This document shows, piece by piece, positions 1 to 64,000 of a stretch of DNA of 64,000 nucleotides. Numbering within the stretch: the stretch's first letter is position 1; each line of letters starts with the position of its first letter. Source of the DNA: Eledone cirrhosa (Eukaryota); contig OZ024742.1 of NCBI GenBank assembly GCA_964016885.1, positions 222,208,001 through 222,272,000 on the forward strand, in the 5' to 3' direction. Made by a program: the position numbers and the translations under genes. The notes under the pieces were generated by a model. The model had not been told where the DNA came from, did not search any database, and saw nothing but the letters and a program-made list of their open reading frames with translations.

Positions 1-158
1 CTGGCTAATTGACCACTCTCCAAAGAAAAAAACGGCCTGTGCCATGAAGTGGTCCTGTGTATCTAAATACCATCCCACCCCAAAAAATCCCCCCCCATCC
101 ACCACCCCTCCCTTACCACTACCTAAATGTATAACTACCAGAACTTAATATGACACCC

Positions 159-209
159 AGCTTCCTGAAGATTTCATCTGAATGAAACAGTACTAGTCCT
201 GTAGAAGCT
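159..209 (+). ncRNA. Type I hammerhead ribozyme
   Basis: Stem I AGCTTC/GAAGCT, core CTGAAGA, short stem II (TTCA/TGAA), GAA, stem III ACAG/CTGT, cleavage triplet GUA (201-203). Homologous to 30363-30416; the host element ends in a (TA)n tract near 298. Confidence 0.8.
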
Positions 210-309
210 CCTTCTATAAAATAAAAATTTTTTACTCTGCCATGTATTGAGTACCTTACTTACTGTGGTTATCCCCGACTCAACCCGGGACCTACGTATA
301 TATAAATAT

Positions 310-403
<94 letters not shown>

Positions 404-630
404 ATAAACAATTAAGTTAAAAATGTACATCCACATATGTATACTGAAATACTAGTATGCATATGAATACACACACGTGTACATATGTAGATGTACCGAG
501 TTTTTCACTGGACACTTTACTGTGAGTGTCCAGCTATTCTGTATGTAAACACACAGACAAACCGGTTTTTAGAGTCATACTGGTTTTCGAGGAAACACCT
601 TTCCTCTATTCTCCAGAAAGCCAGACAAGG

Positions 631-675
631 AATATTGGACTAGTTTCGATGTTGTTACATCTCATCAGCAATATT
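631..675 (-). ncRNA. Minimal type I hammerhead ribozyme (inverted copy)
   Basis: Exact reverse complement of 1007-1051. Confidence 0.88.
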
Positions 676-1006
676 TACCTATCTTCCGGCCTTTCTAGAG
701 AATCGTAAAAGCACATATCGTTATATGCTTTTTCTATGAAAATTAGTAGTGGGCAGACTAATTTGCATAGAGCGTGAGTACGTACCGGTACATTTTTAAC
801 TTAATTGTTTAAGCGTCAGTCATACAAAAGTGAGTTACAAACGAAACGAAATTTAATTTCGTTTCGTTATTTGTTTTTATCGTCTCCGCTGAACCGGTAC
901 GTACTCACGCTCTATGCAAATTAGTCTGCCCACTACTAATTTTCATAGAAAAAGCATATAACGATATGTGCTTTTACGATTCTCTAGAAAGGCCGGAAGA
1001 TAGGTA

Positions 1007-1051
1007 AATATTGCTGATGAGATGTAACAACATCGAAACTAGTCCAATATT
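1007..1051 (+). ncRNA. Minimal type I hammerhead ribozyme
   Basis: AATATTG-CTGATGA-GATG(TAACAA)CATC-GAA-ACTAGT-C-CAATATT: 7-bp stem I, 4-bp stem II, palindromic ACUAGU stem III, GUC cleavage site at 1042-1044. Confidence 0.9.
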
Positions 1052-1339
1052 CCTTGTCTGGCTTTCTGGAGAATAGAGGAAAGGTGTTTCCTCGAAAACC
1101 AGTATGACTCTAAAAACCGGTTTGTCTGTGTGTTTACATACAGAATAGCTGGACACTCACAGTAAAGTGTCCAGTGAAAAACTCGGTACATCTACATATG
1201 TACACGTGTGTGTATTCATATGCATACTAGTATTTCAGTATACATATGTGGATGTACATTTTTAACTTAATTGTTTAAGCGTCAGTCATACAAAAGTGAG
1301 TTACAAACGAAACGAAATTTAATTTCGTTTCGTTATTTG

Positions 1340-1659
<320 letters not shown>

Positions 1660-1660
1660 T

Positions 1661-2010
1661 AAAAATCAGTGATGCACCTGAACTCAATTTATTGTGTGTT
1701 ACAATTGTTTCGCCGGCGAACAGCTCGAGACGCGGTCATTGTGTGGATCTGTCTGATTCTGGACCCGCAGGTTCGACGGACACGTCTAATGATGTCGTCT
1801 AATGCTCCGAAATCATTAGACGTGTCCGTCGAACCTGCGGGTCCAGAATCAGACAGATCCACACAATGATCGCGTCTCGAGCTGTCCGCCGGCGAAACAA
1901 TTGTAACACACAATAAATTAAGTTCAGGTGCATCACTGATTTTTCGTTTTCTATTCTATCATACTCTGCTCTGTAAGAGCATAGAGTGCTCAACCGGCAT
2001 ACCGCCTATG
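1661..2010. mobile_element. Fold-back element with variant long-stem-II hammerhead
   Basis: Inverted arms 1661-1793 and 1812-1944. GTGT-CCGTCGA-long stem II-GAA-ACAATTGT-A-ACAC at 1822-1909 (+) and 1696-1783 (-). Tail 1935-2003 is similar to the reverse complement of 53382-53452. Confidence 0.65.
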
Positions 2011-2056
2011 GAAGCATCTTAGCTACCATCAGACACACACACACACATATATATAT

Positions 2057-2087
<31 letters not shown>

Positions 2088-2089
<2 letters not shown>

Positions 2090-2432
2090 TGTTTCTACTT
2101 TAGGCACAAGGCCAGCAATTATACAGTGCATTACTGGTACTTTATTTTATCGACCCCGTAAGGATGAAAGGCAAAGTCAACCTCGGCGGGATTTGAACTC
2201 AGATTGTAAAGGGACGTAACTATGCTAGAAAACATGGCGTCCAACCCTCTACCGATACTGATAATTCACCGCCCTAATAATATTAATAATAATAATAATA
2301 ATAATAATTGTTTCTACTTTAGGCACAAGGCCAGCAATTACCAGTGCATTACTGGTACTTTATTTTATCGACCCCTTAAGGATGAAAGGCAAAGTCAACC
2401 TCGGCGGGATTTGAACTCAGGTCGTAAAGGGA
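2088..2432 (-). mobile_element. Two tandem tRNA-derived SINEs (Meta-domain-like core)
   Basis: Reverse complement of GAGTTCAAATCC B box plus GCCTTTCATCCTTACGGGGTCGATAAAATAAAGTACCAG core and (ATT)n tail. Multicopy in the window. Confidence 0.85.
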
Positions 2433-2435
2433 CTA

Positions 2436-2668
2436 TAATAATAATAAATTTGAAGACTAAAATCCAAAGAGGACTCGATAAGGATAAATATATATCAAAT
2501 ATATAAGAACCCTAGAGCAAATATTTATTAAAATAACAGATTAAAGTTTAAGCAAAGAATCGCTGCTTTCACCCTTAACGGGATTTTCTGAAACTTTCAG
2601 AAGATCGCGTTAAGGGTGAAAGCAGCGATTCTTTGCTTAAACTTTTATCTGTTATTTTAATAAATAAA
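2436..2668. mobile_element. TA-associated repeat with ~72-bp hairpin; same family at 22901-23530
   Basis: Arms 2522-2593 and 2595-2666. 2436-2524 matches 22903-22992, and 2595-2660 matches 23461-23530. Confidence 0.7.
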
Positions 2669-2904
2669 TATATATATATATATATATTGGTAAACGGAAT
2701 AGAAAATGCTGACAAATTGTTCACAGTTGAAAAATAGTTTAATTAGATAAAAGAGTATTAGTAATTGTATGGGTTAGTATTCAGTTGTGGTTTTAAGTTT
2801 TTAAGTTTTTACCGGTTGCGCATTTCTAAATGCTTTTCAAAAATAATTTTGAGATAGAGTGTCCGTGTTGTTTGCTCTGATCTGATTAGTTTTGGGAATT
2901 CTAC

Positions 2905-3154
2905 CTGTTTTTATGTTAAAAAAGTGGCTCCAGCGCTACTTTGGTGTTGCAAAAATTCTTGTGGTCAAAACAATTTTGATTGGTTGGTAGAGGTCATGTG
3001 AATGTAAAAAATTGATTTTACGCCAAGACTGTTTTTATGTTAAAAAAGTGGCTCCAGCGCTACTTGGTGTTGCAAAAATTCTTGTGGTCAAAACAATAGT
3101 TGATTGGTCGGTAGAGGTCATGTGAATGTAAAAAATTGATTTTGCGCCAAGACT
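2905..3154. repeat. ~122-bp tandem duplication
   Basis: CTGTTTTTATGTTAAAAAAGTGGCTCCAGCGCTAC...CGCCAAGACTG occurs twice. Confidence 0.85.
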
Positions 3155-3177
3155 GAGAAATGACTCTTTCACAACAA

Positions 3178-3247
<70 letters not shown>

Positions 3248-3628
3248 TAGTAGTAGTAGTAGTAAAGTGTTCGATGTTGTGATAATGGTTAGCAGGGATG
3301 TGTGTGCGAACTGCAGCCTGTTGACAGTTCAAATGGCTATTAAGATAAGTGTGTGTGTGTGTGTATAAGTCTCTTTGTATGTTAATGTACGCGTGTGTAT
3401 GTGTGTGTGTGTGTGTATATATGTGTGTGGGTGGGTGGGTGGGTGGACCAGTATTTTTTTCCCCTGGTTAAATGGTGTACATTATTCGATATTTTCAGTA
3501 AAATCGGTTCTTTTAATAGAACATCAAAAATCTTAACAATAAAAGGTGTGAAATGATATTCACTATATATATATATATATTCACTATATATATATATACA
3601 CATATATTTTTTTGTGTGTATGTGGGGT

Positions 3629-3733
<105 letters not shown>

Positions 3734-4020
3734 GTCGTTGAAACCACAGGCGGTCTAAAAGCTGATGAGTGTATTTAAATGCTTGTGTGATCTTCTCTCC
3801 TCCATGCTCTTCCTTTTCTTATTTTTTCCTATCTTTTCTGCGAGCCAACACACTTCTAGCCGCTGATTTCTATCCTTTGAGGTAAATCTTACCCGGCGCT
3901 GTCATTGACGCCATTTTGCTGTTTTAACAGTTGCCTTGCGCTGAGTTCTTCCGATTATTCCACGAATGAAAACTATATATTCTCGACTGTTTTCAAGTCC
4001 AGCAGTCGCAAGCGGTGAGA

Positions 4021-4073
4021 GGGACCGTCCTGAAGAAGGCCAGTCAAGCCTGAAATACATAGACGGTTGTCCC
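4021..4073 (+). ncRNA. Minimal type I hammerhead ribozyme
   Basis: ACCGTC-CTGAAGA-AGGC(CAGTCAA)GCCT-GAA-ATACAT-A-GACGGT, AUA site at 4059-4061. Lies in a non-microsatellite island (3732-4215) between (TG)n and (TA)(TG)n. Confidence 0.85.
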
Positions 4074-4227
4074 CCTTGTTTCTGCTGGACACCACCAGAG
4101 GCCGTTAGCTGCGGTGTTTGCATAGCTACCGCTTCCTAAATCCGTGTTTCTTTAGAAATACGAAATTTCTATACATATTTGTATAAAGCTATGCTTGAAG
4201 CAATATCTTATTTCTTTTATATATATA

Positions 4228-4304
<77 letters not shown>

Positions 4305-4686
4305 GCAATCTCTCATGCATGCTGCATCATGTAACATATTCCCTTATGTTTACATCTATAATACAATTATAAACACAAACCTACTGACTGTCCACCTCTT
4401 GAGTTTTCTTTTCTTTTCATAAAATTCATTCTTTTGCTGACATTAAACAACTGAAAAGCAGATGTTTGCCATGAAAAACCTGAAGGTTATATTCCTCAGT
4501 CATATTGGGTTTTGTATAGTTCACTGTCAATGAACCATTAAGAATATAGTCTTCTCGTATAATTCATGGATCCCCTTAAACAAAATATTTGTATGTTAGT
4601 TTCAAATGACATTTAAAATAGATAATGTATCTATGTATGTACACACACACACACACAGACACACACACACAGAAGTATATGTATGC

Positions 4687-4754
<68 letters not shown>

Positions 4755-4774
4755 ATATATATATATATATATAT

Positions 4775-4869
<95 letters not shown>

Positions 4870-4901
4870 ATTATATATATATAATATATATATATTATAT
4901 A

Positions 4902-4955
<54 letters not shown>

Positions 4956-4957
<2 letters not shown>

Positions 4958-5171
4958 CAAAGAAAGTGTGGTAAGAAATCAGGGTGACCTTAACGCACCA
5001 GAATACTCGATACTTAGGGTAGTAGAGTGAGTAATAGGAAAAGAGTCAGGATCCCGATGGCTGAGCTCCAGCCGTTTCGACAGCTAGATCCGAACTAATA
5101 TGACCTCTGGCTTACTTCGGATCTAGCTGTCGAACAGCCGGAGCTCAGTCGTCGGGGTCCTGACTCTTTTC

Positions 5172-5178
<7 letters not shown>
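4956..5178. mobile_element. TA-flanked hairpin element; family also at 30882-31030 and 52194-52252
   Basis: Inverted arms ~5033-5094 and 5117-5175. Shared GCTGAGCTC(A/C)AGCCGTTTCGAC motif. All three copies abut (TA)n. Confidence 0.65.
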
Positions 5179-5229
<51 letters not shown>

Positions 5230-5249
5230 GATATAGATATATATATATA

Positions 5250-5987
5250 GAATATAATATGTTGAGAAGGTAACACACCAGAGAGAGACATATAGTGCGT
5301 TATCAATAATACAGGGAAAAACCACTATATTATTGATAACGCACTATCAACATATTATATTCTAAAGGGCTCAGGATCTCTTCCCCTTTGAGCACATTAT
5401 TTACAGGGAATAACGACGGCCTATGCCTCCGTTAATTTATCGTGATATTTCGCTCCTAACAACAGCCTTTCCTATCTCTGTTTTGTTGAGCACTCTTCTC
5501 TGAGTGGCTTTGGGCTGCCCTTTCTAGCAGTTCGTCTCTCAGAGGCCACTGGTTCACTGCCCTTAAACACGCTGTGACTTCTCTCTCCCACGTGTAGCTG
5601 GACAGTCAATTGTAAAATTCTCTTAGTGTTGTCTGAAATGTATAGCCTTACACACGCTGATGAACCGAGACTAACATTTCTTTCAACAATTTTTCTGGTG
5701 AAACATATCTCTGGATTTGTACGTGTGTTATATAGTTATAGAGGTATTTATTTACGCTTTAATTTATATTTTTAATTATCGTGTCTATAGTCTGCCTTTC
5801 ATAGGTTATAGATTCCATACACTGGTGGTTTTTTCCCTGTATTATTGATAACGCACTATATATCTCTCTCTGGTGTGTTACCTTCTCAACATATTATATT
5901 CTAAAGGGCTCAGGATCTCTTCCCCTTTGAGCACATTATTTACAGGGAATAACGACGGCCTATGCCTCCGTTAATTTATCGTGATAT
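5250..5987 (+). mobile_element. Penelope-like pLTR/retrozyme-like element: ~539-nt unit with terminal redundancy and inverted 5' segment
   Basis: 5348-5447 is repeated at 5887-5986. 5250-5325 is the reverse complement of 5825-5902. Internal hammerhead; (TA)n on both sides. Confidence 0.78.
5650..5728 (+). ncRNA. Type I hammerhead ribozyme
   Basis: ACACACG-CTGATGA-ACC...GGT-GAA-ACATATC(TCTG)GATTTGT-A-CGTGTGT: 7-bp stem I, GUA site at 5719-5721. Confidence 0.85.
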
Positions 5988-6097
5988 ATATATATATATA
6001 TATATAAAACAAAAGGTCGAGAGGACTATTCAGGTGTGCCGAAACCATGATAAAATGTATCCAGTATTGTTGGGTGCGGGATTATATATAAGCTTGA

Positions 6098-6131
<34 letters not shown>

Positions 6132-6597
6132 GTATATATAAAGAGTAATATATATATATATTACTCTTTTACTCTTTTACCTGTTCCAGCCATTCCGCTG
6201 AGAGCATGCTGGGGCACTACCCTTGTATATATATATAGATATTTACATTATGGATACACGTGCTCTGCCATTTACTTGCACATTAATTTATTAATTTTAC
6301 GAGCAGACTGTTTGTCCCGTTGCGCAAATAACTTAAACACTCATCATTGGAAACCAATGGAGGTCTAACACATACACACATACATATACACATACATATG
6401 CACGTCTGCGGAATGCTAAGCCACCTACGTAGTAATTTCACAAGCAGATTGTTGCTTTTGTGGATGAAGCAACTGGAACTCTCATCGTCGGAAACCGACG
6501 GAGGTCCAACAGAAGTTTACTTTGTGAGTGAAACTGTTTGTAAACCCATCAAATAGATTGTAACTTTAATACAAAGGCCCAACCATGTCACTTACAA

Positions 6598-7036
6598 CAG
6601 ACCTGCCAACCTCTAAAAAACCCAAACAGGTATTACCTTGAAAAAAAGTGCCCCAAAACGGGGAGAAATGAGGCAATGAAAGCTATAGTCATTTTCACCG
6701 GAAGAGATATCTCTCATCCACTCCAAAGGTTATTGCAAATCTCCCCATCGGACTGGGAGAGTTTACAGGTTTGTTAAATGTATGTAAGAATCTTTAAGTT
6801 ATGTTCCAAACACCAACTTAACAACGAGAAAGTTAGTTATATTACTAAATCTTCTAATTCAGGTTTACTTTCAAAATTATTTGAAACTTGTGGACATTAA
6901 AAACATTAAAAAAACATTAAAAACATTATTTCCAATTTAGGCACACGGCCAGAAATTTAGGTTGGGCGGACATCTCTCACCTACCCCAAAGTGGGTGGGA
7001 GATCTCCCCGTCGGACGGAGAGAGTTGACAGGTCTG
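6598..7036. mobile_element. MITE(s) with CAGACCTG(C/T)CAAC termini; second copy 10221-10392
   Basis: CAGACCTGCCAACC...GTTGACAGGTCTG terminal inverted repeats and shared internal sequence. No clear target-site duplication (TSD). Confidence 0.6.
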
Positions 7037-7244
7037 ACACAGTATCATGCTGAATCTTTCTAAGAATTACGTTAAAGGTTGCATATGTCTGTGGAATGCT
7101 CAATCACAGTGACACGTTCATTTCACGAGCAGGCTATTCCATTGATCGAACAACTGGAACACTCTTTGCAAAGTCACCGAAGTACATTACACAGACAACA
7201 CATACACACATACACACACACATACATACACATATACATACACC

Positions 7245-7787
7245 CAGAGGCGTGACTAGGGGAAATGGCGTCTATGACAAACAGTAAAATTGCGCTCCTG
7301 CCCAGCACTGTATTTTTACATATAGGCCTAATAATTTAAATAAATGGTTTAATGATCCAGCCACCATAGTGTTTCTCACCCATTGTTGGAATGGCTCTTC
7401 CAGCGCATCCCCCTTACCATCCTCCGGGGAAACGCCTTCTCCATTCTGTCTGCCGGGGCTGTGAGGCGGCCAGCACGTGGGACCCTTTTGCTCACTATAC
7501 AGAGAGATGGAGAGGGCAAAAGGGATGGGGGGGGGGGCGATGACGGTCGGAATTCGGCTCTGTTCATTTTCCAACAGCTTTACAGTGTGTATTGAGTGCA
7601 TTTTATCATAGCACCAGCCCTAGAGCGGTTATCTAGCCAATCAAAGACAGATCATGCATCTGAAGGAGTTTCTTTCTTCACTAAACCAACGAGGCTTATT
7701 TGACTTTAATAGAACATGCTCCTAGTACAAGTGGCACCCCCTTTATTTGGCACCCATGGCACTTGCCATACCCTAGTTAGGCCTCTG
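7245..7787. mobile_element. Non-autonomous hAT-type DNA transposon
   Basis: TIRs CAGAGGCGTGACTAGGG / CCCTAGTTAGGCCTCTG with a perfect 8-bp TSD CATACACC. Related copy in the opposite orientation at 47283-47791. Confidence 0.85.
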
Positions 7788-8229
7788 CATACACCCATTC
7801 ATAAACACATACATAAACACACACATACATACACATACACACACATATATACACAAACAGAGGCGTGTGTGTTAAGGGAATGCTCAGTAACTCGCACGAT
7901 AATTTCACAAATAGGCTGCTCTATCATCAAACAACTGGAACACTCATCGTCGTAAACCGATGAAGGTCCACCAGACAACAGACTTCTTAGTCTGCTTCCA
8001 GAATTAACTAAGACTAGAACAGACTGTTTGAGTGTGTATGAGTAGCTATTGTATGGTGTGTGTGTGTGTGTGTATGAGTAGGTGTGTTTATGTGTGTGTG
8101 TAAGCATCTGTATTTGTGTGTGAGGGCATCTGAGTGTGTGAGTACCTGTGTATCTGTGTGTGTATGTGTAAGTACGTGTGTTATGTGTGTGAATAGCTGT
8201 GTTTATGTATGTGAGTATCTGTGTTTGCT

Positions 8230-8520
8230 TGTGAGTAGCTGTGTTTGTGGATGTGTGAGTAACTGTGTTTGTGGATGTGTGAGTAGCTGTGTTTGTGGAT
8301 GTGTGAGTAGCTGTGTTTGTGGATGTGTGAGTAACTGTGTTTGTGGATGTGTGAGTAACTGTGTTTGTAGATGTGTGAGTAACTGTGTTTGTGGATGTGT
8401 GAGTAACTGTGTTTGTGGATGTGTGTGAATAGCTGTGCTTATGTATGTGAATATCTGTGTTTGTGGATGTGTGTGAATAGCTGTGTTTATGTATGTGAGT
8501 ATCTGTGTTTGTGTGTGTGA
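8230..8520. repeat. 24-bp minisatellite
   Basis: Tandem GTGAGTA(G/A)CTGTGTTTGTGGATGT units. Confidence 0.9.
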
Positions 8521-8729
8521 GTGTGTTTGTCTGTGATGAGCTTGTCTGTGTGAGAGAAAGAGTATCTGTGTGCGCGTGTAATTGTGTATGCTTATCTGTG
8601 TGTGTGTGTGCGTGTAGCTATGTTTGTGTGTGTGCGTGTAGTTGTGTTTGAATGTGTGTGTGTAGTTGTTTGAGTGTGTGTGTGTAGTTGTGTGAGTGTG
8701 TGCGTGTAGTTGTGTGTGTATGTGTAGTT

Positions 8730-8806
<77 letters not shown>

Positions 8807-9015
8807 TGTGTGTGTGAGTGTAGTTGTGTGGGTGTGTGTGTAGATGTGTGAATGTGTGTATGCTTAGCCGTGTACGTGAGTATCTGCTTGTTAGTATCTG
8901 TGTAATTAACCCCAGAAACTTACTAGACGTCACTCTATTGTGTTGTAGTAAAACATTTGTTTTCGTGAATCACTGTTGTTCACGTGAGTGTATTAATTGG
9001 TCAGTGGTGGACTGA

Positions 9016-9096
<81 letters not shown>

Positions 9097-9502
9097 GGGG
9101 GGGGGATAAATAAAAAAAGTTTCAGTACTGGAATAGTACTTTATTTTATCAACGTTGAAGGGATTAAAAGTATAGTTAACCTCGGCAGGATTTGAACTCA
9201 GAGAACCAAAACGAATACCACAAGTTACCAACCGACATTCTGTCTGTTAATTCACCGTCTTACATGAATGGGTCCGTAACTTTGGTGGAATCGTAAGGGC
9301 ACCGTAGTAATATAAAGCGTATCAGGGGCATTTTATTATTCCTAGTGGTGCCCATGCCCTCAGCGGGTCTGAATACAGCCGATTTCTTCTAGAGACGTGA
9401 AATAGAAAGAGAGAGTGTGTGTGATAAGAAGGAAGCGAGAAAGAAATATAGAGGTAGAATTGACTCCAGTAATGGTCTAGTACTTATTTTATAAACCTCA
9501 AA

Positions 9503-10075
9503 ATAATTGTTTCTACTTTTGGTACAAGGCCAACAATTATCCCAGTACATTACTGGTGCTTTGTTTTATCTACCCCCGTAAGGATGAAAGGCAAAGTTAA
9601 CCTCGGCGGGATTTTGAACTCAGACCGTAAAGGGGCACAACTCTATGCTACAAAGCATGGTGTCCGACCCTCTACCGATACTCCCAATCCACCGCCCTCA
9701 ATTATAAACCTTAAAATAATTGTTTCTACTTTTGGCACAAGGCCAGCAATTACCCAGTACATTACTGGTACTTTATTTTATCCACCCCATAAGGATGAAA
9801 GGCAAAGTTAACCTCGACGGGATTTGAACTCAGAACGTAAAGGGACGTAACTATGCTAGAAAGCCAATTCACCTCCCTATAAACCTTAAAATAATTGTTT
9901 CTACTTTTGGCATAAGGCCAACTAATACCCAGTGTATTACTGGTACTTTATTTTATCAACCCCGTAAGGATGAAAGGCAAAGTTAACCTCGGCGGGATTT
10001 GAACTCAGAATAGCAGGGGCCGTAACTCAATGCGTCAAAGCATGGCGTCCGAAGCTCTACCGATACTGCCAATCC
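9503..10075 (-). mobile_element. Tandem array of three Meta-like tRNA SINEs
   Basis: Three head-to-tail copies of the SINE seen at 2088-2432, each preceded by ATAAACCT(T/C)AAAATAATTG. Confidence 0.85.
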
Positions 10076-10679
10076 AGAAAGACAAACTTGACCTCGGCGG
10101 TTTTTTTTAATCAAAGAGCACAGAGAGCCGGAACAAATACAGCAAAGCATTATATCTGACGTTCTAACAACTCTGCCTACATTTATAACTGAAAATAATT
10201 AGATATATAGTATGGTTAGGCAGACCTGCCAACCTCTAAAAATCCAAACGGAGAGTACCTTGAAAAAAAGTGCTCCAAAACGGGGAGAAATGAGGCAAAA
10301 CGGGGAAATTTTACATAATGAAAGCTATCTCTCACCCATGCCAAAGGGGGGTGGGAGATCTTCCCGTCGGAAGGGGAGAGTTGACTGGTCTGGTTTGGTC
10401 CCGTAACCCCTGATGTAGTCGTAGGGGCGCCGTAGTGGCATAGAGTGTTTCTTGGGCATTTTAAAGCCTGCCAGAGCCAATCCCTCTTGATATATACAAT
10501 TTGTTAACAAGGCTAAGAAGTGAGTCGTCTCCTTTTTGTTATTTTGTTTTTCTAATGAAGACAATAAAAACGTTATATATCTTATTAAAAATACAAATGG
10601 CTGACATTCTTGTCTCAGGAACTACGTCTTAGATACTTCAGATATAATTTTTGAGACACTTCCGCTTTCTTAATATGGC

Positions 10680-11575
10680 TGCTGTAGTGCTGCTGCTGGT
10701 GGTGGTGTTGCTGCTGCACCTGCTACTGGTGCTTGTAATGCCGGTGGTGGTGGTGGTGTTGGTGGTTGGTTGTGGTGGAGGTGGTGGTGGCGATGGTGGT
10801 GGTTGCGGTGCTGATGGTTGGTTGTAGTAGAGGTGGAGGTGGTGGTGGTGGTAGTGGTGGTGATGGTGGTTGGTTGTAGTGGTGGTGGTGGTGGTTGTGT
10901 TGCTGATGGTTGGTTGTAGTGGTGATGGTCGAGGTGGTGGTGGTGCTGCTGGTGGTTGGTTGTAGTGGTGATGGTGGTGGAGGTGGTGTGGTTGTGGTGC
11001 TGGTGGCTGATTGTAGTGGTGCTGGTGGTCATGGTGATAGTGGTGGTGGTTGGTTGTAGTGGTGATGGTGGAGGTGATGATGGTGGTGGTGGTGGTGGTG
11101 GTGGTGGTGGTGGTGGAGGAGGTGGAAGTGGTTGTAATGGTGGTATGTGTCTGATGGACAGCTAGCAGCATTACCATCACTTTCACCACCATCATCGTCA
11201 TCACTACCTCTATCATTACCACCACCATCATCACCATCACCATCATCACCACCACCACCAGCAGCATCGCAACCGTGACCATCACTACCATGACCATCAC
11301 CATTACCACCATTATTACCATTACCATCATCATCATCACTACCACCATCATCACCATCGTTATCACCATCACCACCGCCATCACAACCACTACCATCACC
11401 ATCACTATCAACACAACCATCAATACCATCATCTCCACCACCATCATCATTACCACTACCACCACCACAAGTACAACCATCACCACCACCACCATCACCC
11501 CCCCCCCCCCCCCATCACCACCACTACCATCAACACCATCACCATCACCACTACCATCACCGACACCATCACCAA
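10680..11575. repeat. Degenerate (GGT)n then (CAC/CAT)n trinucleotide tracts in opposite orientation
   Basis: GGT-rich 10680-11145 switches to ACC/ATC-rich 11165-11575. Confidence 0.9.
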
Positions 11576-12498
11576 AAAGACAGTTACATAAACCAATATT
11601 GATTTTAATACATGTTGAAGAAAAGAGGTTAGCAGAGTGTGTGTGTGTGTGAGAGAGAGCGGGGGGGGGGGGAATAGGAAGACATAAAGAGAGATAGACA
11701 GACAGAGAGAAGAGAGATGGGGAAGAGGGAGAGAGAGAAAGACAGAAAGAGTGAGAGAGAGAAAGGGAGCAAGATATAAAATAATAATGACTGCTGTCAA
11801 GTCTCTCATCATCAAAAAACATCAGAAATTATTTTACCATCTTTGAAATGATGGTATATACACATAGTGCTGCATAATGTAGCATGGTGCAGCGTAGTAT
11901 AGCATAGTGCAGCATAAGTGCAGCGTAGTGCTGATGCACTTATTGACTCAAGCAACAGCAGCTGTACTTATTGTACTTACTTGTGAATTTATCTGGCTTA
12001 GTGGTGAGGGTATTCGACTCACGAGTGTATGATCGTGAATTCTATCCCCAGTGCTACGTTGCGTCCTTGAGAAAGACTCTATATATAAATTTGAGCGACT
12101 TCCGTCCGTCCTTCCGTCACACAATGTATGTGTGTGTAAAAGGAAGGAAGCAGATGATGAAAAACTATAGAAAAACAGCGGCCGGTGTTTCATTTATTAC
12201 GCTGTGCGTGAGTATGTGTATGTGTGTAACTGTATGTGTGTGTCTGTGTGTGTTTGTGTGAATGTATATGTATTTGTGTGAATGTACGTCTGTGAGTGTG
12301 TATTTTTGTAAGTGTGTCTCTGTTTGCGCGTTTATATTTATATACTCATACATATAAATGTATGCATTTGCACATACACACACGCACAGACATATCAACT
12401 GGAACCTTCATTGTCCGAAAAATGCAAAGGTACAACATATATATATATACAAAGTGAAAGGATGGAAGAAAGAAATATGACAGTGTGTATACATATAT

Positions 12499-12937
12499 AA
12501 CTAGACCTAAAAAATGCGCAAGCTCAAAAGAGCCACAATAAACCTTCAAAAGTATGGGACTAGAGTTGTTGCACAAAAATATTGTAATCATTATCTATCG
12601 TACATTCTGTCGCATCCTTTTATAAAAAAAGAGACTCATAACGAACTGAAGACGACACGATAATTATTTAAGCTAATGTTCAATATCTCATATTAGATGT
12701 TTAGTAATGATTAATACGAAATGCACTTAAACCAAATTCTATATTATAAATTTACTTAAATAATTATCGTGTTGTCTTGAGTTCGTTATGAGTCTCTTTT
12801 TTATAAAAGGATGCCACAGAATGTACGATAGATAATGATTACAATAATTTTTAGCAACAACTCTAGTCCCACACTTTTGAAGGTTTATTATAACATTCTG
12901 TGGCTCTTTTGAGCTTGCGTATTTTTCAGGTCTAGTT
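12499..12937. mobile_element. Fold-back element with ~175-bp inverted arms ending in CTAG
   Basis: Arms 12499-12672 and 12755-12937. No hammerhead core found. Confidence 0.7.
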
Positions 12938-13507
12938 TAATTTTTTTTTAAAGGCAACGCTTGTAATAACTCTAGTTAAACATGATATATATCAATAATA
13001 AATTATCGTTGTAATGTAATTAGATTATATCATTGTTATTTTATAAATGATCTTATAAATATTATTGTAAGAACATAAAACGAACAATAATATGGACAAA
13101 TATACAAGTAAATATGATACAACCAATATTATAAGCATGTTATAACGAACTGAAAAAAAAATAGTTAATATAAATTTAAAAAATCATATATAAATTAACA
13201 ATATAACTTACCAAAACGAGAAAAATATGTTGATGATAAAACGACGAAATACAGGAGGAAGATTCGAAAGCGAAACGATAAATAAACGTGCAAACAAAAT
13301 AGCGGATGCTTTTGAGCAACAATTACTCTCGTTGGTTGATTAGCCAATAAGACGATGAAATTAGCCAATAAGACGATACATTACAAAACATGTTTGGCAG
13401 CGATCACCACGGCCAGCGACACTCTTGAAAATTTAATTCACAAGCTACGCTTATGTCAGACACGCAGACTTAAAACATTCTGTTGTTAGTCACTGCATGT
13501 CTAACAG

Positions 13508-14125
13508 ATAATGGTTTCTTATATAGGCGCAGTGCGTGACTGGTACTTTATTTTATCGACCCCGTAAGAATGAAAAGCAAATTTAACCTCGGCGGGATTT
13601 GAACTCAGATAATAAAGGGCCGTAACTCTATGCTGCATAACATGGCGTCCAACCCTCTACTGATACTGCCAATCCACCGGCCTGTATAATATATATAATA
13701 ATAATAATAATAATAATGGCTTCTGATTTAGCCACAAAGCCAACAATTTTTTTTTTTTTTTTTTTTTGATAGGGAGAGAAAGTCGATTAAATCGACTGCA
13801 GTGCATTACCGGTACTTTATTTTATCGACCCCGTAAAGATAAAAGGCAAAGTTTACCTCGGCGGGATTTGAACTCAGACCAGAAAGGGGCGTAACTCTAT
13901 GCTGCAAAGCATGGTGTCTGACGCTCTACCGATACTGCCAATCGCCCGCCCTTATTATATATAATAAAAATAATGCTTTCTGATTTAGGCACATGACCAG
14001 CAATTTGGGGAGAGTGGAAAGTCGATTAAATCGACATCAGTACGTTACTGGTACTTTATTTTATCGACCCCCGTAAGGATGAAAGGCAAAGTTAATCTCG
14101 GCAGGATTTGAACTCAGAACGTAAA
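13508..14125 (-). mobile_element. Cluster of three Meta-like tRNA SINEs
   Basis: Repeated TACTTTATTTTATCGACCCCGTAAG...GGATTTGAACTCAG cores. Confidence 0.85.
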
Positions 14126-14949
14126 GATTAATTATAAGCCTCTGAAGTAAAGTAATAAGGTTTTCAATATTTAATAAAAATCATTTATCTATGAGCTTAT
14201 GTCGAAGTATATATATTGAAAGGCTTTCTTTTCTTACTGAACTACTCTGATCATTGCTATCAGTACAAAATATCAGCATTTGTAACTGCTTTCTTTCTTC
14301 CTTTCTTTCTTTATAATTTTCTAATTCGCAATACAATAGGTTTTATAAGTAACAATAGATTTGCTTCAAAATATAGCTCCTTTATAAATTGAACTGTTCT
14401 TGCAAACAAGAAATCGATATGTATATATTTTCTTTATAATAAACAAAATAAGATTTGCCATGTGTATTCTTACCAGAAGCTCTTTTAACACCATAACTAC
14501 CAAGAGAATAAAAATATAGAGAGAAAACAACAACAAAAAGTAGTCCAAAAAATAGAGCTGTTTGCTGACTGATGTTTTGAGATTTAAAAAAAAATAAATT
14601 GTCTACAAATAGATTTACAGATAATCTGATTCTGTAACAGACTTTTGTTGCGATACTAACATTAAAAGCATCATACCTGTACATAGAATTATGTTTGGAA
14701 TTTGAAGTGGGAATGGAGAGATCAAATTTTATGGTTAAACCACATTCTACGGAGTTGAAAGCACAATTTGTTTTGTTTTTTTCTATAATAAATAGCGAAA
14801 ATTAACTACATCATACGGGACTGGAATTCATAAGCCGATTTTTTTTTTATCTAAGAAGGAAATTATTTATGCTAGACAGTAATTTGAACTCCTCTAAATC
14901 TAATGTAAAGTCTAAATATAAATCAAATAATTTATTTACTATATATACA

Positions 14950-15505
14950 TATATAAAATTATTAAGGCCAGTTACTACAACGGTGCCATACCAGGCACAT
15001 ACGGTTCGTTAGCTCTGAGGACCAACTTTTTCAACCTGTGCTGATGAAAATGAACCGGAAAATGTTTACTCAAAAAGGAAAATACAATCAAAGAGAGAAA
15101 AGCCCAATCAAGGGCAGATAATCAGGTTGGTCTGGGGGTGGGACAATTTGAACGAAAAGACGCGATCAAACGCTTAAGTAGCTAATAATTGAGGGTGCTA
15201 GAAAAAAACCGACAAATTAAGAAAGATATAAATCAATATTAAGGAGGTTAGTTCTTTAAAAGATGCTTAAAAGGGTGAGAACATCGCGAGAAGAACTCTG
15301 TATGCGTGTTAAGTAGTTTGTTGTTATTGTGGAGATTATACAATATCCACCATTTTTTGTCATTGTATAATCTGCAGGCCTTGAGCCCATTTATATATGG
15401 TCGAGATTCTTCCAGTGTATTCCATTTAATACAGAAATCTATATTCTTGTTAATATCATCAACCCCAGCATTGGTCTGGTAATTTAGGGATTTTAAACCT
15501 AATAG
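14950..15505 (-). pseudogene. 3' end of a Penelope-like element (decayed GIY-YIG C-terminus, 3' UTR, decayed hammerhead)
   Basis: Minus-strand translation IKWNTLEESRPYK..(frameshift)..KKWWILYNLHNNNKLLNTHTEFFSRCSHPFKHLLKN* (stop 15248-15250) resembles the 'I.W.IL....Y...LN.R.E...CRH..K.LL.N' C-terminus of PLE ORFs. Eroded HHR at 14995-15041; TA tract at 14940. Confidence 0.7.
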
Positions 15506-15763
15506 AGCCTATCACTTTCCAAGTGTGAATACAATTGATTTCTTCTCAGAGAGAAAGTAAGGGGTGGGGGTGGGGTGTAGATAAAGAATCAACCCTAGTA
15601 TATAACTGGTACTTACATTATCGACTTCGAAAGAATAAAAGGCAAAGCTGAGTTGAGCAGGATTTGAACTCAGAGCGCTGGAACAAATATGCAATGTATT
15701 CTATCCAACACTGAAACAACTCTGTTAATTTGTACCTCAGATGCGAATGGAATTATTATTATT

Positions 15764-15976
15764 TGGTGGATTGGCAGTATCGGTAGAGGGTCGGACGCCA
15801 TGTTTTGCTGCATAGAGTTACGATACTTTACTGTCTGAGTTCAAATCCTACCGAGGTTAACTTTGCATTTCATCCTTATGGGGTCGATAAAATAAAGTAC
15901 CAGTCACGCACTGGGGTCAATTTAATCGACTTTCCCTCTCCCAAAATTGCTGGCCTTGTGCCTATATAAGAAACCA
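15764..15976 (+). mobile_element. Full-length Meta-like tRNA SINE
   Basis: A-box-like TGGCAGTATCGG, B box GAGTTCAAATCC, conserved core, (ATT)n tail. Similar + copies at 28360-28545, 36866-37050, 42020-42197, 54568-54745 and 56482-56655. Confidence 0.85.
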
Positions 15977-15985
15977 TTATTATTA

Positions 15986-16377
15986 TTGTTCTTTGAGTCT
16001 CAGTCATTGATGTTATTTAAGTGGAAAGTTTGTTGAAATGAATATCAAGCCGCCACCTGCAGCCTCAGATATTCAGGACATATCGGAGGGTTCTTGCTGT
16101 TCCCAGCAAGCATGCCTTTTGAAGTGTTCCAAAAAGCGGGGCGGGGCCAATTTTCTTTAACCATCCCTGGAAACTCCTTGAGATAGTACCTAGTGCGCCT
16201 ATGACAATCGGGACCACTTTGACTTCATGGCAGTTCCAAATCCTTTTTACCTCCCACTTTAAGTCCTGGTATCGATTAATTTTCTCCTTCTCCTTCTCTT
16301 GCACTCTCGTGTCGAATGGGCAGGCCACATCCACAATCAGACACAATCTTTTTTCCTTGTCCAAAACCACCAGGTCA
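15986..16377 (-). mobile_element. 5'-truncated R4/Dong-type non-LTR retrotransposon (restriction-like endonuclease C-terminus)
   Basis: DLVVLDKEKRLCLIVDVACPFD...EKINRYQDL...VVPIVIGALG...LQKACLLGTARTLRYVL* (stop 16065-16067) is the RLE tail. Flanked by (TAA)n on both sides, the known Dong target. Confidence 0.88.
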
Positions 16378-16392
16378 TTATTATTATTGTTA

Positions 16393-16483
<91 letters not shown>

Positions 16484-17772
16484 GCTGCTGCTGCTGCTGC
16501 TGCTGTTGTTGTTGCATTGTTGTTATTGTTGTTGTTGCTGCTGCTGCTGTTGTTGTATTGTTGTTATTGTTGTTGTTGTTGTTGTTGTTGCTGTTTCTGC
16601 TGTTACTGTTGCTGCTGCTGTTGTCGAACCTCATCTGATTTCAGGAACAAGTGTTGCAGTTGTTCTGGCAAGAGAACTGTCTGCTTGTTAAATTAACATG
16701 AAAGTGGCTGAGCATTCCACACAGACATGTACACTTAATGTGTTTCTTGAGGAGATTCAGTAAGGTGAAATAAAAGGCTTTGTTCAAGGACACGACATAC
16801 TGCTGGGAATTGAACTCATGACCTTACAATTGTGAGACTGCACTCTAACCACTAAGCCACTCACCTTCATGGGATTCTAATAAAAGGAAATTTTTCTAAT
16901 TCCATTTTTTTTTCCTTCAACTGATGAAAACAAGGTTCATTTATTCTTTGATGCATCAAAATATCTCCAGATCAAACAAGTAGCTGAAGAACAGCATTGC
17001 AGTTAATTATTCGTAGTGTTTATTTTTTTAGTTTTTAGTTGTGTTTTTTTCACATAACACTATTAAAGCATTTTGTTACCACAATATTAATGGAAGCAGA
17101 TGATACCAGCCAGCATTGTTTGCAGTGACTCATTACTTTATTGCTGTTCTCTGTTAAAACCCCACCCCAAAAAAACTGTGTCTGAAAATATTTATCTTCA
17201 TTTCCACTTTATTTTTCATGCATTTTTATACAGCAAATATAAAAAATTCAAGTGCCTTTTGCGATTATGAAAATGGATAAAAGAAAGGTAAAGGCAAAGA
17301 CTCAAGGGTCACATAAGAATGGGGAGGGGGAAGGGGGTGATGGCCTAGGGCGTGGCGGTATTGGGGCTGTGCCCTGTGGACAAGACCACAGGCAATGGCT
17401 AGCGACACTCGCTGCAACAGCCATCCCATCTCACAAGGCTCCTTCCTCAGATGGGTTGCAGAGTCTTTAGGATTTGGATTATCCTTTTCACTACCATACT
17501 TCTAATAAAAAGTGATGGCCTGTTATTTTTAAATACTTTTGAAAATAATCAAGAATTTGGAAAGATTTAGTGATATAACAAAGGTTCCTAAATAAAACTA
17601 TGATGGAAGATTTTAGATAAATATAAAAACTTTAACTCTTTCATTACCATATTTCTTATAAAAGATACTGCCTATGATTTTCAGATAATTTTGAACATAA
17701 TCAAGTATTGAAGAGATTTAGTAATATAACTAACTTTCTTATTATTTAACTGGTGTTTGGAATGTAACTTAA

Positions 17773-17994
17773 CCCTTTAGCACTTAAGCCGGTCATGTCT
17801 GGCCAGAATTCTCACACCTCTTTCTGTTCAAATTGGCTGTAATTAGCCACTCATACTGATGCTAAGGTATTGTTCTTAAAATAAAAAAATGTCAAAATCT
17901 CATAGCTTTGATATTATGTGAGGTAATTATTTGAGGTAAAACCTTTACCATGAAAACATAATAGTAAATACAGAGTAATGTAATTGCTAATGGG
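17773..17994. mobile_element. piggyBac-like MITE
   Basis: TTAA-CCCTTTAGCA...TGCTAATGGG termini; same family as 19308-19528. Confidence 0.7.
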
Positions 17995-18149
17995 TTATAC
18001 ATAAAATTATGATGGAATTTTTTTTTAGATAATATAAAACTTTAACATTTTTGTTACCATATTTCTAATGAAAAAGATACTGCCTCTGATTTTCAAATAA
18101 TTTAGAAAATCATCAAGAATATGGAAGGATTTAATAATATGACTAAAGG

Positions 18150-18460
18150 CATGTGGTTAGAATGTCTAGGAAAGAATTGCTGGACAGATTTAACGGGCAA
18201 AACTAGCCGGAAGGAGACCCAGGAGTAGACACCAGGGAAGATGGTTGGATAACATCCATGAGCTCACCTGGTTTCGCTTGAGGATCTAGCCAGATCAATT
18301 GGAGATGGTTGCTTCTGACAGGACCCATTGGAAAGTATGTTTGAGGAATCTGCTCCCTTCACCCTCCCAGTTATAAGTGAGAAAAGAAGAAGAAGAAGAA
18401 GAAGAAGAAGAAGAAGAAGAAGAAGAAGAAGAAGAAGAAGAAGAAGAAGAAGAAGAAGAA
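18150..18460 (+). mobile_element. Degenerate RTE-type LINE 3' end with (GAA)n tail
   Basis: GRRPRSRHQGRWLDNIHELTW...VASDRTHW-like motifs followed by a (GAA)n run. Confidence 0.6.
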
Positions 18461-18983
18461 GGTTTTTTTTAATGAATATAAAAACTTTAACTCTTTAATT
18501 ACCATATTATTTATGAAAGATACTGCCAGGGATTTTAAAATAATTTTGAAAATAATAAAGAATTTGGAGAGACCTAGTACTAAAACTAACATTAAGCTAT
18601 AATTAAGCTGGTTTGGAGGTTCTAACATAAAATTATGGTAAGTTTTTAGATAAATATAAACATATTAAAATAAACAGCTTTGTATCATAGAACCAGAAGC
18701 AGTTTCATGTGGATTGTTTTTGAGAGGGTTAAATGCCCCAGTATTTTCAATCTCTTTCTTACCCCCTCTTCCCACTCTCTCCTTTCTTTCCTTGCTCTCT
18801 CTTAATGTCTAGTCTTCCTGTAATTTTCCCCTCACCTCTCACCATTGATAGTTCTACAACCTGCATGAGAGAGTCAGTAAATGGGGGGAGGCATTTGGAT
18901 ATATAGAATATATATATATATATATATATATAATCATGAAATACAAATCAACAGATTATATTTCACTTCATTTATTCATAATT

Positions 18984-19042
18984 GCTGTTATATATATTTT
19001 GGTGATAACTATTATGCAACAGTTATGACCTCATCAGGCAGC
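18984..19042 (-). ncRNA. Decayed type I hammerhead (G12A)
   Basis: GCTGC-CTGATGA-GGTCATAACTG..TAGTTATCACC-AAA-ATATATAT-A-ACAGC. Next to a (TA)n tract and a hairpin at 19075-19225. Confidence 0.6.
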
Positions 19043-19307
19043 TAGAAGTTGAACAGAAAAAATCCCAGAAAAATATAAAGAAGAAATAAAGCTTACTTCT
19101 GTTGTTTCAATTCATTGATATGCCCTGGCTGATGTTACTGGTGCTTTCAGAAAGAAACACCAAATATCAGCCTGGGGTAGATCAATGAATCAAAACAACA
19201 GAAGTAAGCTTTATTTCTTCTTTATGTTTTTGTCTTGGCTTTCTGTTGTACCTGGAATTCAAAAGACCTGCCTGTGTTATACTGATTGTCCATGGGAACT
19301 ACATTAA

Positions 19308-19528
19308 CCCTTTAGCATTTACATTACTCTATATAAACTATTGTATTTTTGTGGTAAATGCTTTATCTTACATAATCATCTCACATAATATTGAATCTAT
19401 GAGATTTTGATGTTATTTATTTTGAGAACAATACCTTAACATCAATATGAGTGGCCAATTATGGCCGGTTTGAACTGAAAGAAGTGAGGGAATTCTGGCC
19501 AGATATGGCCGGTTTAAATGCTAAAGGG
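19308..19528. mobile_element. piggyBac-like MITE
   Basis: TTAA TSDs and CCCTTTAGCATTTA / TAAATGCTAAAGGG TIRs; another copy at 37075-37295. Confidence 0.85.
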
Positions 19529-20279
19529 TTAAGGGTATACATGTCTGTGGAATGCTCAGCCACTTGCCTATTAATTTCACAAGTAGTCTGTTCTATTGAT
19601 CTAACAACTAAAACATTCTTCATCATAGCCAATGAAGGTGGTCTAATACACACATGCCATTTCCTGCATACCAATTATAAATCTGTCATTGGACATATTT
19701 CTAACATACAAGAATATTTTGCAATTCAACAGCTAAGTTAATGTTATTTCTTAGTTTTACAGCTTAGTTCTACATGACAATATACTTATTTGATATTGCT
19801 ATGGAAATTATTTACTTTTCATCATTTTATCTCCTTCTCTCAAATAAAATGATATCACATTTGTTATGTGTTAGCTGGTGAGAGTGGATATAGTATGATC
19901 AAATTGTTATGGAGCTTGCCTCACAATAATTAGGTTCCAGGTTTGATTTTACTGTGTGGGATTTTAGCATAGCCATACGTCAACCCATGCCTTGCAAGTG
20001 AAACAGGGTAGACAGAAACAGTTTAACGCCCATTTGATGGACTGTATCTGTAATTTAAAGGTTTAGCCTTGTCATACACATTGTGTTATACTAAAACTCC
20101 CCGAGAATTACACAAGAGTACATGAGTCTGTTGGAATATGCAGCCACTTACACATTAATATCTTAAGCAAGCTGTTTCATTGATTGAACAACTTGAATAC
20201 ACATTGCAGAAAATGACAAGGGTCCATTCATATTAGCTGATGATATATTTGTTACATCTTGTGTTAGCTAGTGATATAT

Positions 20280-20339
<60 letters not shown>

Positions 20340-20384
20340 TAATAAATGAACAGAGAGGCAATACAAATGCTTGAGAGTGGGAGG

Positions 20385-21106
<722 letters not shown>

Positions 21107-21154
21107 TTGAGATGAAGGGTTTGTGGTTCTCTTGTGGTTTGTCTTGTGTATGTG

Positions 21155-21428
21155 AAGGCATATGGCTCAGTGGCTAGAGTGTTGGATTTACAATCATGGG
21201 GTTGTGAGTTTGATTCCCAGACTGTGCAGTATGTTGTGTCCTTGAGCATGACTCTTTATTTCTCATTGCTCCAGTTCACTCAGCTGTAGAAACAAGTCAC
21301 AACGTCACTAATGCCAAGCTGTATCAGCTTTTGCCTTTCCCTTGAACAATATTGGTGATGTGGAGAGGTAAGACTTGTATGCATGGGTGACTGCTGGTCT
21401 TCCACAAACAACCTTACCTAAGCTTGTA
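21155..21428 (+). mobile_element. Second tRNA-derived SINE family (CCTTGAGCA...CTCAGCTGTAGAAA core)
   Basis: A box TGGCTCAGTGG, B box GAGTTTGATTCC, central core. Related copies near 11995, 16780 (-), 52321 and 53003 (-). Confidence 0.75.
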
Positions 21429-21447
21429 TATATATATATATATATAT

Positions 21448-22800
21448 GATAAAGAACACAAGAGCGTCTACAACATCAAAAGATTTTTATTGGCTTACAA
21501 TGTTTCTTCCTTACGTAACCGTAGGATTCGTCAGAGCTATAAAAGGGGTTTGATTGGTGTTATGGACTCTACCAACCAAACATTCAAGAACAAAGAGTAA
21601 AGAGAGTAAAGAGCAAAAGTAGGGGACGATAAGTCTAATTTTGGTGCGGGAGGGTGGGGTGTGGGTCCTTGTTTACTAGCTGCGGTCATATTCATTCCCG
21701 GGAGTCGAGTGGTTAGCTGAACCATAGATGGGGTGGCGTCGATAGTAGGGTGCAGAGGGTGTGCAGAGGCTACACAAACACAAAGGGCATACAATATATA
21801 TATATATAACGGAGGAGAAAGTACATGAGGTAATTAGAAATGGAAAAAGAGTAATAATAATAATCTATAATTAACAATGTATAATAAGGCATGGGGAAGA
21901 TTACACTATAATAAGGTATAAAAGTAAGAATAAGGTAAAATATAAAGGAGGATAAAAGTGAAAATAAGAATAAAGATAAAAAATATATATAGAGAATATA
22001 TAAAGAAATATAAGCAAGTATTTGAAGGGGAAAACACAATGTAAAAAAACCGATTTTTTCAAATAAAAATATTATAATTATGGGGGGAGAAAACGGGATA
22101 GAGAAATATGATCAAATGTGATTAGTTGAGAGAATATAAGATGATAATAGTTATGTCAAGTTTATACATCTTAATAATAAATAATCTGTATATCAGAGTT
22201 ACAGAACCTTCAATTCACTTACAGGTTCAAGCCACGTGGCATAGTCCATTGTTTATCTGTGCGGTCATGTGCGTTTGTTTTTGACACCACAGCAGATGCA
22301 CAAGTTCGTAAATTCCAATGCAGATAGAAATCTATTTTTGCTCACCCAGACATTGACGGGGGATCCAATATTCCTAGTTCAATATGTGTGTGGTGTTATT
22401 TTGGTCGCACAAATCAATCACTTGGTTCAATATTATGGAGTATGGTTTTCTGGTCTTCGTAACAGTGTCAGTGGTTGTATATCTCGAAATCACAAGGATC
22501 ACAGTACTCCGGTTTGGTGTGATTATCGGTCTTCCAACTATGTTGTCGGTGGTTGGATTCAATTCTATGCCCCGAACGTAGAACTTTGGTGTCGATAGAA
22601 CATTAACTAGGCAGAGTGAGATCGCATCTGTGGTACAAAACGGTACGCAAAGAAATTCTTCGTCTTCATTTCATCCGGGTCCAGCAGTCACGTGCAAGAA
22701 CCGCTACGTAGTAATTGTGGGGTTAATCGGTCAAGATAGTAACTGACCGAAAATTCTCTTAGGAATTCAGACAGGCATGACAGGTACATTTAGGTCAGCA
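21448..22800 (-). pseudogene. 5'-truncated decayed Penelope-like element
   Basis: Minus-strand frame ends TMPRGLNL* (stop 22219-22221), matching the 'T..P.GLN' end of many PLE ORFs. It is followed by a 3' UTR with a hammerhead and then (TA)n. Confidence 0.55.
21493..21537 (-). ncRNA. Minimal type I hammerhead ribozyme
   Basis: GCT-CTGACGA-ATCCTACG(GTTA)CGTAAGGAA-GAA-ACATTGT-A-AGC; GUA site; short stem I. Confidence 0.75.
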
Positions 22801-23687
22801 GTTTCTTTATGTGTACGTGTGTCCGATACACACAGACACATATTTATATGTATTTCAACTCAAAAAATTCAATTGATATATATATATATATATATATATA
22901 GTAATAATAATAAATTTGAAGACTAAAATCCAAAGAGGGCTCGATAAGGATAAATATATATATCAAATATATAAGAACAGTAGAGCAAATATATGTACAT
23001 ATTTGGATGCGTGTATGTATTTATTTAATATCAATTACCTCTGTATTGTATTTTATTTACTTTATTCTTAACTCTGAAGCGGAGAATCATTCGGTTTCCT
23101 AGTTAGAATTTTAGTCTACGACTTCAGTTATACCATTTGTGTGGTTTTGTCTTTGCATGCAATTGTTCTCTACGCTCCACATTTGACGTATTATCTTCGT
23201 TTTTTCCGTTCATTGCCAGAGAACGTCTCTATGAACCACCTAAGAGAACATTAGTCTACGACTTCTTTTATACCATAAACGTGGTTCTGTCTTTGCGTGT
23301 AATTGTTTTTCACCGCTCCTATTAATGACGTATTATATTCGTTTTTCCCGTTCTTTGCCAGGGAACGTTTCCACGAACCAAAGTATCGTCTTCCTGTCTT
23401 CCTCCGGTTGCAACGTTTTTTGAAATATCCACTTCTGCGTTCACAGATTGACTTTGTTAGTTTCAGAAGATCCTGTTAAAGGTGAAAGCAGCGATTCTTT
23501 GCTTAAATTTTAATCTGTTATTTTAATAAATATATATATATATATTGTTATACTTTGGGAGGGTCATGTTGCCAATAAGAAACACACGCACCAGTTGCTT
23601 TCACTTCAATTTATTATAATAAATTTATAAATTTATAAATTTCTGGTTGGTTGGTTGGTTCCACAACCAGATAGTTGTTTATATATT

Positions 23688-23730
23688 GTCATAGTTCTTT
23701 CGTCACACACTCTGTGACCTCTTCAGTGAC
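23688..23730 (-). ncRNA. Minimal type I hammerhead ribozyme (inverted copy)
   Basis: Reverse complement of 24039-24081. Confidence 0.8.
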
Positions 23731-24038
23731 TGGGGATTCTTTTCTTTGTTTTTTGTGCCTCTCCTTTGTTCTGTCCTACGCCATTTTGTTTCTGTGTGTG
23801 TGTTGTGTGCTCAGCAACATCACAACTTACAATTAAGGACAAAATGAAAACACACACACACATAGAACAAACAACCAACCAGTAACATGTAAATAAACAA
23901 ATAAATAAATGAACATAAACACACACAGACACCCGGATGTGGCGCATGCGCAGACTGAGCACACAACACACACACAGAAACAAAATGGCGTAGGACAGAA
24001 CAAAGGAGAGGCACAAAAAACAAAGAAAAGAATCCCCA

Positions 24039-24081
24039 GTCACTGAAGAGGTCACAGAGTGTGTGACGAAAGAACTATGAC
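24039..24081 (+). ncRNA. Minimal type I hammerhead ribozyme
   Basis: GTCA-CTGAAGA-G-GTCACA(GAGTG)TGTGAC-GAA-AGAACT-A-TGAC; CUA site at 24075-24077. Confidence 0.8.
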
Positions 24082-24277
24082 AATATATAAACAACTATCT
24101 GGTTGTGGAACCAACCAACCAGAAATTTATAAATTTATAAATTTAATATAATAAATTGAAGTGAAAGTAACTGGTGCGTGTGTTTCTTATTGGCAACATG
24201 ACCCTCCCAAAGTATAACAATATCGGTTTCAACACACGATTTCAGATAAAGAATCTTGCTAAACAAATTCAGAAACG

Positions 24278-24395
<118 letters not shown>

Positions 24396-25049
24396 TTCCT
24401 ACTAGCAAGAGTTGGATGGGCCTTCACAGGAGTCAGTACTCAAGCAGAGTCACTGACCTCTCAGGTGGATCAGGGGCCTGTATCTTGATAGCATACAATC
24501 CCATGCTGAACCAAGTGCATTTTATTGTGGCACCAGCACTGGGGAGGTTGTTATGTCTTTGACACCTCTGAAAAATCCTTCTGCCCCTTTGTTTGGTAGG
24601 TTTTTCTACAGATCCAACCCTTCCTATCACCAACCACTTTATAAAGTGTGCTGGGTGTGTTTATATATCAATGTTGTGTGTTAGCTGATGATATATATAT
24701 ATGTATATTATCCTAAACCTCTATAGGATATTTGCATCATTATTTTATAAGATTCTTTGTATGGCTATCATGAAACATTTTCTTTAAGAAGTTTAATTGA
24801 ATATTTAGTTATATAGATGTGTGATTAATTGGATGATTGGGATAGAATAGAGCAGAATGGATGGGCCTCCATCAGTTTCGATGGTGACATATTCCTTGTT
24901 GGCTCATGAAATTAATGTGTGACTGAGCATTCCACAAACACATGTACATAATTCTCAGGGATATTCAGCATAAGAGAGCTATCCATACTGTTAACCACAC
25001 AACAAATCACCTACCTACCCTGTTGACTACACACTCATACAACAACCTA

Positions 25050-25835
25050 CCCAGTTAAACACATATCTATATAACTACCTGCCCCATTAACCACACATCT
25101 ATATAACTACCTGCCCCATTTACCACACATCTATATAACTACCTGCCCCATTAACCACACATCTATATAACTACCTACCCCATTAACCACACATCTATAT
25201 AACTACCTGCCCCATTAACCACACATCTATATAACTACCTGCCCCATTAACCACACATCTATATAACTACCTGCCCCATTAACCACACATCTATATAACT
25301 ACCTGCCCCATTAACCACACATCTATATAACTACCTGCCCCATTAACCACACATCTATATAACTACCTGCTCCATTAACCACACATCTATATAACTACCT
25401 ACCCCATTTACCACACATCTATATAACTACCTGCCCCATTAACCACACATCTATATAACTACCTGCCCCATTAACCACACATCTATATAACTACCTGCCC
25501 CATTAACCACACATCTATATAACTACCTGCCCCATTAACCACACATCTATATAACTACCTGCCCCATTAACCACACACATCTATATAACTACCTGCTCCA
25601 TTAACCACACATCTATATAACTACCTGCCCTATTAACCGCACACCTATACAACTACCTATCTTATTAACCACAAACAGTTAACCACATCCCTATACAACT
25701 AACCACTCTCTTAACCATATACTTATACAACTAGCCACTCTGTTATTCACAACCCTATACAATTAGCTACCCTGTTAACTACACACCTATACAATTATCT
25801 ACCCTATTAACCACACCCTATACAACTAGCTACAC
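25050..25835 (+). repeat. 32-bp minisatellite
   Basis: Tandem ATAACTACCTGCCCCATTAACCACACATCTAT, degenerating at the edges. Confidence 0.95.
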
Positions 25836-25919
25836 TCTTTAAAAAATGAACCTCTGTTAGTTTCTACTAAGAGAGTCCTAGTTGTGAGATCAATGAAATA
25901 ACCTGCCTGTGAAATTAAA

Positions 25920-27100
25920 TGGCTGGTTAGTTCTATAGCCATGTAGTTATGTGGTTGGTTGGTTATACAGCTATGTGGTTATGTGACTGGTTAGTTCTAG
26001 AGCCATGTAGTTATGTGGTTGGTTGGTTATACGGCTATGTGGTTAAGTGACTGGTTAGTTCTATAGCTATGTAGTTTTGTGGTTGGTTGGTTATACAGCT
26101 ATGTGGTTAAGTGACTGGTTAGTTCTATAGCCATGTAGTTTTGTGGTTGGTTGGTTATACAGCTATGTGGTTAAGTGACTGGTTAGTTCTATAGCCATGT
26201 AGTTTTGTGGTAGGTTGGTTATACAGCTATGTGGTTAAATGACTAGTTAGTTCTATAGCTATGTAGTTATGTGGTTGGTTGGTTATACAGTTATCTGATT
26301 AAGTGACTGGTTAGTTCTATAGCCATGTAGTTATGTGGTTGGTTGGTTATACGGCTATGTAGTTAAGTGACTGGTTGGTTCTATAGCTATGTAGTTTTGT
26401 GGTTGGTTGGTTATACAGCTATGTGGTTATGTGACTGGTTAGTTCTATAGCCATGTAGTTATGTGGTTGGTTGGTTATACGGCTATGTGGTTAAGTGACT
26501 GGTTAGTTCTATAGCTATGTAGTTTTGTGGTTGGTGGTTATACAGCTATGTGGTTATGTGACTGGTTAGTTCTATAGCCATGTAGTTATGTGGTTGGTTG
26601 GTTATACGGCTATGTGGTTAAGTGACTGGTTGGTTCTATAGCTATGTAGTTTTGTGGTTGGTTGGTTATACAGCTATGTGGTTAAGTGACTGGTTAGTTC
26701 TATAGCTATGTGGTTATGTGACTGGTTAGTTCTATAGCTATGTAGTTTTGTAGTTGGTTGGTTACACAGCTATGTGGTTAAGTGACTGGTTGGTTCTATA
26801 GCTATGTGGTTATGTGACTAGTTAGTTTTGTAGCTATGTGGTTAAGTGACTGGTTAGTTCTATAGCTATGTAGGTATGTGGCTGGTTAGCTCTATAACTA
26901 TGTAGTTATGTGGTTGGTTAGTTATGTTGTTATGTGGTTATGTGACTGGTTAGTTTTGTAGCTATGTGGTTAAGTGACTGGCTGGTTAGTTGTGTGGCTA
27001 GTTATGTGAATGTATGTTGTTTAACCTGGGTGGCTAGTTGTGTGAGTGTGTTGTTAACTGGGTAGCTGTTTGTATGTGTGTGTGACCAACAGGGTAGCTA
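25920..27100 (-). repeat. 32-bp minisatellite with 64-bp higher-order repeat, inverted relative to 25050-25835
   Basis: Alternating GTGACTGGTTAGTTCTATAGCCATGTAGTTAT / GTGGTTGGTTGGTTATACAGCTATGTGGTTAA monomers. Confidence 0.92.
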
Positions 27101-27450
27101 GCAGAATAAGTGTGAAGGTAAAAGGGTGGTTAATTTTATATAGGCTGGCACCTTCTTTTACTTTTTATTGTCTAAATTTCTGTTTTCTTTACAAGCAAAC
27201 TCAGCAAGTATTTATATATACAATAAAATTGATTTAGAATGAAAACCTTGAATGTGAAATTTCCTTCTCAATCATTTATCTCTGTGGCAATGTCTTGGGA
27301 ATAATACTAATATTGACTGTAAGACTGACTTTTGTGGAAACATGGTCTTACTACATTTTTATGGTGATTATACAAAACAGAAGTAATGATGGAATGGGTG
27401 TATACATTTACATACACACATATGTACATACACACATTTACATGTATACA

Positions 27451-27905
27451 TGTAACGAAGGATATTAGTAGTGTTTGTTAGATGAAATAACAAGAATAGC
27501 TAATTTACTTTATATTTAAAAAGGTTTACTTCCCTTCAGTCAAAAAGAACAATAAACAAGTTCCCACGAGTTGCGAAGGTTGACAATGTTATTTTGTTGT
27601 TGGTTCATGAGGCTGGTGTAGTCTGAGACCAGCCGAGAGAGAGAGAGTAATGGTCTGTGGTTGTCCGTAGACCCCAGCGGCCTGTAGGTAGTGGTGAATC
27701 TTTCACATAGTTTGTCTATAGCGTACTGTTCCGATCTCTCTGTATCAAACATGGGATGATACAGGCTTTATATACCTGTCGCTTTCTGTCTCCCACCTCG
27801 AGGGATCGCCCATGCATGAACCTGTCCATGCCGAAAAGGATGTTGACCTAGAATTTGACTTTTAGGTGTCACCCAGGGTTCAAGGCGTGGACAGATTTCA
27901 CTACA
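27451..27905 (-). mobile_element. Solo LTR (Gypsy-like)
   Basis: 455 bp with TGTA...TACA ends, flanked by a 4-bp TACA duplication. TATA-like TATATAAA on the minus strand near 27767-27774. The flank is low-complexity, so the TSD could be chance. Confidence 0.65.
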
Positions 27906-28169
27906 TACATACATATTATCATCATCATTTTCATCGTTTAACGTCTGCTTTCTCTGCTATCAAAGTTTGGATCGGTCTACATAGATCAAGTCAGTACTGA
28001 ACCAAAGTCATTGACCTCCCAGACAGGCCAGGGAAGAGGTCTGTACCTCACTAACACATGGTCTTACATTCTACTGAGTGCACAGGGGTGGTTGTCCTGT
28101 TTTTGACACAATTGAAGGGTCCTCCCAATCCTTTGTTTGGCAAGCTTATGGTTGGGAGGACCCTGTGAA

Positions 28170-28860
28170 GTATGAAAGAATGTCCTCTCCTTACTACCTT
28201 CCTATGAGTCATGATGTAGTAGCCAGAACAATCTGGAATACATTAAAGAAGATGAAAATAATAACATATATGAATGAATACATTGACACTGAAGGCTCAA
28301 GGGAATATTGATGGAACCTAAAAACAAAAACACAACTGGCCTAATATCATTATTTCTACTATGGCAGAATCGGTAAAGCGTCAGACACCATGCTTTTCAG
28401 TATGGAGTTATGCCCCTTTACGTGGTGAGTTCAAATCCTGCCGAGGTTAACTTTGCCTTTCATCCTTACAAGGTCAATAAAATAAAGAACCAGTAATGCA
28501 CTGGGATAATTGCTGGCCTTGTGCCAAAAGTAGAAATAATTATTTCTGCTATTGTAGATGCCCACTTGATACTACTATAGTAAGAAAGATACATAAGCAG
28601 GAGGATATCTACAGCTCGGTGATGAAGAATTTATAGATTCAGTACCCAAAATACATGTCCAGTTTCATACCTTTTTTACTGGAGTTACAGAATATATACT
28701 AACCTACTTGGGCTAAAATATGACTGAATTTGGATTCTTGGAGAAAGATTGCAGCTCCTCAATTCATCAGTTACAAATAATCACAATATCTGGAACCTTT
28801 AAAATCTGTAAAAGATTCCTAAGATTCAAAGAATGAACAATTGCACTAGAAACAATGGAA
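28170..28860 (+). pseudogene. Decayed RLE-type (R4-like) non-LTR fragment interrupted by a SINE
   Basis: YYLPMSHDVVARTIWN (RHD-motif-like) and CPLDTTIVRKIHKQEDIYS motifs, with stops and frameshifts. SINE at 28360-28545. Confidence 0.6.
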
Positions 28861-29880
28861 ATTTCCTTTTCTATAAAAGCTTGTTGCCAGGAAGGTGGCC
28901 AGTCTAAATTATACACAATATCAAAAGAAAGAGGCAAAATATACATAGAAACATAATACAGAGAGACATACACACATACTTAGAATCATACATACATATA
29001 TATATAAAGAGAGAGAGAGAGAAAGGTGTGGGGGGGGGGGGGGAGAAGAAAAGAAGAACAAATTAGTAAAAAAGAAGTTTGAGTGGAGTAAGGTGTAGAT
29101 TGATAAGAGTTATCCTTTTACATGTGTTTTGCAGTCATTTTCAGAATTTGATGAAACCTGGAGCTTATCCTGGTTTCATGGGTGTTAAGCAGCTTCCATA
29201 AGGTTCTTCCATAAAAATATAATGGAAGGTTTTTGAGATATGTATAAAAATATAAAATAAACAGTCTTGAAAAGAATAAGTAGGAGGAGTTTCAGGCAGT
29301 TTGGCATCAACAATTTTTTATTTTGAAGCAGAATAAATTGATGAAAAAACTATAAACAGGTTTATAGGTAAAGGAAGTGAGGGGGGGGGGGGGGATAGAT
29401 AAAGAATTAGACAGAGAAAGGGAGAGGAAAGAGAGAGAGCGAAAAGTTTATCAGATAAGAGTAAATAGTTTTGTTAGCCATTGGTTTCTTGGCTCTATGA
29501 CTTATTCATTATTCATATAAAGATGTGATGTCTCATAGCAACGGTCTTTTGCTCACCATCATCATCACCATCATCATTATCATTATCATCATCTCCATCA
29601 TCATCATCATCACCATCACCACTATCATCATCATCCTCACCATCATCATCATCATCACCACCACCACCACCACTACCACCACCATCATTTTCAACATCAT
29701 CTCCATTATCTTCATCATCATCATCATCATTATCATCACCAACGTCCTCAACAACCATCATCATCATCGTTGTCAACACAGTCATCACCATCATCATCAT
29801 CATCATCCGCATCAGTAAATGGAAATGTAATATATAAATGGACTTCCATCTGTTTCCATGATGATTCTCTTTTTTTACCT

Positions 29881-29950
<70 letters not shown>

Positions 29951-30362
29951 ATATATATATATGTATATATATATCATCATCATCATCATCATCAGTTAAC
30001 GTCCATGGTTAGACAGGTCCTATTTCGAGGCAAGTTGTGTCAGGTGATATAGGGGTATTTCTGGTTGGTCTTCTACGACTGGATGCCTTTCCTAACGCCT
30101 TCTTAATGCCAACCACATTTAATATAGAAATGGCTTCTATAGGACTAGAACTGTTTCATTCGTATGTATGTGTTTGTCTATAGGTGCTTAAGTGTGAATG
30201 TTCTTTATGCCTTTGCATTAATGTGTATATTTCTCTAAATATAGTTTTTTCAAAGAATCCCTGTTCTTAAAATCCCTTGGCCAACGACTTCCACCGAACC
30301 CAATCACCTCCTTCCCCTACCACCAGAAAAAGGTACAAATACCAACATACCACAATGACAGT

Positions 30363-30416
30363 TGGCTTTCCTGATGATTTCCTTCGAATGAAACAGTTCT
30401 AGGCCTGTAGAAGCCA
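30363..30416 (+). ncRNA. Type I hammerhead ribozyme
   Basis: TGGCTTTC-CTGATGA-TTTC(CTTC)GAAT-GAA-ACAG..CTGT-A-GAAGCCA. Same family as 159-209; partial inverted copy at 30121-30162. Confidence 0.8.
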
Positions 30417-30542
30417 TTTCTATATTGAATATAGTATATACTCTATTATGTACCTTTCTTACTGTGATTACCCCCGCTTGAACCCGGAATACCCATCTCT
30501 CTCTCCATATATATGATGTTCAACCATCTGGCAGGAAGGTAT

Positions 30543-30585
30543 ACGATGCTGACGATAGCTAATAAGCTTGAAACTAGTACATCGT
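30543..30585 (+). ncRNA. Minimal type I hammerhead ribozyme
   Basis: ACGATG-CTGACGA-TAGCT(AATA)AGCTT-GAA-ACTAGT-A-CATCGT; GUA site at 30577-30579. Confidence 0.87.
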
Positions 30586-31028
30586 TCCTGTGTCAGTGTT
30601 GAACAAAAAGGTGACATGGTTGCCTAAACACTGTACGGCGTAATTCGGGCTGTTTGTTTGTTTACAAACAAACAAACCGAGCATTATAATAAATGTTCGG
30701 TAAACCAATACGTGCATATATATATATGTGTGCATGTATGTATATATACATACTACTGTACGTCTGTATACATATATGTATGTACGTATACATACATACT
30801 TACATTTCAGTAAGTGCCGTACTAAGAGTGAGAAATGAAATTTCGTTTCATTCTATTCCATTTATATATATATATATATATAGGAACCAGTAAGACCCCG
30901 ACAGCTGAGCTCAAGCCGTTTCGACGGCTAATTCTGGACTAATAATTCCTATTACCCACTCTACTACCCCAAGTATTGAGTACTTTGGTGCGTTATGGTC
31001 CACCTGGTTCCTTACCACATTTCCTTTG

Positions 31029-31075
<47 letters not shown>

Positions 31076-31214
31076 TAGGTTTGAAGGTTCACCACTGGAT
31101 AGAGTTGGTCATTCCGTATGGTCAATCTTGATGTAATAATATGGAGAGTACTCAACGTAAAGCAGCTCAACCGTCTTCGTTTGTGTAGTTGGTGGTGCGA
31201 GTACGGAGTTAATT

Positions 31215-32410
31215 ATTATAATAAAATAACAGGAGGCTGGACTTGTGTAAATCCTTGAAAGGTTTATTATACTATGATCATTTCTATGACCGGGTTCCGT
31301 ATGAATCCGGTGATATCATCAGGTATTCAAAATATAATAAATGAATGTGACAGATAAAATCCATGGGGCTGAAAATCATAGACCCGAGGACGACCGACCA
31401 TCTAGCATCTTCCACTTTAGCCGGTCGCCCTCAAGTGCTGGCTATTTGGTCTACATAAGGCTATCTGGTGAGGGGGCGAAAGCTTATAATGTGCTACTAA
31501 CCTCCCGGTCAAAAAGAAAAAAAGAAAAATAGACAGAAAGAAGAAAAGTCAGAAGGCTAGGAATTGCCGTGAAAAATGTTATTCTAAAGAACCTATATCT
31601 TAACAGAGGTATATATTATAACAGAGGTATATATAATGGGCGTCTGCATGGTATAATGTGTGAACAGAAAATTGGAACGTTAAATTTTTGTTTAGATTTA
31701 TAGGATGAAAATTTAAAAAAAATTAAATTAAAGATTAAAATTATAAAATTTAAAAAAAATTAGAAAATTTTAAAAAAATTAGAAAATTAAAAATTAAACA
31801 GTTTAAAAAAATTTAAGGTTTGGGTTGGGAGATTTAGTTAAAGAATTTACAGAGAGAGTCTTTTATGAAAAGACTTTAAGTGTATTATAGAGATCCTCGA
31901 TAAGTTTTCAGGGTGGGATATAGAGTAAAGATTAAGTCCTTGTTTAGCAGTCAAACAGCACACGACAACTGCAGACTCCGGCCAGTGCATCCTAACAACG
32001 TGTCAGCCATTCCGAGTGAAATCGTCTAGCGAAAGATATGGAAATCAATTTTTCCGAGCACTCGAGGAATGTAACTGTTCTAGGCTTCGGGTGTGCTAGT
32101 GGGAAGTCAACCATTGTCGTTAGGCCATCGTTATACCAAAGGAGTACTATTAATTTACACAGGAGGGGGATTTGTTTAAGTGCCAGTAGAGGGAGGCATG
32201 ATACAGCTAATAGTTATGATTAGGCCTAGAATTTAAAGGTACTATATGGCAGTTAAAAACAGCAGCGCGGCAGGCCCCAGGGCGAAGTAAGTCGCTCCGA
32301 GTAATTTCATTTACCGAAAGAAGGGGAAATTTATTTTTCCAAGCCTCCCTTGAGTGCTTGGAAAAATAAATTTCCTCTAAAAGTCCAGCCTCCTGTTATT
32401 TTATTATCAT
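31215..32410 (-). pseudogene. 5'-truncated decayed Penelope-like element with short inverted terminal segment
   Basis: 31215-31244 is inverted at 32381-32410. Minus-strand LTAKQGLNL (~31928-31954) resembles a PLE ORF end. Hammerhead near the 3' end; TA tracts nearby. Confidence 0.55.
31269..31326 (-). ncRNA. Type I hammerhead ribozyme
   Basis: ATAC-CTGATGA-TATCACCGG..CCGGTCATA-GAA-ATGATCAT-A-GTAT; palindromic stem III, AUA site. Confidence 0.83.
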
Positions 32411-32657
32411 TATATATATATATATATTTCAAGCATATAAAATAGACATTAAATGGTGATGATGATGATAATGATAATGATGGCGATGAAGATGATAATG
32501 ATGGCGATGATGATGATAATGATGATGATGACCATGATTATGTTTCCTGCATATCAAATCATTGTGAATGTCCACTTGGAATGTCCATCAGAGAACTGGA
32601 ATGAATACTGCATAACCTTCATATCCGATATTTTAATGATTCAGCACCTGCACAAGA

Positions 32658-33690
32658 ATGGTTTCTGAATTAGACACAAGGCCAGCAATATTTGGAGAGG
32701 GGAAAGTCAATTAATTCGACCCAGTGCATAACTGGTACTTTATTTTATCGACCCCGTAAGAATGAAAAGCAAAGCTAACCTCAGCTGGATTTGAACTCAG
32801 ACCGTAAAGAGCCTTAACTCTGTGCCACTAAGCATGTTGTCTGACGCTATACCGATACTGTCAAATAATTGTTTCTACTTTTGGCACCAGGCCAGCAATT
32901 ATCCCAGTGCATTACTGGTACTTTATTTTATCGACCCTGTAAGGATGAAAAGCAAAGTTAACCTCGGCGGGATTTGAACTCAGATCATAAAGGGAGGTAA
33001 CTCTATGCTTCAAAGCATGGCGCCCGACCCTCTACCGATACTGCCATAATAATGATAATAATGGTTTCTGAATTAGGCGCAAGGCTAACAGTATTTGGAA
33101 AGGGAAAATCGATTAAATGAACCCCAGTGCATTACTGGTACTTTATTTTATCGACCCTGTAAGGATGAAAGGCAAAGTTAACCTCGGCTGGATTTAAACT
33201 CAGAACGTAAAGAGTTTTAACTCTGTGCCACTAAGCATGTCTATGTCACTAAGCATACCACTGGCACAAGGCCAACAATTACCCAGTGCATTACTGGTGC
33301 TTTATTTCATCGAGCTGGATTTGAACTCAGAACATAAAGGACCATAACTCTATGCTACAAAGCATGGTGTCTATTGCTCTACTGATACTGCCAAAATTTC
33401 TGAATTAGGCACAAGGTAAGCAATATTTGGGAAGGGGAAAGTTGATCAAATTGGCTCCAGTACATTTCCGGTGTTTTATTTTATTGACCCCGTAAGGATG
33501 AAAGGCAAAGCTAACATCAGTAGGATTTGAACTCTACTAGTTCTGACAATCCACATGCACAATAATGGTTTCTAATTTAGGTACAAGGACAGCATTTTGA
33601 ATAACACTTTATTGTGCCATGGGTGAAAGAATGAAAACCAAAGTTAACCTCAGTGAGGTTTTAACTCAGAGATGTAAAGAGCTGCAATCC
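32658..33690 (-). mobile_element. Head-to-tail array of ~6 Meta-like SINEs
   Basis: Repeated SINE cores of varying divergence. Confidence 0.85.
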
Positions 33691-34739
33691 TGCAAAATTT
33701 GCTGCCTTGTCACCACATACACAATGCCATACCGTGTTATAAGAACCTTAACATCTGATGGAGTTGTAAGGCTGTAGTGTCACACTGTAACAGCGTCACA
33801 CTATAACAGTGTCACGCTGTAATAGTGTCACACTGTAACATTATATCATCATTACTCTGACAAACTGTAACAGTGTCTCTGAGACAGTTATAGTTTGTCA
33901 CTGTTATTGTTCTCCAGGTCAAATTATAGCCAAATTTTTACCATAGAGAGAGGGAGAGGGAAAGGGAGAAAGAGACATAGAGCAAGAGTGAGTGAGAGAA
34001 AGAGAGAGACAGTGAGTGAGTGAAACACACAGAGCAAGAGAGAAGCTGGGAGAGAGAGAGAGAGAGAGAGACAGAATCAGAAAGAAGTGATAACAGAGAC
34101 AAAGCAAGAGAGAGACAGAGAGAGAGAGAGTTTGGGGGAGAGAGACAGAGTTCGAAAGAAGTGATAACAGAGACAAAGCAAGAGAGAGAGAGAGAGCGAG
34201 AGAGAGAGAGAGAGAGTGATAAAAAGAAATAGAGGAAGACTTGACCCTCAGTACAGAAATGGTACCAGCTCAATACATACACAACACACAATAGAAAACA
34301 TACATACACACACAGAAATTCTTTCACAAGTATGTTTACATGTAGCTGATTTATTAAATCCTCCTTTGTGTGATGCTGACTTCTCGTCACACGAACATAA
34401 CTATGCAGGTGTAAATATATACCTGTTCATTATTGAAGTTTCTCATCTTTTCACTACATACCAGCATCATCATTGAGAATAGATAGGATGCCATATAAAT
34501 AAACAATTAACATATGACATATACAGCATGTATGTGAATGTATGCATACATATATATATACACACACACAAACACACACAAACACACACACACATACACA
34601 CACACACACACACATATATATATTGATATCAGGTTAACATATAACCTTTTGTAGACAGCTGAAGAGGTGGGCATTGTTCTCCTTGTGTTTTTTTGTTTTT
34701 ATATATACCATCATTATCACATATATTCACATATATATG

Positions 34740-36640
34740 TGTCATCCTTTCATATGTATCATATGGTTATACCAATGCAATCTCCTCTCCTGCATACTAC
34801 ATCTGATTCCTCTTAGGCCCAGTTTCCTCTCTCAGTTCATTTATGCTTTGCCAGTCATGTATATTATTATTAAACATCCATCGGAGTATGCAAGCTTCAT
34901 TTCTTTCCAATCTTTGCAGTTCCTCTGAACACAGTGTCCAGGTCTCACTACCATGCAATATTGTTTTTCGTATACATGCATCATACAATCTGCCTTTCAT
35001 TTTGAGGGAAAAACCTTTTGTAAGCTAGCAGTGGTAGTAACTCCCTGAACTGGCTACTGTACTTTCCAGAAGACCCATCTTCACTGCTATTTTTGCCACT
35101 CAGATAATAGAAACTGTCAACTATTTCTACAGAGCCCTCTGGACATTTGAAGGAGCTAGATTCCTGTGGGCTCTTGCTACTTACTGTACCTGAGCATCAG
35201 CAGAATATCCTATGTTCTTGGATAGCCTGTCTGTGACCCCACTACATCTCCTGTCTCCCATAGCTTGCATTTGGGGGCATAGGATGTAATTTATATCTAC
35301 TCCTTTCCTGTACACTCAGCAAGTCAATTTTTCCCTGAGGGAATCTGGGGCCCTGTTTTCTTTTCTACATAAGTCTTTGATAAATTAACTATAAGACCTT
35401 TTGATTCTCGGCCATGCTTCTAAGTTTGGAATTTATTCTCTAATTGTGCCATAGTTTCAGCTATAAGGGTTTAGATCCTCTGCATACAGATGCTCCCATG
35501 GACAGCCAGTCTTAAAATCTCTGTTATAGCCTGCAGGATGATAATAAACAGAAGAGGGCTAAGAATAGAGCTCTGATGGGACACTTACCTGAACTCTAAA
35601 TTCTTTACTATATTCATTATTAATTCTAACCTTGCTGATCTGTTCCTCTATACCAGGCTTGTACAGCCTTCACAAGCAACTTATCTACTCCTAGTCTTCT
35701 AAGAGCTCTCCAGATAATGGAACAGGGGACTCTGTCAAAAGCTTTCTCCAGGTCAACAAAAACTAAGTTGAGGGTTTTACTTTTAGCTAGGTCCTTCTCC
35801 TGTTGTTGCCTCACAAGGAAGAGAGCATCTGTCTGTACTTTTACCTAGCACAAATCCAAACTGCCGCATTTTATCTAGGTTAGCTTGGTCCCTAATCAGC
35901 TGTACTATAACCCTTTCTGTAACCTTCATTACCTGGTCAACCCAGCTTGATGCTTCTATAGTTTTCTCTGTCAAGAGCATCTCCTTTGCCCTTATAGCAG
36001 TTGACGATGCTGCTGCTATGCCAGTCATTGGGTATGACAGCATTTCGTATTACTGGGTTTACAATACGGGGTGGTCATGGTGTGACCTGTCACCCCAGAT
36101 GCTTTCAATATCTCAGCAACTAGCTCCAAAGGTCCAGCCGCTTTGCCTGACTGCATATCCTTGATTGCCTTACTATACTACTGCTAACTGGCATAGCTTG
36201 TCTATCTGTTGGTTCAACTTAGGTCAAACTATCTTCTTCTCATGCATTCTCTTCATTTAGTAGTCTTTCATAGTGGCACTTTCATGCTACCTTCTTTTCA
36301 GCATCAGTGAGGGTGAGTCCTCCATTATCATCACAGACACACTTCTCCCCATCAACCATCACAATTTTCCCTGAAACACTGCCTCGTAATCTTGCACCTT
36401 TTGGTTCTCACATCACAGAACATGCTTAATGTTTTTATTTTCTGCTCCACATCTTGCTAAATATACTTGTCGCCTAGCTTCTCTCCTAACATCCTGGTAG
36501 TGTTTCTCTACTTCCCCCATCCTGCCATTCTTTCCATGCCTGTCTCTTGGCCTTAATTGTCACCTCTGCCCTACTGTTCCACCACTTTATCTTCCCAGAG
36601 ACCTGTCCAACCACAGACTTCCTTTGTCACCTTCAGGAAT
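34740..36640 (-). pseudogene. Degenerate RTE LINE (same family as 44490-46190)
   Basis: FVDLEKAFDRVP, QFGFVLGK and KGRLYDACIRKTILHGSETW fragments in several frames. Confidence 0.88.
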
Positions 36641-37801
36641 TCCCACTGCTCTTCTATATTGTATGTTTCTATAAACTCTTTAATCAGGTTCAACCTTTTC
36701 TTTTTTTAGTAATTAGTCAAATGCACAATCAAACAGCTTCAAATAATTATGAAAATAATAAAATTTTAGAGGAATTTAATATAACAAACTTTCTCATTAT
36801 TTTACTGGGGTTTGCAAGATTATGTAGCAAAGGTTCAGAAGGTTTTTAATATAATTATGACTGCTAAGTGTGGTGAATTGGCAGAAATGGTAGAGCATCA
36901 GATAAAATTCCATTGCAGTATTTGTTCTGGCTCTTTACATACTGAGTTCAAATCCTGTCATGGTCAACTTTACACTTCATCCTTCTGAGGCTGATTTAAT
37001 CAACTTTGCTCCTACCCTAAAATTTGCTGGCCTTGTGACTAAATTAAAAATCAATATATTTATGAACACTTTAACTCTTTAGCATTTACATTACTCTATA
37101 TTTACTATTATATTTTCACAGTAAAGACTTTACTTCACATAATTATCTCACATAGTATCAAATCTACGAGATTTTGATGTTATTTATTTTGAGAACAATA
37201 CCTTAACATCAGTATGAGCGGCAGGTTACAGCCAGTTTGAACAGAAAGAGGTGAGAGAATTCTGACTGGATATGGCCGGTTTAAATGCTGAAAGGTTAAA
37301 GCAAGTAGCTTTGTATCGTTAATCCAGCAGTGGTTTTGTGTGGGTTGGTATCAAAAAGTTTGAAACCTTGAATTAGAAGTAATTTGGATCTCCACATCCA
37401 CCCCATACTAAAAGTCTGTTTTATTTTCAGACTAACCTATTTGTGACAAGAAAAACACAAACAGCAAACATTTGTACAAAATTTTAATGTATTTATTTAT
37501 TTAACCAACTAAACTACATCCTAAAGCATCTTATTTATTTTCATTGGGCTTCCCTGGTGTCTTAATAATTGAATTATTTCATAGTTTTGTTTTACACATT
37601 GCAGACATCATCATCACCACCATCACCACCATTAGCAACACTACTGCCACCATTGCTAGCACCACCACTATCATAATCATTGTCGTCATCATCATCATTG
37701 TCACCAACACCACCACCATCATCAACACCACTATCATCTTCATCATCACCGTCACCACTAACACTACTAGCATTGCCAACATTGCTACCACCACCACCAC
37801 C

Positions 37802-37833
<32 letters not shown>

Positions 37834-37913
37834 TTAACTAACATTTTCCTTTCAAGCAAAGAATTTATAAATAAATATATGAAGCAAGTCGCTTGTCTAC
37901 AGTTTAGGTGTAT

Positions 37914-37944
<31 letters not shown>

Positions 37945-40503
37945 GGGGGGGGTAATGACAAAGTATAAATGACTCCTTTTTTTTTTTAATGCTCTCTTTC
38001 TCATATCTAACAGCTCGACAAACAAAGAGTAATAAAACGTGTACCAGACAGACATGATGAATAAAATATCCGAATGGGTTTGCTGTGACTGACTACATTC
38101 GTTCAAGGCCACAGTCTAATGACTGAAACCAGTAGAAGAGTAAAAGGAACATATGTACACAATTTCAATGTATTTATTTGTTTAACCAACTAAACTACAC
38201 CCTAATGTATTTTGGTTGTTTTCATTGGGCTTCCCTGCTTTCTTAATACCTGAATTAATTGTTTCTACTTTTGGCACAAGGCCAGCAAATAACCAGTGTA
38301 TTACTGGTACTTTATTTTATCGACCCCTATTAATTATGTCATTTTTAGTTTAACACATTGTCGTATAGTATAAATTAATATAGAAACCAAGTGACTAGTT
38401 TACAGCAGGGTGAATGACGAGGAGGTGGGGGGAATTGTGAAGTATAACTGTCTTTATTATGCTGTCCTGTCAAGGGTATTTAGTGACGTAAATATGTTTC
38501 CAATGAAGGATTAAATGAAAACCAGGCCATTGACTTCGTTATTAGACGTAGCATCAGAATTACGTTAAATTTGATATTTTATTACAACAATATAGAATTA
38601 ATATCTGGATTTACAACATCTCTATATACGATATTCACAACAAAATGTCTGAACAGTGAATTTACGAGAGAAATAAGTGGGAATTTATGAGGCAAGATAA
38701 GTAGGGCTTCGACAAAGTCGTTATCATAATAGTAATACGCTGTTAAGTTGTAACTAGTTAACTCTCTCATCACTCACACACAAACACACGCACGCATGTA
38801 TTCTATTACAGTAGCAAAAGATAACAGTTAAATTTAGAAAGAAGAGGGAGTAGTCATATGTTACGTAAGGATTCAACACTTCAATGTGTTCCCATTCAAA
38901 ATTTCTGTAGTAAGAATGGCTTAGACCAATGTTTCTCAAATAGGAGGGATAGGAATTGGAGAGGAATGTTAGTCAGGGAGGAACCCAAACATAATAATAA
39001 TTGATTGCATTGTGTATACATATCAAATGAAACATCAATAAACCAAACTATTGTCTACATATCAAATACATCACACTATAGTATAAAGGTAGCGGAAGAT
39101 GTTATTTTGATTGTAGCGAGGGGAGAGTTAGTGATGTTAGTTGTAATTGAGGTTCATTGTTCACTTGTGGATTGCTTTGTAATGTGGTCACCGTTGCGTA
39201 GCGTGTAGGCGAAATAAGGTTGATGTGCCTGTGCGTGTGTGACCAGAGATTGTGGGTATGCATTATGATGATGATGATGTGATGATTCCTTGAGCAATTG
39301 ATCAGTTATAGCTTGTCGAATCACATGATCCACATGACAGGTGCAATGTGTCCGAAAACTGAAGAGCCGAACTCCCACCGTTATCGCCCCCATCTCTCTG
39401 TATGATGAGCAAATGGGCTTCCACGTGCTGGCCACCCCACAGTCCCGGCGGACAGAATGGAGAAGGCGTTTCCCCGGAGGATGGTAAGGGAGATGCGTTG
39501 GATGATAGAGATTTGTGATTTTGACCTTGAAATAGGTTTTTAAATAATCCCCTTTCTTTAATTCCATCAGCCAATGACCTCCACCCATCACAATCACCAC
39601 ACTTGTCAAATGCTAGGACGAATGGTTGTGTTGTGGCGTTGGTTCGGTTGTTGTGTGTGTACTCACTTGTGGATTGTTCAGTGGTGTGGTTACTGTTGTG
39701 TAGAGTGTAGTCGATAGAAGATTAATGTGCCTGATACAGTGTGACCAGAGATTGCAAGTGTGCAAGTAATTGAGTAACAGTGTTCATTATGACGATGATG
39801 ATATGATGTTTCCTTTGGTAAGTAATATACCTTGATCACGTAGGAAATGAAATATATAAAAGCCACTATACCGAAGTTATAAGACAATACACGAAGAACA
39901 AATAACCATAGATGAATCATGTGATGTTATGTGTCAGGATGCGTGCATTTACCAAACTTCTGTTGATGTGATGAATTTCGCTGTCTATGCCAAGAGAGAG
40001 AGAGAGTGTGTGTGTGTGTGTGTAAGACCCACAGGGTCTGTGTAAAGCAATGGACTACATGACTACCAAAAAATGCTTTTGAAACGTAAATCTGCTCAGA
40101 CAAGGCTGGCAGCAGCTAACATAATGTCTGGAAATTGAACCCTCAACCTTATGATCTTGAGACCCTTTCACTATTAAGCAACGTACTACCAAAAAAAAAA
40201 AAAGAACCTTTTTAACAAAGGTCTACTCAACCAAGACTAACACAATGTACCAGCCTTTGTGGAAATCGAACCTACAAACCTATGATCATGAGCTTTAAAA
40301 CCATAACCATTAAGCCGCATGCTAATACAATGTTTATAGGCGACCTAAAATAAATATAACAACATACCATGATGTAATATATTTGTTGTTTTTTCACCTC
40401 ATTTGACTGGTAGGACATTGACATCTGTTTTGAAGTGTCTACTCACACGCACATACACACACATAAACACACACACGCACACACATACATACATATATAT
40501 ATA

Positions 40504-40597
40504 CATGGTGTTCCCCAAAAATGCACACACACTTCAACAGCATTCTAATAAATATTGCCTGTACAGGTAATCAAAGTGTGTATACATTTTTGGGACA

Positions 40598-40602
<5 letters not shown>
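40504..40602. mobile_element. Tc1/mariner-type MITE
   Basis: ~99 bp; ATGGTGTTCCCCAAAAATGCACACAC / GTGTATACATTTTTGGGACACCAT inverted ends in a TA context. Confidence 0.65.
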
Positions 40603-40640
<38 letters not shown>

Positions 40641-41003
40641 AGTGGAGGTTTAGTAAAATCGAAGCTTTGGTTGTGGCCAAGCTAACGACCTGCAATTATG
40701 AATGAACAACAAAGCACCCAATAAGGTTGTAGGCCTTAGAGTAATAACATACGTTTAGACAGCTTGACAAATTGAAAATTGCGGCAGGTAGACCTAGCCA
40801 CACAATACCAAAAACAACGAAAAACCTAATCCTGTTAGACAACTGACCTGGACATATCGAACGATATTTTGCAATACGTCCGATAGGTTTCTAGGAAATT
40901 CGAAATCATCCATCCAACTTACGTAATATGTAAGCCTGTGGTCTTCCATGATCGAACAGTGGATTCACGTCATCAACAGGAAATTTCGTTCTATGTCTCA
41001 AGC

Positions 41004-41052
<49 letters not shown>

Positions 41053-41171
41053 AGGTGAGTTTTATTGTAGCACAATAAAGCAATGCAAATATCGGATAAG
41101 TAGCACTCCAGAGTTTATAGGACTGGAGTATAAATAATATAAGATCAAAAGATGGTTAAAAGAGTTCCAAG

Positions 41172-41239
41172 TATTTTATTATGCGCATTTCAAAAACAAA
41201 TATCATGGGATGATATTTGCGTTCTCATCAGATAAAATA
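41172..41239 (-). ncRNA. Type I hammerhead ribozyme
   Basis: TATTTTAT-CTGATGA-GAACGCAAATATCA(TCCCA)TGATATTTGTTTTT-GAA-ATGCGCAT-A-ATAAAATA. Lies in a ~210-bp island (41051-41260) between two (TA)n tracts. Confidence 0.87.
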
Positions 41240-41257
41240 GGGAGACATGATATGAAG

Positions 41258-41293
<36 letters not shown>

Positions 41294-41313
41294 ATAAACA
41301 ACATAAGATAATT

Positions 41314-41376
41314 ATTTCATTTACCAGTGGTTTCTTGAAGACAGATATTTATGCCTGTCTTCATTCATCAGAAAAT
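41314..41376 (-). ncRNA. Type I hammerhead ribozyme (weak stem I)
   Basis: ATTTT-CTGATGA-A-TGAAGACAG..CTGTCTTCA-A-GAA-ACCACTGGT-A-AATGAAAT. The inverted copy at 42218-42280 has CTGATCA (G8C). Confidence 0.7.
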
Positions 41377-41825
41377 ATTTATTTATGAAGTAGTAATAAT
41401 GGATTTGAAAACAGAGTATAGGATAAATGAAAGTGAGGCAGAAATAAAATAACGGGCAAAAATTGAGGGGGAAAAAAAAAAGTAAATATCCAAATACATA
41501 CACATACACAAACTCACTCATATACGTAATAGAACGTAAACATATACATTCACACATAAATATATGTGCATCTGCATGGAAATACAAATACACCACATAT
41601 GCGTGTGATCTGTCACTCACATATGCGCAACGAATCATTGGGAAGTAGTTGGGGGACCAGATATAAATAAATATAATCAAAAAACAAGGATAGGAAATAA
41701 AATGAAAGCAAAAAGGGACGGGTTGACAACGAAAGGTGGGGGGGGGGATTAATAAATATATATATTTACCCATATTATTCAAAATATTAATAAATGAAAG
41801 ATATTCACATAATCAAAATATATGC

Positions 41826-41889
41826 TTTATTATATATATTTCAAAGGTACTGTGTTGTTTTTTTTCCCAGTAAGTCTTCATCAGATAAA
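41826..41889 (-). ncRNA. Type I hammerhead ribozyme
   Basis: TTTAT-CTGATGA-AGACTTACTG..CAGTACCTTT-GAA-ATATATAT-A-ATAAA; imperfect stem II base. Confidence 0.68.
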
Positions 41890-42378
41890 ATATATGATTT
41901 GATATATGACATACCGCTACTGTCTTGATTATACAATTCCAGTATACATACATACTGTTATTTTATTTCAGCCTCACTTTCATTTATCATATACTCTGTT
42001 TTCAAATCCATTATTACTTTGGCAGTATCGGTGGAGGGTCGGACGCCATGCTTTCCAGCATAGTTACGTCCCTTTACGATCTGAGTTCAAATCCCGCCGA
42101 GGTTGACTTTGCCTTTCATCCTTACGGGGTCGATAAAATAAAGTACCAGTAATGCACTGGATAATTGCTGGCCTTGTGCCTAAAGTAGAAACAATTATTA
42201 CTACTTCATAAATAAATATTTTCTGATCAATGGAGACAGACATAAATATCTGTTTTCAAGAAACCACCGGTAAATGAAATAATTATTTTATGTTGTTTAT
42301 TACATAACTAAAAAGCTCTGTAGCCTACATAGAGCACTCTCTTTTCCTTTACCTTTCCTACGGAAATACTTCATTTAT

Positions 42379-42410
<32 letters not shown>

Positions 42411-42974
42411 TTATATATACATGCATATATATATATGTACGCACACACATATATATATATGTACATACACTACCATCACCAACAACAACACAACCACCAA
42501 CAACAACAACAACAACACTGCCACAGCTACGCCACTACTACCATCAGTGACAACAACCACAACTACCACCACCACCACCACCAACAACAACAAACAAATA
42601 ATTTATCCTATAGTCAATGGTACATACAATTAGTAACTCTCAGAATATGTGCGACATTGCCAAATTATTAACAAAGCATGCACATCGTATTCTTAATACC
42701 CACTTGAGAAAAAAGAACATTTGTGAAAGTCTGGCAGTTGTCCAATCAACAATATGTTGGTGTTGCTAAGACACTTTGGGGCATCAAAGCTGAATGAAAA
42801 GATGATTACATAAAACCAGATGTAGGTGGAATAGTAAGGAATGGTAAGGGATGGTATGGGTTGGCATGGAATGATAAGCAATGGTATGGGTTGGAATGGA
42901 ATTTAACAGACGTATTCTTGTCGTGTCTTAGTCAAAGGAAACTATGATAAATAATTTTTTGTTTTGTTTTGTTT

Positions 42975-43835
42975 TTTGTTAGACTCAAGCATGGTTGTGT
43001 GGTGAAGGAGTTAGGCTCAAGTATGGCCAAATGGTGAAGGAGTTTGTTAGGCTCAAGCAATGCTATGTGGTGAATGAGTTTGTTAGGCTCAAGCAATACT
43101 ATGTGGTGAATGAGTTTGTTAGGCTCAAACAATGCTGTGTGGTGAAGGAGTTTGTTAGGCTCAAGCAATGCTATGTGGTGAATAAGTTTGTTAGACTCAA
43201 ACAATGCTGTATGGTGAAGGAGTTTGTTAGGCTCAAGCAATGCTATGTGGTGAAGGAGTTTGTTAGGCTCAGGTCTGGCTGTGTGATGAAGGAATTTGTT
43301 AGGCACAGGTATAGCTGTGTGGTGAAAGAATTTGTTAGGCACAAGTATGGCTGTGTGGTGAAGGATTTAGGCTCAAGTATGGCTGTGTGGTGAAGGAGTT
43401 AGGCTCAAGTATGGCTGTGTGGTGAAGGAGTTAGGCTCAAGTATGGCTGTGTGGTGAAGGAGTTAGGCTCAAGTATGGCTGTGTGGTGAAGGATTTAGGC
43501 TCAAGTATGGCTGTGTGGTGAAGGATTTAGGCTCAAGTATGGCTGTGTGGTGAAGGAGTTAGGCTCAGGTATTACTGTTTGGTGAAGAAGTTTGTTAGGT
43601 TCAAGCAATGCTATGTGGTGAAGGAGTTTGTTAGACTCAAGTGTAGCTGTGTGGTGAAGGTGCTTTTTAGGCTCAAGTGTAGCTGTATGGTGAAGGAGTT
43701 TGTTAGGCTCAAGTGTGGTTGTGTGGTGAAGGAGTTTGTTAGGCTCAAGTGTTGCTGTGTGGTGAAGGAGTTTGTTAAGCTCAAGTGTGGTTGCATGGTG
43801 AAGGAGTTAGGCTCATGCATGGTTGTGTGGTTAAG
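42975..43835. repeat. 36-bp minisatellite with central 32-bp variant block
   Basis: GTGGTGAAGGAGTTTGTTAGGCTCAAGCAATGCTAT units; 43360-43565 units lack 4 bp. Confidence 0.93.
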
Positions 43836-44489
43836 GCTATAATAGAAGACATTTACCCAAGGTGTAGCATTGTGCCAGTGTGCCATGCAATAGGACAGAA
43901 CCAAAGCTTTTGCCATCTTTCCACTGAGTTTTCCTTTTTCTGCCCTTTCTAGTGAGGCTTAACAGTGATATTTTCATACTTCTTTCTGTTGTTTTAAACA
44001 CCCCGTCCACTTTGTAAGGGAACAGTGCTGGTGCCACAACAAGAAACACCCAGTCTTCGCTGTCAGTTGGTAGTGATGTTGACACAAGAAAAAGTGCCCA
44101 GTCCATCCTGTCACATGGTAGTGTTGGTGCCACGAAAAATGCTTCTAGCACATGCTGTAAAGTAGCTGATGTTAGGAAGTGCATCCATCCGTAGAAAATC
44201 TGTCTCGCCTCAGAATGTAACAACCCAACTAACCTATAGTATCATGGAAAAATAGAGATTGTTAAATGGTGATGACGATGATGATGATGATTCCTTCTGG
44301 AAATCTTATCACACTTTGTTATCAGAGAAGAAAATGTAATTGTTGAACTTAAAATTTAACTTCTTTTTCTTCAATGAAAAGAAAAGGACAGAAAGAAAGA
44401 AAAACATTTATTTATCTTCTTACATTTCACCCATGAATTAAACAGGATGAAACCATTATTTATAAACCTACACACACACATATATATAT

Positions 44490-46190
44490 ATCATCATCAT
44501 CATCATCACCGTTTTACGTCCGTTCTTCCACGCTAGCATGGGTTAGACGGGTTGTCCTGTTGTGGGCAGTGTCTGGTCGGCTGACCATGCCTTGCTCATA
44601 CAGGAACTGATCTGGCTTGATTTCTACAGCTGGATGCCCTTCCTAACACCAACCTCATTTACAGTGAGTGCTGGGTGCTTTTTCGTGGCGCCTACACGTC
44701 CACTTTACAGTGTGGGCTGGGTGCTTTTTTGCCGTGGCACCTCCACGACCACCTTGCGGTGGGGGGGGGGGGAGTGGGGGCATATTGTTTATATGCTTCA
44801 GCATGTACCCATGGGAGGTCGGGTACCCTGTATTACTGCGTGACGCCAGAAGTCACGGTCGTGTGTCATTGACTTTGAGAGGTGTAGTTGGGTAAGGTCG
44901 GCTTTTATCACCTCATCCCAAGTCATCTTGGGTCTCCCCACTCCGCGGTTTCCATCAACTTCTAGTGCTCTGCACCTTTTTATGCAGCTGTCATCCTTCA
45001 TACGCATCACATGTCCATACCAGCGTAACCGCCTCTCCTGCACGCAGCATTTGATTCCTCTTATGCTCAGTCTCTCTCTCAATTCCTTTATGCTTTGTCG
45101 TTCACGTATATTACTGTTACACATCCATCGGAGCATGCAGGCTTCGTTTCTCTCTAATCTACGTAAGTCTTCCACCTTCAGCGCCCAGGTCTCACTACCA
45201 TGCAACATCGCTGTTCGGATACACGCATCATACAGTCTGCCTTTCATTCTGAGGGAGAAGCCTTTTGCAGCTAGCAGTGGTAGTAGTTCCCTAAACTTCT
45301 TCCATCCCGTTCTTACCCTAGTTATTGTACTATCTGAGCACCCACCTCCGTTGCTAATTCGGTCACCTAGGTAGCAGAAGCTGTCTACTGTTTCTACAGG
45401 GCCCTCCCAGAGATTGGTGGTACTTGTTTCCTGTGGCTGTTTGCTTGCTGTTTCAGCACAGCTGCTGCATGTGAATCCTACATTCTTAATTAAGCTTCCT
45501 GAGATCCCACTACATCTCTTGTGTACCCATTGTTTGCATTTGGGGCAGAGAATGGAGTTCCTACCTACACCTTTCCTACATACTGAGCAAGGCCATTTCC
45601 CTGAGGGGATCTGGGTTCTGTTTTCTCGTCTACTTATAAGGACCTTAGTCTTTGTCATGTTGACTTTGAGGCCCTTTCTCTCTAGTCCCTGCTTCCAGGT
45701 TTGGAATTTATTCTCTAGTTCTACCATAGATTCAGCTATGAGTGCGAGGTCATCAGCATACAGGAGTTCCCATGGGCATCCGGTCTTAAACTCCTCCGTT
45801 ATTGCCTGCAGGACTATGATGAACAGGAGAGGGCTAAGAACAGAGCCCTGGTGGACCCCAACCTGTACGCTAAATTCCTCGCTATACTCATTGCCAATCC
45901 TAACTTTGCTGACTGCTCCCCTATACATGGCTTGTACCGCTTTCACAAGCCATTCATCTACTCCTAGTTTTCTAAGAGCCCACCAGATTACTGCACGTGG
46001 AACTCTGTCAAAGGCTTTCTCAAGGTCGACAAATGCCAAGTAGAGTGGCTTACTTTTAGCTAGGTACTTTTCCTGTAATTGCCTCACAAGGAAGAGGGCA
46101 TCAGTGGTGCCTTTCCCTGGTACAAACCCAAATTGCATCTCGTCTATATTCACCCGGTCCCTAATCAGCTGTGCTATAACTCTTTCTGTT
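44490..46190 (-). mobile_element. 5'-truncated RTE LINE with 3' UTR and (GAT)n tail
   Basis: Open RT frame, repetitive 3' UTR ending in GGACGTAAAACGG-(TGA)n; the 5' end abuts (TA)n. Confidence 0.92.
44798..46153 (-). CDS. RTE-clade reverse transcriptase (partial) with inserted PHD-like finger
   Basis: QFGF, FVDLEKAFDRV, GVHQGSVLSPLLF, LLYADDL, FCYLG, RRLRWYGHV; CSVC..LCPKCKQWVHKRC..FTCSSC C4HC3 pattern after the YADD region. Confidence 0.93.
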   Translation of the reverse strand: MNIDEMQFGFVPGKGTTDALFLVRQLQEKYLAKSKPLYLAFVDLEKAFDRVPRAVIWWALRKLGVDEWLVKAVQAMYRGAVSKVRIGNEYSEEFSVQVGVHQGSVLSPLLFIIVLQAITEEFKTGCPWELLYADDLALIAESMVELENKFQTWKQGLERKGLKVNMTKTKVLISRRENRTQIPSGKWPCSVCRKGVGRNSILCPKCKQWVHKRCSGISGSLIKNVGFTCSSCAETASKQPQETSTTNLWEGPVETVDSFCYLGDRISNGGGCSDSTITRVRTGWKKFRELLPLLAAKGFSLRMKGRLYDACIRTAMLHGSETWALKVEDLRRLERNEACMLRWMCNSNIRERQSIKELRERLSIRGIKCCVQERRLRWYGHVMRMKDDSCIKRCRALEVDGNRGVGRPKMTWDEVIKADLTQLHLSKSMTHDRDFWRHAVIQGTRPPMGTC

Positions 46191-47282
46191 ATATATATAT
46201 ATATATTAGTATGGTATGGACAGTATTATATACCTGTGTGTGTGTATCTGTATGGTATAGCCAGTTTTATAAACCTAAGTATATATAGTTACGATATAAG
46301 ACTAGGCAATTTCATCAGGTGTTATTTGCAGAATTATGTAACAGGATTACATTGAATCCAAACATGCAATGGAAGATAGGAGATAGAGAAAAAATAGAAG
46401 AGAGAGAGGGAGAGAGTGAGAGAGAGAGGGGGGAGAGAAAGAGAGAGAGAGGGCATTCAGTCATAGAAAACTTGCTAAACAAAGGGCCATGAGGACCCTT
46501 CAACTGTATCAAAGACATGATAACTGCCCTAATGTTGGTGTCACAATAAAATGCACTTGGTCAAGTATGTAATCATATGTCAGTGAGATGCTGGCTCATC
46601 TATTAGGTCTGTAGTCCTGCTTGATCACTGACCCCATCTCTGACAACCCCTCCAACCCTTGCTAGCAGATAAAACAGACATTGAATGATGATGATGATGA
46701 TGATGTGTGTGTGTGTGTATGTATGTGTACGTATATATCAGTATAGTATAGCTAATTATATAAACCTGTGTGTGTGTGTATCAGTATGATATGTCTAGTT
46801 CATTTTGTCAAATAAAGAATAAAAATTTAAATAAATTTCCAGCTTGCAGCAAAGGCTGATAAGAAGTATAGAGAGGTAGAGAACTGTGATAATAGTGCAA
46901 GTGATAGCTTTAATGTAGCTGAGCTCAGAATCTTAATGAGGAAGATATTACTGGATACTTTTACTTCCAAGCACATCAGGAAAATAAAACTGAGATAAAC
47001 CAGACTGAATAATATAGATTTAACATGAAAAGTGTAACTAAAATCACAAGAAAAACTTTGCTATTTACATTGATGTATTTATAAAGTAAAGGACACAATA
47101 AGTTCACTCTTTAGGTATGTTTACAAGAACAGCTTGCCTTCGCTCACTATTATATTATTATATAATAGTTTTTACACATCGTTTTGTTAAATAAATGCAA
47201 TTATGTCTATGAGCTTAAGAGATTTGCTTCACAATTATAAGGTTTGGGGTCCAGTCCTATTGTATGAGTCATTGGGTAATTA

Positions 47283-47791
47283 CAGAGGCGTATCTAAGGT
47301 ATAGCAAGCATGGCACGTGCCATGGGTGCCACGTGAAAGGGAGTGCTACCTGGACTAGGAGCACTTTCTATTAAAGCCAGATAAGCTATTGTCAGAGAGT
47401 GAAAAAAGAAACTTCTTCAGATTTATGATCTGTCTTTGATTATCATAGGTGAGAAACACTATGGTGGCTGGATCATTAAACCATTTATATAAATTATTAG
47501 GCCCATAGGCTTGGAAATATTTTAGTATGGTTTTAATATTTGTCAAAGATCAGCATTACACAGATGGCTCCCTTTAGATACACTAACACTTTTACCAATA
47601 CTTTACATCTACTTAAGCGTAAAGGATACCTGTAAAACAAATGAAAATGCAGTTTTATACCATAAACCCTCATTTATTTAAACTGCGCTGTCAATCCCAT
47701 TCTCTAACAACTACTACATAGCTTGCTGTATGGGCAGGGGTGCAAGTTTCAATGTTTGCCATAGGTGCTATTTTCCCTTGTTACACCTCTG
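47283..47791. mobile_element. Non-autonomous hAT-type DNA transposon
   Basis: CAGAGGCGTA / TACACCTCTG TIRs; 8-bp TSD GGTAATTA/GGCAATTA; homologous to 7245-7787. Confidence 0.82.
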
Positions 47792-48924
47792 GGCAATTAT
47801 CATCTACCATATCCTTGAGCTAATTCAAATGTCCAGCTTTGTGCCATATTGATTACTCAAGCAATTAAAATATATATCATATTTGACAGCTTTTAAGACA
47901 CACCACAATTTGGGTAGACATTAAAAAAAATAAATAAATGGGTTTAAACTATGAATGTCAGGTGAAGGGTATAAAGTTTCTATATCCTATTTTTTTTATT
48001 ATCATTCTACATCGCAATTCTAGTCATAATATTTTAGTACATTTTTAAAACAAAAGGAAGTATGAAAATTTAATTCAAAGGCCACTGCAGCAATAACCCA
48101 AACTGACCCTTGAACTTATAAAACACAGGGTGATTTTCTGGGACATTTTTTGGAAAAAAATATGACTTATAAGCCATCAAATATAGTAAATTTAAGGGAA
48201 ATTTGTAGCAAAATTTCAATCAATACCGAATGTCTATATCTAATACTTCCCTTTAAAAATCAATAAAATAACAAATTATCAATAAATATGATACATATAA
48301 CAAAAACAATGTAATAACAGTACAATAACTTTATTGTTTAACAGTTCAATACCTTTTTATAGAAATCTTGGAACTGCAAGAATATTTAAACAGGAAAAAA
48401 TGCTTTCAAATTATTGTATTGTTTACAAGAGTAAATCTAAGCATTCTTTTGTAACACCCCTCCTTCGTAGATGCAGACCACCTCCCACTCCTCACATCAT
48501 ATCATGATGTGGTTGGAGCTAGAAAGGGCATCAAGCAATGGAAGCTCGGATTGAAGCATATTAGTTATCTGACCTGCCTATGGACAGAACATGGCAACCC
48601 ACCTAATCTGTACAAGGATAAAAAATAGTTGATAAATGGTGAGGATGATATATGTGCCCTCGATGGAACATGAGACTGTACATAAACGAGACACAGATCT
48701 CTGGCTTGTCTGGGAGATCAGTGGTTCCGCTTCAGTACTAACTTGGTTTATGTGGACCCATCCAACCCTTGCTAGCAGGGAAAGTGGACATTAACATGAC
48801 AATGATGATGATGATGATATATATATAAACATATATATAATCCCCATGAGACATCACTTGCTTTGCCACAGTACTGGAACCACGACAAAAAGCGCCTAGC
48901 CTATACTGTAAAGAGTTCTTCCTG

Positions 48925-49090
48925 GTGCCATAACAAAAAAGCATGCAGTACCTCTTGTAAGATGGCAGTGCTAGTGACATAACAAAAAAGCATGCAGTAC
49001 CTCTTGTAAGATGGCAGTGCTAGTGACATAACAAAAAAGCATGCAGTACCTCTTGTAAGATGGCAGTGCTAGTGACATAACAAAAAGCAG
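48925..49090. repeat. 49-bp tandem repeat (x3) related to the RTE 3' UTR; related ~42/126-bp array at 49940-50325
   Basis: CATAACAAAAAAGCATGCAGTACCTCTTGTAAGATGGCAGTGCTAGTGA repeated. Confidence 0.8.
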
Positions 49091-49269
49091 CCAGTCTATA
49101 CTGTAATCTGGCTGGCATTAGGAAGGGCATTCAGCCAAAGAAAAAAAACTATAAATGGATTGTAAAAGCAAGATGTGTTCACCTGACCAGCCAGGCCTCA
49201 TAGCGGGACAGCCTGTCTAACCCATGCAAGCATGAAAAATAGACGTTAAATGGTGATGATGATGATAAT

Positions 49270-49600
49270 AGTATACATGAATGGAAAAGCATAAATGAAC
49301 TGAGAGAGAAACTGGGCATAAGAGGGGCAAATGCAGTGTGTAGGAGAGGAAATTGCATTGGTATGGACATGCAATGTGTATGAAGGATGACAGCTGTATA
49401 AAAAGGTGCAAGGTGCTCAAAGTTGATGGAAGCTATAGAGTAGGAAGACATAGGAAGACTTGGGATGAGGTGATAAAAGCTGACCTTGCACAATTGCACC
49501 TCTGAAAGGTGGATGACACAGGACTGGGATCTCTGGCACTATGCAGTAATACAGAGAACCCACCGTTCCATGTGCATGGGTTGAAGCATACATCAAGTAT
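49270..49600 (+). pseudogene. Degenerate RTE 3' fragment
   Basis: LREKLGIRG..WYGH..MKDDSCIKRCK..KTWDEVIKADL. Confidence 0.85.
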
Positions 49601-50459
49601 GTACCACTTTCTCCTGCCTTCCATACATCTCCCATGTCTTGACATCGCACCTTTCACCAATACCTCTACACCGCTCCCATTACCAGATAAGTTCCCCTCC
49701 CCAAGCCCACCCCTAGTTCACACTGAAATCATATATAAACTTAAGCCAAAATCTTGATTGGGAGATATAAGTTAGACAAACTAAAATAAGTCAGTTTCAC
49801 TTATATGATATCTCCAACTGCAGTTTCTGGAATTAAGAAACAATGCTTATTATCTGAATAAATTCAGATAACGAATATTGGAAGAATATTCTGTCTTCAG
49901 AGGGAAATTCTTTGGAAGTAGAGAAAATATTGAATAGATGGCACCAAAACGATCATCTAACAGGGTGGACTGAGTGCTTTTTCATTGTGTCACCAGCACA
50001 ACCACCTTACAGGGTGGACTGGGTACTTTTATGTTGTGTCACCAGCACAACCATCTTAGAGGCTGGACTGAATATTTTTATGCTGTGTCACCAGTATGAT
50101 CATCTTACAGGGTGGACTGGGTACTTTTATGTTGTGTCACCAGCACAACCACCTTACAGGCTGGACTGGGTACTTTTATGTTGTGTCACCAGCACAACCA
50201 TCTTACAGGCTGGACTGAATATTTTTATGCTGTGTCACCAGTATGACCATCTTACAGGGTGGGCTGGGTACTTTTTTGTTGTCACCAGTATGATCACTCT
50301 ACAGGGTGGACTGGGTGCTTTTGTTGGGAAACCAGAATGTAAGTTGGACATACGATGAGATGAGTGAGGGAAGTCTAAGTTGGGGTACTTAGCTGGTGAG
50401 TAGAGTATTAAAATAAATTGAAGAAGGGGTATGGCAGAGAGTGAGGGAGAGGATTGGTG

Positions 50460-51310
50460 CAGAATAATGTTTCAACCTGTGCACATGAGATGGCAGGGTT
50501 TCTGCAGTACAGTGTATCACCAGAGATCTCAATCCTGTGCCATCTCCTTTGTGTGGTTTAATTGGGTAAGTTCAGCTTTCATCTCTTCATCTCAAGCTTT
50601 CCTAGGTCTTCCTCTTCCATAGTTTCTGACAACTTATACAGCTGTCATCTCCTCATATGTATCACATGTCCACTACCACTGCAATCCCCTTTCTTGCTCA
50701 CTGTATCAGACCCTTCTTATGCCCAGTTTCTTCCACAGTTCAATACACTTTGCTGTTCATGCACACTACTATTACACATATATCAAAACATGTAAGCTTC
50801 ATTTCTTTCCAATATTTGTAGGTTCTCTGAACACAGTGTCCAGGTCTTATTTCCATGCAGCATGCATGTTTGTATACAGGTAAACAATCTGCCTTTCATT
50901 TTGAGAGAAAAATCTTTTGTAGCTAGCAGCAGTAGCTCTCTGAACTTTTTCCTGTTCTCATGCTGGCTACTGTACTGTCAGAACATTCACCTCCACTGCT
51001 AATTTGGTCATCCAGGTAACAGAATTTTCAATTACTTCTATGGAACCCTCTGAGCATTTGACACACCTTGTTTCTTATGAGCACTTACTGCTTACTGCAC
51101 CTGTGCATCAGCCACATATAAAACCTACATCCTTTGCTATCTGCCTAAGATTCTGCTACATCTCTTGTGTACCCACAGTTTCCCTTAGGAGCATAGGATG
51201 GAATTTCTACCCAATCCCTTCCTGCACACTGAGCAAGGCCATTTCGCTGAAGGGATCTGGGCTCTGTTTTCCTTCCTACTTATTAGAATTTTAGACTTTG
51301 CTAAGTTGAT
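50460..51310 (-). pseudogene. Degenerate RTE 3' fragment
   Basis: Nucleotide similarity to 44780-45660 with many indels. Confidence 0.82.
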
Positions 51311-51637
51311 ATATATATATATATATATATATATCTGTGTGTGTGTGTGTGTGTGTGTGTAGCGATAGGTAGATAAATAGAGAAAGAGAGATTATATATA
51401 TCATCATCATCATCATCATCATCATGTTTAACGTCTGGGTTAGACGAGTTTGTCCCATTTAGAGGCAAGTTGGGTCAGGTGACCATGTCTCACTCATATA
51501 GGACTGTTTCTGGCTGATTTTCTACAGCTGGATGCCCTTCCTAATGCCAACGACATTTACAGTGTGTGCTGGGTGCTTTTGTTATGACACCTACACAACC
51601 ACTTTACAGTGAGGGCTGGATGTTTTGTGGTACCAAC

Positions 51638-51672
<35 letters not shown>

Positions 51673-51680
<8 letters not shown>

Positions 51681-52061
51681 TAAATCATGTCTTTAGAATC
51701 ATCAGATAAAATATATACTATTTCTTCTTCTAATTAGCATAATTAACCATATAAAAAATCAATTGGATCAAGCTATAAGAAGAAAGGCTCTTATGGAGAA
51801 ATCTCCGACAAATAACCGAACGTAGCCTCTTCGCGGTGGCCCCGATCGAATATTTATCCAACATGTCGAAATGTTGGATAAATACTCGATTGGGGCCACC
51901 GCGAAGAGGCTACGTTCGGTTATTTGTCGGAGATTTCTCCATAAGAGCCTTCCTTCTTATAGCTTGATCCAATTGATTTTTTATATGGTTAATTATGCTA
52001 ATTAGAAGAAGAAATAGTATATATTTTATCTGATGATTCTAAAGACATGATTTATGATATA
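51673..52061. mobile_element. ~190-bp near-perfect palindrome in (TA)n
   Basis: Arms 51673-51864 and 51871-52061 with a 6-nt loop. Contains TATTTTAT-CTGATGA (52030-52036) as in the 41172 HHR, but no matching GAAA. Confidence 0.78.
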
Positions 52062-52157
52062 TTGCTCTGATTTTTTAATTTATTAATTCTTCATAGAGCT
52101 TAAAAGTGACCAGTTGCAACATGTATATATCTATAACTTTATGTATATGTTAACCTT

Positions 52158-52198
<41 letters not shown>

Positions 52199-52320
52199 AG
52201 AAATAGCCGTCGAAACGGCTTGAGCTCTGCTGTCAGGGTCATATTTGTTCCTATATATATATATATATCATGATAATGATATATATATATATATTTGTGT
52301 GTATATACATATATATATAT

Positions 52321-52631
52321 GGAGGCACATGGCTTAGTGGTTAGAGCATTGGCCTTGCAATCCGGGTGATGTGTTGTTTCCTTGAGCAAGACACTTTATT
52401 TCACATTGCTCCAGTTTACTCAGCTGTAGAAATGAGATGATAGGACTGGGGTCCCTATCATTCCACTGCAAAGTGGTCATGGAGGTGCCACGGCAAAAAA
52501 GCACCCAGCACTCACTGTAAATGAGGTTGGTGTTAGGAAGGGTATCCAGCTGTAGAAATCAAGCCAGAATCAGTTCCCGTCCCACCCTTGCAAGCAGGGA
52601 AAAGCGGACGTAAAATGAAATGATGATGATG
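52321..52631 (+). mobile_element. tRNA SINE with RTE-derived 3' tail; inverted partner at 53003-53370
   Basis: tRNA-like head and core, then a tail matching the RTE 3' UTR (44620-44680) and a (TGA)n end. Confidence 0.82.
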
Positions 52632-53487
52632 AAATGATATATATATAGTAAGCCATTTTAACATATGAAAACAGATAAAGGGAGGTGAAGAAATTTTTAC
52701 AGCTCAAAATATTAGATCTATTACAGTAAACTATTCATAAGGCTACATACAATTTTTAATTGCATGAATTCCTTAATACAAGTGTTTATGTAGACTCACA
52801 GAGCAAATATTACATTGAAAATGTAATATCATTTTCAATGTTATATATATATATATTAGCGTGGAAGATAGACATTAAACGATGATGATGATGATGATAT
52901 ATGAAATTTAGTAGAAATAGAATCTTTCACCTTGTTTTTGACCGAAGAAATTTTAGCCTGATTGTGTGATTTAAAATCGTCTAAAAATGGAAAAGGATGA
53001 GTGTATATCATCATTTTACATTCGCTTTTCCCTGCTTGCAAGGGTGGGACGGGAACTGATTCTGGCTTGATTTCTACAGCTGGATGCCCTTCCTAACACC
53101 AACCTCATTTACAGTGAGTGCTGGGTGCTTTTTTTCTGTGGTGCCTACACGTCCACTTTACAGTGTGGGCTGGGTACTTTTTTGCTGTGGCACCTCCACG
53201 ACTACTTTGCAGAGGATTGATAGGGACCCCAGTCCTATCATCTCATTTCTACAGCTGAGTAAACTGGAGCAATGTGAAATAAAGTGTCTTGCTCAAGGAA
53301 ACAACACATCACCCGGTCCGAGAATTGAACTCACAACCTTTTGATTGCAAGCCCAATGCTCTAACCACGCGTCTGTTTGCAGGGTAGGCCGTTTGAGCAC
53401 TCGATGCTCTCATAGAGCAGAGTATGATATCACAGAAAAAAGAGAATCAGTGTTGCTGCAAATGGAAAATCTGCTTCGTAGAATCAA

Positions 53488-53583
53488 GACGTATCTGAGG
53501 ACCTTGCGATTTTCAGAGTCAGGTTCGATCATCACATCGATTGTGCCTCAAGTTGGTTGCCAGAGAAACGATTGTAATATGTC
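53488..53583 (+). ncRNA. Type I hammerhead ribozyme with long stem II
   Basis: GACGTAT-CTGAGGA-63-nt stem II region-GAA-ACGATTGT-A-ATATGTC. Enclosed by inverted repeat 53426-53456 / 53602-53631, next to (TA)n. Confidence 0.75.
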
Positions 53584-53636
53584 CAATAAATTCCATTCGT
53601 CGCAACACTGATTCTCTTTTTTCTGTGATATATATA

Positions 53637-54528
53637 CAGGGTGTGGACGATATTTGTTCGCAATTTTCAATTGCTAATTTTATGCAAATTTTTTTTACTT
53701 CCATTGTCACTCTTGTCTTCATAAAAACAGTGACTATATTTCCACTATTTATTTTCAGAATAATTGATTATGAATAATTTTGAACCTCCAAATTTGTGGA
53801 AGAGACACGGAGTTCTTCTTGGAATCCGCGCCGGGAGGACAAATAAGACCAGAAGATCAACTCCCAGAACAACAAGTGGCATGCTGTCTCATCCAAAGAT
53901 GTGCCCAGAGTCATGCAGACAAAGTTTCCAGCGACAATATTGTTCTTAGGTGTCGTCAGCAGTCAAGGTGACGTCATGCCACCTCACTTCTTCCCTGAGG
54001 GCCTCAAGCTGAACACCGATGGCTACATCCGCGTTCTGAGCGAGGTAGTAAAGCTGTGGATCGACCAGGTAGCTGGAGGTAGGCCGTATGTGTGGCAGCA
54101 AGACTCAGCGCCCTGCCATACCAGCCGAAAGACCCAAGCCTGGCTGACAGAGAACTTCGTCGACCACACTTTACCTGACATCTGGCCTCCTAGCTCGCCT
54201 GACTGCAACCCCCTCGACTTCTTTGTGTGGGGTGCAGTGGAACGAGACACCAACAGATCTAGCTGCAATACGAAAGATGATCTGAAGGACAGGATCACAA
54301 GTGCCTTTAGGGGCCTAAGTCGGGGAACAGTGACGAAGGCCTGTAGCCGGTTCTGAGGCTACCTTGAGGCCGTCATCAAAGCCAATGGCGGGTTTATCAA
54401 GTGAGATCGAAAAAACAAGTCATGAAGACAAACTGACCCAAGTTTGATAAATATATTTTAAAAAATAAAACTACTGTGTTATTTTTTCCTAGACAGTAAT
54501 CTTGCGAACAAATATCGTCTGCACCCTG
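53637..54528 (+). mobile_element. Internally deleted DD37D (maT-type) Tc1/mariner transposon
   Basis: 27-bp TIRs CAGGGTGTGGACGATATTTGTTCGCAA / TTGCGAACAAATATCGTCTGCACCCTG with TA TSDs. Confidence 0.93.
53770..54403 (+). pseudogene. DD37D transposase remnant
   Basis: WQQDSAPCH...WPPSSPDCNPLDFFVWG has 37 residues between the 2nd and 3rd D. The N-terminus (MNNFEPP..) jumps to DQKINSQN, so the HTH and first D are deleted; premature TGA at 54354-54356. Confidence 0.9.
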
Positions 54529-55839
54529 TATATATATATATTATTTTATTATTATTATTATTATTATTTGGCAGTATCGGTAGAGAGTCGGACGCCATGC
54601 TTTCCAGCATAGTTACGTCCCTATACGGTTTGAGTTTAAATCCCGTCGAGGTTAACTTTGCCTTTTATCCTTACGGGGTCGATAAAATAAATACCAGTAA
54701 TGCACTGGGTAATTGCTGGCCTTGTGCCAAAAGTAGAAACAATTATATTATATTATTAGAATTAGGTTTGATAATATATTAAATCTATCAAAGAGATTAT
54801 AGTACAGAGGTGACAGACCTCCTTAGGCCATGGCTGTCACCATTTATCTGGTTTATGTTTCTGACATTATTCAAACTGTAAACTTTATAAAGCCAAAATT
54901 TTATAACAGCAGACTCTTCAGTGATTTCTATTCTTGAATCAGATCTGAAAATAAATATTTATTATATTAGTTAGAGATCAGCTGGTTATCTTGTCACACA
55001 GAAAATATTTGCAAGTTATGTCAAAACAAACTGAAGTAGAACATTTTTTATGAAACATATAAATAAAATTCCAGCTTCATTCAAGATTTTCAACTTTCAA
55101 GTGGTTGCTTCAATTAACTTGAATCACCTACATATCTTCTCTCAATAAGGATGTGATCAAATAATTATTGTTTTATGAAAAGCTAAAAATTGTGTCTTCT
55201 TCTTCTTCACATGTACGCTTATTGTAGTTCATGACAGTATTGCAAAGCTGGTCCTATAAATTACTGTTTAGCTATTTGGTTTCGAAGCTTTGGAGTTATA
55301 TAGCAGTATAGCTAAACATCTAAATATCTGTACAGCTATATGACTATTTAATGGTGTGGTTGTGTAGTTATACATTTATATAGCTAATTAACTATACAAC
55401 TACATAGGTGCAAAGTTATGTAACTGTAAGCTATATAACTGTATAGAATATATAGCTGTATAGTTATATAGCTATATACAGCTTAATAGCTATATAGCTA
55501 TTTAGCTGTCTAGTTTTATAGTTAAGTAGTTGTGTAGTTGTATAGCTATACATTTAAATATATGTACGGCTGTATAGCTATATAGCTTTCAGGCTTGTAG
55601 CTGTGTAGCTATAGAACTGCCTGGCTGTGAAGCTGTGTATCTGTAGAAACTGGGTTAATTCATTGAAAGTAATTAATCGCCTTGTCAAATAATACGGAAG
55701 TTGTGTAGTAGAAGACACAGACATGTTGAGTGGTTATCTTGGTAAATCTTTACTGGTTTTATTGTATGTCAATCTCTTTATGTCCATTGTGAAAGTGTGT
55801 GGCTTAGTGGTTAGGGTGTTCAGCTCACAATCATAAGCA

Positions 55840-55960
55840 CTTTAAAGACTGCCTGAAGGGTACTCTGAAGAAGGTCAAAATCAACATTGAAACATGGGAA
55901 AATCTTGCAATAGACAGAGCCTGGTTGCAAAATCTGATTGCTACTGGTGTTAAGATGAAG
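55840..55960 (+). pseudogene. Short RTE C-terminal fragment
   Basis: FKDCLKGTLKKVKINIETWENLAIDRA resembles YKDSLKASLKDANISADTWENIAADR of the 59-63 kb element. Confidence 0.65.
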
Positions 55961-57859
55961 GCCTATGCTGAAGTGAGCAGCTAAATATATGGGTAGTGTT
56001 GGCCTGCTCCCAAAAGGGGTTCAAAAGGGACTCTTACATATGAGGGATGCAGATGTGATATATGTCAAAGGCTGGAGTACTAAGCCATATTCATGGAAAT
56101 ATCACGTTTGAGTACACCTATAGCAAGACAGAATGGTATGTTGGTAGTTGATTGTGTTGTGGTGTTGATTCATTTGTTGCTTGTGTACTCACTTGTAGAT
56201 TGTTGAGTGGTGTGGTCACTGTTATATGAGTGTAGGCGAGAGAAGATTGATAGAGTGTGACCAGAGATTGTATGTGTGCAAGTAAATGAGTAAGTGTTCA
56301 TTAAGATGATGATGATATGACATTTCCTTGATCATGCAGAAAATGAAATATATATAAATGAACCACAATAACACAAAACCGCTATATTATTAATTTATTG
56401 AATATAGCCTACACTGAAGCTATATGAAAAATACACAGGAATTATGGACATTATTTGTTTGTCTGTAAAAGTAGTATTAAAGTGGATTGGCAGTATCGGT
56501 AGAGGGTAAGACGCCATGCTTTGCAGCGAAGAGTTATGGCCTTTTATGGTCTGAGTTCAAATCCCGCCAAGGTTAACTTTGCCTTTTATCCTTACGGGGT
56601 CGATAAAATAAAGTACTGGGTAATTGCTGGCCTTGTGCCAAAAGTAAAAACAATTAAAGTTATATTTACCAAAACTTTGTGAACTTCACTAGAGAGAGTA
56701 AGAGTCAGTAAAACCCAAAGGATCTGTGTAAAGCAATAGGCTACATGTTTACTCTATGAAGATTTGCTGCCTGGCCATCCAAGAGATGGCTATTTATTTA
56801 TGTCGCTTCCTTTATCTCCCAGACATAAGAAAAAACAGATGACCTTTTGATAACTCCAAATCTCAGACATGTTGGTGCCTGAAAGCCATTTAGGATACAA
56901 ACTTATCTATATGGTCACAGAGATCAGCTTCCCTGGTGCCTGGTTTGAGAGTATAAAAGCAATTCTGTTGAAAAGAGCAATAAATTACTGCTACACACAA
57001 AACACCTTGATTTTGCATGTGGCATCTGAACCAAAGTGTGTCTCAATGTGGCTTAACACGGCAACACGAAGCATGCCCTGCCAATCACACTCAAGCAAGC
57101 GGGGAAACTTACCTGCATACTGTGTAGTATGACATGTAAGTCATTTCCTGGTTTGATGAGCCATCTAAGGCGACAGCAACGACAACAACATCAATAACAC
57201 ATTTTTGCCAATGTCTGTTTTCTTTTTTTTTGTTCTAAGGAGTTGCCGTACTCAGACACGAGTTGGCTTCCACTTTGATGTATGTATGTATGCATGTATG
57301 TATGTTGCTCCGACTAACTGCCTGGCCATCCGAGAGAAGGCTATTTATTAATGTCGCTTCCTTTATCTTCCAGACATAAGAAAAAACAGATGACCTTTTG
57401 ATAATTCCAAAGCTCAGACATGTTGGTGCCTGAAAGCCATTCAGGATACAAACTTAAATGAACTCTTTTTGGTAAATATCATCTTGGTTAAGAGAGTGGG
57501 ACTGGCTTTGTGCAGTGCCTTTGTGCAGTGCCTTTGCTCACTATAAAAGCTTCACGGCACAGGCATTGCTTTATATCTGGAGATCTCTCTGCACTTGTCG
57601 ACACATGGTACCATGGGCCCAGCACTATGTGTCAATAATTGTCACAAGTGTAGTGTTTGTACCAGAGTTTTCAAGTCGCTGGCTGGACTAAAAAGTCATA
57701 CTCGTTCAGTGCATCGGTAGGGGTTCTCCTACATGGATATAAAGTAGTGGCCGTACTCGAAAACGAGTTGGCAGCCACCTTGTATGTATGTATGTATGTA
57801 TGTATGTATGTATGCATGTATATACGTCAGGTCGTATGTATGTATATATATATATGCTA

Positions 57860-58446
57860 CTGGTAACATGTATCCCAGTACAACCTGTCTCATGGTCGGG
57901 TCGTTGGCGACTAAACTGGCAACCCCACCAAGGTTTCTTGGTGAGGAGGGTGACTTTGGGCATCCTGCAGGACTAAAAACAAAACCTGTCAAAGGGCAAA
58001 GGAGCTCTTAAGAGTCAATGGCCATCCAAAATCACCGGGAAAGGTGACCCCTTAGCCTTTGTCAAGGCAGAATTCTAGGAGAAGGAAAACTCTGATATAA
58101 CACCTTCAACCCTGATGGTATCCAATGATGTTGACTTGTTCTTCTTTTTGATAAATATCATCTTGGTTAAGAGAGTGGGACTGGCTTTGTGCAGTGCCTT
58201 TGCTCACTATAAAAGCTTCACGGCACAGGCATTGCTTTATATCTGGAGATCTCTCTGCACTTGTCGTCACATGGTACCATGGGCCCAGCACTATGTGTCA
58301 ACAATTGTCACAAGTGTAGTGTTTGTACCAGGGTTTTCAAGTCGCTGTCTGGACTAAAAAGTCACACTCGTTCAGCGCATCTGTAGGGGTTCTCCTACAT
58401 GGATATAAAGTAGTGGCCGTACTCGAAAACGAGTTGGCAGCCACCA
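57860..58446 (+). mobile_element. Non-autonomous RTE-derived bipartite element; partial duplicate at 57460-57780
   Basis: 58048-58232 aligns with RTE 5' UTR 59337-59544 (TTCTAGGAGAAGG..GATGTTGA..AGAGAGTGGGA..GCACAGGCATTGC). The 3' end GGCCGTACTCGAAAACGAGTTGGCAGCCA matches RTE 3' end 63622-63650. Confidence 0.75.
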
Positions 58447-58694
58447 TATATGCATGTATGTATGCATGTATGTATATATGTGTGTGTATGTATATGTGTG
58501 TATATACATCACTCAGTCAAACAACCAGATTTCAACCCCAACATCTACAACAACAACAACACCGGCACTAATGTTTACAGCAACAACAGCTTCAGAATGA
58601 ACTGAAATTAACATTTACAACAATTACAACAACAACAACAGCGGCATCAAAACATAAAAAAAGGAAGGGAAAAGAAAAAAGAAAAGGGAAGGGG

Positions 58695-58725
<31 letters not shown>

Positions 58726-58733
58726 AAAATAAC

Positions 58734-58798
<65 letters not shown>

Positions 58799-59094
58799 CA
58801 ACATCAACTGCCACCACCACCACCACCACCACCGCCGCCGCCGCCATCACCATCACCAGCGACCTGGCCTTAAGAACAACTTTAATAATAATTTTTCTGC
58901 TTTTGGCACGGATCCAGCGACTGGCCCAGCGCATCACTGGTACTCTCTTTTGTTGACTCCGTGGAGAGCCATAACTCTATGCTGTAAAGCAATTATAGTA
59001 ATACTGGACTGTAATACGATCGGCTTCAACTATACAAACCCTTGAAAGTCAACAGTTGACATAATCTTGTAATCTTGTATCAGTAATGACGGTA

Positions 59095-59131
<37 letters not shown>

Positions 59132-59576
59132 CGTGTAAGTGAGTAGAGTAGCGTGTGTGTGTGTTTGTTGTATGTATGAGTGTTGCTGTGTGCACGCATA
59201 TGTATGCGTGTGTGTGTATGTCGTACGTATAAGTGTCAATAAGTAATTTTTTTTTTTTTTTTTTTTTTTGCGCGGGGACATAGAAATAATCGGGCTGGAT
59301 GCCCGATCGCGCAGTTAAACCACTGGGAGTGAAGAACCCCTAGCCCTTGTCAGGGTATTCTTCTAGGAGAAGGCATCTCAGGAAACTGGGTTAACACCGA
59401 TATAAAACCTGCGGCTCAGTAGTTACCGATGATGTTGATCTTTTCTTCTTTTCGGGTTATAGCTACTGTCGCTCAGAGAGTGGGATTGGTTCAGTGCACA
59501 GTCTTTCCTCACTTTAAAAATATTCGTCACGCACAGGCATTGCACGAGTGCATTAATAATTATTAATAGTGTACTA

Positions 59577-59607
<31 letters not shown>

Positions 59608-59645
59608 TATTATTACTTTTTTTTTTTTTTTTTTTTCCCAATTCA

Positions 59646-61833
59646 ATGATGATCCAGAACAATGTAAACGAGATAATTGCCAATTTGGGTTCTGGAACAA
59701 AAAGGATCATTGGCAATAAGGGCAGGGGCCCCAAGTTATCACAACCTGGGCCCGCCCGTCATCGTGCCATTGTAATAGAGCCAAACAGGGCATTTAGTCT
59801 TGGCTGCTGGAACGTACGGACGCTGCTTGACAGGGATTCTTTGGAGCGTCCTGAACGAAGGACCGCTCTTGTTGCAAAGGAGCTTCGACGTTACGATCTT
59901 GACATCGTGGCTTTGTCTGAGACGAGGTTAGCTGGAGATGGTCATCTTACGGAATTTTGTGGAGAATATACATTCTTCTGGAAAGGAAGAGATGAAGGAA
60001 CCAGAAGAGAGGCTGGGGTAGGATTTGCTGTTAAGACTGTACTGGTGAATAAATTAGAAGAATTCCCAGTGGGGATTAGTGAGCGTCTTATGTCCATGAG
60101 AGTTCCGCTGGACAAGGGAAGATATGCTACCCTGGTGAGTGTGTATGCTCCAACTATGAATTCTGTCGATGAAGAAAAACTGTCCTTTTACCATGCCTTG
60201 AAAGGTGTTTTAAGAAATATCCCTCAGGCAGACAAAGTCATCGTGCTTGGTGACTTTAATGCTAGAGTGGGTAGGGATTTTAACACATGGAATGTAATCG
60301 GAAGGCATGGGGTGGGAAAGTGTAACAGCAATGGTATGCTCTTGCTGCAGATGTGTGAGGAGCTGGATCTGTGTGTTACCAACACGATGTTCCAACAAAA
60401 GAACAAATTCAAGACCACATGGATGCATCCTGCATCTAAGGAATGGCATCTTTTGGACTACGTCCTAGTCAGGATGCGTGACAGACAGGATGTGCAGTGT
60501 GTTCGTGTTCTTCGTGGAGCTGAGTGCTGGACGGACCACCGCCTGGTACGCGCAAAAGTGAATCTAATCACCAAACGTAAAATCCGGGCTCCTGGTATTA
60601 CCCTGCCCAAAAGATTGAATGCTGCTCGTCTTAAGGATAAAAATGTGAAGAGGACATTGGAAGAAGAGATGCAGGCTGCAGATCTTGGTGAGGATTGGCC
60701 GACCCTTAAAAAGTCGGTTTATGATGTAGGCAGACGTGTTCTGGGATTGGTGCAGAGAAAACATCAGGACTGGTTTAATGAGAAAGATGTGCATATAGAT
60801 GACTTGTTGGCTGATAAGAGGCGTGCTCTGTCACGCTACTTGACGGCAAAACCACAGGAGAGGAATACGTTGCATGAGGAGCTCAGGGATGTAAAATCAC
60901 GTGTTAGGCGGAGTCTTTCTCAGATGAAGGATCAGTGGTGGAGTGAGAAGGCTGGTGAGATACAAACTGCGTCTGATTGCAATAACACAAAGCTGTTGTA
61001 CAGTCTCTTGCGTGAGGTTTATGGACCGTCTTCTTCTCTGGTGACACCGATTCGCAGCAAGGATGGCAAAGAACTTCTTCGTGACTCACAGGGAATTCTA
61101 CGAAGGTGGCGAGAGCACTTTGATGATCTTTTGAATCAGCCGTCTGTCGTCAGTGAAGATTTCCTCAATCTCATTCCGGAAAGTCCTGTGAAAGTAGCTC
61201 TCGCAGAACCTCCGACACTTGTGGAGGTTGCAGTGGCTATTTCGAAGCTGAACAGTGGAAGATCTCCAGGTATGGATGGCATACATGCTGAGCTCCTACA
61301 ATATGGTGGTGAGAGACTCCTGCAACATCTTCACTCTCTGTTTGGAAGGATATGGGCTAATGAATCCGTGCCTGAGGACTGGAGAGATGCATTAATGGTG
61401 GTCTTGTACAAGGGAAAGGGTAACAGGAATGATTGTGGGAACTACAGAGGTATATCATTGCTTTCTGTCGTGGGGAAAGTTTTATGTAGGGTGCTTCTGG
61501 ACCGTCTGCTGACACACATTGCAGATTGTGTCCTTCCTGAAAGTCAATCTGGTTTTCGTGCTGGACGCGGCACTACTGATATGATCTTCTCAGCTAGACA
61601 GCTCCAGGAGAAGTGCATTGAACAGGGCTTGGATCTGTATCAGGTTTTTGTCGATCTGACAAAGGCTTTCGATACTGTCAACAGAGATGCATTATGGAAG
61701 GTTCTCCAGAAACTTGGTTGCCCTGATAAGTTCCTTGCTTTAGTTAGGTCTTTCCATGACGACATGAAGGCTTGGGTTAATGTCGGAGGTAACATGTCGG
61801 AGCCTATCTCAGTAAAAAATGGAGTGAAACGGG
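59646..61833 (+). CDS. RTE ORF, N-terminal part: apurinic endonuclease and start of RT
   Basis: GCWNVRTL, ALSETR, SVYAPT, LGDFNARVG, LLDYVL, TDHRLV, NYRGISLLS, SQSGFR, FVDLTKAFDTV. Frame shifts at NGVK|GDIPAPTLF. Confidence 0.93.
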
Positions 61834-63189
61834 GATATTCCAGCACCGACCCTGTTTGCCATATACTTTGCAATGGTTTTCTGTATTGCATTCAGGAATT
61901 GCGAGCATGGTGTTTACATCCGATATCGAACCTCAGGCAGCATATTTAACATCAGGCGCTTTGCTGCGAAGACAAAAGTATTTACATCAGTCATAAGAAA
62001 CCTCTTGTATGCAGATGATTGCGATCTTGTAGCGCACACAGAGAGTGATATGCAGCACATTTTGAATGTATTTTCTGACGCTTGCACTGCCCTGGGTTTG
62101 ACTGTCAGTCTCAAGAAAACCGTCGTCATGTACCAACCTGCCCCTGGTAGGCAGTACACTGAACCAAACATCTATGTGTATGGCAAACGACTTGGAGTGG
62201 TTGATCAGTTTGTCTACCTGGGAAGCACTGTCAATCGATACGGCAACCTTGACAGTGAAATCTCACTTAGGATTAGGAAAGCAAGTGATGCTTTCGGAAA
62301 GCTAGAAAGGCGACTCTGGGGTCGGCGAGACATATGCAGGAGGACAAAGGTAAAGGTGTACAGGGCATGTGTACTCTCTTGTCTTCTTTATGCCTGCGAG
62401 ACCTGGGTCACATATCGACGCCACCTTAAGCAATTGGAGCGTTTCCATCAGATGTGTCTCAGACGGATCCATGGCGTTCACTGGAGGGACCACATCAGTG
62501 ATGTCGAGATTTTGGAAAGCTCTATGTGTGACAGTATAGAAGCTCTTGTGCTTAAGCAGCGACTCCGTTGGAGTGGTCACCTTGCCAGGATGAAGGATTC
62601 TAGAATACCAAAACAACTCTGCTATGGAGAGTTGGTTAAAGGAAAACGACCGCCACATAAACCAAAAAAGAGGTATAAGGATTCCTTGAAAGCCTCTCTG
62701 AAAGACGCTAACATCTCTGCTGATACATGGGAAAATATTGCTGCTGATCGTAATAAATGGAGAAAGACTGTATATGAGGGAAAAGTTGCCTTTGAGGCAT
62801 CTCGAATCGCACACGAGAAAGTAAAGCGGGACGTGAGGAAGGGCATTGCTGTTGCACTTCCAGACGGCGAGGGTCCTCCTATGTTTCTGACATGCAGCGT
62901 CTGTGCGAGACTCTGCCTAAGCAAAGCTGGACTCGAAAGTCATCTTCGCAGTCATAAAGTAAGACCAGTGGTTGACTACCAGACTGCTGTTGGAGATGCT
63001 ACTCATCATGCTTGCCAAACATGTGGTAGAGAATGTAAATCAGCAGGAGGACTCAAGCGACATGCAAAAGTACACGAACTCCAACCACAGCCGACTATTC
63101 CCAGTAAATGTTTTGGTTGCCGACTCTGTGCAAGACATTTTAGATCATTGGCTGGGCTAAAAAGCCACATTCGATCGCAGCACTGTTAG
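61832..63189 (+). CDS. RTE ORF, C-terminal part: RT, thumb and three C2H2 zinc fingers
   Basis: GDIPAPTLF, LLYADDC, FVYLGS, LRWSGH; CSVC..HLRSH, CQTC..HAKVH, CRLC..HIRSQH. Confidence 0.93.
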
Positions 63190-63304
63190 TTGCTATCGTG
63201 TGTGTGTGTGTGTGTGTGTAGATATGCTTATGTGCGTGCGTGTGTGTGTATATATATATGAATATGTATATTATTATTGTTGTTGTCGTTATTATTATTA
63301 TTGC

Positions 63305-63338
<34 letters not shown>

Positions 63339-63470
63339 GTTATTAATGTATGTGTGTATATATGTGTGAGTGTATGTGTATGTATGTGTGTGTGTATATA
63401 TGTATGTATGTATATGTATGTATGTGTGTGTGTGTATATATATGTGTATATATATATATATGTATATATA

Positions 63471-63505
<35 letters not shown>

Positions 63506-64000
63506 CTTTTCCCTTTTTTTTTTTTTAAATTTATTTATTATTATTATTATTATTATTTTTTTATTATTATTTTTATTTTTTTTATTTTTATTTTTTTTAT
63601 TTTTTTTTTTTCTTGTGCAATGGCCATACTCGATAACGAGGGGGCAGCCATCATCATGTATATATGTATGCATGCATGTATGTATATGTATGTGTATGTA
63701 TGTATGCATGCATGCATGCATGTATAAATGTATGCATGTATGTATGTATGTATATATGTATGTATGTATGCATGTATTTATGTATGTATATGTATGTGTG
63801 TGTATGTGTGTGTGTATATATGTATGTATGCATGTATGTATGCATGTATGTATGTATATGTACGTGTGTGTATGCGTGTGTGTATGTATGTATGTGTGTG
63901 TGTGTAAATGTGTATGTTTATATTTACTGTTTGTTTATGTCACATAACTTAGTGGGTCAAGAAAAATAAAGACGTTTGAGAAAATATAAAGCAGATTTAG

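Follow-up and report, generated by a model that had tools for sequence, protein, structure and literature searches.

Penelope-like elements (PLEs) leave insertions with a typical anatomy, comprising a partial tandem, an adjacent inverted copy truncated at its 5' end, a one-sided tail and a bias towards (TA)n, and non-autonomous PLEs with pseudo-LTRs (pLTRs) are also known (PMC8557442; this and the other papers below are cited from their accessible parts). Self-priming (snap-back) is a published hypothesis for PLE inversions (PMC3846280), and the repeated copying of a circle was proposed in 2014 for PLE tandems (PMC4209133). In vitro work on one PLE describes a protein that nicks both strands of AT-rich DNA and extends each of them; it initiates at two internal sites of the RNA, the distance between which equals the tail, and uses uncleaved RNA, hammerhead cleavage not being needed (PMC11167929).

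Tandem low-GC units that carry type I hammerheads and are expressed as circles are described as non-LTR retrozymes, with PLEs as their proposed mobilisers (PMC7229834), and a preprint argues that animal retrozymes are non-autonomous PLEs (Li, Clavereau and Pollet, 10.64898/2026.07.22.740005). Both this class of element and the circle model put forward in the first-pass annotation of the locus described here are already in print. In the accessible parts of these sources, the case for PLEs is built on co-occurrence and pLTR similarity, and the locus offers a test case of which enzyme mobilises animal retrozymes, as well as of the way in which PLE inversions arise and of the strand that serves as their template.

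The locus lies at positions 405-1346 of a 64,000-nt stretch of Eledone cirrhosa DNA, hereafter the window. We consider it most probably a recent insertion of a non-autonomous Penelope-type retroelement (a non-LTR retrozyme) made with a borrowed PLE reverse transcriptase/endonuclease. The 466-nt element, although not an autonomous PLE, works like a PLE insertion and has the sequence characters of a retrozyme.

Architecture of the 466-nt element and its hammerhead

The features of the locus are given below, where X1, X5 and X22 stand for public sequencing runs.

297-404, no strand: left (TA)n array, putative insertion target (TA x55 at 297-406)
405-789, minus strand: inverted, 5'-truncated copy of 893-1277, whose outer end (1277) abuts (TA)n without a tail (arm alignment; 1277-to-(TA)n end in five X1 contigs)
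615-686, minus strand: second type I hammerhead copy, in the inverted arm (Rfam)
788-789, no strand: head-to-head junction, 2 nt common to both arms, adjoining the short palindromes 893-898, 897-904 and 1252-1259 of the unit
788-880, plus strand: upstream partial copy, a pseudo-LTR-like terminal redundancy of 93 nt
881-1346, plus strand: full 466-nt non-coding unit, 36% GC, predicted to be highly self-paired
996-1067, plus strand: type I hammerhead (Rfam, script and hand; compensatory change 1022/1033 in X1, X22 and X5)
1278-1346, plus strand: 69-nt one-sided tail between the 3' ends 1277 and 1346, with a hairpin at 1306-1334
1347-1611, no strand: right (TA)n array, putative insertion target (TA x134 at 1344-1611)

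The first-pass annotation had described the plus strand as about 1.2 copies of a 466-nt unit, and 405-789 as an apparently perfect inverted copy of 893-1277. Both descriptions hold, with the end of the unit corrected from 1347 to 1346: the direct repeat 788-880 = 1254-1346 is identical at 93 of 93 positions with a period of 466, which makes the plus-strand segment 788-1346 (559 nt) 1.20 units long, and the arms, spaced 103 nt apart, are complementary at 385 of 385 positions. When the arms are lengthened to 388 nt, one mismatch appears, at 790/892. The overlap at the inversion point is 24 nt. The mirror ends at 1277, and the tail and the flank lie outside it, save for a 15-nt mirror at 290-304/1366-1380 (seven unique bases plus TA repeats), which is inside the flanking TA arrays. 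Each of these two 15-nt sequences occurs once in the window, and they possibly derive from templated synthesis at the target. No target-site duplication is readable in the (TA)n arrays flanking 405-1346.

The earlier view that identical arms imply a very recent insertion is fair as a bound, although it presumes that the arms have not been homogenised. The 478 paired positions without a difference limit the divergence to about 0.3% per lineage (hand calculation); if the octopus calibration given in the accessible part of PMC13282606 applies and the arms have not been homogenised, the insertion would be younger than about 1 million years.

The absence of coding potential noted earlier is borne out, as the longest stop-free frames of the unit, read as a circle, are 57 aa on the plus strand and 60 aa on the minus strand. 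The unit folds with a predicted energy of -163 kcal/mol (z = -9.5), and 0 of 100 shuffles folded equally well. Rfam microRNA matches over the unit hairpins were rejected, being far below their gathering scores.

The hammerhead is matched by the Rfam family HH9 (Hammerhead_HH9) at 996-1067 on the plus strand with 38.9 bits and an E value of 1.5e-7, below the gathering score of 52. To this hammerhead, the only one previously noted, we add the identical copy at 615-686 on the minus strand, so that the locus has two hammerheads in opposite orientation. Helix I is formed by 1007-1013/1045-1051 (7 bp), the core starts at 1014 and is intact (by hand and by script), helix II is formed by 1021-1025/1030-1034 (5 bp), and helix III is minimal and lies on a 6-nt palindrome at 1038-1043. 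The cut is predicted after C1044 of the GUC, and on this point the hammerhead model agrees with the earlier prediction. Because helix III is minimal and palindromic, cutting would be efficient only as a dimer, for which the predicted helix III duplex between two copies has an energy of -4.8 kcal/mol. With one hammerhead per strand at 405-1346, this copy would be unable to release a monomer by double cleavage.

The element thus carries the characters of non-LTR retrozymes, namely a type I hammerhead with an intact core (below the Rfam gathering score), a short, low-GC, self-paired, non-coding unit, and head-to-tail copies. It shares with the metazoan members of this class (Cervera and de la Pena 2020, PMC7229834; 10.64898/2026.07.22.740005) the non-coding tandem unit with one type I hammerhead per unit, a GC content under 45% (here 36%), high self-pairing and a short palindromic helix III. 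Its length of 466 nt is within the 51-972 bp range of the preprint (10.64898/2026.07.22.740005) but exceeds that of the 170-400 nt circles reported in 2020 (PMC7229834) and, with fewer than two direct hammerheads at 405-1346, the copy is not an "active" retrozyme by the rule of the preprint. We found an inverted arm combined with a tail described for a retrozyme neither in the main texts of these two sources nor by literature search: the main text of PMC7229834 has no inverted arms or tails of retrozymes (the word "inverted" occurs 0 times), and that of the preprint uses "inverted" once, in a reference title, and "tail" 0 times.

The endonuclease-positive PLEs (Penelope/Poseidon, Neptune, Nematis and Hydra), as far as they are described in the accessible parts of PMC8557442, PMC3846280 and PMC11167929, share with the locus the partial-tandem pseudo-LTR with a hammerhead in the repeat, the adjacent head-to-head inverted 5'-truncated copy, the tail at one end, the microhomology or palindrome at the junction, and the AT-rich or (TA)n target. 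They differ from it in that the 466-nt element has no RT or GIY-YIG ORF and that its tail measures 69 nt, compared to 30-40. Naiads, in the accessible literature, favour (TA)n and are without canonical hammerheads. MRC1 of Chlamydomonas and similar non-autonomous PLEs are also non-coding, with pLTRs and head-to-tail insertions, but they belong to the Chlamys group, described as mostly without hammerheads in the accessible part of PMC8557442. The first-pass annotation had named a PLE only as what might refute its model, namely that all copies are the colinear 3' ends of a long autonomous PLE, whereas the whole layout is the standard anatomy of a PLE insertion (PMC8557442).

Family copies in public sequencing runs

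According to a run listing by sampled words, 20 of 24 public runs share part of the stretch and four of the 24 share half or more, the best ones sharing 0.87-0.91 of the sampled words; X21, from the sample of X4, has next to none of them. No RNA run is listed among those sharing the words, which has no bearing on expression, and the 14 other runs with less than half of the words are not taken as evidence of range. Four of the 24 listed runs (X1, X4, X5 and X22) were aligned to the unit 881-1346. X22, which has the species label of the best-sharing run and comes from another study, consists of genomic RAD raw reads from a library type that samples unevenly, and 3124 of its reads fall on the unit, 726 of them at 99% or more identity and 1811 at 95-99%. 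The junction that leads from 1346 back to 881 is present in genomic DNA in 750 X22 reads with 88 different starts, where the depth at 1345-1346 is about 790, and one contig each of X1, X4 and X5 runs across it. The 466-nt unit is therefore a multicopy family whose head-to-tail junctions are common in genomic DNA. Pattern scans for the element in metagenome contigs and in viral contigs gave 0 matches.

In X4, the unit is represented by one contig of 495 nt, the ends of which join into a 465-nt cycle with no branch, at a depth of 9.7 and with eight other letters and one gap. As the kind of this run is unrecorded, the closed contig may represent either an RNA circle or a uniform tandem array. In X1, five contigs exit the unit at 1277 onto (TA)n and one at 1273, so that the recurrent end on (TA)n is the same end at which the inverted arm of the window meets (TA)n. 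Hand comparison showed two X1 contigs that fold back: the first does so at the palindrome 1252-1259, where the direct segment of the window also starts (788 = 1254), and the second at 1046-1051, which is two bases away from the cut site. Each case is a single contig that may be a library fold-back.

Two X1 contigs run past 1345 into unlike, non-repeat sequence, and one X5 contig is unlike before 1283; they could be plain flanks or a link to a longer partner element. They bear on the view that no independent small element exists and that a long autonomous PLE has left its truncated 3' end (pLTR region) at the locus, a view in keeping with the fact that PLE insertions are mostly 5'-truncated and have pLTRs with hammerheads (PMC4209133, accessible part). 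However, about 750 of the roughly 790 X22 reads at 1346 return straight to 881, although RAD may under-sample other continuations past 1346, X4 closes at 465 nt without a branch, and the partial tandem of an autonomous element would enter its ORF after the pLTR. We judge this origin unlikely and retain a small non-autonomous element.

Several ends in X22 were considered as ends of the element and rejected. The loose or molecule ends at 922, 938-941, 1269-1272 and 1319-1321 fall on AATT words and were read as artefacts of the restriction library, and the starts at 1137/1139 fit a restriction site made by A>G changes at 1136 and 1140, the identity of the enzymes being our assumption in both cases. 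Opposite-strand joints at 881/1102 (5 reads) and 881/1226 (3 reads) were seen in numbers too small for use.

The copies of the family differ within the hammerhead. The helix II pair A1022-U1033 is changed to U-A in 44%/32% of the X1 depth, in 174/591 and 156/563 X22 reads, and at both sites of the sole X5 contig, and this change is a compensatory covariation. The cleavage site 1044 is C in the window copy and in X4, and U in 76% of the X1 depth, in 344 of 535 X22 reads and in the sole X5 contig, which weakens the case for strong selection on cutting. When 27 of the 40 variant rows shown were set against the predicted structure, in a check made without a null and with the 13 clustered A>G sites left out and used in the A>G analysis below, 12 kept a pair, two were compensatory, eight were unpaired and five broke a pair. 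Only the 1022/1033 pair is counted here as structural evidence, because A>G changes keep pairs by wobble.

The dominance of the head-to-tail arrangement in X22 and the loss of the cleavage-site C in most copies would also be expected of a unit of satellite DNA that has spread as DNA (by unequal exchange, rolling-circle DNA or break repair) and carries a relic hammerhead. This explanation is highly improbable in view of the defined 3' ends on (TA)n, the helix II covariation, the PLE-type inverted arm, and the strand bias of the X22 changes (32 A>G against 9 T>C), all of which speak against it.

Related elements in the window

The layout recurs in a second hammerhead element, at 5248-5987, for which blastn shows no similarity to the 466-nt unit. 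Its inverted arm (5248-5325 versus 5825-5903) matches at 77 of 79 positions, with a short templated insert at the junction; its direct segment has an exact 102-nt redundancy with a period of 539 nt; a one-sided tail of about 84 nt follows, and (TA)n is found on both sides. It has a type I hammerhead candidate at 5657 with a long helix III, a fold z of -3.0 and an overlap at the inversion point of about 17 nt. Within 6 kb, the physical signature of PLE insertion is seen on two non-coding hammerhead units that are unrelated to each other.

Seven more inverted repeats, with arm identities of 82-98%, mostly adjoin (TA)n or (AG)n tracts or are close to them; they are likely fold-back insertions of the 3' ends of further PLE-type families.

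1653-1952: further long inverted repeat
2522-2666: further long inverted repeat
12499-12937: further long inverted repeat
20669-20850: further long inverted repeat
23542-24223: further long inverted repeat
41288-42306: further long inverted repeat
51673-52062: further long inverted repeat

These elements are relevant to whether the palindrome at 405-1346 is real or an artefact, by fold-back or in assembly, of a single long read. The arms show no difference at all, the best runs share 0.87-0.91 and not all of the sampled words, and the first-pass annotation had proposed that the palindrome be confirmed with independent long reads. The locus junction 893/1254 is absent among the joints listed for X1, X4, X5 and X22, with 95 loose ends beyond that listing, and the palindrome has no independent read support at this locus. 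An artefact, however, should not stop its mirror at 1277, excluding the tail and the flank apart from the 15-nt mirror, or place the outer end of an arm at a recurrent end of the family, with the arms 103 nt apart. It would also have to repeat this layout with imperfect arms and family-typical ends, given the unrelated 5248-5987 element, whose arms differ at 2 of 79 positions, and the seven inverted repeats with diverged arms beside or near (TA)n. For this reason we regard an artefact as very unlikely and take the fold-back as part of the insertion.

A diverged relative of the 466-nt unit is found at about 30520-30865, with a decayed hammerhead (core at 30549) and a similar string of hairpins, and it ends on (TA)n at the position that matches 1346. 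A third repeat family, at 106-296 and 30310-30490 (with an inverted piece at 30117-30162), has a hammerhead-like motif with its core at 165, and each time a member of the 466-nt family follows directly downstream; this adjacency suggests either nested insertion into the (TA)n end or a shared origin. At 4023-4070, a further type I hammerhead candidate of minimal form was observed, with its core at 4030 and a helix I of 7 bp; it is part of a stretch of about 480 nt that is bounded by a (GT)n array on one side and (TA)n/(GT)n arrays on the other. A relaxed hammerhead scan gave eight matches in the window, two of which belong to the 466-nt element itself and two of which are weak (A/T-only helix I); 60 shuffles gave 0.1 matches on average and never more than 1. 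At E values up to 0.01, Rfam lists none of the other hammerhead candidates within 4000-34000.

Two reverse transcriptase frames were considered as PLE partners and rejected as LINE-like: 44801-46225 (minus strand) encodes an RT with a PHD finger, and 59463-63186 (plus strand) encodes an AP-type endonuclease and RT and continues in a second frame with C2H2 zinc fingers. Among the 140 of 146 window frames screened with Pfam, only LINE-like RTs or RT fragments were found, with no GIY-YIG and no autonomous PLE. The tandem-repeat listing of the window has 145 rows, and this microsatellite density, together with the LINE-like RT frames, points to an animal; the repeats may resemble those of octopus. 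A SINE-like repeat of about 190 nt is abundant and frequently forms short tandems; it occurs at 2080-2433 and in more than 10 other places (such as 9502-10072 and 42010-42203), one copy interrupting the inverted repeat 41288-42306.

Proposed insertion mechanism and strand-biased changes

The sequence of events that we propose would start with a tandem source locus transcribed on the hammerhead strand, which would yield an RNA of more than one unit. A PLE enzyme would nick (TA)n and prime cDNA at the internal sites 1346 and 1277 by target-primed reverse transcription, on a template that would be intact at the ribozyme site, whether as an uncleaved multimer or as a re-ligated circle. The direct cDNA would measure 559 nt and pass through the unit junction, and the inverted arm would be either a second cDNA from the other nicked strand, primed at 1277 and joined by the 2-nt microhomology, or the product of snap-back of the first cDNA.

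That more than one unit was copied is evident from the locus. Both arms cross the cleavage site and no insertion end is found at 1044/1045; as the arms run through that site, the template was presumably intact there. A distance of 69 nt separates the two 3' ends, 1277 and 1346, each of which abuts (TA)n. Against the proposed explanation stand the lack of an autonomous PLE partner in the 140 of 146 screened frames, a tail that, at 69 nt, exceeds the 30-40 bp given for PLEs in the literature, the U in place of C at the cleavage site of most family copies, the five of 27 checked variants that break a predicted pair, and the absence of the locus junction among the joints listed for the four runs.

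The first-pass annotation saw in the terminal redundancy the footprint of a circular or oligomeric RNA template. A template of more than one unit stands, but the redundancy is not specific to a circle, since 750 genomic reads show the same junction in DNA, and with a tandem array in genomic DNA a read-through transcript suffices. An RNA circle would thus be compatible with the locus and would not be required. The sub-case in which a monomeric 466-nt circular RNA was copied past its own junction, with the inversion made by snap-back of the same cDNA, is a real possibility that we nonetheless hold short of probable. It would account for arms that both cross the cleavage site, and for their identity (385/385) despite a mixed family whose minority alleles (e.g. 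at 1170 and 1203) are common to both arms; such sharing points to a single template molecule or a homogeneous source. The self-closing 465-nt cycle of X4 and the X1 fold-back contigs at 1252-1259 and 1046-1051 fit it too, and metazoan retrozymes are described as making circles (PMC7229834, accessible part). However, the abundant head-to-tail DNA junctions make a circle unnecessary, a uniform tandem array would yield the same closed contig in X4, the run kind of which is unrecorded, and no insertion end lies at 1044/1045.

Snap-back, also suggested earlier for the inversion, fits the geometry, with the first cDNA agreeing at its 3' end with four of the five positions 890-894; priming from both nicked target strands fits as well. 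Snap-back alone leaves unexplained why the arm stops at 1277, and because this is the recurrent end of the family we slightly favour a two-primer origin of the inverted arm. The small overlap at the inversion point is shared with L1 twin priming, in which an inversion is made by two primers, one from each target strand. At the present locus, the inverted part duplicates the direct part, which requires a more-than-unit template or two templates. A literature search on twin priming with Penelope inversions gave papers that are unrelated by title and abstract. As the unit is short, young, multicopy and polymorphic, the alleles of the arms can be compared across insertions and the strand of its A>G changes can be read.

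On the hammerhead strand, the genomic reads of X22 show A>G at 32 places and T>C at 9 (P 1.7e-4), and A>G makes up 23 of the 40 variant rows shown, with 47 more rows beyond these. The base 5' of the change is A or T at 22 of the 23 listed sites, compared to 95 of the 146 A positions of the unit (P 3e-4), and at 15 of 16 when runs are collapsed (P 0.007). The changes form clusters, each single-copy, at 1097-1116 (about 112 X22 reads from one start, with 12 other differences) and at 1164-1166. ADAR prefers the 5' neighbours U > A > C > G and is promiscuous on long perfect duplexes (PMC11019741 and PMC5625713, accessible parts), and the A>G clusters of X22 have an ADAR-like context. In the monomer fold, 11 of the 23 sites are paired (48%), compared to 63% of all A, so that a longer duplex would be needed; a transcript through the fold-back locus is predicted to pair the whole hammerhead, which would provide one.

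These observations lead us to a tentative and rather doubtful reading, in which the host genome would be saturated with unrelated PLE-mobilised hammerhead retrozyme families that leave the full PLE footprint, and fold-back insertions would give rise to long double-stranded RNA that is hyper-edited by ADAR, the edited sense RNA being reverse-transcribed into the genome. The bias is absent in X1 (6:3), X4 (4:1) and X5 (6:9), which argues against it, as do the non-independence of the A>G sites and a RAD cut site seemingly made by two A>G changes, such that the library would enrich a few such copies; a sequencing or chemistry artefact may also be involved. Prior reports of ADAR-edited retrozymes, or of edited retrotransposed genomic copies, were found neither by title nor by abstract in a search that left most subscription papers outside. 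If the reading were true, the A>G clusters would be a fossil record of the RNA intermediate, the hammerhead (sense) strand would have been the template, contrary to the idea that PLEs use an antisense template, and ADAR would act as a heritable mutator of a ribozyme retroelement. The seven further inverted repeats of the window would be a rich source of double-stranded RNA.

Follow-up and report, generated by a model that had tools for sequence, protein, structure and literature searches.

The DNA analyzed here is a 64,000-nt stretch of the Eledone cirrhosa genome (assembly GCA_964016885.1, contig OZ024742.1, positions 222,208,001 to 222,272,000 of the forward strand; hereafter the window, numbered from its first letter). 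At 5248-5987 it contains an insertion in which a hammerhead motif is accompanied by both direct and inverted repetition, and the question raised by this locus is what kind of element was inserted and by which machinery it was written. The stretch was found to consist of 1.19 copies of a non-coding 539-nt hammerhead unit plus an inverted 78-nt piece, set in a (TA)n microsatellite, and in all probability it is a non-autonomous element (a non-LTR retrozyme) copied by the enzyme of a Penelope-like element (PLE). It is from the layout alone that a PLE enzyme is named as the likely partner.

One complete unit (5449-5987, plus strand, 39% GC, its length given by the period of the direct repeat) is preceded by an upstream partial copy (5347-5448, plus strand), a pseudo-LTR-like redundancy consisting of 18 nt and the tail and identical to 5886-5987 at 102 of 102 positions with a period of 539 nt. 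The first-pass annotation, made from the letters of the sequence, had given this direct repeat as 5348-5447, 539 nt apart, and had recognized 5250-5325 as inverted at 5825-5902; both repeats were confirmed with slightly larger extents, the inverted piece being 5248-5325 (minus strand), the reverse complement of 5903-5825 with two differences (one substitution and one 1-nt indel). This piece is interpreted as an inverted 5'-truncated copy, that is, a putative second cDNA arm, and on the outer side it ends at the equivalent of 5901-5903 of the unit (site 2), a position given as a range because the outermost two letters of the arm (TA) are common to the microsatellite. A 22-nt fold-back or template-jump piece (5326-5347, plus strand) was additionally detected at the inversion junction; within it 5328-5347 repeats 5840-5859, a repeat absent from the earlier annotation, and the junction (5292-5347) is therefore a palindrome. 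The one-sided tail (5904-5987, plus strand) is about 84 nt long (80-86, both ends being blurred by TA microhomology), and its 3' end (5983-5987, plus strand; site 1) adjoins the right (TA)n. Both ends of the insertion abut the target microsatellite (left run, 5177-5249; right run, 5984-6005) and have 2-5 letters in common with it, and no target-site duplication was discernible in the flanking (TA)n. When the 539-nt unit was folded as a circle, a z value of -3.4 was obtained, and none of 60 shuffles equalled it.

The hammerhead that had been marked at 5650-5728 proved to possess a full type I core (plus strand, predicted cleavage after 5721), in the order ACACACG / CTGATGA / stem II / GAAA / stem III / GTA^ / CGTGTGT, where stem I is 7 bp long, the base of stem II comprises 4 bp, and the long stem III contains one U-U mismatch in this copy. 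The same stem lengths occurred in 0 of 5000 dinucleotide shuffles of 5449-5987, and a looser rule was satisfied in 1 of 5000. This hammerhead was undetected in the Rfam search (0 matches up to E = 10), which returned for the window only microsatellite-driven miRNA matches and two HH9 matches (615-686 and 996-1067), none of them in 5248-5987. The predicted catalytic fold of this copy (-8.8 kcal/mol) is about 6 kcal/mol less stable than the minimum free energy fold (-14.7 kcal/mol), and the local folding of the region was no better than that of shuffles (z about -0.8). Among the family contigs described below, none of the 40 listed substitutions (of 54) fell in the hammerhead core or stem I, and a G at 5706 in 10 contigs restored the stem III pair. 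Judged from these alignments, the ribozyme core appears conserved across copies of the 539-nt family.

Parts of the unit were contained in 13 public sequencing runs, none of which is on record as RNA. Contigs from 4 of the 13 runs were compared with 5240-6095 at 85% likeness; runs X8-X13 (small word shares) and the RAD-seq runs were left out, and 5994-6095, where repeats were skipped, was excluded from the coverage reading. In run X1, 1979 contigs matched the stretch, the multi-copy state expected of a non-LTR retrozyme, and 5, 4 and 1 contigs came from runs labelled as three other organisms. The X1 contigs were distributed over identities of 99% or more (583), 95-99% (599), 90-95% (530) and below 90% (267), 1396 of them (about 70%) being below 99%. 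Summed contig depth, which is not a copy number, was 5,325-219,368 in the bins across 5356-5964 and 24 in the bin of this copy's junction; the unit is therefore common and the junction private. Position 5886/5887 was crossed by X1 record 7 (15 differences) and X4 record 12, and 5448/5449 by X6 record 14, so that closure of the unit on itself is not confined to this locus. Opposite-strand joints were found at five other places in the unit (5391/5708, 5434/5712, 5493/5902, 5616/5740 and 5844/5897), each in one contig only at 85% likeness; the one joint of the five for which orientation is given is head-to-head, like the 5248-5987 copy. Of three 'skip' joints in the same comparison, 5322-5800 and 5324-5804 were dropped as likely mapping effects of the inverted arm, the third being 5548-5623. 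The 539-nt unit is a high-copy, diverged family with variable inversion points.

These observations bear on two other explanations. Long TA runs flank the stretch, its direct repeat is perfect and none of the contigs listed spans the junction of this copy, features to be expected if unique DNA had been duplicated and inverted locally or if the assembly had gone wrong at the microsatellites. Such an origin is nevertheless hardly credible, in view of the high-copy diverged family with other inversion points, the hammerhead beyond chance, the 2 differences among 78 positions by which the inverted arm departs from its template, and the ten further insertions built in the same way. Secondly, the stretch might represent no more than the 3' end (pLTR) left by truncation of an autonomous PLE, in place of a self-contained non-autonomous family, given that 5' truncation affects most PLE insertions and that a relationship exists between retrozymes and pLTRs (bioRxiv 10.64898/2026.07.22.740005). 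We regard this as unlikely, since the sequence runs into itself after 539 nt, other records cross both unit junctions, and the longest stop-free stretch in the six frames of the unit is 87 codons, the two longest complex frames of the unit having no Pfam match. The RT plus GIY-YIG ORF of an autonomous PLE was not found in 5248-5987, and when the 223 window frames were searched against Pfam, neither a GIY-YIG nor a PLE-type match was obtained; apart from noise, the matches were to LINE-type RT and a DDE fragment.

The layout recurs in the surroundings of the locus. Eleven fold-back insertions in the window, chosen by geometry and mostly unrelated in sequence, have one layout in common: beside 5248-5987 itself and 405-1347 there are 1653-2031, 2443-2666, 4958-5176, 12499-12981, 20563-20850, 23546-24279, 31075-32410, 41291-42378 and 51679-52160. 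In each, one outer end lies at or beside a microsatellite, and the opposite end is extended by a one-sided tail of 44-140 nt; an automatic finder returned 17 rows, recovering 10 of the 11 chosen insertions and one more. Element 405-1347 has a unit of 466 nt, a redundancy of 93 nt, a tail of 69 nt, an inverted arm in which 405-789 corresponds to 1277-893, and a minimal hammerhead at 1007-1051 (Rfam HH9, under the gathering score). No similarity between it and 5248-5987 was detected by blastn at E<=1e-3, as the first-pass annotation had stated; the further proposal made there, that a shared insertion mechanism and not an assembly glitch underlies the common layout, is supported by the diverged family with other inversion points and by the eleven fold-backs. 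In two neighbouring families only, namely 4958-5176, 30879-31028 and 52195-52268, and 2443-2666, 22902-22992 and 23461-23545, both outer ends were seen to be constant and the inner ends variable, the 539-nt family showing variable junctions. Constant outer ends combined with variable inner ends are the trace to be expected if priming occurred at two fixed sites and truncation varied.

In the window, at least nine different hammerhead-like motifs were recognized (159, 1007, 4023, 5650, 24039 and 30543 on the plus strand; 31326, 41239 and 41890 on the minus strand), and one fixed hammerhead rule gave 6 window matches compared with at most 1 in 200 block shuffles. By eye, additional candidates were noticed near 30370 and 41370. 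A different hammerhead family is represented by two diverged copies (106-297 and 30117-30487), the second of which has an inverted arm. On the minus strand, 31075-32410 is a hammerhead element of 1.3 kb that has an inverted arm of 30 nt and lacks a long frame; it is possibly a longer non-autonomous unit. An abundant SINE-like repeat (42019-42203) is inserted inside the fold-back element 41291-42378 and occurs also at 2084, 9490, 13530, 28348, 32720, 54550 and 56482, among many places; it presumably resembles a repeat from octopus genomes. LINE-type RT frames (Pfam RVT_1, AP endonuclease) and other mobile-element frames were located in 44801-46225, 59463-63186, 16068-16640 and 53637-54528, and among these four are a frame resembling by eye the C-terminus of a restriction-like endonuclease and a DDE transposase fragment between inverted repeats. 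A long imperfect hairpin formed from (GGT)n and (ACC)n runs at 11026-11296 gave spurious miRNA matches. The microsatellites and LINE frames of the window point to a genome of animal type. Exact-pattern scans of metagenome, viral and prokaryote contigs returned nothing.

The insertion was next compared with endonuclease-bearing PLEs (Penelope/Poseidon, Neptune and Hydra), as described in the available text of PMC8557442, PMC3846280, PMC11167929 and PMC2377424. PLEs are laid out as a partial tandem with an adjacent inverted truncated copy and a one-sided tail (PMC8557442; PMC8969392), and all three features were found together in 5248-5987, which also has in common with PLEs the 5' truncation of the inverted copy, the type I hammerhead and the AT-rich or microsatellite target. 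The overlap at the inversion junction is 18 nt, compared with the 15 bp by which the inverted pLTR of a PLE overlaps the direct one, and a palindrome is present at the inverted junction in both (PMC3846280). The tail, about 84 nt, exceeds the 30-40 bp given for PLEs (PMC8557442). Unlike PLEs, 5248-5987 has no ORF and its whole unit measures 539 nt, and its hammerhead has a long stem III instead of the minimal form found in PLEs. Non-autonomous Chlamys elements such as MRC1 are similar in being non-coding passengers of PLEs in which pLTRs and head-to-tail copies arise, but they belong to green algae, are mostly without canonical hammerheads, and have a demonstrated 3' similarity to their autonomous partner (PMC8557442).

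From this comparison, the insertion was likely produced by reverse transcription that started at two places separated by about 84 nt. The unit would be transcribed through more than one unit length, and the hammerhead would cut after 5721 and could yield a 539-nt monomer or circle. A PLE protein would attach to the tail region of the RNA, the RCTC...GAGY hairpin described below being the likely place, and would nick both strands of the TA run. One nick would prime reverse transcription at site 1 (5983-5987), giving a copy of ~641 nt that extends 102 nt into the next unit, and the other would prime at site 2 (5901-5903), giving the 78 nt of the inverted arm. The one-sided tail would then be the offset between the two starts, and the two cDNA ends would be joined, here with a short fold-back. 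Comparable steps have been reported for a lizard PLE, with which both strands of AT-rich DNA were nicked and extended in vitro and of which two adjacent internal RT start sites bound the tail (PMC11167929).

Two priming events that yield two inverted fragments of one RNA, joined head-to-head, are also known from L1 twin priming (PMC2837659), and a SINE-like passenger of a LINE inverted in this manner was considered as the source of the stretch. LINE-type RT frames are present in the window (44801-46225 and 59463-63186), and 2 of the 5 foreign joints have an end between 5886 and 5903, where one would be expected if two reverse transcriptases collided on one RNA (P = 0.037; second test P = 0.050; orientation given for 1 of 5). 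In L1, however, the first priming takes place on the poly(A) tail and the second internally (PMC2837659), whereas the second start of 5248-5987 appears family-fixed; the stretch has neither a poly(A) or repeat tail nor a discernible target duplication, its direct arm extends over more than one unit, and a family-fixed start of the inverted arm, as seen in two neighbouring families, is not predicted by twin priming. Origin by twin priming is thus very improbable, and priming by a PLE enzyme is retained as the preferred explanation.

As the ~641-nt copy passes the ribozyme site into a second unit, the template in the proposed scheme would have been either a circular or multimeric RNA or a read-through transcript that was not cut, and the balance between a linear and a circular or multimeric template is about even. 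In one variant within the preferred explanation, the same PLE machinery acts, but a circle is not formed and the ribozyme takes no part in this insertion; the 102-nt redundancy would be a pseudo-LTR with a promoter or transcript start, and the layout would be regenerated from a linear, uncut read-through RNA about 1.2 units long. We give this variant a fair share of belief that falls somewhat short of half. Penelope transcripts start in the upstream pLTR of the partial tandem (PMC2377424; PMC6765202), uncleaved RNA was the main in vitro substrate of the lizard PLE, whose own ribozyme was dispensable (PMC11167929), and the two elements of the window that exceed unit length end 18 and 24 nt beyond site 2. 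On the other hand, the contigs show no place where many molecules start or stop, no strong loose-end cluster was seen at 5347/5886 among the 8 listed of 141, and the apparent conservation of the ribozyme core speaks for a role of the ribozyme. The stops past site 2 and the joints in 5886-5903 are weak hints of either a two-enzyme collision or a transcript start at this place.

The unit itself was compared with the non-LTR retrozymes of animals. These are short repeats of low GC content that contain a type I hammerhead, and their expression as circles is reported in coral, mussel and axolotl (PMC7229834). They have been proposed to be non-autonomous PLE derivatives, and in the same study cleavage failed for 8 of the 9 retrozymes predicted in Xenopus (bioRxiv 10.64898/2026.07.22.740005). 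The present unit resembles them as a short non-coding sequence (539 nt) with GC under 45% (39%) and one type I hammerhead per unit, the motif at 5650-5728 being of the canonical form, and likewise in its high copy number, its self-pairing as a circle and the mobilisation by PLEs proposed for it. Its 539 nt exceed the ~170-400 nt of tested invertebrate retrozymes (PMC7229834) and lie inside the 51-972 bp of the 2026 survey (bioRxiv 10.64898/2026.07.22.740005). Retrozymes occur as tandem dimers to multimers (monomers are noted too), whereas 5248-5987 is a dispersed 1.19-mer with an inverted arm and a tail; inverted arms or tails of retrozymes are not described in the available text of PMC7229834 (0 occurrences of 'inverted') or of bioRxiv 10.64898/2026.07.22.740005. 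The 2026 survey asks for two ribozyme-bearing units and this copy holds one ribozyme, and no ribozyme dimer was seen among the contigs, which are too short to show one. A plant-type LTR retrozyme, defined by a type III hammerhead in paired LTRs and a 4-bp target duplication, does not match the stretch and was rejected on the grounds of type I topology, a single ribozyme and no discernible duplication. The unit likely works like a PLE-moved retrozyme; its formal membership is incomplete, neither a ribozyme dimer nor a partner gene having been seen in the contigs and the window frames.

A RCTC...GAGY(AC) hairpin was recognized at the start of the tail (5908-5934, plus strand; second copy at 5369-5395). 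RCTC...GAGY, mostly followed by RC, opens 8 of the 11 fold-back tails including that of 5248-5987, starting in these eight 2-16 nt after the outer end of the inverted arm; when 405-1347 and 5248-5987 are set aside, 7 of the 9 other tailed fold-backs begin their tail with it. It is not in the tails of 405-1347, 23546-24279 and 12499-12981. Since the motif was first noticed in the same tails, the statistic was corrected for motif choice: the best of 128 comparable motifs reached 8 tails in 0 of 3000 shuffled sets and 7 tails in 6 of 3000. The tails are otherwise unalike (best local score, 20). On the list of the automatic finder, the hairpin was present in 9 of 11 strong rows and 0 of 6 weak rows; the 'antisense' control (0 of 11) tests position alone because the motif is self-complementary. 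In the hammerhead family of 106-297 and 30117-30487, the tail hairpin is intact in the first copy (234-254) and partly lost in the second. A held-out scan with RCTC...GAGYRC gave 34 window matches, reduced to 21 loci by merging nested matches and dropping the training elements, and 5 of the 21 lay within 130 nt of a TA run, compared with a background of 12.4% (window only). Further short insertions with RCTC...GAGY near the 3' end were noted at 41051-41262 (minus strand), 6140-6225 (plus strand) and 53383-53631 (minus strand), the tail of the last being common to 1653-2031.

Helitron/Helentron-type elements carry terminal hairpins and use AT-rich targets, and the shared motif could accordingly be the terminal hairpin of a passenger of DNA rolling-circle replication. 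The strand-specific hammerheads, the 5' truncation and the head-to-head arms with a one-sided tail fit PLEs instead (PMC8557442, PMC3846280), and a rolling-circle origin is exceedingly improbable. Under the preferred PLE explanation, the RCTC...GAGY hairpin is a candidate for a shared cis-signal and may possibly be what the enzyme reads. It was not seen in the available anole PLE stem-loop sequence, and no description of the motif was found in a literature search made without most subscription papers and Repbase. More tentatively, and with rather more doubt than belief, it may be proposed that one Penelope-type enzyme moves many unrelated small ribozyme RNAs via this hairpin, the first enzyme circling until it reaches the second start. 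The hairpin, lying 2-16 nt 3' of the second RT start, would then fix the beginning of the inverted arm, and over-length copies would stop about 20 nt past the second start because the first enzyme meets it on a circular or multimeric template. Element 405-1347, the tail of which is without the RCTC hairpin, perhaps has another partner.

Taken alone, the finding is modest, because the kind of element and the insertion layout have both already been published. In 5248-5987, a retrozyme-type unit is joined with the full PLE integration signature, two things usually described separately, and their joint occurrence supports the proposal that PLEs move animal retrozymes. How the PLE tail and inverted arm arise is called unresolved in the available text of the PLE papers, and the tail hairpin, if it holds genome-wide, would be a testable candidate for recognition by the PLE protein and for the origin of the tail and inverted arm. 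If a single enzyme does move these RNAs, the hairpin would represent a sequence-defined cis-signal for PLE priming, and the insertions would provide genomic evidence for PLE-driven copying of retrozyme RNAs.
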